13,759 nt of DNA from a virus. Lineage: Duplodnaviria > Heunggongvirae > Uroviricota > Caudoviricetes. Where the stretch lies: IMG/VR virus record IMGVR_UViG_2551306491_000003; one strand, written 5' to 3'. How positions within the stretch are numbered: position 1 is the first letter of the stretch; each line of letters opens with the position of its first letter. Under the pieces are notes generated by a model that was given only the letters and a program-made list of their open reading frames with translations, was not told the origin of the DNA and ran no database searches. Of the stretch, positions 1-13,759 are shown one piece after another. A program made the position numbers and the translations under genes.

Positions 1-261
1 GTTACTGCGGCGCAGTTCACGATTTTCACGTTCCAGCTCTTTCAGACGCTGACGTTCAGCGGTGGTGAGTCCACCATCACCACTCCCGGTATCCCGCTCA
101 TGCTGACGAACCCACACACGCAGAGTCTCTGGTGTACAGCCAATCTTTGGGGCAATGGAACAAATTGCCGCCCATTGTGAGTCATATTCGCCCTGACTTT
201 CCAGAACCATACGAACTGCTCGTTGACGGACCTCGGGGGAAAAACGTGTATTTTTAGTCAT
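1..261 (-). CDS. IS3-family transposase OrfA (helix-turn-helix DNA-binding subunit), N-terminal 87 codons; 3' end outside window
   Basis: Minus-strand translation from ATG (complement of 259..261): [87 protein letters not shown]. No stop within the window, which is why it is absent from the ORF track. Confidence 0.85.
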
Positions 262-315
262 CCTGTTTACCTCTTTCTCAGGGAGTTTAGTCTCCAGGAT
301 TCCCGGGGCGGTTCA
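1..315 (-). mobile_element. IS3-family insertion sequence, IS629/IS1203-like, left-end fragment (terminal inverted repeat plus 5' part of orfA); the element continues beyond the window start
   Basis: Reverse complement of 289..315 is tgaaccgccccgggaatcctggagact, an IS3-type terminus (TG...CA) that matches 23 of 27 positions with the inverted terminus seen at 13562..13588. orfA start codon lies 54 nt inside the end. Identification as IS629 is from memory of its sequence. Confidence 0.85.
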
Positions 316-499
316 GACTGTGATCCCGGGAGAAACACTGGCAGAGCTGAATGCTCTGTCCGGACCTGCGGTCTCTCTGGTGGTGTTTTCTTCGGGATAC
401 CGCCCACGGCGCGGGGATCGCGTTGTTTATGACGGACAACAATGGACGGTCACACGGCATGAACGCTTTAACGGTAAGCCAATGATCTTTATTGAGTAA
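316..499 (+). pseudogene. 3' remnant (60 codons, no start codon) of the phage gene immediately upstream of Z, probably a head-tail joining/head completion gene, truncated by the IS insertion
   Basis: Open frame begins exactly at the IS junction and reads TVIPGETLAELNALSGPAVSLVVFSSGYRPRRGDRVVYDGQQWTVTRHERFNGKPMIFIE, stop TAA 497..499, 11 nt before the Z start. Position matches lambda FII but I could not confirm sequence similarity to FII from memory. Confidence 0.5.
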
Positions 500-510
500 A
501 GAGGTGTGGG

Positions 511-1089
511 ATGAAGGGGCTTGAGAATGCCATCCGCAATCTGAACAGCCTTGATACCCGTATGGTGCCACAGGCCAGCGCATGGGCGATAAACCGTGTG
601 GCACAGAAAGCGGGCTCGGTTGCCACCCGGCAGGTTGCCGGGAATACCGTTGCGGGAGATAACCAGGTGAAAGGGATCCCCCTGAAACTGGTTCGTCAGC
701 GTGTCCGGGTGTTTAAAGCCAGTCCGTCAGGAAAAATGACGGCCAGGATCCGCGTTAACCGGGGCAATCTGCCCGCCATTAAGCTGGGGACAGCCCGGGT
801 CAGACTGGCCCAGCGTGGTGGAAAACTGCAGTACCGTGGCAGTGTGCTGAAGGTGGGTAAATATCTTTTCCGGGATGCGTTTATTCAGCAACTGGCGAAT
901 GGTCGCTGGCATGTGATGCGGCGTATTGATGGCAAAAATCGTTACCCCATTGATGTGGTGAAAATCCCGCTGTCCGGACCGCTGACACAGGCATTTGAAG
1001 ATGCCCGCGACCGCATCATTGCTGCGGAAATGCCGAAACAGCTGGGGTATGCACTGAAACAACAACTGAGGTTATGGCTGACCCGATGA
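511..1089 (+). CDS. Z: Minor tail protein Z (lambda gpZ-like), 192 aa
   Basis: ORF 511..1089 with RBS aaagagg 5-7 nt upstream; same length as lambda Z (192 aa) and same position in the conserved gene order. Confidence 0.85.
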   Translation: MKGLENAIRNLNSLDTRMVPQASAWAINRVAQKAGSVATRQVAGNTVAGDNQVKGIPLKLVRQRVRVFKASPSGKMTARIRVNRGNLPAIKLGTARVRLAQRGGKLQYRGSVLKVGKYLFRDAFIQQLANGRWHVMRRIDGKNRYPIDVVKIPLSGPLTQAFEDARDRIIAAEMPKQLGYALKQQLRLWLTR

Positions 1090-1487
1090 ACCGACATACA
1101 CAAATCCGCCAGGTCGTACTGGCACGCCTTCGGGAACAGTGTGGAGACAGCGCCACGTTTTTTGACGGGCTTCCGGCATTTGTTGATGCGCAGGAACTGC
1201 CTGCCGTGGCGGTGTGGCTGAGTGATGCTCAGTACACCGGAAAAATGACGGATGAAGATGACTGGCAGGCTGTTCTGCATATTGCTGTCTTCATCCGGGC
1301 ACAGGCACCGGATTCAGAGCTGGATATGTGGATGGAGAGCACCATTTTCCCGGCCCTGAATGATGTATCGGCACTTTCCGGACTCATCGACACCCTGATC
1401 CCACTCGGTTTTAACTATCAACGTGATAATGAGATGGCCACCTGGGCGATGGCGGAAATCACGTACCAGATCACGTACACGAATTAA
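1086..1487 (+). CDS. U: Tail tube terminator protein U (lambda gpU-like)
   Basis: Translation carries the lambda gpU motifs ATFFDG, PAVAV, PDSELD.WMES and ends ITYQITY. ATGA start/stop overlap with Z (atg 1086..1088, tga 1087..1089) as in lambda. An in-frame ATG at 1074 is an alternative start. Confidence 0.85.
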   Translation: MNRHTQIRQVVLARLREQCGDSATFFDGLPAFVDAQELPAVAVWLSDAQYTGKMTDEDDWQAVLHIAVFIRAQAPDSELDMWMESTIFPALNDVSALSGLIDTLIPLGFNYQRDNEMATWAMAEITYQITYTN

Positions 1488-1497
1488 GGAGGTGGTA

Positions 1498-2241
1498 ATG
1501 ACCACGCCAAATCCACTGGCAAAGACGAAAGGTGCGGGGACGACGTTCTGGATGTATACCGGCAACGGCGATGCGTTTGCGAACCCTTTGTCGGACACTG
1601 ACTGGCTGCGTCTTGCGATGGTGAAGGATCTGCAACCTGGCGAAATGACCGCTGATGCAGAAGATGACACTTATCTCGATGATGAAGATGCAGACTGGAA
1701 AACGACAACCCAGGGGCAGAAATCCGTTGGTGATACTTCGGCGACGCTGGCCTGGCGTCCGGGTGACAGCGGGCAGAAAAAACTGGTTCAGTTGTTCGAC
1801 TCCGGTGAAGTCTGCGCGTTTCGTATCAAATATCCCAACGGCACTGTTGATGTTTTCCGCGGCTGGCTGAGCTCACTGGGTAAAACCATTGCCTCAAAAG
1901 ACGTGATGACCCGCACAGTGAAAATCAGCGGTGTGGGGCGTCCATATCTGGCAGAGGAGGGCACTGAAACTGTGGGCGTTACCGGGCTGACGGTGGCACC
2001 GGCATCCGCCAGTGTCAATGTGGGAGCAACCACCACGCTGACCTTTACAGTAAAACCTGACGGAGCCAGTGACAAAGCGATCAGTGTGCATTCGACAGAT
2101 CCACAGACAGCCACTGTGACCCTGAACGGACTTGTGGCCACGGTGAAAGGCGTGAAGCAGGGCAGCGTCAGCATTGTGGGCATGACCGCTGACGGGAATT
2201 TTGTGGCTGTGGCTGCGGTGACTGTCAGCGCTGCAGGTTAA
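1498..2241 (+). CDS. V: Major tail tube protein V (lambda gpV-like) with C-terminal Ig-like (Big_2-type) domain, 247 aa
   Basis: RBS aaggagg 1487..1493 then ATG 1498. Size matches lambda V (246 aa). C-terminal about 90 aa is a T/V/A/G-rich beta-strand pattern typical of Big_2 decoration domains. The track ORF 1423..2241 is an upstream in-frame extension. Confidence 0.9.
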   Translation: MTTPNPLAKTKGAGTTFWMYTGNGDAFANPLSDTDWLRLAMVKDLQPGEMTADAEDDTYLDDEDADWKTTTQGQKSVGDTSATLAWRPGDSGQKKLVQLFDSGEVCAFRIKYPNGTVDVFRGWLSSLGKTIASKDVMTRTVKISGVGRPYLAEEGTETVGVTGLTVAPASASVNVGATTTLTFTVKPDGASDKAISVHSTDPQTATVTLNGLVATVKGVKQGSVSIVGMTADGNFVAVAAVTVSAAG

Positions 2242-2261
2242 CAGGACGATACTCATCATTT

Positions 2262-2285
2262 GCCCCGGTTATCCGGGGCTTTTTT
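2262..2285 (+). terminator. Intrinsic (rho-independent) terminator-like hairpin between V and G
   Basis: gccccgg-ttat-ccggggc (7-bp GC stem, 4-nt loop) followed immediately by tttttt. Confidence 0.65.
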
Positions 2286-2301
2286 GCAGGTGGAGAACAT
2301 G

Positions 2302-2688
2302 ATGTTTCTGAAACAGGGCACGTTTAATTATGAAAAGCAGTCCGTGGTGCTCAGTGAGCTGTCCGGGCTGCAGAGAATTGAATATCTGGCGTTTGTTCAG
2401 CAGCGAACGGCAAAGTTTGATGCCGAAGAGGGAGAACTGCCGGAGGCTGAACGACAGATTGCTTTTCTGCGGATGGGGATGGATATCAATGCCTGGCTGG
2501 TTTCCCGCTCACTGTGGAATGCGGAACAGTCTCAGGATGTTGAGACGCTTTGCGCATCCGTTATTACAACATGGTCGTATGATGCCCTGGGAGCGGGGGC
2601 GGAGATGGTTCTGTCGCTGAGCGGTATGGGAGCCATTGAGAATGCCGGGGATTTGGAGCATGAGGTGCTGACGCCGGAAAAGTCCTGA
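2302..2688 (+). CDS. G: Tail assembly chaperone G (lambda gpG-like)
   Basis: Begins MFLK as lambda G does, with LSELS.LQRIE motif. RBS ggag 2292..2295. Stop TGA 2686..2688. ATG 2299 is an alternative start; the track start at 2260 is a TTG inside the terminator hairpin. Confidence 0.8.
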   Translation: MFLKQGTFNYEKQSVVLSELSGLQRIEYLAFVQQRTAKFDAEEGELPEAERQIAFLRMGMDINAWLVSRSLWNAEQSQDVETLCASVITTWSYDALGAGAEMVLSLSGMGAIENAGDLEHEVLTPEKS

Positions 2689-3026
2689 CGCGGGAAATGC
2701 AGTTTGTCATGCGGCTTGCCCGGGAGTTCCGGCGGGCAGACTGGCGGCGGATGCTGTCGGAAATGTCGGCCACTGAGCTTGGTGAGTGGGGCGATTATTT
2801 CCGGATGCAGAGCTTCAGTGATGTGTGGATGGATGCGCAGTTTGCCTCGCTGAAGGCATTGATCGTGAGAATGGTGTCCGGTAGCAGTGATGCTGCGGTG
2901 GCTGATTTCAGCCTTTTACCGGAAGAGAACGGGATACCGGAGCGAACGGACGAAGAACTGATGCATCTTGGGGAAGGTATTTCCGGAGGTGTGCGTTATG
3001 GACCAGATAGCCAACCTGGTCATTGA
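2664..3026 (+). CDS. T: T-frame segment of the tail assembly chaperone, expected to be expressed only as a G-T fusion by programmed -1 ribosomal frameshift near 2676..2682
   Basis: The -1 frame relative to G opens after a TGA at 2661..2663 and overlaps the last 25 nt of G. There is no RBS for the first ATG at 2697. Position and size match lambda T. Confidence 0.7.
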   Translation, partial: GADAGKVLTREMQFVMRLAREFRRADWRRMLSEMSATELGEWGDYFRMQSFSDVWMDAQFASLKALIVRMVSGSSDAAVADFSLLPEENGIPERTDEELMHLGEGISGGVRYGPDSQPGH

Positions 3027-6000
3027 TTTGGGGATTGATGCGGCAGAGTTTAAAAATGAAATTCCCCGTATCAAAAACCTTCTGAATGGTGCAGCCAGCG
3101 ATGCAGAACGGTCTTCTGCCCGTATGCAGCGTTTTATGGAGCGTCAGACTCAGGCCGCCCGGCAGACAATGCAGGCGGCTTCTTCGGCTGCAACAGCCGC
3201 ATCCGTCCATGCGCAGACGGTGGAGAAGAGCGCACAGGCTCATGAACGCATGGCCCGCGAGGTGGAGCAAACCCGCCAGCGTATGGAGGCACTGAGCCAG
3301 AAAATGCGCGAGGAACAGGCGCAGGCCATGGCTCTGGCGGAGGCTCAGGATAAAGCGGCTGCTGCGTTTTATCGTCAGATTGACAGTGTGAAACAGGCCG
3401 GTGCGGGGCTGCAGGAATTACAGCGTATTCAGCAACAGATCCGACAGGCCAGAAACAGTGGCGGGATTGGTCAGCAGGATTATCTGGCGCTGATTTCTGA
3501 GGTTACGGCGAAAACCCGTGTTCTTACACAGGCTGAGGAAGAGGCTACCCGACAGAAAGTGGCGTTTATCCGTCAGCTTAAAGAGCAGGCAACCCGCCAG
3601 AATCTTTCTTCTTCTGAGTTGCTTCGTGCTAAGGCTGCCCAGCTGGGGGTAAGCAGTGCTGCAGAAGTGTATATCCGCAAAATGGAGCAGGCAGGAAAAG
3701 CCACGCATTCGCTGGGTCTGAAAAGTGCAGCAGCCCGTCAGGAGATAGGCGTTCTGATAGGTGAACTGGCCCGCGGCAATTTAGGTGCGCTGAGGGGATC
3801 CGGAATAACGCTGGCTAACCGTGCCGGGTGGATAGACACACTGATGTCACCGAAAGGCATGATGCCAGGAGCGGTTATTGGCGGTATTGCCGCGGCTGTC
3901 TATGGTCTGGGTAAAGCCTGGTATGACGGTCAGAAGGAGGGGGAAGAATTTAACCGCCAGCTGTCGCTGACGGGGCATTATGCCGGAGTCACTGCCGGGC
4001 AGCTGTGGACGCTCAGTCGTGCTATTTCCGGGAATGGTATCACGCAACATGCTGCAGCCGGTGCGCTGGCTCAGGTGGTGGGGAGTGGTGCATTTCGTGG
4101 AAACGATATCGGTATGGTGGCGAGAGCTGCCGCACAGATGGAGCGATCGGTTGGCCAGTCGGTCAGCGATACCATAAATCAGTTTAAGCGGCTGAAGGAT
4201 GATCCTGTAAATGCCGCGAAGGCTCTGGACAATGAGCTGCATTTTCTTACTGCCACTCAGCTTGAGCAGATACGCGTCCTTGGGGAGCAGGGGCGGTCCA
4301 GTGATGCTGCACGGATAGCCATGTCTGCACTGGCAGAGGAAACCGGTCGGCGTACTGCGGATATTGATAATAACCTCAATGCGCTTGGCAGTACGCTGAA
4401 GTATCTGTCTGATTTGTGGAGTCGTTTCTGGGATGCGGCCATGAATATTGGTCGTGAAGACTCGCTGGATGAACAGATTGCCGCTTTACAGGAGAAAGTG
4501 TCGCGGGCGAAAAGACTCCCCTGGACGGCATCATCTTCTCAGGTTGAATACGATCAGCAGCGTCTTAACGATCTTCAGGAGAAAAAACGCCAGAAGGATT
4601 TGCAGGATGCAAAAGAGCAGGCAGAGCGGAATTATCAGGAGCAACAGAAACGCCGTAATGCTGAAAATGCTGCACTGAACCGGATGAATGAAACGGAAGC
4701 AGCACGACATCAGCGTGAAATAGCGCGTATTAATGCCATGCAGTACGCCGATCAGGCTGTCAGGGATGCGGCGATACAACGTGAAAATGAACGTTACGAG
4801 AAAGCCCTGGCATCCGGTAAGAAAAAAACACGCGAAACCCGTAATGATGAGGCCACCCGGTTATTGCTGCAGTACAGTCAGCAACAGGCACAGGTGGAAG
4901 GACAGATTGCTGCTGCCAGACAGTCAGCAGGCATTGCCACGGAAAGGATGACAGAAGCGCGTAAACAGCTTCTGGCTCTGCAGCAGCGCATCAGCGACCT
5001 GGACGGGAAAAAACTGACGGCAGATGAAAAGAGTGTGCTGGCCCGTAAAGATGAACTGATTCAGGCACTGACGCTGCTGGATGTAAAACAGCAGGAGCTT
5101 CAGAAACAGACGGCACTCAACGAGCTGAAGAAAAAAACAATTCAGCTGACCAGTCAACTGGCTGAAGAAGAGCGCGCTCAGCGTCAGCAACATGACCTGG
5201 ATATCGCCACGGTGGGTATGGGTGATCAGCAGCGACAGCGATATCAGGTACAACTGAGTCTTCGCCAGAAATACCAGCAACAGCTGGAGCAGTTGAGGCG
5301 GGATAGTGAGCAGAAAGGGACATATAACACGGATGACTACAGAAAGGCCGAGCAGGCGCTGACGGAGAGCCTGAACCGACAACTGAATGAGAATCGCCGT
5401 TACTGGCAACAGCTTGAAGTTGTACAGGGTAACTGGAAAAACGGAGTCCTGCGTGCATTTCAGGATTTTACCGTGGATGCAGATAATACGGCAGAAACAG
5501 CAGAACAGGTGTTCTCGTCAGCCTTCAGCAACATGGGAAATGGCCTGGCAACTTTTGTCACTACCGGCAAACTCAATTTCAAATCCTTCACCTCTTCTGT
5601 GCTGTCAGATATGGCGAAAATCCTGGCGCAGGCAACCATGATGAAATCGATAAAAGGGATTGGCAGTGTACTGGGATTTGATCTCAGCAGCCTTTCCCTG
5701 AATGCCAATGGGGGGATTTATCAGTCTGCTGATTTGAGTCGTTACAGTGGCACGGTGGTTAACCGTCCGACGTTTTTTGCTTTTGCAAAAGGCGCGGGTG
5801 TGATGGGGGAAGCGGGACCTGAAGCCATTCTGCCATTGCGTCGTGGTGCTGACGGTAAGCTGGGGGTTGTGGCGGATATTGGGGGTTCAGGTATGGCGAT
5901 GTTTTCCCCGCAGTACAACATCGAGATCAATAACGATGGCACGAACGGGCAGATAGGTCCGGCTGCCCTGAAGGCGGTTTATGACCTCGGGAAAAAAGCG

Positions 6001-6063
6001 GCAGCGGACTTTATGCAACAGCAGGCCCGTGATGGTGGTCGGTTAAGTGGAGCATATCGGTAA
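2998..6063 (+). CDS. H: Tail tape measure protein H (lambda gpH-like), 1021 aa
   Basis: RBS ggagg 2985..2989 then ATG 2998. N-terminus MDQIANLVIDLGIDAAEF resembles lambda H MAEPVGDLVVDLSLDAARF; C-terminus contains INNDGTNGQIGPAALKAVYD and DGG as in lambda H. Long Q/E/R/K/A-rich central coiled-coil region. The track ORF start 2968 is TTG. Confidence 0.9.
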   Translation: MDQIANLVIDLGIDAAEFKNEIPRIKNLLNGAASDAERSSARMQRFMERQTQAARQTMQAASSAATAASVHAQTVEKSAQAHERMAREVEQTRQRMEALSQKMREEQAQAMALAEAQDKAAAAFYRQIDSVKQAGAGLQELQRIQQQIRQARNSGGIGQQDYLALISEVTAKTRVLTQAEEEATRQKVAFIRQLKEQATRQNLSSSELLRAKAAQLGVSSAAEVYIRKMEQAGKATHSLGLKSAAARQEIGVLIGELARGNLGALRGSGITLANRAGWIDTLMSPKGMMPGAVIGGIAAAVYGLGKAWYDGQKEGEEFNRQLSLTGHYAGVTAGQLWTLSRAISGNGITQHAAAGALAQVVGSGAFRGNDIGMVARAAAQMERSVGQSVSDTINQFKRLKDDPVNAAKALDNELHFLTATQLEQIRVLGEQGRSSDAARIAMSALAEETGRRTADIDNNLNALGSTLKYLSDLWSRFWDAAMNIGREDSLDEQIAALQEKVSRAKRLPWTASSSQVEYDQQRLNDLQEKKRQKDLQDAKEQAERNYQEQQKRRNAENAALNRMNETEAARHQREIARINAMQYADQAVRDAAIQRENERYEKALASGKKKTRETRNDEATRLLLQYSQQQAQVEGQIAAARQSAGIATERMTEARKQLLALQQRISDLDGKKLTADEKSVLARKDELIQALTLLDVKQQELQKQTALNELKKKTIQLTSQLAEEERAQRQQHDLDIATVGMGDQQRQRYQVQLSLRQKYQQQLEQLRRDSEQKGTYNTDDYRKAEQALTESLNRQLNENRRYWQQLEVVQGNWKNGVLRAFQDFTVDADNTAETAEQVFSSAFSNMGNGLATFVTTGKLNFKSFTSSVLSDMAKILAQATMMKSIKGIGSVLGFDLSSLSLNANGGIYQSADLSRYSGTVVNRPTFFAFAKGAGVMGEAGPEAILPLRRGADGKLGVVADIGGSGMAMFSPQYNIEINNDGTNGQIGPAALKAVYDLGKKAAADFMQQQARDGGRLSGAYR

Positions 6064-6392
6064 TGGAGACGTTTCACTGGAAAGTGCGCCCGGATATGAA
6101 TGTGGTATCAGAGCCGAAAGTGGTGACAGTGAAGCTGGGCGATGGTTATGAACAGCGTCGTGCGGCGGGACTGAATAACCAGTTGTCGACTTACAGCGTG
6201 ACGATACGTGTTCGTAAATGTGAACACCCATCTTTAAAAGCCTTTCTGGAACGGCACGGTGGCGTCCGTGCATTTCAGTGGACGCCACCTTATGACTGGA
6301 AACCGATCAGGGTGGTTTGTCGTAAATGGTCGGCAAGCGTGGGGGCGCTGTGGGTAACCATAACGGCAGATTTTGAACAGGTCGTGGCATAG
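6063..6392 (+). CDS. M: Tail tip assembly protein M (lambda gpM-like), 109 aa
   Basis: TAATG overlap with the H stop. Same length as lambda M, with motifs FHWKV, GDGYEQR, TYSVT, WTPPYDW, AEFEQVV-like. Confidence 0.85.
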   Translation: METFHWKVRPDMNVVSEPKVVTVKLGDGYEQRRAAGLNNQLSTYSVTIRVRKCEHPSLKAFLERHGGVRAFQWTPPYDWKPIRVVCRKWSASVGALWVTITADFEQVVA

Positions 6393-6401
6393 GAGGCTCT
6401 G

Positions 6402-7100
6402 ATGCAGGATATTCCACAGGAAACACATCATGAGACGACACGCCTCACTCAGTCAGCCCAGGCGGTGCTCTGGGAAATCGATCTGACAGAGGTCGGTGGT
6501 GAACGTTATTTTTTCTGTAATGAGCAGAACGAAAAAGGTGAGCCGGTTACCTGGCAGGGGCGGCAGTATCAGGCATACCCCATTCAGGGGACGGGATTTG
6601 AACTGAACGGCAAGGGCAGTTCTGCCCGTCCGACACTGACGGTTTCTAACCTGCACGGCATGGTCACGGGGATGGCGGAAGACCTGCAGAGTCTGGTCGG
6701 CGGAACGGTGGTCCGGCGTAAGGTTTACGCCCGTTTTCTGGATGCGGTGAACTTCGTCAACGGAAACAGCGACGCCGATCCGGAGCAGGAGGTGATCAGC
6801 CGCTGGCGCATTGAGCAGTGCAGCGAACTGAGCGCGGTGAGTGCCTCTTTTGTACTGTCCACGCCGACGGAAACGGACGGCGCTGTTTTTCCGGGACGTA
6901 TCATGCTGGCCAACACCTGCACCTGGACCTATCGCGGCGATGAGTGCGGTTATCACGGTCCGGCGGTCGCGGATGAATATGACCAGCCAACGTCCGATAT
7001 CACGAAGGATAAATGCAGCAAATGCCTGAGCGGTTGTAAGTTCCGCAATAACGTCGGCAACTTTGGCGGCTTCCTTTCCATTAACAAACTTTCGCAGTAA
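6402..7100 (+). CDS. L: Tail tip protein L (lambda gpL-like), 232 aa, with C-terminal four-cysteine cluster
   Basis: RBS aggagg 6391..6396. Same length as lambda L. Cysteine codons at 6918, 7015, 7024, 7035 (C-x..-C-x2-C-x3-C). Confidence 0.85.
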   Translation: MQDIPQETHHETTRLTQSAQAVLWEIDLTEVGGERYFFCNEQNEKGEPVTWQGRQYQAYPIQGTGFELNGKGSSARPTLTVSNLHGMVTGMAEDLQSLVGGTVVRRKVYARFLDAVNFVNGNSDADPEQEVISRWRIEQCSELSAVSASFVLSTPTETDGAVFPGRIMLANTCTWTYRGDECGYHGPAVADEYDQPTSDITKDKCSKCLSGCKFRNNVGNFGGFLSINKLSQ

Positions 7101-7105
7101 ATCCC

Positions 7106-7849
7106 ATGACACAGACAGAATCAGCGATTCTGGCGCACGCCCGGCGATGTGCGCCAGCGGAGTCGTGCGGCTTCGTGGTAAGCACGCCGGAGGGGGAAAG
7201 ATATTTCCCCTGCGTGAATATCTCCGGTGAGCCGGAGGCGTATTTCCGTATGTCGCCGGAAGACTGGCTGCAGGCAGAAATGCAGGGTGAGATTGTGGCG
7301 CTGGTCCACAGCCACCCCGGTGGTCTGCCCTGGCTGAGTGAGGCCGACCGGCGGCTGCAGGTGCAGAGTGATTTGCCGTGGTGGCTGGTCTGCCGGGGGA
7401 CGATTCATAAGTTCCGCTGTGTGCCGCATCTCACCGGGCGGCGCTTTGAGCACGGGGTGACGGACTGTTACACGCTGTTCCGGGATGCTTATCATCTGGC
7501 GGGGATTGAGATGCCGGATTTTCATCGCGAGGATGACTGGTGGCGTCACGGTCAGAATCTCTATCTGGATAATCTGGAGGCCACAGGGCTGTATCAGGTG
7601 CCGTTGTCATCAGCACAACCGGGCGATGTGCTGCTGTGCTGTTTTGGTTCATCGGTGCCGAATCATGCCGCCATTTACTGTGGTGATGGCGAGCTGCTGC
7701 ACCATATTCCTGAACAACTGAGCAAACGAGAGAGGTATACCGACAAATGGCAGCGACGCACACACTCCCTCTGGCGTCACCGGGCATGGCGCGCATCTGC
7801 CTTTACGGGGATTTGCAACGATTTGGCCGCCGCATCGACCTTCGTGTAA
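7106..7849 (+). CDS. K: Tail tip assembly protein K (lambda gpK-like), 247 aa from first ATG: N-terminal JAB/MPN (JAMM) metallopeptidase domain plus C-terminal NlpC/P60 domain
   Basis: JAMM motif H-S-H-x7-S-x2-D (HSHPGGLPWLSEAD) at 7307..7348. NlpC/P60-type Cys (VTDCYTL) and downstream His residues (NHAAIY, LHHIPE). An internal ATG at 7250 (Met49) corresponds to the 199-aa lambda annotation. Confidence 0.8.
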   Translation: MTQTESAILAHARRCAPAESCGFVVSTPEGERYFPCVNISGEPEAYFRMSPEDWLQAEMQGEIVALVHSHPGGLPWLSEADRRLQVQSDLPWWLVCRGTIHKFRCVPHLTGRRFEHGVTDCYTLFRDAYHLAGIEMPDFHREDDWWRHGQNLYLDNLEATGLYQVPLSSAQPGDVLLCCFGSSVPNHAAIYCGDGELLHHIPEQLSKRERYTDKWQRRTHSLWRHRAWRASAFTGICNDLAAASTFV

Positions 7850-8394
7850 AAACGGGGGCCGAAGCCATCCGGGCGCTGGCCATGCAGATCCCGGCGTTTC
7901 GTCAGAAGCTGAGCGACGGCTGGTATCTGGTACGGATTGCCGGGCGTGATACAGGTGAAAATGAATTATCTGCCCGTCTTAATGAGCCGCTGGCAAATGG
8001 TGCCGTGATCCACATCGTGCCGCGCCTGGCGGGTGCTAAAAGTGGCGGTGTGTTTCAGGCAGTGCTGGGTGCGGCGCTGATTGCGGTGGCATGGTGGAAC
8101 CCTGTGGGCTGGCTGGGGGCCGCGGCTGTATCGGGTATGTATGCAGCAGGGGCCAGTATGATCCTGGGTGGTGTGGCGCAGATGCTGGCACCGAAAGCCA
8201 GAACTCCCCGTACACAGACAACGGATAACGGCAAACAAAACACCTATTTCTCCTCACTGGATAACATGGTTGCCCAGGGCAATGTTCTGCCCGTTCTGTA
8301 CGGTGAAATGCGCGTGGGATCACGTGTGGTTTCTCAGGAGATCAGCACGGCAGACGAAGGGGACGGTGGTCAGGTTGTGGTGATTGGTCGCTGA
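7747..8394 (+). CDS. I: Tail tip assembly protein I (lambda gpI-like), 215 aa; N-terminal domain ending in Gly-Gly followed by a hydrophobic C-terminal region
   Basis: Starts 103 nt inside the 3' end of K in a different frame, the same overlap length as the lambda K/I pair as I recall it. C-terminus YFSSLDNMVAQGNVLPVLYGEMRVGSRVVSQEI is lambda I-like. Alternative start ATG 7786. Confidence 0.8.
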   Translation: MAATHTLPLASPGMARICLYGDLQRFGRRIDLRVKTGAEAIRALAMQIPAFRQKLSDGWYLVRIAGRDTGENELSARLNEPLANGAVIHIVPRLAGAKSGGVFQAVLGAALIAVAWWNPVGWLGAAAVSGMYAAGASMILGGVAQMLAPKARTPRTQTTDNGKQNTYFSSLDNMVAQGNVLPVLYGEMRVGSRVVSQEISTADEGDGGQVVVIGR

Positions 8395-8412
8395 TGCAAA
8401 ATGTTTTATGTG

Positions 8413-8433
8413 AAACCGCCTCCGGGCGGTTTT
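8413..8433 (+). terminator. Terminator-like hairpin in the I-J intergenic region
   Basis: aaaccgcc-tccg-ggcggttt (GC core 5 bp, extendable with A-T pairs) followed by tgtcgttt. Confidence 0.45.
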
Positions 8434-8454
8434 GTCGTTTATGGAGCATGACGA

Positions 8455-11400
8455 ATGGGTAAAGGAAGCAGTAAGGGGCATACCCCGCGCGAAGCGAAGG
8501 ACAACCTGAAGTCCACGCAGCTGCTGAGTGTGATCGATGCCATCAGCGAAGGACCGATTGAAGGTCCGGTGGATGGATTAAAAAGCGTGCTGCTGAACAG
8601 TACGCCGGTGCTGGACAGTGAAGGTAATACCAACATCTCCGGTGTCACGGTGGTGTTCCGGGCCGGTGAGCAGGAGCAGACACCGCCGGAGGGATTTGAA
8701 TCCTCCGGTTCTGAGACGGTGCTGGGTACGGAAGTGAAATACGACACGCCGATCACCCGCACCATCACGTCGGCAAACATCGATCGTCTGCGCTTTACTT
8801 TCGGTGTGCAGGCACTGCGGGAAACCACCTCAAAGGGGGACCGGAATCCGTCGGAAGTCCGCCTGCTGGTTCAGATACAGCGTAATGGTGGCTGGGTGAC
8901 GGAAAAAGACATCACCATTAAGGGCAAAACCACGTCGCAGTATCTGGCCTCGGTGGTGGTGGATAACCTGCCGCCGCGCCCGTTTAATATCCGGATGCGC
9001 AGGATGACGCCGGACAGCACCACAGACCAGCTGCAGAACAAAACGCTCTGGTCGTCATACACCGAAATCATCGATGTGAAACAGTGCTACCCGAACACGG
9101 CACTGGTTGGCGTGCAGGTGGACTCGGAGCAGTTTGGCAGTCAGCAGGTGAGCCGTAATTATCATCTTCGCGGGCGCATTCTGCAGGTGCCGTCAAACTA
9201 TGATCCGGAAAAACGCACTTACAGCGGCATCTGGGACGGAACGTTAAAACCGGCATACAGCAACAACATGGCCTGGTGTCTGTGGGATATGCTGACCCAC
9301 CCGCGCTACGGCATGGGGAAACGTCTTGGTGCGGCGGATGTGGATAAATGGGCGCTGTATGTCATCGGCCAGTACTGCGACCAGTCAGTACCGGACGGCT
9401 TTGGCGGCACGGAGCCGCGCATCACCTGTAATGCGTACCTGACCACGCAGCGCAAGGCGTGGGATGTGCTCAGTGATTTCTGCTCGGCGATGCGCTGTAT
9501 GCCGGTATGGAACGGGCAGACGCTGACGTTCGTGCAGGACCGGCCGTCGGATAAGGTGTGGACCTATAACCGCAGTAATGTGGTGATGCCGGATGATGGC
9601 GCGCCGTTCCGCTACAGCTTTAGCGCCCTGAAAGACCGCCATAATGCCGTTGAGGTGAACTGGACTGACCCGGACAACGGCTGGGAGACGGCGACAGAGC
9701 TTGTGGAGGACACGCAGGCCATTGCCCGTTACGGTCGTAACGTCACGAAGATGGATGCCTTTGGCTGTACCAGTCGGGGGCAGGCACACCGTGCCGGGCT
9801 GTGGCTGATTAAAACGGAACTGCTGGAAACGCAGACCGTGGACTTCAGCGTGGGCGCAGAAGGGCTTCGCCATGTACCGGGCGATGTCATTGAAATCTGT
9901 GATGATGACTATGCGGGGATCAGCATCGGTGGGCGTGTGCTGGCGGTGAACAGCCAGACCCGGACGCTGACGCTCGACCGTGAAATCACGCTGCCATCCT
10001 CCGGCACCACGCTGATAAGCCTGGTTGACGGAAGTGGCAATCCGGTCAGCGTGGAGGTTCAGTCCGTCACCGACGGCGTGAAGGTAAAAGTGAGCCGGGT
10101 TCCTGACGGTGTTGCTGAATACAGCGTGTGGGGGCTGAAGCTGCCGACGCTGCGCCAGCGCCTGTTCCGCTGCGTGAGTATCCGTGAGAACGACGACGGC
10201 ACGTATGCCATCACTGCCGTGCAGCATGTGCCGGAGAAAGAGGGCATCGTGGATAACGGGGCGCACTTTGACGGTGACCAGAGCAGCACGGTGAATGGTG
10301 TCACGCCGCCAGCGGTGCAGCACCTGACCGCCGAAGTCTCCGCAGACAGCGGGGAATATCAGGTGCTGGCGCGATGGGACACGCCGAAGGTGGTGAAGGG
10401 TGTGAGCTTCCTGCTTCGCCTGACCGTGGCAGCGGATGACGGCAGTGAGCGGCTGGTCAGCACGGCCCGGACGACGGAAACCACATACCGCTTCACGCAG
10501 CTGGCGCTGGGGAACTACAGGCTGACAGTCCGGGCGGTAAATGCGTGGGGACAGCAGGGCGATCCGGCGTCGGTATCGTTCCGGATTGCCGCACCGGCAG
10601 CGCCGTCACAGATTGAGCTGACACCGGGCTATTTTCAGATAACCGCCACGCCGCATCTTGCGGTTTATGATCCGACGGTACAGTTTGAGTTCTGGTTCTC
10701 GGAAACGCGGATTGCGGATATCAGGCAGGTTGAAACCAGCGCGCGTTATCTTGGTACGGCGCTGTACTGGATAGCCGCCAGTATCAATATCAAACCGGGC
10801 CATGATTATTACTTTTATATCCGCAGTGTGAACACCGTTGGCAAATCGGCATTCGTGGAGGCCGTCGGTCGGGCGAGCGATGATGCGGAAGGTTATCTGG
10901 ATTTTTTCAAAGGCAAGATAACCGAATCTCATCTCGGCAAGGAGCTGCTGGAAAAAGTCGATCTGACGGAGGATAACGCCAGCAGACTGGATGAGTTTTC
11001 GAAAGAGTGGAAGGACGCTAACGATAAATGGAATGCCATGTGGGGCGTCAAAATTGAGCAGACCAAAGACGGCAAACATTATGTCGCGGGTATTGGCCTC
11101 AGCATGGAGGACACGGAGGAAGGCAAGCTGAGCCAGTTTCTGGTTGCCGCCAATCGTATCGCGTTTATTGACCCGGCAAACGGGAATGAAACGCCGATGT
11201 TTGTGGCGCAGGGCAACCAGATATTCATGAACGACGTGTTCCTGAAGCGCCTGACGGCCCCCACCATTACCAGCGGTGGAAATCCACCGGTATTTTCCCT
11301 GACATCAGACGGAAAGCTGACCGCTAAAAATGCGGATATCAGTGGCAGTGTGAATGCGAACTCCGGGACGCTCAACAACGTCACGGTAAATGAAAACTGT

Positions 11401-11868
11401 ACGATTAAGGGCATGCTGGAGGCGACTCAGGTCAGAGGTGACTTCGTTAAAGCTGTATCCAAATCATTTCCGAAACAGGCTGGTACGTGGGGTAACACGG
11501 AAACACCAAACGGGACGGTTACAGTCACCATCAGCGATGATCATAACTTTGACCGTCAAATCATTATTCCGCCCATTATCTTTAACGGAATAGCGTATAG
11601 CGATCCGGGAAGTGGTAATAACCCGGGAGGTACAAGATACACGGGTTATGGTTTTGAAGTTCGCAAAAACGGTGTATTAATCGCATCCAGAGAAACTAAA
11701 GGGGCCATTCCCGGTAGCTACAGTGCGGTTATTGATATGCCGAGTGGCAGGGGAAGCGTCACTCTGGAGTTTAAGGTTTTCCATAAAGGCAATCAGCGGG
11801 CAGGTAATATCACCGACTGTACGGTGATTGTGACCAAAAAAGCGGCTTCCGGCATCAGTATCCGTTGA
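8455..11868 (+). CDS. J: Central tail fibre / host specificity protein J (lambda gpJ-like), 1137 aa
   Basis: RBS ggag 8443..8446 then ATG 8455. Size close to lambda J (1132 aa) and next in the conserved order. The C-terminal about 250 aa would be the receptor-binding region. Confidence 0.9.
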
Positions 11869-11889
11869 AATATTTATAACCCTAATAAC

Positions 11890-11914
11890 GGGCGCCAGAA
11901 ATGGCGCCTTTTTT
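11890..11914 (+). terminator. Intrinsic terminator downstream of J
   Basis: ggcgcc-agaaat-ggcgcc hairpin (6-bp GC stem) followed by tttttt (11909..11914). Confidence 0.65.
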
Positions 11915-11938
11915 ATTGCAGAAAATCGGGAGGTAATT

Positions 11939-12538
11939 ATGCGTAAAGTTTGTGCAGCAATTTTGTCCGCAGCCATTTGTCTGGCCGTATCCGGTGTGCC
12001 TGCATGGGCGTCTGAGCATCAGTCCACGCTGAGCGCAGGATATCTTCATGCCAGTACGGACGCTCCCGGCAGCGATGATCTGAACGGGATTAACGTGAAA
12101 TACCGTTATGAGTTTACGGACACACTGGGGCTGATTACGTCCTTCAGTTATGCCAACGCCGAAGATGAGCAAAAAACGCATTACAGCGATACCCGCTGGC
12201 ATGAGGATTACGTGCGTAACCGCTGGTTCAGCGTGATGGCAGGGCCGTCTGTGCGTGTGAATGAATGGTTCAGTGCGTATGCGATGGCGGGTGTGGCTTA
12301 CAGCCGTGTGTCGACTTTTTCCGGGGATTATTTCCGCGTAACTGACAACAAGAGGAAAACGCACGACGTGCTGACCGGAAGTGATGACGCTCGCTACAGC
12401 AACACATCTCTGGCGTGGGGGGCTGGCGTGCAGTTTAACCCGACCGAATCAGTGGCCGTTGATGTCGCTTATGAAGGCTCCGGCAGCGGTGACTGGCGCA
12501 CTGACGGTTTCATCGTGGGTGTCGGTTATAAATTTTGA
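11939..12538 (+). CDS. lom: Outer membrane beta-barrel protein Lom (Ail/Lom/PagC family), 199 aa with signal peptide
   Basis: RBS gggagg 11928..11933. N-terminal signal peptide MRKVCAAILSAAICLAVSGVPAWA. Aromatic-rich beta-strand pattern ending in terminal Phe (GVGYKF), typical of outer-membrane barrels. Sits between J and stf as lom does in lambda. Confidence 0.85.
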   Translation: MRKVCAAILSAAICLAVSGVPAWASEHQSTLSAGYLHASTDAPGSDDLNGINVKYRYEFTDTLGLITSFSYANAEDEQKTHYSDTRWHEDYVRNRWFSVMAGPSVRVNEWFSAYAMAGVAYSRVSTFSGDYFRVTDNKRKTHDVLTGSDDARYSNTSLAWGAGVQFNPTESVAVDVAYEGSGSGDWRTDGFIVGVGYKF

Positions 12539-12560
12539 TTAGTAACACAGCGTTATGACA

Positions 12561-12586
12561 GCCCGCCGGTTCAGGCGGGCTTTTTT
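12561..12586 (+). terminator. Intrinsic terminator downstream of lom
   Basis: gcccgcc-ggttca-ggcgggc (7-bp GC stem) followed by tttttt. Confidence 0.7.
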
Positions 12587-12597
12587 GTGGAGTGGGT

Positions 12598-13759
<1,162 letters not shown>

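Follow-up and report, generated by a model that had tools for sequence, protein, structure and literature searches.

An IS629 insertion splits the gpFII-like gene of the cryptic prophage Sp3 in Escherichia coli O157:H7 strain Z1486

The window analyzed here, a stretch of 13,759 nucleotides, is 100% identical to the region from 3,849,092 down to 3,835,334 (reverse strand) of the closed genome of E. coli O157:H7 strain Z1486 (NZ_CP062749.1), and it is also the draft contig CAOT01000046.1 (GCA_000321145.1) in its entirety. At its left end lie part of an insertion sequence, the remnant of a small gene, and the homologue of the lambda tail gene Z (Table 1). Both ends of the window fall within IS629 copies, as is expected of a repeat-collapsed short-read contig. 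The prophage is located at the ybhC/ybhB site and carries the genes nleB2, nleC, nleH1-1, and nleD, and the annotation of strain Sakai places the intact form of the interrupted gene in “prophage Sp3, lambda-like phage.” On the basis of this annotation and of the ybhC/ybhB site, the prophage that carries the interrupted gene is Sp3/CP-933K. An Rfam scan of the whole window returned no Rfam family.

Table 1. Features at the interrupted gene (window coordinates unless stated otherwise) and the IS629-family insertions clustered around its start.
Feature	Position	Strand	Evidence
IRL-proximal (left) 315 bp of the 1,310-bp IS629 (IS3 family)	1..315	-	translation, NCBIfam, Pfam
IRL terminal inverted repeat of IS629, end ...GGGGCGGTTCA at 315	291..315	-	inverted-repeat pair, pattern match
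GAC, 3-bp target-site duplication; second copy at L001 5003-5005, beyond the IS	316..318	+	junction alignment, flank extraction
3' remnant (codons 32-91 + TAA) of the gpFII-like “stopper” gene of 91 codons	317..499	+	identity, Pfam, PDB, fold
Hybrid CDS called by PGAP, WP_051045466.1, 79 aa, ATC start inside the IS	260..499	+	annotation
Shine–Dalgarno sequence GAGGTG (501-506) and intact Z homologue (511-1089)	500..1089	+	sequence, Pfam
Insertion in NE1169-1/NE1127, target-site duplication GAC	cement gene	transposase antisense	
Insertion in PSS-11, target-site duplication GAAG	L002 5826-6003	transposase antisense	
Insertion in FDAARGOS_1277/CREC_5, target-site duplication CTC	end 1 nt before start codon	transposase antisense	
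Insertion in Z1486, target-site duplication GAC	codon 32	transposase antisense	

Pattern matching located the IS terminus at window 315 (TGAACCGCCCCGG at 303–315, minus strand). The orfA gene of IS629 begins on the minus strand at 261 and is cut off by the edge of the window at base 1, and its region matches the NCBIfam model transpos_IS3 and the Pfam model HTH_Tnp_1. In Z1486, the complete element occupies L001 5006–6315 (1,310 bp) and has the ends TGAACCGCCCCGG...CCGGGGCGGTTCA; both its length of ~1.3 kb and its imperfect inverted repeats ending in 5'-TG...CA-3' are those of the IS3 family. The terminal inverted repeats found in the closed genome are 26 nt long and 88% complementary, with the 2 arms 1,260 nt apart. 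The 404-aa transposase product contains the Pfam domains HTH_Tnp_1, HTH_21, rve, and rve_3, which agrees with the orfA/orfB organization of IS3 elements; the programmed −1 frameshift and the AL1L pseudoknot are given here as annotated in the database record. Comparison with the IS1203-annotated copy in stf revealed 60 differences in 1,310 nt (95.4% identity), a near-identity to a named IS629/IS1203 copy. Copies with 100% identity to the inserted element are present at other sites in many O157 genomes, among them TR01, EC4115, TW14359, and 9000, as would be expected if it had transposed within the genome.

Alignment of the 2 junctions to the uninterrupted TR01 allele (...GATATGAC–IS–GACTGTGATC...) revealed that GAC was duplicated, so that it flanks the IS on both sides, in agreement with the 3–4 bp direct duplication made by IS3/IS629 elements. 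In silico removal of the IS together with one GAC yielded an exact gene of 276 nt, and this restored allele does not differ from those found in other O157 strains or from gp07 of mEp460, a viable phage. The excised Z1486 flanks showed 0 differences in 11,787 nt from both TR01 and 9000, which indicates that the insertion is recent. CCCGGGA occurs both in the target site and in the inverted repeat of the IS, a likeness that was within chance by a rough count. A derivation of Z1486 from strain 9000, considered because of their near-equal chromosome lengths, is not claimed here; strain 9000 is without both of the Sp3 insertions.

The original prediction, that an IS has cut off the 5' part of the gene upstream of Z and that the open frame beyond it is a gene fragment, was borne out, and the element belongs to the IS3 family. 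With the IS ending at 315, the remnant frame holds 60 codons and a TAA and is 100% identical to residues 32–91 of the 91-aa protein WP_001283153.1 and of mEp460 gp07. The window is without the native ATG and codons 1–31 of the gene. The missing 5' 95 nt were found in the closed Z1486 genome, directly across the IS and 1,310 bp upstream, where they had been expected to lie if they survived; the 5' part, suggested to be missing or displaced, is displaced and not lost. This 5' piece would now encode residues 1–31 followed by 12 IS-encoded residues. The frame had also been described as having no start codon and as beginning exactly at the IS terminus. The former holds for the native ATG but overlooks the internal Val33 codon, which is an in-frame GTG at 320; the latter is right about the position of the terminus, but the remnant frame is open back to 227 inside the IS, with no ATG, GTG, or TTG between 227 and 320. 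It is because the frame stays open into the IS that PGAP called a hybrid CDS across the junction. The hybrid protein was found on only 2 contigs, and the 79-aa CDS is most likely an annotation artifact, while the GTG at 320 and the frame open into the IS may permit translation of some shortened product. The start of the hybrid CDS overlaps the transposase start codon on the opposite strand.

The intact protein WP_001283153.1, which shares 100% identity with gp07 of mEp460, a phage that forms plaques, bears the RefSeq name “DNA breaking-rejoining protein.” Its residues 1–88 match the Pfam family PF13856 (Gifsy-2) with an E-value of 1.8e-17 and 63.6 bits, above the cut-off of 24.1 bits, whereas its score against Phage_attach (PF05354, the lambda FII family) is 19.2 bits, below the cut-off of 26 bits (E = 0.0018). 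Judged by these sequence profiles, the protein in the strict sense belongs to Gifsy-2 and not to Phage_attach. A BLASTP comparison of this protein with lambda FII detected no similarity, and the hhalign comparison with the lambda FII family was marginal (37.6% probability, E = 3.4e-4). The intact protein also matches PHROG 153, “minor tail protein,” and a phmmer search matched it over its full length to the PDB entry 2PP6 (E = 1e-19). The only NCBIfam match of the intact protein, a sub-threshold one to an ABC ATPase, is meaningless; therefore, the RefSeq product name is not explained by NCBIfam.

An AlphaFold2 model (pLDDT 83), built on the sequence P0001, which is 99% identical to the TR01 sequence, comprises an N-terminal helix (residues 4–20) and, after it, a β-sandwich, with a strand at residues 22–26. 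A Foldseek search of the PDB with this model placed 2PP6 at the top (TM 0.84), followed by the lambda neck/portal chains 8K37_M (TMq 0.71) and 8XOW_f (TMq 0.68), both with a probability of 1.00, and then by stopper/neck proteins of phages R4C, Chi, Pam3, and T1. The entries 8K37 and 8XOW include gpFII, and the matched chains are 114 residues long. Since gpFII was modelled from residue 4 to residue 117 (114 residues) in the paper on 8K37 (PMC10721106), the matched chains are taken as gpFII. The N-terminal helix and the β-sandwich of the predicted model are superposable on gpFII in the assembled neck. The gene order at the locus (MCP fusion, cement/decoration protein, stopper-like gene, Z, U, V) agrees with that of lambda (E, FI, FII, Z, U, V). 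From the predicted fold and this synteny, we conclude that the protein probably works like lambda gpFII.

The Sp3 protein thus shares with lambda gpFII (1K0H, 8K37, and 8XOW) its position just upstream of Z-U-V and a predicted N-terminal helix plus β-sandwich, but it is 91 aa long, compared with 117 aa for gpFII, and has no BLASTP similarity to it. The Gifsy-2 prophage protein 2PP6 (PF13856) is a clear homologue, with a TM of 0.84 and ~42% identity. The analogy with FII proposed for this gene is upheld by its position before Z/U/V, by the Gifsy-2 match together with the weak Phage_attach match, and by a fold like that of gpFII in the neck. Both “ATP-binding sugar transporter” (the name in Pfam and for 2PP6) and “DNA breaking-rejoining protein” (the name in RefSeq) look like misnomers when set against the fold and the gene context. 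One docking paper takes 2PP6 as a transporter target. Literature searches on 2PP6, on strain Z1486, or on the draft accession returned nothing useful.

In lambda, the gpW adaptor is seated in a ring formed by the N-terminal helix of gpFII, whose hairpin of residues 46–62 goes into the gpU ring (PMC10721106). The IS separates the equivalents of this adaptor-docking helix and of the first β-strand from the rest of the Sp3 gene, and by analogy with gpFII their removal points to a loss of function, so that the stopper-like gene is likely inactivated.

The Z homologue (Pfam Minor_tail_Z, E = 1.7e-75; 50% identity to lambda Z) has its own Shine–Dalgarno sequence and is translationally independent of the broken gene. 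On the late-operon strand of IS629, there is no terminator-like signal above chance, and scans for sigma-70 promoters, which covered the IS and window 1–2800, returned 0 sites and hence no outward promoter. At window 2262–2279, directly behind the major tail gene V, there is a strong terminator-like hairpin (GCCCCGG-TTAT-CCGGGGC, then T6), and the equivalent site of mEp460 is annotated as a rho-independent terminator. Because this native terminator is located inside the operon, late transcription must be terminator-resistant. In lambdoid phages, terminators are read through by RNA polymerase modified by Q. It had been argued that the IS would cut off transcription of Z through stf unless the element provided outward promoter activity. 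Neither half of this argument was sustained: the scans revealed no such promoter, and a block of Z–stf expression by the IS would be unsupported by the sequence, given an IS with no terminator signal above chance and a native terminator after V that is already passed. The start positions of 2 downstream genes differ between annotations: the U homologue, which ends at 1487, starts at 1074 as the longest ORF (137 aa) and at 1086 according to PGAP (133 aa), and the tape-measure gene, which ends at 6063, starts at a TTG at 2968 as the longest ORF and at 2998 according to PGAP.

Sp3 carries other lesions. Relative to the 502-aa portal of mEp460, the Sp3 portal gene contains a 1-nt insertion at L002 3049–3050, and the frameshift leaves ORFs of 374 aa and ~111 aa. 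These portal pieces are identical in TR01, 9000, and Z1486, that is, common to strains with and without the IS. In the Sp3 of Z1486, the integrase gene is frameshifted, bet is truncated, and all that lay between ninE and the truncated bet, namely, the immunity and replication genes, is gone, leaving no cI, cro, O, or P; the Q gene is present, and the tail genes from Z to J are undamaged. In strain Sakai, the repressor and replication functions of Sp3 are absent, its integrase and portal are defective, and no circularization, replication, or packaging was detected (Asadulghani et al. 2009, PMC2669165). The IS insertion is without consequence for phage production, since Sp3 could by then neither excise nor replicate and had no working portal; it is part of the ordinary decay of a long-dead, well-documented prophage. 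The original prediction had named the insertion, if the protein is needed to join heads to tails, as the reason that no infectious particles could be made even with all tail genes intact. This role falls instead to the older portal and integrase frameshifts and the loss of cI/cro/O/P, in keeping with the inert Sp3 of Sakai, and not all tail genes are intact, as stf is split by a second IS629 at window 13562.

The second IS629, of the IS1203 subtype and with 60 differences from the first, occupies window 13562–13759 and continues in L005. It breaks stf (side tail fibre) in the collagen-repeat region and has its own duplication of GGC. The 2 IS629 copies lie in the same orientation and flank the entire 13.2-kb tail module (Z to stf); such a direct pair could lead to deletion or mobilisation of the module. 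As their target-site duplications are unlike (GAC and GGC), the 2 copies have not yet moved together. The stf junction was found in Z1486 only among 5,426 genomes. The junction in the head–tail gene was likewise found in 1 of the 5,426 complete E. coli genomes (Z1486), and in one draft; in the remaining O157 genomes, the match to the window starts at base 316 with 100% identity. The gene itself is present in 1,826 genomes, 1,821 of which have at least 80% coverage of it in one place, and the median number of places per genome is 1. Rescue in trans by a near-identical paralogue from another lambdoid prophage of the same host was rejected, as each O157 genome has a single copy of the gene at megablast sensitivity.

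The Z1486 insertion in the head–tail gene is one of 4 independent IS629-family insertions within 178 bp (L002 5826–6003; in window terms, from ~175 bp before position 316 up to position 318). In each of the 4, the transposase gene is on the strand opposite to the late operon (Table 1). They occur in different strains and differ in IS subtype and target-site duplication. A regional, orientation-biased hot spot for IS629-family elements in the ~180 bp around the gene start may account for this cluster, but this reading is unlikely.

We consider, with a probability of about 0.93, that a resident IS629 inserted into codon 32 of the head–tail joining gene in an already-dead Sp3, inactivating the gene and leaving phage output unaffected. 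A resident IS629 copy would have transposed into codon 32 of the 91-codon gene in the cryptic Sp3/CP-933K, and this insertion would have duplicated GAC and split the gene into a 95-nt 5' piece and a 3' piece without the native start. Z and the downstream genes would keep their own ribosome-binding sites, and Q-antiterminated late transcription, if any, would still reach them.

Survival of function in the remnant, through initiation at the ATC at 260 or the GTG at 320 and synthesis of a functional hybrid or shortened stopper, is very unlikely. The frame open from 227 to 499, the 79-aa CDS called by PGAP, and a G-rich stretch 9–15 nt upstream of the GTG would permit it. However, ATC is very rare as a start codon, no ATG, GTG, or TTG precedes position 320 in the open frame, and the hybrid protein is confined to the 2 contigs. 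Moreover, a shortened product would be without residues 1–31, which contain helix 4–20 and strand 22–26, the counterpart of the adaptor-docking helix of gpFII, as well as M12, D13, G21, I26, and N27, all of which are conserved in all full-length relatives. It is even less probable that, before the IS arrived, the prophage was competent, and that this lesion made it release free tails and cut the tail operon off from its promoter. The portal frameshift is also present in strains without the IS, the integrase gene is frameshifted, the cI/cro/O/P region is deleted, and Sp3 was experimentally inert in Sakai (PMC2669165); the absence of a terminator signal above chance in the IS and an operon that already reads through the strong terminator after V argue against a cut-off as well. 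These points outweigh the 2 observations in its favor, namely, that Z through J have survived whole and that no near-identical paralogue could complement a gene of which, at megablast sensitivity, O157 genomes have one copy. Finally, the window is a whole short-read contig with both ends inside IS629, and the junction might on that account be an assembly artifact at the end of a repeat-collapsed contig; this is extremely unlikely, as both junctions and the perfect 3-bp duplication are present in the independently assembled closed chromosome.

The preferred reading, a resident IS629 inserted into a dead prophage, gives the event a small biological weight, as one more step of decay in a cryptic prophage whose main value to the host lies in the T3SS effector genes that it carries (nleB2, nleC, nleH1-1, and nleD). 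The 2 IS629 junctions of Sp3 are rare, lineage-specific markers and could serve in IS-based typing. The locus illustrates why short-read contigs of O157 stop in IS629, and it holds 2 pitfalls of annotation, a hybrid CDS whose start lies within an IS and a structural family that is misnamed.

The insertion shares with the known IS629/IS1203 prophage polymorphisms of O157:H7 the same element, the 3–4-bp duplication, the preference for prophages, and the inactivation of a phage gene. According to Rump et al. 2011 (PMC3271280), 62% of IS629 copies lie in prophages, the target duplication is 3–4 bp, and IS629 subtypes differ by 55–60 bp. The Sp3 site is absent from the prophage-associated IS629 target sites retrieved from Table 5 of that paper, whose complete list has 47 sites (PMC3271280). 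Earlier IS629 hits in phage genes of O157:H7 include nu1 of Sp4 (PMC3271280; PMC2669165), and an IS629 copy is located in stx2a of strain 9000 (PMC8743559). The event described here is recent, rare, and specific to one strain; IS629 polymorphisms of this kind are well known, and this one is already annotated in the public record. Other damaged alleles of the 91-aa gene are present in public assemblies, including frameshifts, internal deletions, and N- or C-terminal fusions to unrelated sequence, and these may reflect frequent decay in E. coli prophages, sequencing errors, or both.

Follow-up and report, generated by a model that had tools for sequence, protein, structure and literature searches.

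In prophage Sp3 of Escherichia coli O157:H7, the major tail protein gene (V) is separated from the tail assembly chaperone gene (G) by a spacer that contains a G-C-rich hairpin, followed directly by a T6 tract. We propose that this element is probably a working intrinsic terminator in a Q-antiterminated late operon of the cdtI/mEp460 type, that Q allows polymerase to read through it, and that it might enrich the message for V. The element is already known, as it is annotated as a terminator in the genomes of closely related phages. The original prediction, which was made from the letters of the DNA, described the signal and suggested that it ends transcripts that are not antiterminated and could help to set a high ratio of V to G/GT. 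The structural call and the view of the gene context were right, and the interpretation as a whole is partly supported.

The sequence comes from prophage Sp3

We analyzed a stretch of 13,759 nucleotides (IMG/VR record IMGVR_UViG_2551306491_000003), which we will call the window. It is 100% identical to positions 3835334-3849092, minus strand, of E. coli O157:H7 strain Z1486 (NZ_CP062749.1). The prophage adjoins ybhB/bioA and carries nleB2, nleC, nleH1-1, and nleD. The counterpart in strain Sakai is annotated as "prophage Sp3, lambda-like phage" (CP-933K type). The Sakai locus tags are ECs_0834 for V (annotated as "phage major tail protein") and ECs_0835 for G, and the hairpin of Sakai is at 912,522-912,539 of NC_002695.2. 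In Z1486, an IS3-family element splits a FII-like gene (window positions 1-261) between the head genes and the tail genes, and the side tail fibre gene is truncated by IS1203 from window position 13604.

Sp3 is without repressor and replication genes, and its integrase and portal are disrupted (PMC2669165). It is defective and non-inducible: it shows no excision or circularisation, no replication, and no packaging (PMC2669165). Because Sp3 is defective, the V-G element in this genome is probably a relic of an ancestral phage.

The V-G spacer contains a canonical terminator signal

The window has the following genes, whose names are those of the lambda tail genes:

511-1089, + strand: Z (PF06763)
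1074-1487, + strand: U (PF06141)
1498-2241, + strand: V, the major tail protein gene, 247 amino acids (PF16461, E = 1.2e-66; PF02368 (Big_2), E = 1.3e-11)
2302-2688, + strand: G, the tail assembly chaperone gene (PF06894, E = 1.8e-39)
2697-3026, + strand: the T frame (PF06223)
2968-6063, + strand: H, the tape measure gene (Pfam match)
6063-6392, + strand: M (Pfam match)
6402-7100, + strand: L (Pfam match)
K, I, J (8455-11868), + strand: from genome annotations instead of the Pfam scan
11939-12538, + strand: lom (PF06316)

These matches bear out the identities that had been proposed for V and G. V consists of a tail-tube domain and a C-terminal Ig-like Big_2 domain, and it ends with the stop codon TAA at 2239-2241. 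Two ATG codons, at 2299 and 2302, are found ahead of G. The G homologues all begin with MFLK (we aligned the G proteins of Gifsy-1, Gifsy-2, Fels-1, and lambda) and PGAP uses the second ATG, so G probably starts at 2302 instead of 2299. A frame check found that the -1 frame that runs from G into T is open from 2664.

Between V and G we identified these features:

2242-2301, + strand: the V-G spacer, 60 nt when measured to a G start at 2302 (from the sequence and the PGAP and Sakai annotations)
2262-2279, + strand: the terminator hairpin GCCCCGG-TTAT-CCGGGGC, with a 7-bp all-G-C stem and a 4-nt loop
2262-2268, + strand: the 5' arm, GCCCCGG
2269-2272, + strand: the loop, TTAT
2273-2279, + strand: the 3' arm, CCGGGGC
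2280-2285, + strand: the T6 tract (the terminator's U-tract), which abuts the stem directly
2289-2295, + strand: the Shine-Dalgarno of G, GGTGGAG, which starts 3 nt past the T-tract and ends 6 nt before the ATG at 2302

With G starting at 2302, the interval that had been singled out (2242-2301) is exactly the intergenic spacer, and the 7-bp all-GC stem, tetraloop, and T6 are as they had been described. This confirms the hairpin and T6 signal as an observation. The hairpin begins 20 nt past the stop codon of V. This distance puts it outside the footprint of a terminating ribosome, free to fold. On the other side, GCA separates T6 from the Shine-Dalgarno GGTGGAG. The element is directional: its reverse complement has no T-tract 3' of the stem.

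We took an intrinsic terminator to have a G-C-rich stem (~5-14 bp) that closes a 3-8 nt loop, a U-tract right after the stem (5 or more U among 8 nt), an intergenic location in the same orientation as the upstream gene and clear of the terminating ribosome, and an excess over chance. The V-G site has all of these. It ranked second among the 18 sites from a terminator scan of the window. The 29-nt element has a predicted folding energy of -16.2 kcal/mol, as compared to -5.5 +/- 2.4 for shuffled sequences (z = -4.4), and none of 200 shuffles was as stable; the bare hairpin alone is at -15.0 kcal/mol. We also ran a strict scan in which the stem had to be perfect, with 7 or more pairs of which no fewer than 6 were G-C, the loop could be 3-8 nt long, and T had to fill 5 or 6 of the 6 positions past the stem. 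This gave three distinct sites in the window (at 2262, 11891, and 12560), which are all on the + strand and all intergenic. In 1000 dinucleotide shuffles, the mean number of strict sites was 0.009; any site at all appeared in 0.8% of the shuffles, and three sites appeared in none. The approximate d-score of the V-G element is about +41, using a formula attributed to d'Aubenton-Carafa 1990. Stem, U-tract, folding energy, and excess in the scan all agree with the claim that the signal in the V-G spacer is that of a canonical intrinsic terminator.

We considered other structures as well. An alternative fold or attenuator was rejected: folding of 2230-2310 gave no significant extra structure (z = -1.3). 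An anti-terminator was also rejected, as we found no upstream copy of CCGGGG in the sequence. An Rfam scan of the whole window at gathering thresholds gave no match, so the hairpin does not belong to the sequence-defined REP/BIME-type stabilisers. The V-G hairpin may still act as a stabiliser of mRNA.

The terminator signal is in a late operon with an upstream Q gene

The original prediction placed V and G within one late operon and noted that the role of the terminator depends on whether late transcripts are modified by Q. Both the operon and a Q gene are found in this prophage. The Q gene lies upstream on the same strand (5752-6441 of locus L206; PF06323, E = 1.1e-91), and the Sakai Sp3 annotation likewise describes ECs_0815 as phage antiterminator Q. 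According to the annotation, Q is followed by a same-strand array of lysis genes, terminase, portal, a ClpP-capsid fusion, head-tail genes, and tail genes.

Directly 3' of Q in the Sakai Sp3 (1999-2027 of locus L208), there is a promoter-like TTGCAA-17-TATACT, and ~35 nt past it there is a 9-bp hairpin with a T-run (L208 2061-2082). Both are consensus matches only. Together they would be the expected pR'/tR' layout.

The strongest terminator-like sites on the + strand of the late region lie after the lysis cassette, the ClpP-capsid fusion gene, V, J, and lom. Besides the V-G site, their locations include:

L208 12106-12126: after the ClpP-capsid fusion gene (Sp3)
11890-11915 of the window, + strand: after J
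12560-12587 of the window, + strand: after lom

All of these strongest sites are intergenic, as is every + strand site of the late region whose stem has 6 or more G-C pairs. The layout of a hairpin, then a T-run, then a Shine-Dalgarno recurs at the J-lom and lom-stf boundaries.

Our scan of the window found no promoter-like sites between 2286 and G; the nearest match on the + strand is at 6483. Therefore, G to J would be expressible only by reading through the terminator. In phage mEp460, the same tail module and terminator are downstream of a Q from another family (PF03589, instead of PF06323 as in Sp3), so the element is not tied to one type of Q.

Given this arrangement, we propose the following. 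Unmodified RNA polymerase would terminate at the U-tract, at about 2283-2286, and stray transcription in the lysogen would thus end after V. Polymerase that has been modified by Q would pass through the element. We expect this read-through because viable phages with the same element (mEp460, cdtI, Ayreon, and others) need G, GT, H, M, L, K, I, and J. More speculatively, some residual termination, together with protection of processed V transcripts from 3' exonucleases by the hairpin at their 3' ends, might lead to more message for V than for the downstream tail genes. This last idea follows the logic that has been proposed for other phages, in which a leaky terminator comes after a major structural gene.

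The element is conserved and annotated in related E. coli phages

In 17 phage records, among them cdtI, mEp460, Ayreon, phi458, Tritos, and HannyBb, the counterpart of positions 1900-2700 of the window is 95-97.5% identical. The record of mEp460 (JQ182728) labels 8751-8774, which is in the gap from the major tail protein gene to the G-like gene, as a "rho-independent terminator." In Ayreon (MF807953), 8742-8782 is annotated as a "terminator" at the orthologous position. In these two phages, the flanking DNA is 96.8-97.4% identical to the window and the gene boundary is the same. The stem, loop, and T6 of Ayreon are identical to those of Sp3, whereas mEp460 has one C-to-T change that leads to a G-U pair at the innermost position. 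mEp460 and Ayreon are viable, while the element of Sp3 is in a defective, IS-disrupted prophage. As in Sp3, the terminators of both phages are computational annotations. The record for mEp460 also annotates terminators after the protease/scaffold-capsid gene, J, and lom, which makes it the same set as in Sp3 and the window, minus the site after the lysis cassette.

To describe the variation within the cdtI/Sp3 group, we sampled ~80 IMG/VR loci along with genomes of E. coli, Shigella, and E. ruysiae. The stem is kept, and all of the E. coli and Shigella variants that we sampled have T5-T6. Most of the differences fall in the loop, in the two pairs next to it, and in the length of the T-run. The innermost pair is broken by a G-to-A change in 11 loci and by a C-to-G change in E. 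ruysiae, and the second-innermost pair is broken in 2 loci; other variants have the loop TCAT or a T5 run. The outermost pair is altered in just one locus (L040), which has lost the last C of the 3' arm. The approximate d-scores are +15 to +33 for most of the E. coli-group variants and -13 for the locus that is missing the last C.

A hairpin at the V-G boundary recurs in other lineages

The original prediction suggested comparing the V-G spacer to those of lambda and its relatives. We sampled 17 distinct types of V-G spacer. Every sampled spacer of at least 34 nt has a stable hairpin (-10 to -15 kcal/mol), with the exception of Gifsy-2. In contrast, the spacer of lambda itself is 15 nt and has no hairpin. 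Spacers of 2-23 nt without a stable hairpin are found in lambda, phi80, Klebsiella phage Kp4865-4, two Vibrio phages, and prophages of E. albertii, Phytobacter, Pluralibacter, and Superficieibacter. (For lambda, phi80, and the Klebsiella and Vibrio phages alone, the spacers are 2-15 nt.)

Across the sampled lineages, the T-tract ranges from strong to absent (T7 to T1). In Gifsy-1, the hairpin is invariant across 54 loci. In both Gifsy-1 and Fels-1, the two 7-nt arms are identical to the E. coli version, and a Citrobacter prophage has one arm that is 1 base off. All three have a 2-nt loop, with TTCT or TTTG past the stem; the approximate d-scores for Gifsy-1 and Fels-1 are about -3. Terminator scores are borderline or negative in these lineages, as in the N15/Atlantibacter clade described below. 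The flanks within the Gifsy/Fels-type spacers no longer show recognisable similarity, and identity is ~65-69% in the flanking genes. Gifsy-2 has a weak, G-U-rich stem (-4 kcal/mol), then one A, and then T7. Since both arms are invariant, the cdtI/Gifsy/Fels hairpin gives no information about covariation.

The clade of N15/Atlantibacter type has a different stem (core GGGGC/GCCCC) that starts 4-5 nt past the stop codon. Its T-run is T1-T4, and the Shine-Dalgarno ACGGAG is immediately adjacent to the hairpin. Most of the loops are GCGA, GTGA, GAAA, or GCAA, which we take to fit the stable GNRA tetraloop pattern. In most of the Atlantibacter-type clade, the approximate d-score is -21 to -37. Across 11 distinct aligned sequences, pairing in the stem is 94.8%. 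A single pair covaries (G-C, C-G, A-U, and U-A all occur), and as the observed score is matched in 28 of 500 shuffles, the covariation in this clade is thin.

Other hairpins are found at the same boundary. Symbiopectobacterium has two tandem hairpins, the first of which has T7, and Providencia phage PSTCR8lys has an unrelated 7-bp stem with T7.

The feature that is shared and recurrent in these comparisons is the hairpin, and the predicted strength of termination is specific to each lineage. Because the Salmonella and N15-type relatives have weak T-tracts, termination as such may not be the conserved function, and what is conserved may be the hairpin instead. Also, since the lambda-type phages are without the element, it must be dispensable for the stoichiometry of tail assembly. 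The proposed role in setting the ratio of V to G is therefore weakened by the comparison across lineages.

The stem itself is generic. GCCCCGG-N4-CCGGGGC followed by at least T4 occurs in unrelated viral contigs with many loops and flanks, and 57 of the 87 matches that we sampled were outside of V-G contexts. This means that the identical arms in E. coli and Salmonella need not reflect common descent. The same observation led us to reject a specific mobile element or a protein-binding palindrome. Both are also disfavored by the difference in loop length, which is 4 nt in E. coli and 2 nt in Salmonella.

Similar terminators are predicted or measured in other phages

In N15, a stem-loop at 9596-9613, between gene 13 (major tail) and gene 14 (the G homologue), is annotated as a "putative rho-indep. 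transcription terminator." As in Sp3, this is a G-C-rich hairpin at the same boundary of a lambda-like tail module. Unlike in Sp3, the stem-loop is CGGGGC-GCGA-GCCCCG, whose stem is unrelated, it lies 4 nt past the stop codon, and only TT follows, so it would be a weak terminator at best.

Lambda shares the operon logic of Sp3, with the gene order Z-U-V-G-T-H-M-L-K-I-J-lom and a promoter-like site and terminator after Q. One difference is at the V-G spacer.

More distant siphoviruses also have terminator signals at this location. We know of no Q-type antitermination in SPP1 or the Cluster O mycobacteriophages. In SPP1, a rho-independent terminator is predicted at 11255-11304, between 17.1* (which ends at 11279) and the chaperone 17.5 (which starts at 11363) (PMC6316719). 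In Cluster O mycobacteriophages, a terminator is predicted after the major tail gene (25166-25195 in Corndog; PMC4351075). Like Sp3, these phages have a stem-loop and T-run between the tail tube gene and the block with the chaperone or tape measure. However, the sequences, the hosts, and the control of the polymerase are all unrelated, and the terminators are predictions only. A hairpin at the same boundary in several lineages and in these Gram-positive phages argues for selection.

T7 has a leaky terminator, T-phi, after gene 10. T-phi and the terminators of LUZ7 resemble the role that we propose for Sp3, in that partial termination and a 3' hairpin enrich the message for an abundant structural protein. 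Their efficiencies were measured, while the role in Sp3 is a proposal. More broadly, long-read transcriptomics of a Pseudomonas phage found that over 60% of its termination sites allow substantial read-through, and the same authors point to T7 as a phage in which inefficient terminators serve to balance expression (bioRxiv 10.1101/2022.03.18.484859). Our literature search for RNA evidence at the V-G terminator in lambdoid phages found none.

Alternative explanations

The recurrence of the hairpin, with a T-tract that ranges from T7 to T1, raises the question of whether the element works chiefly in the stabilisation or processing of mRNA and is not a working terminator, with the T-tract as incidental. 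The hairpin would form behind the polymerase and, after cleavage in the spacer, it would block 3'-to-5' exonucleases, so that V would outlive G-to-J. The REP between malE and malF is reportedly a precedent for such an intercistronic hairpin (Newbury et al. 1987). The presence of a hairpin of -10 kcal/mol or stronger in all of the sampled spacers of at least 34 nt, bar Gifsy-2, is consistent with stabilisation, and so are the GNRA-like loops, the 94.8% paired stem, and the one covarying pair of the N15/Atlantibacter clade. But the E. coli group strictly keeps its T5-T6, the terminator score of the element is a strong one, and a single covarying pair, whose score is equalled by 28 of 500 shuffles, is thin evidence. 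We consider this explanation to be unlikely for the Sp3 element. A more positional argument can be made that the spacer and hairpin act as a translational insulator or enhancer for G, by uncoupling initiation at G from ribosome traffic on V, with the U-rich tract ahead of the Shine-Dalgarno as a standby or S1-binding site that sets the rate of initiation. In lambda, the V stop codon and the Shine-Dalgarno of G are 5 nt apart, so coupling is possible there. In Sp3 the T-tract ends just 3 nt before GGTGGAG, in the N15/Atlantibacter type the hairpin abuts ACGGAG, and the same order of elements is seen at J-lom and lom-stf. However, this reasoning is purely positional: any terminator in a short spacer would give a hairpin and then a Shine-Dalgarno, and the fold of 2230-2310 has no significant extra structure at the ribosome-binding site (z = -1.3). 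We think that a role in translation is improbable.

The hairpin could instead be a neutral passenger: a G-C hairpin left by an old insertion, such as a moron-boundary scar or a module junction, that is tolerated as Q-modified polymerase ignores terminators. This would fit with a generic motif whose sampled matches in viral contigs are mostly (57/87) outside of V-G contexts, with the lack of the element in lambda-type phages, and with the mutations at the inner pairs being tolerated. It is hard to reconcile with the 7-nt arms, which are both the same in E. coli (cdtI/Sp3), Gifsy-1, and Fels-1 despite the diverged flanks, or with the different hairpins at the same boundary in several lineages and in Gram-positive phages. 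We think that a passenger is likewise improbable. As we see it, a terminator that is read through under the control of Q is probably the best description of the element.

A possible small RNA from the 3' end of V

Because a hairpin with a terminal oligo-U is the kind of 3' end that Hfq binds, we also considered whether the last 40-70 nt of the V mRNA might be released as an Hfq-bound small RNA of the 3'-UTR type, or else whether the element might be an insulator for the tail/effector region during lysogeny. We give these ideas very little credence. The late regions of O157 prophages do encode two Hfq-dependent small RNAs, StxS and HnrS, whose 3' ends are at intrinsic terminators (PMC7547250, PMC13502914). 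Also, the list of small RNAs from Hfq-CRAC in EHEC left out, by design, any sites within 100 nt of coding regions (PMC4104026), and since sites this close were discarded, the published screen is blind to a small RNA from the V-G spacer (PMC4104026). Our scan of the window found no promoter-like site near the 3' end of V.

The 3' end of the V mRNA is present in several copies per EHEC genome. Late genes are mostly silent in lysogens, which goes against a small RNA.

None of the small RNAs that we checked correspond to the V-G element. sRNA-17 is from an mEp460-like prophage of strain RS218, but from an intergenic region of over 1 kb, which is not V-G (PMC7719688). HnrS (EcOnc10-12) comes from the opposite strand of Sp10, in the interval that separates the lysis genes from the terminase gene. 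EcOnc13 and EcOnc32, which are the two Sp3 small RNAs of the EHEC list, are located close to pR'.

Implications

On its own, the V-G element is an ordinary one, a routine terminator signal of little significance. The comparative point is that the boundary between the tube and chaperone genes repeatedly carries a stable hairpin, both in lambda-like lineages and in unrelated Gram-positive siphoviruses. This bears on how siphoviruses set the ratio of message for the tail tube protein (which is present in roughly 200 copies) to message for the low-copy assembly factors. The ratio could be set by leaky termination, by stabilisation from a 3' hairpin, or by translation alone. A related question is how fully the different families of Q suppress the internal terminators of late operons.

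Insertion elements at the ends of the window

Both ends of the window lie within IS3-family elements (IS629/IS1203 type) on the minus strand. Their extents are given below in window coordinates and in L206 coordinates, which are those of the prophage copy in strain Z1486.

IS elements and the gene truncated at the right end
1-261 (L206 17048-18261), minus strand: left-end IS3-family element, which splits the FII-like head-tail joining gene
12598-13560: side tail fibre gene, a pseudogene cut by the right-end element
13604-13759 (L206 31604-32817), minus strand: right-end IS3-family element, which truncates the side tail fibre gene

In Sakai Sp3, the FII-like gene is intact instead of split, so this insertion is not common to all strains.

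Start codon and frameshift site of G

G has two in-frame ATG codons within 2299-2304. The second (2302) suits the spacing from the Shine-Dalgarno sequence and gives the MFLK N-terminus that is common to all homologues; the first (2299) is just 3 nt past the Shine-Dalgarno sequence.

Because the -1 frame that runs into T opens at 2664 and no earlier (interval 2664-2688), the G-to-GT frameshift must fall in GTG CTG ACG CCG GAA AAG TCC TGA. The sole A-rich candidate in this interval is CCG GAA AAG, which differs from the canonical frameshift heptamer of lambda (G GGA AAG). The PEK residues that it encodes are kept in the G proteins of Gifsy and Fels.

V-G spacers in other genomes

Two Symbiopectobacterium loci (L096 and L098) each carry two tandem hairpins in the V-G spacer, some 80 nt before G: first AGCAGCG...CGCTGCT with T7 after it, then GCCCCGCG-TA-CGCGGGGC with TTATTC after it. 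A relative from Serratia marcescens (L097) retains only the second hairpin, as a degraded copy.

Loci L105-L123 and L087, from genome contigs, have a lambda-type V-G region that is identical or nearly identical to that of lambda in those sampled. These contigs are short or low-coverage, and the assemblies are labeled as Neobacillus, Oceanobacillus, Pseudomonas, Kitasatospora, Shewanella, Leeuwenhoekiella, Bradyrhizobium, and others. They are almost certainly lambda DNA contamination.

The G protein on a "Bacillota MAG" contig is 99% identical to that of the E. coli prophage.

Other terminator-like hairpins in the prophage

Two strong plus-strand terminators flank lom (11939-12538), one on each side.

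Terminators flanking lom
11890-11915, plus strand: terminator before lom, GGGCGCCA-GAAA-TGGCGCCT, then a T-run
12560-12587, plus strand: terminator after lom, AGCCCGCC-GGTTCA-GGCGGGCT, then T6

The next gene's Shine-Dalgarno sequence and ATG lie about 10-25 nt past each terminator, which is the layout seen at the V-G spacer. A lom gene bracketed by terminators is the classic "moron" architecture, and terminators are annotated at both sites in the related phage mEp460.

Sp3 has two Hfq-bound sRNA candidates, EcOnc13 and EcOnc32 (PMC4104026). Both lie in the moron region (3267-3770 in L208, the Sakai Sp3 locus), which is downstream of Q and just past pR', the late promoter-like site. The same region contains two strong terminator-like hairpins (L208 3373-3391 and 3742-3770).

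Sakai Sp3 also has two hairpins upstream of the window, 3' of the gene for the ClpP-protease/major-capsid fusion.

Hairpins after the capsid gene (L208 12106-12155)
first hairpin: GGCCC-GTAA-GGGCT, then T7
second hairpin: CAGCCCC-TGAAC-GGGGCTG, without a T-run

Therefore, the capsid and tail tube genes, which are the two most abundant structural genes in this type of phage, each precede a terminator-like hairpin.

What the first reader, a model, noticed from the sequence alone, without database searches (positions are those of the whole stretch)
2664..2688. G-T programmed -1 frameshift appears to use a non-canonical heptamer GGAAAAG rather than lambda's GGGAAAG
The T frame is open only from 2664 and G stops at 2688, so the shift must happen within these 25 nt. 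The only slippery-looking element is G GAA AAG at 2676..2682 (G frame: CCG GAA AAG). After a -1 slip the A-site lysine tRNA re-pairs perfectly on AAA, but the P-site codon becomes GGA, which a glutamate tRNA would pair with only via a mismatch. This predicts a lower or differently tuned G:GT ratio, which is known to matter for lambda tail assembly.
Basis: partly seen in the sequence, partly recalled or inferred. Interest (0 to 1): 0.55.

Follow-up and report, generated by a model that had tools for sequence, protein, structure and literature searches.

The report
Ordinary phage G-T frameshift site GGAAAAG
The GGAAAAG at 2676-2682 is the slip site where ribosomes shift back one base to fuse two phage tail-assembly proteins, and it is ordinary: it is the commonest version of this site among lambda-like phages sampled here and was already annotated in phage N15.

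Summary
G (2299-2688) and the -1 frame T (open 2664-3026) overlap by 25 nt. The only slip-prone element in that overlap is G_GAA_AAG at 2676-2682.

- **Already annotated.** The GenBank record of phage N15 marks the same in-frame heptamer, at the homologous position of the homologous genes, as "slippery sequence for -1 translational frameshift".
- **Commonest form.** Among 63 distinct G-T junctions from phages and enterobacterial prophages, 48 use GGAAAAG. Lambda's GGGAAAG accounts for 10, AAAAAAG for 2, and variants ending in AAAA plus TAG for 3.
- **Selected at the nucleotide level.** The first heptamer base always equals the second, although it is the third base of six different codons. This favours two-tRNA slippage.
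- **Not a sequencing error.** The allele matches 1848 of 5426 complete E. coli genomes.
- **No independent T start.** ATG 2697 aligns with Leu in every relative examined.
- **No structural stimulator.** No downstream RNA structure was found. An upstream GAGGUG is a possible stimulator but is not conserved.

The predicted lower G:GT ratio is plausible but untested. Already known; low interest.

The parts
2299..2688 (+). Gene G, the tail assembly chaperone (129 aa), the zero-frame product
   Evidence: Translation. Pfam PF06894 Phage_TAC_2, E 1.8e-39. Annotated gpG-like in Ayreon, mEp460, cdtI and RefSeq E. coli.
2676..2682 (+). Slip site G_GAA_AAG (zero frame Glu-Lys; -1 frame GGA_AAA)
   Evidence: Same heptamer and phase at the homologous position in N15, where it is annotated as the slippery sequence, and in Gifsy-2, HK225, mEp213 and many prophages. 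Column conservation.
2664..3026 (+). The -1 frame (T) open reading frame. The part translated after the shift starts at 2682 (codon GTC), so gpGT = join(2299..2682, 2682..3026), 242 aa
   Evidence: Pfam PF06223 Phage_tail_T, E 5.1e-15. The fusion aligns end to end with lambda, N15 and Gifsy-2 GT proteins, with the slip-site Lys invariant.
2686..2688 (+). TGA stop of G, one codon after the heptamer
2661..2663 (+). TGA in the -1 frame that closes the T frame upstream and bounds the shift window
2662..2667 (+). GAGGTG, a Shine-Dalgarno-like hexamer. Its GAGG core ends 10 nt before the heptamer and the hexamer ends 8 nt before. Candidate stimulator only
   Evidence: predicted duplex with the 16S 3' end is -9.3 kcal/mol against -7.4 for the dnaX element in the same calculation. 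It is not conserved across the family and is polymorphic within this allele group (GAGGTG in 55 loci, GAGGCG in 36).
2697..2699 (+). ATG that gene callers use as the start of T. It is not a conserved start
   Evidence: It aligns with Leu in lambda, Gifsy-2, mEp213, N15, Stx2d and PhiR5_1, and with CTG in the nearest outgroup L102. The only purine-rich stretch upstream, GGGAA, abuts the ATG. PGAP and GenBank records start T here.

Best explanation
Positions 2676-2682 are the programmed -1 ribosomal frameshift site of the lambda-type tail assembly chaperone genes G and T. Most ribosomes read CCG GAA AAG TCC TGA and release gpG (129 aa). A small fraction slip back one base with tRNA-Glu in the P site and tRNA-Lys in the A site. 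tRNA-Lys moves from AAG to AAA, a favourable change. tRNA-Glu (anticodon UUC) moves from GAA to GGA, keeping the first and third pairs and putting a G.U in the middle. Translation then continues with GTC CTG ACG ... to 3026 and yields the 242-aa gpGT fusion. By analogy with lambda, the fusion links the tape measure protein to the tail tube protein. No downstream RNA structure is involved. In this allele an upstream GAGGUG may add some stimulation.

Shown here: the frames, the site, its conservation, and nucleotide-level selection on heptamer base 1. Inferred: the two-tRNA mechanism, the low efficiency and the role of gpGT.
For: - **Frames and overlap:**
- **Gene identity and order:** G is PF06894 and T is PF06223. 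The tail tube gene lies upstream and the tape measure gene downstream.
- **Prior annotation:** N15 record AF064539 marks 10027-10033, which reads GGAAAAG in the phase G_GAA_AAG, as 'slippery sequence for -1 translational frameshift'. Gifsy-2, at about 54% amino-acid identity, has the same heptamer, and its T is annotated as part of a frameshift hybrid.
- **Survey of 63 distinct junctions:** GGAAAAG 48, GGGAAAG 10, AAAAAAG 2, and 3 AAAA+TAG variants. In Providencia heimbachae the overlap shrinks to the 16 nt ATCACTGGAAAAGTAG.
- **Conservation in 35 non-redundant junctions:** heptamer bases 4-6 are invariant A. Base 1, a third codon position, carries 1.81 bits, against 0.03-0.75 bits at the other upstream third positions.
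- **Base 1 tracks base 2:** it is G before GAA or GGA and A before AAA, across CCG, GCG, CTG, TTG, GTG, ACG and TCA. This is what P-site re-pairing predicts.
- **Fusion alignment:** the fused protein aligns without a gap through the junction, and the Lys is invariant.
- **Not an error:** the allele matches 1848 of 5426 complete E. coli genomes.
- **Literature:** lambda makes gpG and gpGT at about 30:1 by -1 frameshifting (PMC5009743). G_GA-type first halves are a recognised intermediate class.
Against: - No protein or reporter data exist for this phage group, and the public records annotate G and T as separate genes.
- In a reconstituted E. coli system, AUG_GAA_AAG gave mainly zero-frame product and was used as the 'less slippery' comparison to G_GGA_AAG.
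- A_AAG alone is at background (about 0.15%) without a stimulator, and I found no conserved stimulator. The efficiency may therefore be well below lambda's.
- The conservation of base 1 could partly reflect the preference of enteric bacteria for NNG codons.
Confidence: 0.8

Rival explanations
1. Single-tRNA slippage. Only tRNA-Lys shifts on A_AAG, either in the A site (the NNA_AAG hexanucleotide mode) or in the P site before UCC is decoded. tRNA-Glu does not re-pair on GGA. The protein product is identical to that of two-tRNA slippage.
For: - The A_AAG core is the only strictly invariant part of the site.
- NNA_AAG single-slippage sites such as CGA_AAG are known (review).
- Relatives with G_GCA_AAA_TAG (L103, L105) have very poor P-site re-pairing potential and a stop codon in the next position, which suits slippage by tRNA-Lys alone.
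Against: - Heptamer base 1 is G in 34 of 35 non-redundant junctions and is A exactly where base 2 is A, over six codons and five amino acids. Single-tRNA slippage does not require this base.
- A_AAG alone is at background without a strong pseudoknot, and no such structure is present.
- tRNA-Glu reads only GAA and GAG, so it falls in the restricted-wobble class, which the review says gives lower frameshifting levels on NNA_AAG (assigning tRNA-Glu to that class is my own inference).
Confidence: 0.15
2. There is no frameshift. T is made on its own from ATG 2697, as the database annotations imply.
For: - An in-frame ATG exists at 2697.
- mEp460, cdtI and RefSeq PGAP records annotate a 109-aa T protein from it.
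Against: - The Met aligns with Leu in all six other aligned relatives and with CTG in the closest outgroup.
- Gifsy-2 has no ATG there.
- Similarity in the T frame continues upstream of the ATG to the slip-site Lys.
- The only Shine-Dalgarno-like bases (GGGAA) abut the ATG.
- The slip heptamer would not be conserved if it were unused.
- From my own recollection of Levin et al. 1993, which I could not read here: in lambda, T is made only as part of gpGT.
Confidence: 0.04
3. The heptamer is a sequencing or assembly error for GGGAAAG, or the locus is a decaying pseudogene.
For: None found.
Against: - The 25-nt overlap is identical, or differs by a single base outside the heptamer, in independent phage isolates, IMG/VR contigs and bacterial genomes.
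- The allele matches 1848 complete E. coli genomes, 1102 of them at 99% identity or more.
- Plaque-forming phages such as Ayreon, mEp460 and cdtI carry it.
Confidence: 0.01

Closest known systems
Phage N15 genes 14/15 (GenBank AF064539), slippery sequence annotated at 10027-10033
   Same: Homologous G and T genes at about 36% amino-acid identity. The heptamer GGAAAAG is identical, in the same phase G_GAA_AAG, and at the same alignment column.
   Different: In N15, G continues five codons past the heptamer; here it continues one codon. N15 has no Shine-Dalgarno-like element upstream.
Phage lambda G/T -1 frameshift at G_GGA_AAG
   Same: Same gene pair, same position between the tail tube and tape measure genes, same A_AAG second half, and no predicted downstream structure. 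The product ratio of about 30:1 is needed for tail assembly.
   Different: The third base of the heptamer is A instead of G. The P-site tRNA is therefore tRNA-Glu, with a G.U at the middle position after the slip, rather than tRNA-Gly, where the G.U falls at the wobble position. G and GT are shorter here (129 and 242 aa against 140 and 279).
Gifsy-2 prophage STM1039 / STM1041.1n (Salmonella)
   Same: The closest diverged relative, at about 54% identity. It shares the junction ...ACGCCGGAAAAGTCCTGA, including the stop one codon after the heptamer and GAGG 10 nt upstream. T is annotated as part of a frameshift hybrid protein.
   Different: Different host. There is no ATG at the position equivalent to 2697.
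E. coli dnaX A_AAA_AAG frameshift
   Same: The same A_AAG tRNA-Lys slip. The window has a Shine-Dalgarno-like element whose GAGG core ends 10 nt upstream, which I recall (not checked here) is the spacing of the dnaX element.
   Different: dnaX needs a downstream stem-loop and reaches about 80% in vitro and, by the cited reports, in vivo. No structure is predicted here, and the expected level is a few per cent or less.
NNA_AAG hexanucleotide sites (IS1222 G_CGA_AAG, Bacillus cdd A_CGA_AAG)
   Same: A non-repetitive first codon ending in A, followed by AAG.
   Different: Here the base before the first codon matches that codon's first base and is conserved. The site is therefore intermediate between a hexamer and a full heptamer.

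Membership tests
Lambda-type tail assembly chaperone G/GT programmed -1 frameshift | Two overlapping ORFs lying between the major tail (tube) gene and the tape measure gene | tested here: met
   V-like ORF ends at 2241 (PF16461), G is 2299-2688, T frame is 2664-3026, and H runs from 2998 to 6063.
Lambda-type tail assembly chaperone G/GT programmed -1 frameshift | The upstream ORF is a gpG homologue | tested here: met
   PF06894, E 1.8e-39, 134.9 bits against a cut-off of 27.
Lambda-type tail assembly chaperone G/GT programmed -1 frameshift | The downstream ORF is in the -1 frame, is a gpT homologue, and has no conserved start of its own | tested here: met
   PF06223, E 5.1e-15. The -1 relation is shown. 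ATG 2697 aligns with Leu in the relatives.
Lambda-type tail assembly chaperone G/GT programmed -1 frameshift | A slip-prone sequence in the overlap at a conserved position | tested here: met
   G_GAA_AAG at 2676-2682. The same alignment column holds the heptamer in all 63 distinct junctions.
Lambda-type tail assembly chaperone G/GT programmed -1 frameshift | A GT fusion protein is made at a low fixed ratio to G and is required for tail assembly | not testable with these tools
   Needs a reporter assay, western blot or mass spectrometry. No published data for this phage group turned up.
Canonical X_XXY_YYZ slippery heptamer | The first three bases are identical (XXX) | tested here: not met
   The bases are G, G, A. 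The first pair of the -1 codon is kept, the second becomes G.U, and the third is kept.
Canonical X_XXY_YYZ slippery heptamer | Bases 4-6 are identical (YYY), with a Z that favours slippage in E. coli (A_AAG) | tested here: met
   AAA followed by G. A_AAG is the most shift-prone tetramer in E. coli.
dnaX-type stimulated -1 frameshift | A downstream stem-loop or pseudoknot | tested here: not met
   z-scores of -0.84 and +1.09 for 2683-2790 and 2683-2735. There is no consensus structure within 60 nt of the heptamer and only a 4-bp hairpin beyond that (-1.29 kcal/mol); mean z is +0.17 over 35 junctions. Pseudoknots were not searched.
dnaX-type stimulated -1 frameshift | A Shine-Dalgarno-like element about 6-17 nt upstream | tested here: inconclusive
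   GAGGUG at 2662-2667 has its GAGG core ending 10 nt before the heptamer. A similar element is present in about 9 of 35 non-redundant junctions and absent from N15 and lambda. Such motifs are no denser here than in the acidic linker 24-35 nt upstream.
NNA_AAG hexanucleotide (single tRNA-Lys slippage) | Slippage does not depend on the base 5' of the first codon | tested here: not met
   That base is G in 34 of 35 junctions and co-varies with heptamer base 2. This is comparative evidence only.

The most novel reading that the evidence does not exclude
G_GAA_AAG served as a 'less slippery' comparison in ribosome biophysics (Peng et al. 2019), yet it is the majority natural shift site of enterobacterial G-T genes in this sample. 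Its use in vivo might depend on P-site tolerance of a second-position G.U. In this allele group it might also depend on an internal Shine-Dalgarno-like element with its GAGG core ending 10 nt upstream. That would give a G:GT ratio set by a mechanism not yet measured and possibly different from lambda's. The GAGGTG/GAGGCG polymorphism would then be a natural tuning knob.
Probability: 0.25. Interest if true: 0.4.

Novelty: already known. Interest (0 to 1): 0.15.

Why it matters
Practically, the finding exposes an annotation gap. In 1848 complete E. coli genomes and in several phage records, G and T are annotated as separate genes, T starts at a non-conserved ATG, and no ribosomal slippage is marked. 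The real product is very probably a 242-aa fusion.

Scientifically the gain is small. The survey shows that lambda's G_GGA_AAG is the minority form and G_GAA_AAG the usual one. It also shows that heptamer base 1 is under nucleotide-level selection. That is comparative support for P-site re-pairing with a middle-position G.U. Nothing here changes the understanding of tail assembly or frameshifting.

Tried and rejected
- **Downstream stimulatory structure.** Folding 2683-2790 and 2683-2735 gave nothing better than shuffled sequence. RNAalifold on 35 non-redundant junctions gave no consensus structure within 60 nt of the heptamer, and the mean z was +0.17. A CGCCRG...CTGGCG stem appears in some N15-like members (z about -1.1 to -1.4) but not in the window or lambda. 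Rejected as a family feature.
- **Upstream Shine-Dalgarno enrichment.** GAGG with its 3' end exactly 10 nt upstream recurs in 8 of 35 junctions, but such motifs are equally dense 24-35 nt upstream in the acidic linker. Kept only as a candidate for this allele.
- **Chance occurrence of the bare heptamer.** Not significant on its own.
- **Literature.**
  - Xu, Hendrix and Duda 2004 and Licznar et al. 2003 are not held in the library. What I say of them rests on the Atkins 2016 review or is marked as my own recollection.
  - Full-text searches for GGAAAAG with 'phage' and 'slippery' found only Peng et al. 2019. I found no measured in vivo efficiency for G_GAA_AAG in a phage context.
  - Bock et al. 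2019 measured first-position but not second-position mismatches.
- **Transcriptional slippage.** Rejected from general knowledge: a run of four A is far shorter than the runs known to cause it.
- **Other shift sites in the 25-nt overlap.** None allows re-pairing (enumeration on the sequence).

Full report
**What the window is.** The 771 bases around the finding are 97.5-99.9% identical to 17 lambdoid E. coli phage records, including Ayreon, phi458, cdtI, mEp460 and Tritos. They are 100% identical to prophages in many E. coli chromosomes. In all, 1848 of 5426 complete E. coli genomes hold a match, 1102 records at 99% identity or more. The gene order is lambda's: tail tube gene V (PF16461), G, T, tape measure H, then M, L, K, I, J and lom.

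**Check of the observation.**
- The G frame reads ATG 2299 ... CCG GAA AAG TCC TGA, with the stop at 2686-2688 (129 aa).
- The -1 frame has a TGA at 2661-2663 and is open from 2664 to 3026.
- The overlap is the 25 nt GGTGCTGACGCCGGAAAAGTCCTGA, and GGAAAAG lies at 2676-2682 in the phase G_GAA_AAG.
- Going through the codon pairs of the overlap on the sequence, no other position lets either tRNA re-pair in the -1 frame.
- The bare heptamer is not statistically special: 3 copies in the window against 2.08 expected. Its weight comes from phase, position and conservation.

**What it is.**
- G matches Pfam PF06894 (lambda tail assembly chaperone G, E 1.8e-39). The -1 frame product matches PF06223 (minor tail protein T, E 5.1e-15).
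- Fusing the frames at the heptamer gives a 242-aa protein. It aligns end to end with the GT fusions of lambda, Gifsy-2, mEp213, N15, an Stx2d phage and PhiR5_1. The slip-site Lys is invariant and there is no gap at the junction.
- The Met encoded by ATG 2697, which mEp460, cdtI and RefSeq use as the start of T, aligns with Leu in all six other sequences. It aligns with CTG in the closest outgroup, a Citrobacter prophage (L102).
- That ATG has no usable Shine-Dalgarno spacing. T is therefore not a free-standing gene.

**The heptamer is already known.**
- The N15 GenBank record (AF064539) carries a misc_feature 'slippery sequence for -1 translational frameshift' at 10027-10033. Those seven bases are GGAAAAG, in the phase G_GAA_AAG, at the column homologous to 2676-2682.
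- Gifsy-2, about 54% identical in protein, shares the junction ACGCCGGAAAAGTCCTGA. Its T is annotated as part of a frameshift hybrid.
- HK225, mEp213 and Eeyore have the same heptamer.

**How common it is.** I collected loci from IMG/VR and from a one-genome-per-species bacterial collection and extracted the junction from each.

| Heptamer | Distinct junctions (of 63) | Non-redundant junctions (of 35) |
|---|---|---|
| G_GAA_AAG | 48 | 26 |
| G_GGA_AAG | 10 | 5 |
| A_AAA_AAG | 2 | 1 |
| G_GCA_AAA + TAG | 2 | 2 |
| G_GGA_AAA + TAG | 1 | 1 |

- The non-redundant set collapses near-identical junctions.
- G_GAA_AAG occurs in Escherichia, Salmonella, Citrobacter, Kosakonia, Kluyvera, Enterobacter, Trabulsiella, Atlantibacter, Klebsiella, Providencia, Sodalis and others.
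- G_GGA_AAG occurs in lambda and relatives, Serratia, Edwardsiella and Symbiopectobacterium. A_AAA_AAG occurs in Stx phages.
- Lambda's heptamer is the minority form.
- In Providencia heimbachae the overlap is only 16 nt, ATCACTGGAAAAGTAG, which leaves no alternative site.

**Evidence on mechanism.**
- In the 35 non-redundant junctions, heptamer bases 4-6 are invariant A and base 7 is G in 32. The variable position is base 3 (A 27, G 6, C 2).
- Base 1 is the third position of the preceding codon. That codon is CCG, GCG, CTG, TTG, GTG or ACG (five amino acids), yet the base is G in 34 of 35. It is A only where the heptamer is A_AAA_AAG, after TCA.
- Base 1 carries 1.81 bits of information, against 0.03-0.75 bits at the other upstream third positions.
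- Base 1 therefore always equals base 2. That is what re-pairing of the P-site tRNA in the -1 frame needs, and what slippage by tRNA-Lys alone would not need.
- After the slip, tRNA-Glu (anticodon UUC, from general knowledge) faces GGA: G:C, G.U, A:U. Peng et al. 2019 describe the same sequence as carrying a second-position mismatch. They used it as the 'less slippery' comparison to G_GGA_AAG, and it gave mainly zero-frame product in vitro.
- Sharma et al. 2014 found A_AAG alone at background (about 0.15%) without a stimulator and at 5.6% with the IS3 pseudoknot.
- Bock et al. 2019 put the cost of an A.U to G.U change in the P site at about 5 kJ/mol, for the first position.
- The Atkins 2016 review lists sites whose first half is G_GA, G_GU and similar as recognised intermediates between hexamer and heptamer sites. 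The PRFect paper uses a 'twofour' motif class and discusses tRNA-Glu re-pairing on GGA through G:U.
The inference of a lower efficiency than lambda's is reasonable, but I found no measurement in a phage context.

**Stimulators.**
- Sequence downstream of the heptamer folds no better than shuffled controls (z -0.84 and +1.09).
- The family has no consensus structure within 60 nt of the heptamer, and the mean z is +0.17.
- Upstream, the window has GAGGTG at 2662-2667. The GAGG core ends 10 nt before the heptamer, which I recall (not checked here) is the spacing of the dnaX element. The predicted duplex with the 16S 3' end is -9.3 kcal/mol, against -7.4 for dnaX, -0.9 for N15 and -2.1 for lambda in the same crude calculation.
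- GAGG or GGAG ending exactly 10 nt upstream occurs in 8 of 35 junctions, and one more ends at 11 nt. It derives from a conserved Glu codon.
- Such motifs are just as frequent 24-35 nt upstream in the acidic linker. The element is also polymorphic within the window's own allele group: GAGGTG in 55 loci and GAGGCG in 36.
- I keep it as a candidate only.

**Verdict.**
- The feature is real and the site assignment is right. It is an ordinary member of the lambda-type G/GT frameshift family, using the family's commonest heptamer, which was annotated in N15 long ago.
The sequence is not an error, and there is no support for independent initiation of T.
- Two things remain open: the actual efficiency, and whether one or two tRNAs slip. 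The two modes give the same protein.
- The useful by-product is an annotation correction: gpGT = join(2299..2682, 2682..3026), 242 aa. Public records do not carry it.

Noticed in passing
L103 (Kluyvera genomosp. 1) and L105 (Ewingella americana): junction ...CTGGCAAAATAG. L136 (Providencia rustigianii)...ATGGGAAAATAG. L117 and L153 (Providencia)...CTGGAAAAGTAG: In some relatives the G stop codon TAG follows the heptamer directly. Three of them end in AAA rather than AAG. G_GCA_AAA_TAG leaves almost no P-site re-pairing potential, so these may work by slippage of tRNA-Lys alone, helped by slow termination at the adjacent stop. That would be a different flavour of the same recoding event.
   Followed up: partly
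window 2262-2285: A GC-rich hairpin, GCCCCGGTTATCCGGGGC, followed by TTTTTT lies between the tail tube gene V and G. It is annotated as a terminator in Ayreon and mEp460, and a similar stem-loop is annotated after the V homologues of N15 and HK225. It could lower transcription of G, T and H relative to V.
   Followed up: partly
window 2697-3026, and RefSeq or GenBank records such as NZ_CP033605.1 917168-917497: PGAP and most phage submitters annotate T as a separate 109-aa CDS from a non-conserved ATG, with no ribosomal slippage. Ayreon even starts it further downstream. This mis-annotation probably affects most of the 1848 matching complete E. coli genomes; I checked one RefSeq record in detail, and the eight listed hits carry the same separate gpG and T product names.
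   Followed up: yes
Genome-contig loci L138-L150 (for example Neobacillus, Kitasatospora, Oceanobacillus, Leeuwenhoekiella, Enterococcus; short contigs, several with coverage near 1 in the contig name): Sixteen loci share an identical lambda-type G-T junction protein, and many of them come from genome assemblies of unrelated bacteria. Most likely this is lambda DNA contamination of sequencing libraries rather than real prophages.
   Followed up: no
window 2998-3026: The tape measure gene H starts at ATG 2998, inside the last 29 nt of the T frame. So GT and H overlap, as in lambda and N15.
   Followed up: no
window 11939-12538: This ORF is a full-length Ail/Lom outer membrane protein (PF06316, E 1.8e-131) downstream of J, as in lambda. 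Two reverse-strand ORFs at 12779-13555 and 13291-13638 have no Pfam match.
   Followed up: no
window 3694-3700 (+) and 865-871 (-): There are two further copies of GGAAAAG. The copy in H lies in the phase GGA_AAA_G, so it is not a slip site in that frame (phase worked out from the H start at 2998).
   Followed up: yes

What the first reader, a model, noticed from the sequence alone, without database searches (positions are those of the whole stretch)
7106..8394. K/I pair: 103-nt out-of-frame overlap, intact JAMM and NlpC/P60 motifs in K, and a Gly-Gly-terminated N-terminal domain in I
K carries a complete JAMM motif (HSHPGGLPWLSEAD, 7307..7348) plus an NlpC/P60-type Cys/His set. I starts 103 nt before the K stop in another frame, and its N-terminal about 100 residues end in ...RLAGAKSGG (Gly-Gly codons 8044..8049) followed by a hydrophobic, membrane-like C-terminal half. 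This fits the published proposal (Iyer, Burroughs and Aravind) that gpK is a JAB peptidase acting on a ubiquitin-like domain of gpI; here the implied cleavage site after Gly-Gly is preserved. The long overlap means two proteins are encoded by the same DNA at 7747..7849.
Basis: partly seen in the sequence, partly recalled or inferred. Interest (0 to 1): 0.5.

Follow-up and report, generated by a model that had tools for sequence, protein, structure and literature searches.

The report
Lambda-type K/I tail-tip gene pair
This is the well-known K and I tail-tip assembly gene pair of a lambda-like phage (a double peptidase followed by a plug protein with a ubiquitin-like head), so the finding is real but already described, and whether K cuts I is still untested.

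Summary
All coordinates in the finding check out. K (7106-7849) has an intact JAMM motif and an NlpC/P60 Cys/His set. I (7747-8394) starts 103 nt before the K stop, in the -1 frame. Gly100-Gly101 sit at 8044-8049. The window is a lambdoid tail operon, 96% identical to phages Ayreon and mEp460, and the 103-nt overlap is the one annotated in phage lambda. AlphaFold2 plus Foldseek confirm that I residues 14-96 form a MoaD/SAMP-like beta-grasp and that K's N-terminus resembles JAMM deubiquitinases.

Three corrections apply:
- **Conserved glycine.** Gly-Gly is not the conserved element. Across the family P92, G96 and A/S97 are near-invariant, G100 is 64% conserved, and the pyocin homologue PA0640 has no GG. 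G96-A97 aligns with the MoaD diglycine.
- **Hydrophobic region.** Only residues 102-149 are hydrophobic. Residues 150-215 are the polar plug seen in lambda cryo-EM structures.
- **The overlap.** The long overlap is specific to the lambda lineage (4-20 nt or none elsewhere), and only the I frame is constrained within it.

Cleavage of I by K remains the 2006 Iyer-Burroughs-Aravind hypothesis. Loss of the N-terminal domain is supported in F-pyocin, but the protease is unidentified. Verdict: already known, low to moderate interest.

The parts
7106..7849 (+). Gene K: tail-tip assembly protein, 247 aa, JAB + NlpC/P60 peptidase. Not a virion component in lambda or F-pyocin.
   Evidence: ORF; Pfam; PHROG 30 'minor tail protein' E=5e-164; lambda virion mass spectrometry lacks gpK (PMC10721106). 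The ATG lies 5 nt after the L stop (7098-7100) and has no Shine-Dalgarno sequence.
7112..7417 (+). JAB/JAMM metallopeptidase domain of K (residues 3-104). Catalytic residues: E19 (7160-7162), H68/H70 (7307-7315), S78 (7337-7339), D81 (7346-7348).
   Evidence: Pfam PF14464 E=6e-14. Motif invariant in 14 diverse phage K proteins. AF2 pLDDT about 90. Foldseek top hits 5lda_A PfJAMM1, Rpn11, CSN5, AMSH, probability 1.0.
7436..7777 (+). NlpC/P60 (C40) papain-like peptidase domain of K (residues 111-224). C121 (7466-7468), H187 (7664-7666), H199/H200 (7700-7705).
   Evidence: Pfam PF00877 E=5.5e-13. D-C, N-H and H-H motifs conserved in 14 phage K proteins. Only moderate AF2 confidence, pLDDT 57-73.
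7778..7849 (+). C-terminal run-on tail of K (residues 225-247 plus stop), lying over the start of the I beta-grasp. Weakly constrained or unconstrained in the K frame.
   Evidence: In 52 close relatives, 9 of the 10 variable sites in 7786-7846 are I-frame third positions and all 10 change the K protein. Binomial P=3.6e-4.
7728..7736 (+). Shine-Dalgarno-like GAGAGAGGT, 10 nt upstream of the I ATG.
   Evidence: Duplex with the anti-SD -8.5 kcal/mol, against -2.5 for the ATG at 7786. The surrounding RNA is less structured than all 200 shuffles, z=+2.4.
7747..8394 (+). Gene I: tail-tip protein, 215 aa, made of leader + beta-grasp + hydrophobic linker + plug domain.
   Evidence: ORF; Pfam PF06805; E=4.6e-108 to lambda gpI in PDB 8iyk/8iyl/8k35/8xcg/9e7m.
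7747..7849 (+). K/I overlap, 103 nt, with I in the -1 frame relative to K.
   Evidence: Same 103 nt in the lambda reference, Gifsy-1 and phage 2851. 58 nt in Pasteurella Pmp14, and 4-20 nt or none in 13 other phages.
7747..7785 (+). I residues 1-13 (MAATHTLPLASPG): a lineage-specific N-terminal leader, poorly conserved. In this stretch the K frame is the constrained one.
   Evidence: Most distant homologues start at the M14 equivalent. Against Gifsy-1 and phage 2851 there are 4-6/13 I-frame changes and 1/13 K-frame changes. Phage 2851 has CTG at codon 14, so it must initiate at M1.
7786..8037 (+). Ubiquitin-like (MoaD/ThiS/SAMP-type) beta-grasp domain of I, residues 14-97, ending in the conserved G96-A97 (8032-8037).
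   Evidence: AF2 pLDDT 84-92, strand/helix order b-b-a-b-b-(a)-b. Foldseek hits 3po0 SAMP1, 1fm0_D MoaD, Urm1, SUMO, Ub; probability 1.0, TM (target) 0.70-0.73. G96 98% and A/S97 97% conserved. hhalign places G96 on MoaD G80.
8044..8049 (+). Gly100-Gly101, in the flexible tail after the beta-grasp.
   Evidence: Present here. pLDDT <50 for residues 97-102. G100 64%, G101 88%, GG in 66/94 homologues. Absent in PA0640.
8050..8193 (+). Charge-free Gly/Ala-rich hydrophobic segment (residues 102-149). Corresponds to helices H1/H2 of lambda gpI, which are predicted to be transmembrane.
   Evidence: Hydropathy and composition. Invariant G108, G135, G142. PMC11101478 and PMC10721106 describe this part in lambda.
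8194..8391 (+). Polar C-terminal plug/beta-strand domain (residues 150-215). In lambda it forms the trimeric plug in the tip lumen and holds the C-terminus of gpH.
   Evidence: 94-100% identical to the resolved part of lambda gpI, 9e7m chains and 8iyk. PMC10721106, PMC12617516, PMC11101478.

Best explanation
The region is the K-I gene pair of the tail-tip assembly block (H-M-L-K-I-J-lom) of a lambda-like phage or prophage.

K is a non-structural assembly factor. It has two intact peptidase domains: an N-terminal JAB/JAMM metalloprotease and a C-terminal NlpC/P60 cysteine peptidase.

I is made as a precursor with four parts: a short leader, a MoaD/ubiquitin-like beta-grasp domain (residues 14-97), a flexible Gly-rich tail, a hydrophobic two-helix segment, and a polar plug domain.

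Shown in lambda and in F-pyocin: only the part from about residue 101-135 onward is seen in the finished tail tip. There, three copies plug the lumen and hold the end of the tape-measure protein.

Inferred: the beta-grasp domain acts as a removable assembly module (a steric shield or intramolecular chaperone). It is cut off during tip maturation, most likely by the JAB domain of K, in the flexible tail between G96 and V102. By analogy with archaeal JAMM1/SAMP and Mec+/CysO, the conserved G96-A/S97 is the positional equivalent of the Ubl diglycine.

The 103-nt overlap arises because the K reading frame runs on past its catalytic domain into the start of I. I initiates at the ATG at 7747, from its own Shine-Dalgarno sequence in an unstructured stretch of mRNA. 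The overlap is an arrangement specific to the lambda lineage and is not part of the mechanism.
For: Identity: 96% DNA identity to lambdoid phages; Pfam and PHROG assignments; E=4.6e-108 to lambda gpI; the same 103-nt overlap as annotated in lambda.

Enzyme: the complete JAMM and C40 catalytic sets are conserved across 14 diverse phage K proteins. The JAB model matches PfJAMM1 (solved with SAMP2), Rpn11 and CSN5.

Substrate: I residues 11-96 model confidently as a beta-grasp whose top hits are SAMP1, MoaD and Urm1. The tail at residues 97-102 is disordered. G96-[A/S]97 is near-invariant and aligns with the MoaD G80-G81 position.

Functional link: K and I are adjacent in most phages examined. 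K-I and JAB-I fusion families exist (PHROG 28576 and 35166; PMC1779556).

Loss of the N-terminal domain: lambda structures resolve gpI only from residue 101 or 134/135 onward (PMC11101478, PMC10721106, PMC12617516). Lambda virion mass spectrometry found a single gpI peptide covering 9.87% = 22 residues, which fits only the C-terminal tryptic peptide (my inference). The N-terminus of F-pyocin PA0640 is absent from mature particles but present in stalled tip precursors. Deleting the K homologue PA0639 gives tip-less tubes (preprint 10.64898/2026.02.24.707460).

Start and overlap: the Shine-Dalgarno sequence scores -8.5 kcal/mol at 7747 against -2.5 at 7786. The RNA there is open. Phage 2851 has CTG at codon 14. 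Substitutions in 7786-7849 are synonymous in the I frame.
Against: No experiment shows that K cleaves I.

In F-pyocin the PA0640 N-terminus persists in stalled precursors, where the K homologue is presumably present. Recombinant PA0640 also loses its N-terminus in E. coli without its K partner. A host protease, or a trigger other than K, is therefore possible.

JAMM enzymes characterised so far cut after Gly-Gly, whereas the conserved dipeptide here is Gly-Ala/Ser.

An AF2 model of a natural K-I fusion (P0408) did not order the tail: pLDDT was below 50 from fusion residue 307 and pTM was 0.40. This gives no computational support for docking, and no coordinates were available to inspect.

The sequence profile of the I domain alone does not reach MoaD or ThiS in the PDB. 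The hhalign match has only 21% probability.

The role of the second peptidase domain (NlpC/P60) is unexplained.
Confidence: 0.55

Rival explanations
1. K does not process I. The beta-grasp domain of I is removed by host or other proteases, or simply stays attached and disordered. K's peptidase domains would then act on another substrate (for example the unexplained gpH to gpH* cleavage, or peptidoglycan), or K acts only as a chaperone.
For: PA0640 expressed alone in E. coli loses its N-terminal region, and the PA0640 N-terminus survives in stalled tip precursors. The protease for gpH processing is unknown (PMC12617516). NCBI annotates K as a 'C40 family peptidase'. The fusion model showed no docking of the I tail onto K.
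Against: K is absent from virions, so it cannot act on the cell wall at infection (PMC10721106). The pairing of a JAB domain with a Ubl carrying a conserved C-terminal Gly, plus K-I fusions, recurs across lambdoid and T1-like phages (PMC1779556). Both partners most resemble a known enzyme-substrate pair, JAMM1-SAMP.
Confidence: 0.3
2. I is really translated from the ATG at 7786 (Met14). The true overlap would then be 64 nt, and codons 1-13 are not made.
For: Most distant homologues start at the Met14 equivalent. The Pfam domain starts at residue 14. Many PGAP annotations are 200-202 aa. Residues 2-13 are poorly conserved, while the K frame is conserved there. In Pasteurella Pmp14 the I frame has a stop codon just upstream of this Met.
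Against: There is almost no Shine-Dalgarno sequence before 7786 (-2.5 kcal/mol), against -8.5 before 7747. Phage 2851 has CTG at codon 14 but keeps the upstream ATG and its Shine-Dalgarno sequence. The RNA around 7747 is unusually open.
Confidence: 0.15
3. I starts at codon 34 (GTG in lambda, GTA here), giving a 4-nt overlap. Some records annotate it this way (PV340536; the 190-aa gpI used in PMC7291167). In that case no real dual coding exists.
For: Annotation in PV340536.1. A 190-residue gpI is used in PMC7291167.
Against: In this window codon 34 is GTA, which is not a start codon. Residues 14-33 carry family-wide conserved positions (G21, L23, G27) and form the first two strands of the beta-grasp. 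Substitutions in 7786-7849 are synonymous in the I frame, P=3.6e-4.
Confidence: 0.02
4. The overlap serves programmed -1 frameshifting, which would produce a K-I fusion protein in the way G-T is produced upstream.
For: I is in the -1 frame relative to K. K-I fusion proteins are present in databases.
Against: There is no X XXY YYZ slippery heptamer in the K frame anywhere in 7700-7850. The fusion proteins recovered are singletons with different junctions, as expected from indels or sequencing errors. The long overlap is absent from most of the family.
Confidence: 0.03

Closest known systems
Phage lambda gpK / gpI (TAPK/TAPI of Iyer, Burroughs and Aravind 2006, PMC1779556)
   Same: Same genes, same order (L-K-I-J) and same 103-nt overlap. 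I is identical to lambda gpI over residues 1-45 and the tail AGAKSGGVFQ, and nearly identical over the resolved plug domain. The domain architecture is the same: JAB+NlpC/P60 and Ubl+linker+C-domain.
   Different: I is 215 aa here against 223 aa in lambda, the difference being indels in the hydrophobic linker. The K ORF is the full 247 aa here, whereas the lambda reference annotates 199 aa. That shorter form results from a missing base in the 1982 sequence, a base that resequenced lambda genomes contain.
Pseudomonas aeruginosa F-pyocin PA0639 / PA0640 (preprint 10.64898/2026.02.24.707460; PDB 25vf)
   Same: PA0640 is a gpI homologue (E=1e-20) with the same layout, and only residues 127-200 are seen in the particle. 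Its N-terminal domain is removed on maturation. The K homologue PA0639 is non-structural and required for tip formation.
   Different: PA0640 has GSKQSG, not GAKSGG, after the beta-grasp, so no Gly-Gly. It is a tailocin rather than a phage. The protease is unidentified there too.
Archaeal/bacterial JAMM-Ubl pairs (P. furiosus JAMM1-SAMP2, 5lda; H. volcanii HvJAMM1-SAMP1, PMC4443979; Mec+/CysO, from my own knowledge)
   Same: A stand-alone prokaryotic JAB domain with E...HxH...S..D, acting on a MoaD-like beta-grasp that carries a C-terminal glycine. These are the best structural matches of both partners.
   Different: Those enzymes cut after a terminal Gly-Gly of a free or conjugated small modifier. 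Here the Ubl is the N-terminal domain of a structural precursor, the conserved dipeptide is Gly-Ala/Ser, no E1-like partner exists, and the JAB is fused to a second (C40) peptidase.
Phage T5 pb3 plug domain
   Same: It occupies the same position in the tail-tip lumen as the gpI C-terminal tripod and closes the tube (PMC10721106).
   Different: In T5 the plug is an insertion inside the hub protein. It is not a separate gene product and has no Ubl domain or dedicated peptidase.

Membership tests
JAB/JAMM (MPN+) metallopeptidases | E-x(n)-H-x-H-x7-S-x2-D zinc-binding/catalytic motif | tested here: met
   E19, H68, H70, S78 and D81 are present with exact spacing and invariant in 14 diverse phage K proteins.
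JAB/JAMM (MPN+) metallopeptidases | MPN fold / profile match | tested here: met
   Pfam PF14464 at 52.3 bits against a cut-off of 25. AF2 pLDDT about 90. Foldseek hits PfJAMM1, Rpn11, CSN5 and AMSH with probability 1.0. 2kks E=1.3e-5 by sequence.
JAB/JAMM (MPN+) metallopeptidases | Zn-dependent (iso)peptidase activity on a Ubl C-terminus | not testable with these tools
   Needs biochemistry. No report was found in the searched literature.
NlpC/P60 (C40) papain-like peptidases | Catalytic Cys at a helix N-terminus, plus His and a third polar residue (His) | tested here: met
   C121 (DCYTLF), H187 (NHAAIY) and H199/H200 (LHH) are conserved in 14 phage K proteins.
NlpC/P60 (C40) papain-like peptidases | Profile/fold match | tested here: met
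   Pfam PF00877 at 49.2 bits against a cut-off of 23, covering the whole profile 1-105. The AF2 model of this domain is only moderate (pLDDT 57-73), and no C40 structure appeared in the top 50 Foldseek hits.
Lambda_tail_I / TAPI family | Profile match, and position between K and J in a siphophage tail-tip block | tested here: met
   PF06805 at 79.6 bits against a cut-off of 23.8. PHROG 32 'tail assembly protein' E=1e-83. Gene order L-K-I-J.
ThiS/MoaD/ubiquitin-like beta-grasp domains | beta-grasp fold (b-b-a-b-b-b around one helix) | tested here: met
   AF2 residues 11-96 have pLDDT 84-92. All top Foldseek PDB hits are Ubls: SAMP1 3po0 at E=1.3e-3, MoaD 1fm0_D at TM (target) 0.73, then Urm1, SUMO, Ub and ThiS.
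ThiS/MoaD/ubiquitin-like beta-grasp domains | C-terminal Gly-Gly directly after the last strand | tested here: inconclusive
   The position equivalent to MoaD G80-G81 is G96-A97 (low probability of 21%). G96 is 98% conserved, but the second residue is Ala or Ser. A true GG lies 3 residues further on (100-101) and is kept in only about two-thirds of homologues.
ThiS/MoaD/ubiquitin-like beta-grasp domains | Detectable sequence homology to ThiS/MoaD | tested here: inconclusive
   A family profile against PDB sequences found only gpI homologues at E<=10. Iyer et al. report PSI-BLAST links at e=1e-3 (PMC1779556).
Functionally dual-coding (overprinted) gene overlap | Purifying selection detectable in both reading frames of the shared DNA | tested here: not met
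   In 7786-7849 variation is confined to I-frame third positions and always changes K (P=3.6e-4). In 7747-7785 the K frame is conserved and the I frame is not. Each half therefore has one dominant frame.

The most novel reading that the evidence does not exclude
K's JAB domain would be a viral ubiquitin-like-protein protease that removes the beta-grasp domain of I as an assembly checkpoint. It would cut at the family-invariant Gly96-Ala/Ser97, not at a Gly-Gly. That is a JAMM specificity not yet described, and it would experimentally confirm a 20-year-old prediction of a ubiquitin-like/deubiquitinase-like pair inside a phage morphogenesis pathway.
Probability: 0.3. Interest if true: 0.55.

Novelty: already known. 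Interest (0 to 1): 0.25.

Why it matters
The K/I pair is one of the few parts of lambda tail assembly still without a mechanism. gpK's role is unknown. The N-terminal 100 residues of gpI have never been seen in a structure. The protease that removes the equivalent domain in F-pyocin is unidentified. If K's JAB domain is that protease, it would be a minimal prokaryotic-virus counterpart of the ubiquitin/deubiquitinase relationship, and a proteolytic checkpoint that licenses tip-to-tube joining.

This window adds nothing qualitatively new to that question, because it is an ordinary lambdoid copy of the genes. The work here has three practical results:
- The conserved glycine is G96, not the GG pair, which matters for designing cleavage-site mutants.
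- The long overlap is a lineage-specific accident and not a mechanism.
- The 199-aa K of the lambda reference, which lacks the JAMM glutamate, results from a missing base in that sequence.

Tried and rejected
- **The search for related loci with a 43-sequence family alignment.** It failed because no sufficiently conserved 7-10 column stretch existed. I used tblastn on annotated phages instead.
- **Profile of the I beta-grasp against PDB sequences.** It did not reach MoaD, ThiS or Ub. Only fold comparison did.
- **AF2 of a natural K-I fusion (P0408), as a stand-in for complex prediction.** The first alignment misplaced the K homologues and was rebuilt. The model gave good JAB and Ubl domains, but the tail was disordered and pTM was 0.40. 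It is uninformative about docking, and coordinates and PAE are not available.
- **Programmed frameshift idea.** Rejected because there is no slippery heptamer.
- **K-I fusion proteins in the databases.** I judged them indel or sequencing artefacts, since they are singletons with differing junctions.
- **Literature search for 'gpK/gpI/JAMM'.** It returned only noise.
- **Extra constraint on the invariant stretch 7742-7780.** I considered whether it shows added dual-coding or RBS constraint, but there are too few sites to test (0 of about 11 K third positions against 4 of about 16 upstream).
- **Lambda virion mass spectrometry.** It gives only one gpI peptide, too little to prove that the N-terminus is absent.
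Full report
**What the window is.** The ORF map and Pfam scan show a lambda-type tail operon: H (2968-6063), M (6063-6392, Phage_min_tail), L (6402-7100, Phage_tail_L), K (7106-7849), I (7747-8394), J (8455-11868) and lom (11939-12538). Region 6000-8500 is 96% identical to the lambdoid phages Ayreon, mEp460 and cdtI, and 268 phage records match it.

**Checking the observation.** Every coordinate is correct.
- K is 247 aa. HSHPGGLPWLSEAD is residues 68-81 (7307-7348), an exact HxH-x7-S-x2-D.
- The JAMM glutamate is E19, in PAESCG.
- The C40 residues are C121, H187 and H199/H200.
- I begins at 7747 in the -1 frame, 103 nt before the K stop. G100-G101 are 8044-8049.
- Pfam gives Prok-JAB (residues 3-104, E=6e-14), NLPC_P60 (residues 111-224, E=5.5e-13) and Lambda_tail_I (I residues 14-97, E=2e-22), all above the curated thresholds.
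- The same 103-nt overlap is annotated in the lambda reference (K 14276..14875, I 14773..15444), in Gifsy-1 and in phage 2851.
- One correction: I is not hydrophobic over its whole C-terminal half. Residues 102-149 are a charge-free Gly/Ala-rich segment, and residues 150-215 are polar.

**The two proteins.** An AlphaFold2 model of I, built on a 94-sequence alignment, is confident only for residues 11-96 (pLDDT 84-92). The element order there is b-b-a-b-b-(a)-b. Residues 97-102 fall below pLDDT 50. In the PDB the model's top hits are SAMP1 (3po0), MoaD (1fm0_D, 6jbz_B), Urm1, SUMO, ubiquitin and ThiS, with probability 1.0 and TM 0.70-0.73 on the target.

A model that includes K has a JAB domain at pLDDT about 90. 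Its best matches are P. furiosus JAMM1 (solved in complex with SAMP2), Rpn11, CSN5 and AMSH. The C40 domain is modelled only moderately well.

In 14 K proteins from diverse phages, both catalytic sets are invariant. The hosts are Escherichia, Klebsiella, Pasteurella, Moraxella, Serratia, Stenotrophomonas, Rhizobium and Acinetobacter. This argues that both activities are under selection.

**What is known about gpI and gpK.** Lambda cryo-EM structures contain gpI (PDB 8iyk, 8iyl, 8k35, 8xcg, 9e7m). Three copies sit in the tip lumen, hold the C-terminal helix of gpH and plug the tube. Residues 135-223 (PMC10721106), 134-222 (PMC12617516) or '101 onward' (PMC11101478) are resolved, and the N-terminal domain is never seen.

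gpK is not detected in virions. Lambda virion mass spectrometry found one gpI peptide covering 9.87%, which equals 22 residues. Only the C-terminal tryptic peptide has that length (my inference).

A 2026 preprint on F-pyocin reports the following:
- The N-terminus of the gpI homologue PA0640 is missing from mature particles but present in stalled tip precursors.
- PA0640 alone loses this region in E. coli.
- Deleting the gpK homologue PA0639 gives tip-less tubes.
- The cleavage mechanism is 'to be elucidated'.

Removal of the domain is thus supported, but the protease is not identified.

**The Gly-Gly.** I examined 150 representatives of clusters at 50% identity and a 94-sequence alignment. 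P92 and G108 are invariant in both alignments. G21, G135, G142, N173 and G186 are invariant in the first and at least 90% conserved in the second; G178 and G191 are the reverse. In the 94-sequence alignment the frequencies are G96 98%, A/S97 97%, G100 64% and G101 88%. A GG occurs in 66 of 94 tails.

PA0640 reads IVPLVIGSKQSGLFQ, with no GG. hhalign of the domain profile against E. coli MoaD aligns ...PLANGAVIHIVPRLAG with ...PLTDGDEVAFFPPVTG. The MoaD sequence was confirmed identical to 1fm0_D. This places G96 on MoaD G80 and A97 on the terminal G81 (local match, probability only 21%).

The family-conserved counterpart of the Ubl diglycine is therefore G96-[A/S]97. The GG at 100-101 is a common but dispensable feature of the flexible tail. 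If the lambda model truly starts at residue 101 (PMC11101478), cleavage after G101 is unlikely and a site at or before residue 100 fits better.

**The overlap.** In 52 close relatives, the sites that vary in 7786-7846 are almost all I-frame third positions (9 of 10; P=3.6e-4) and all change the K protein. Upstream of 7742 variation sits at K third positions. Compared with Gifsy-1 and phage 2851, codons 1-13 of I change at 4-6 of 13 residues, while the K frame there changes at 1 of 13. Each half of the overlap thus has one dominant frame. K's catalytic domain ends near residue 224 (7777), and the I beta-grasp begins at Met14 (7786). K residues 225-247 and I residues 1-13 are weakly constrained passengers.

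The long overlap is confined to one lineage:

| Phage(s) | K/I overlap |
|---|---|
| lambda, Gifsy-1, phage 2851 | 103 nt |
| Pasteurella Pmp14 | 58 nt |
| egaa | 20 nt |
| VLCpiS8a | 19 nt |
| Acba_16 | 17 nt |
| HK578 | 10 nt |
| BUCT805, SBP3.1phi2.1, B1VFA, Tls | 8 nt |
| BrunoManser | 4 nt |
| PHB10, HK542 (extra gene and terminator between), Mcat28 (two opposite-strand genes between), D14P | none |
| Vibrio P3 | no K gene annotated upstream of I |

**The start of I.** Public records use three starts: Met1, Met14 (PGAP, 200-202 aa) and codon 34 (PV340536; the 190-aa gpI in PMC7291167).

Codon 34 is GTA here and would delete two conserved strands, so it is rejected. Between Met1 and Met14, four observations bear on the choice:
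- The Shine-Dalgarno match is -8.5 kcal/mol (GAGAGAGGT, 10 nt spacing) before 7747, against -2.5 before 7786.
- The RNA around 7747 is less structured than all 200 shuffles.
- Phage 2851 has CTG at codon 14 but keeps the upstream ATG.
- Most distant homologues begin at the Met14 equivalent.

I favour Met1 for this lineage, with residues 1-13 as a dispensable leader. Either way at least 64 nt are shared with K.

**Frameshift rival.** I lies in the -1 frame relative to K, and K-I fusion proteins exist in databases. However, there is no slippery heptamer in the overlap, and the fusions are singletons with different junctions.

**Mechanism and confidence.** Identity of the genes is near certain. 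It is well supported that the Ubl domain is absent from the mature tip. That K's JAB domain is the protease is a reasonable but unproven inference, which I put at about 0.5. The site is probably between G96 and V102. The role of the C40 domain is unexplained.

**Verdict.** The feature is already known: lambda K/I and the 2006 Ubl/JAB hypothesis. Interest is low to moderate.

Noticed in passing
window 7234-7246 (GGAGGCGTATTTC); lambda NC_001416 ~14255-14262 (L001 1257-1275): The lambda reference (J02459/NC_001416) lacks one base that is present here (G7240). The base is also present in Gifsy-1, phage 2851, 30 IMG/VR loci and independently sequenced lambda genomes (PV340536, LC730321 at 48,503 bp, KT232076, DE3, imm21, imm434). 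The missing base breaks the K frame, which explains the reference's 199-aa 'K' starting at Met49 and lacking the JAMM glutamate. PV340536 annotates K at 247 aa. This is most likely an error in the 1982 sequence.
   Followed up: yes
window 7228-7252: The internal ATG at 7250 (K Met49) is preceded by a strong GGAGG (-9.5 kcal/mol, 10 nt). The full-length K start at 7106 has no Shine-Dalgarno sequence and sits 5 nt after the L stop. A shorter K isoform lacking the start of the JAB domain is conceivable but untested.
   Followed up: partly
window 7747, 7786, 7846: Public records use three different starts for gene I: Met1, Met14 and codon 34. These give 223/215-, 200-202- and 190-aa proteins and K/I overlaps of 103, 64 or 4 nt. 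The 190-aa version has been used in a published TMHMM/HHpred analysis (PMC7291167).
   Followed up: yes
window 2668-2700: The G/T junction reads CTG ACG CCG GAA AAG TCC TGA. The lambda-type slippery heptamer GGGAAAG is absent here and occurs only at 7194, inside K. If G-T is still made by a -1 shift, it would have to use a different site such as A AAG.
   Followed up: no
PHROG 28576 and 35166; P0408, P0394, P0458: Profiles and proteins spanning both K and I exist (K-I and JAB-I fusions). Those retrieved here look like frameshift artefacts within the overlap, but the PHROG families suggest that some fusions may be genuine, as Iyer et al. also noted.
   Followed up: partly
L088 (HK542) 915-1177; L090 (Mcat28) 779-1401: In HK97-like phages a small extra gene and a rho-independent terminator sit between K and I. 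In Moraxella phage Mcat28 two opposite-strand genes do. The K-I junction is therefore a tolerated insertion site (a moron site) outside the lambda lineage.
   Followed up: no

Follow-up and report, generated by a model that had tools for sequence, protein, structure and literature searches.

Proteins of the Lom family are classic lysogenic-conversion factors. The established route of late read-through in lambdoid phages is Q antitermination, and in lambda itself Luk and Szybalski (1983) reportedly mapped the tandem terminators t'J1-t'J4 just downstream of J. In the lambda records J02459 and NC_001416 no terminator is annotated in the J-lom-stf region; in the GenBank record of phage Ayreon both elements that flank lom are annotated as terminators. 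Expression in lysogens has been described for lambda lom and bor (PMC7067206, PMC1151598), the lom gene of Phi24B has been described as constitutive (PMC4651098), and an array study of a lambda lysogen did not detect lom and stated that little is known about its promoter (PMC2147009). A literature search found neither a mapped promoter nor a mapped transcription start for lom. The layout in which lom is bracketed by terminators is common and ordinary, and it is explained by textbook Q antitermination. A second body of work that bears on such genes concerns the morons, defined by Juhala/Hendrix 2000 and reviewed in PMC3594210.

The DNA analyzed here (the window, 13,759 nucleotides in full) comes from a lambda-like prophage and comprises its block of tail genes, in which Z, U, V, G, H, M, L, K, I and J were recognized by Pfam. 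Downstream of J follow an Ail/Lom protein and the N-terminus of a side-tail fibre, and every gene lies on the + strand. The elements relevant to lom and its surroundings are:

2262-2285, + strand: terminator in the V/G spacer, GCCCCGG-TTAT-CCGGGGC followed by T6, -15.0 kcal/mol
8455-11868, + strand: J, tail tip / host specificity gene (list of open reading frames; seven J-specific Pfam domains)
11549-11579, + strand: candidate, best sigma-70-like site in the 3' part of J (TTGACC, 19 nt, CATTAT; matrix score 10.4)
11873-11882, + strand: non-coding motif TTTATAACCC, 3' of the J stop and 5' of the hairpin (alignments)
11890-11914, + strand: intrinsic terminator 1 (J/lom), stem 11890-11909, T-run 11909-11914
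11915-11938, + strand: lom leader, 24 nt, with the allele-specific sequence AAAATCGGGAGG (sequence, variants)
[quoted passage not shown]
12560-12586, + strand: intrinsic terminator 2 (lom/stf), stem 12560-12581, T-run 12581-12586
12587-13759, + strand: stf leader and side-tail-fibre N-terminal region (sequence; Pfam phage_tail_N)

The gene calls and coordinates of an earlier note on this DNA were right, and so was the family assignment of lom, whose Ail_Lom match is full-length (E 1.8e-131; 436 bits, the cut-off being 23; residues 1-199 aligned to profile positions 1-199). The product shares 47% identity with lambda Lom in a MAFFT alignment and 44.9% by tblastn. The stf reading frame starts with the ATG at 12598 and runs beyond the end of the window; its product matches phage_tail_N from residue 3 (E 3.3e-68).

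Positions 11700-12700 are 100% identical to chromosomes of E. coli O157:H7. In O157:H7 TR01 the prophage occupies the attachment site of lambda and is flanked by ybhC and ybhB/bioA (L162, 893-936 kb). Its late genes share one direction, the Q antiterminator gene lies ~22 kb upstream of lom, and the annotation upstream of the tail genes names Q, holin, terminase, portal and capsid genes. This prophage is devoid of the immunity and replication region, a truncated bet being joined to ninE, and lpxR is inserted beside a truncated antiterminator fragment. The type III secretion effector genes nleB2, nleC, nleH1-1 and nleD are found just 3' of stf and the following tail-fibre C-terminal-domain gene. 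Given the lost immunity region, the regulation of the source prophage may not be lambda-like.

Intrinsic terminators were sought with a strict definition that demands a stem of 7 or more Watson-Crick pairs (5 or more of them G-C) which closes a loop of 3-8 and is followed within 1 nt by a T5 run. Three sites in the window comply, all of them intergenic and on the + strand; the - strand yielded none, and there were 0 in 300 dinucleotide shuffles. A loose scan was not enriched (18 found vs 12.6 +/- 3.5 expected). Two of the strict sites are the elements around lom, each of which combines a G+C-rich stem-loop with a directly following U-run. The stem of terminator 1 has 8 pairs, 6 of them G-C, a GAAA loop, a T6 run and a folding energy of -15.1 kcal/mol, and that of terminator 2 has 8 pairs, 7 of them G-C, the loop GGTTCA, T6 and -17.6 kcal/mol. 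Folding z-scores of the two elements are -3.9 and -3.5.

The evolution of both elements was followed in a sample of Lom relatives made up of 80 viral contigs and 75 genome loci. The J/lom hairpin occurs in the forms GGGCGCC/GGCGCC, GGGCACC/GGTGCC and GGGCGTC/GACGCC, with compensatory double changes at two stem pairs (G-C to A-U and C-G to U-A). Pairing is preserved in 100% of the cells (112/112, from 14 distinct variants) and the T6 run is invariant. A double change is seen in 5 of the 14 distinct rows, which are closely related sequences, and the pair-count measure was reached in 82 of 500 shuffles; this covariation is supportive, not decisive. Stronger evidence than covariation comes from distant relatives, in which unrelated stems occupy one and the same site. 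In lambda and in the Citrobacter prophage L092, stems unrelated to that of the window are followed by a homologous T-run and leader. The lambda J/lom stem, CGTCCG-GGAA-CGGGCG, reaches -9.0 kcal/mol and is weaker than that of the window. Behind the three differing hairpins (window family, lambda and Citrobacter L092) the leader follows the consensus TTTTTTATTGCA.AAA..GAGAGGT.

The variants of terminator 2 have four stem pairs changed on one side only, and G.U pairing is kept in 7 of the 9 changed cells. One-sided changes that mostly retain G.U are to be expected of a folded + strand RNA and not of a DNA-level palindrome. The element is near-identical to the terminator of lambda, and a mosaic boundary lies inside lom: from ~12472 on, that is, through the last 65 nt of lom and terminator 2 into stf, DNA identity to lambda is ~67-100% in 30-nt windows, most of them at or above 77% (12472-12900 compared with lambda, L002). 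Since the end of lom, terminator 2 and stf are lambda-like despite a Lom identity of only ~45-47%, terminator 2 travels with the stf module.

As judged from sequence comparison, the hairpins at 11890-11914 and 12560-12586 are confirmed as genuine, evolutionarily maintained intrinsic terminators, in agreement with the earlier claim that two such elements flank lom. Structure is kept over sequence among the relatives, which lends this assignment moderate support as these are close relatives. The same hairpins might instead serve mainly as stabilizers of RNA 3' ends, as processing barriers or as recombination hot spots. Their positions match mosaic boundaries, with changes of J type and of lom type around them, two IS elements have inserted at or near hairpin 1, and a hairpin behind the abundant tail-tube gene V would fit differential mRNA stability. 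A stabilizer needs no U-tract, yet the T6 run is invariant; moreover, all three strict sites are on the coding strand, and the G.U-tolerant substitutions fit a folded + strand RNA. A function of this kind in place of termination is therefore quite improbable, although the stabilizer and terminator roles are not mutually exclusive.

The alignments contain several additional features of the J/lom hairpin and its neighbourhood. A loop-flip variant, in which CCAGAAATGG is changed to CCATTTCTGG, is present in L005, L006, L024 and L033 (equivalent to 11897-11902). The loop is swapped for its reverse complement and the stem is unchanged, the mark left by an inversion or a template switch in a hairpin. 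L035 (~45-1470) has an IS4-family transposase gene on the upstream side, with the breakpoint inside the 5' arm of the J/lom hairpin. In L025 (19-1362), where only the last ~36 nt of J are kept, an IS66-family transposase stands in place of all preceding sequence. A search of Rfam gave no match at gathering score and three sub-threshold matches driven mainly by the terminator hairpins. One of these, at 11882-11964, is to the Aggregatibacter sRNA AaHKsRNA82 (33 bits, the gathering score being 51.4; E 0.001-0.006). It takes in hairpin, loop, T-run and AUUGCAGAAAAUC and exceeds a generic terminator resemblance. In VT2-Sakai (L083, ~1990-2020) the 11-mer TTTTTTATTGC follows the terminator of a 933W-type lom, and the same 11-mer follows the J/lom hairpin of the window. 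This may be a coincidence or a shared module end.

The short non-coding motif TTTATAACCC is nearly invariant across loci with the hairpin family of the window, which include several J C-terminal types, and is absent in lambda and Citrobacter L092. The 5-6 nt that separate it from hairpin 1 are free to vary. The motif is accounted for neither by a promoter in sense or antisense direction nor by a conserved pairing. An antisense promoter or a bidirectional terminator was considered at this place and discarded: as judged by eye, the -10-like hexamers differ from variant to variant, and the tail on the - strand does not qualify as a T-run. An anti-Shine-Dalgarno pairing predicted by RNAfold, between CCC at 11880-11882 and the GGG of the leader, was likewise dropped, the majority variant being GAGAGG and the pairing not conserved.

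The third strict site shows that such elements are not confined to the surroundings of lom. It is located after the V stop (2241) and ends ~14 nt before the likely ATG of the chaperone gene G (~2300), is as strong as the terminators around lom and separates two essential genes, so that a canonical terminator precedes the whole series of essential genes that begins with G and ends with J. The ratio of V to G expression may be set by it as well. The bracketing of lom by terminators asserted in the earlier note is real, and it is not specific to lom. On the far side of lom, only 11 nt lie between T-run 2 and the ATG of stf, with the Shine-Dalgarno GGAG (12589-12592) alone in between. As the stf start follows T-run 2 by 11 nt and the G start follows the V/G terminator by ~14 nt, late transcription must pass the terminators that flank lom. 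The earlier picture of an insulated lom was correct about the sites and omitted this late-operon context, in which the position of the stf start codon forces read-through.

The window has the composition of a lambdoid late operon, with co-oriented tail genes in lambda order and, in the TR01 annotation, Q, lysis and head genes upstream. Read-through of the terminators is most plausibly brought about by Q antitermination; we infer this from what is established for lambda, from the presence of Q in the source prophage and from the lack of room for a promoter before stf or G. The best explanation of the locus as a whole, which we hold with good though not full confidence, is that genuine terminators are set in a lambdoid late operon, ignored by Q-modified polymerase in the lytic cycle and obeyed by unmodified polymerase in the prophage. 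Both hairpins would be Rho-independent terminators within the late operon Z-U-V-G-T-H-M-L-K-I-J-lom-stf, placed around a cargo slot. During lytic growth, Q-modified polymerase coming from the late promoter would ignore them, and J, lom and stf would be carried on one long transcript. In the silent prophage, unmodified polymerase would halt at the hairpins; terminator 1 would then block stray transcription from J and thereby insulate lom, and terminator 2 would end any lom transcript ahead of the tail-fibre genes. Prophage expression of lom, if any, would depend either on leakage through terminator 1 or on a start, at this terminator or upstream of it, that is weak, non-consensus or activator-dependent.

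Where a prophage transcript of lom could begin is constrained by the space available. As the earlier note had stated, exactly 24 nt (11915-11938) lie between T-run 1 and the ATG of lom, too few for a promoter and taken up by a Shine-Dalgarno leader only (GGGAGG at 11928-11933, 5 nt ahead of the ATG). Its statement that lom has no obvious promoter was borne out as well. Promoter scans, by consensus and by position-weight matrix, covered the window, lambda and 8 other J types. The consensus scan of the window found no sigma-70-like site near lom, and in the 120 nt upstream of lom the matrix scan gave at best 5.2 bits, a level at which about one chance hit is expected over such a length. Searches for PhoP boxes returned chance-level counts and nothing near lom. 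The hexamer AATTAT at 11935-11940 was rejected as a -10 element, because it overlaps the start codon and transcription would begin inside the reading frame, unable to yield Lom. Given the strong ribosome-binding site and no consensus promoter within reach, any prophage-state transcription of lom must start at or upstream of terminator 1, or leak through it.

The last ~12 codons of J (KKA.SGISIR*) are common to otherwise differing J C-terminal types, according to the C-terminal protein comparison and the alignment, and the conserved block at the 3' end of J begins only ~45 nt upstream of the J stop. If one promoter served every carrier of the lom cassette, it would have to sit in that ~45-nt block, in the hairpin or in the leader, and no recognizable promoter was found in these three segments.

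One way to supply lom in the prophage would be a cryptic promoter in the 3' part of J, a fraction of whose transcripts leaks through terminator 1. The earlier note had named read-through of the J terminator and a promoter inside the 3' end of J as the two sources, a fair list of options; the sole good site in the 3' part of J is probably a coding by-product. This site, at 11549-11579, is the best sigma-70-like site of the region, one of the ~6 highest-scoring of 68,640 window positions, and lies ~310 nt 5' of terminator 1. GC is also lower over the last 600 nt of J (48%) than in the rest of the gene, and no terminator is fully efficient. The -35-like match, ~385 nt upstream of lom, recurs at an equal relative position in lambda and six other J types, and a conserved internal J promoter was considered on this ground; it was rejected, as the recurrent -35 consists of the F-D-R codons of the conserved protein motif DDHxFDRQ and no -10 is conserved with it. 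The -10 of the window, formed by P-I-I codons, is specific to its J type and absent from other J types with the same lom cassette. With a spacer of 19 nt in addition, and with a strong terminator in the way (8 bp, -15 kcal/mol, T6), the site remains a candidate and supply of lom from it is rather unlikely.

Another possible source is a non-consensus or activator-dependent promoter that overlaps terminator 1 or the leader, as transcripts that start in or just after the hairpin would escape termination. The T-run and leader consensus conserved behind three differing hairpins is in line with this proposal, as are the reports of lambda lom expression in lysogens (PMC7067206, PMC1151598). The lambda equivalent, TTTTATTATAAAA, contains a good -10-like hexamer, TATTAT, 21 nt before the ATG. 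The corresponding hexamer of the window, TATTGC, lacks the critical final T, none of the hairpin variants contains a -35 match, the matrix scan is at chance level, there is no PhoP box, and the resulting transcript would have a leader of only ~12 nt. Such an overlapping start is accordingly unlikely for the window.

A bolder version regards the J/stf junction as a dedicated slot with a prophage-state start for its cargo built into terminator 1 or into the conserved T-run leader. Transcripts begun in or after the hairpin would escape termination and anything arriving from J would be stopped, and TTTATAACCC together with the leader kept behind three unrelated hairpins would be parts of the element. 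We regard this version as very unlikely.

This lom allele might also have no prophage-state expression at all and be made from the late Q-antiterminated transcript only, the terminators being generic punctuation of the late operon. The missing promoter signal, a GC content and codon usage that match those of the tail genes, the comparable terminator between V and G and the failure to detect lom in one lambda lysogen array study (PMC2147009) all point in this direction. Against it stand the lysogenic expression of lambda lom (PMC7067206, PMC1151598) and the description of Phi24B lom as constitutive (PMC4651098); moreover, terminator 2, 11 nt before stf, would serve no obvious purpose. Late-only expression is thus possible, if doubtful.

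The occurrence of the layout was surveyed in complete E. coli genomes, of which 4,803 of 5,426 contain a match, often in several copies; as many as 14 copies of lom can occur in one genome. A separate observation concerns lambda-type lom genes (43-54% identity to the query) that were retrieved on short or ~48.5-kb low-coverage contigs of unrelated organisms, among them Neobacillus, Kitasatospora, Pseudomonas, Shewanella and Bradyrhizobium (L095-L107, L117, L122, L129, L152-L153 and L156). This looks like contamination of the assemblies with lambda DNA. In O157 prophages the J/stf junction adjoins nle effector loci, and predictions of which prophage accessory genes are expressed would benefit from knowledge of how a silent prophage turns on cargo at this junction.

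How far the lom cassette resembles a moron, as the earlier note had suggested, depends on the property considered, and the moron definition fits only in part. The downstream terminator and the variable cargo stand: terminator 2 provides the gene with its own terminator, and presence or absence at the same position is seen in related phages (Gifsy-1 and Yersinia phage P400). The promoter and the deviant base composition do not, as directly upstream no promoter of its own was recognized by searches for consensus-type sites, the T-run being 24 nt from the ATG, and the composition is unremarkable. With a GC content of 54.2%, a GC3 of 58.0% and a codon distance of 0.087, lom resembles the window (GC 55.3%) and its neighbour genes (codon distances 0.05-0.14). 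The comparison of GC content and codon usage with J that had been proposed along with the moron idea thus revealed no difference from J or from the other neighbours.

In Gifsy-1 (L163, 4183-4600), the small signal-peptide gene STM2589.1n replaces lom between J and stf. A terminator-like hairpin lies ~20 nt ahead of its ATG, and the gene is followed by a second hairpin (type AGCC.GCC...GGCGGGC-T6), which immediately precedes the Shine-Dalgarno of stf and resembles terminator 2 of the window. In Yersinia phage P400, J directly abuts the next gene without any cargo. These arrangements suggest that J and stf enclose a small slot, bracketed by terminators, whose cargo can be exchanged.

Like a moron, the lom of the window is an accessory, non-essential gene within the late operon that has its own terminator on the 3' side and varies as cargo among phages, and its lambda homologue is expressed in lysogens; unlike a moron, it has neither a recognizable promoter nor a compositional difference and is preceded as well as followed by a terminator. 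The lom-like genes of Fels-1 and VT2-Sakai fit far better. The Fels-1 gene lies between M and L and has a GC content of 45.7% vs 56-58% in its flanks. Both genes are AT-rich (46%), have upstream spacers of 126 and 90 nt (32% and 24% GC, respectively) and a single terminator on the 3' side, which is the textbook moron layout.

Further counterparts are the Q-antiterminated late operons of lambdoid phages, with which the locus shares co-oriented late genes, internal intrinsic terminators and, in the source prophage, an upstream Q gene; it departs from them in that its prophage has lost the immunity region. Gene order, short spacers and a hairpin with T-run after both J and lom are common to the window and to lambda, Ayreon, cdtI and BP-4795. 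Lambda differs from it in two respects: the Lom of the window is a different allele (~45-47% identity), and its J/lom hairpin is unrelated in sequence to that of lambda, with homologous lom leaders sitting behind the differing hairpins of lambda and Citrobacter.
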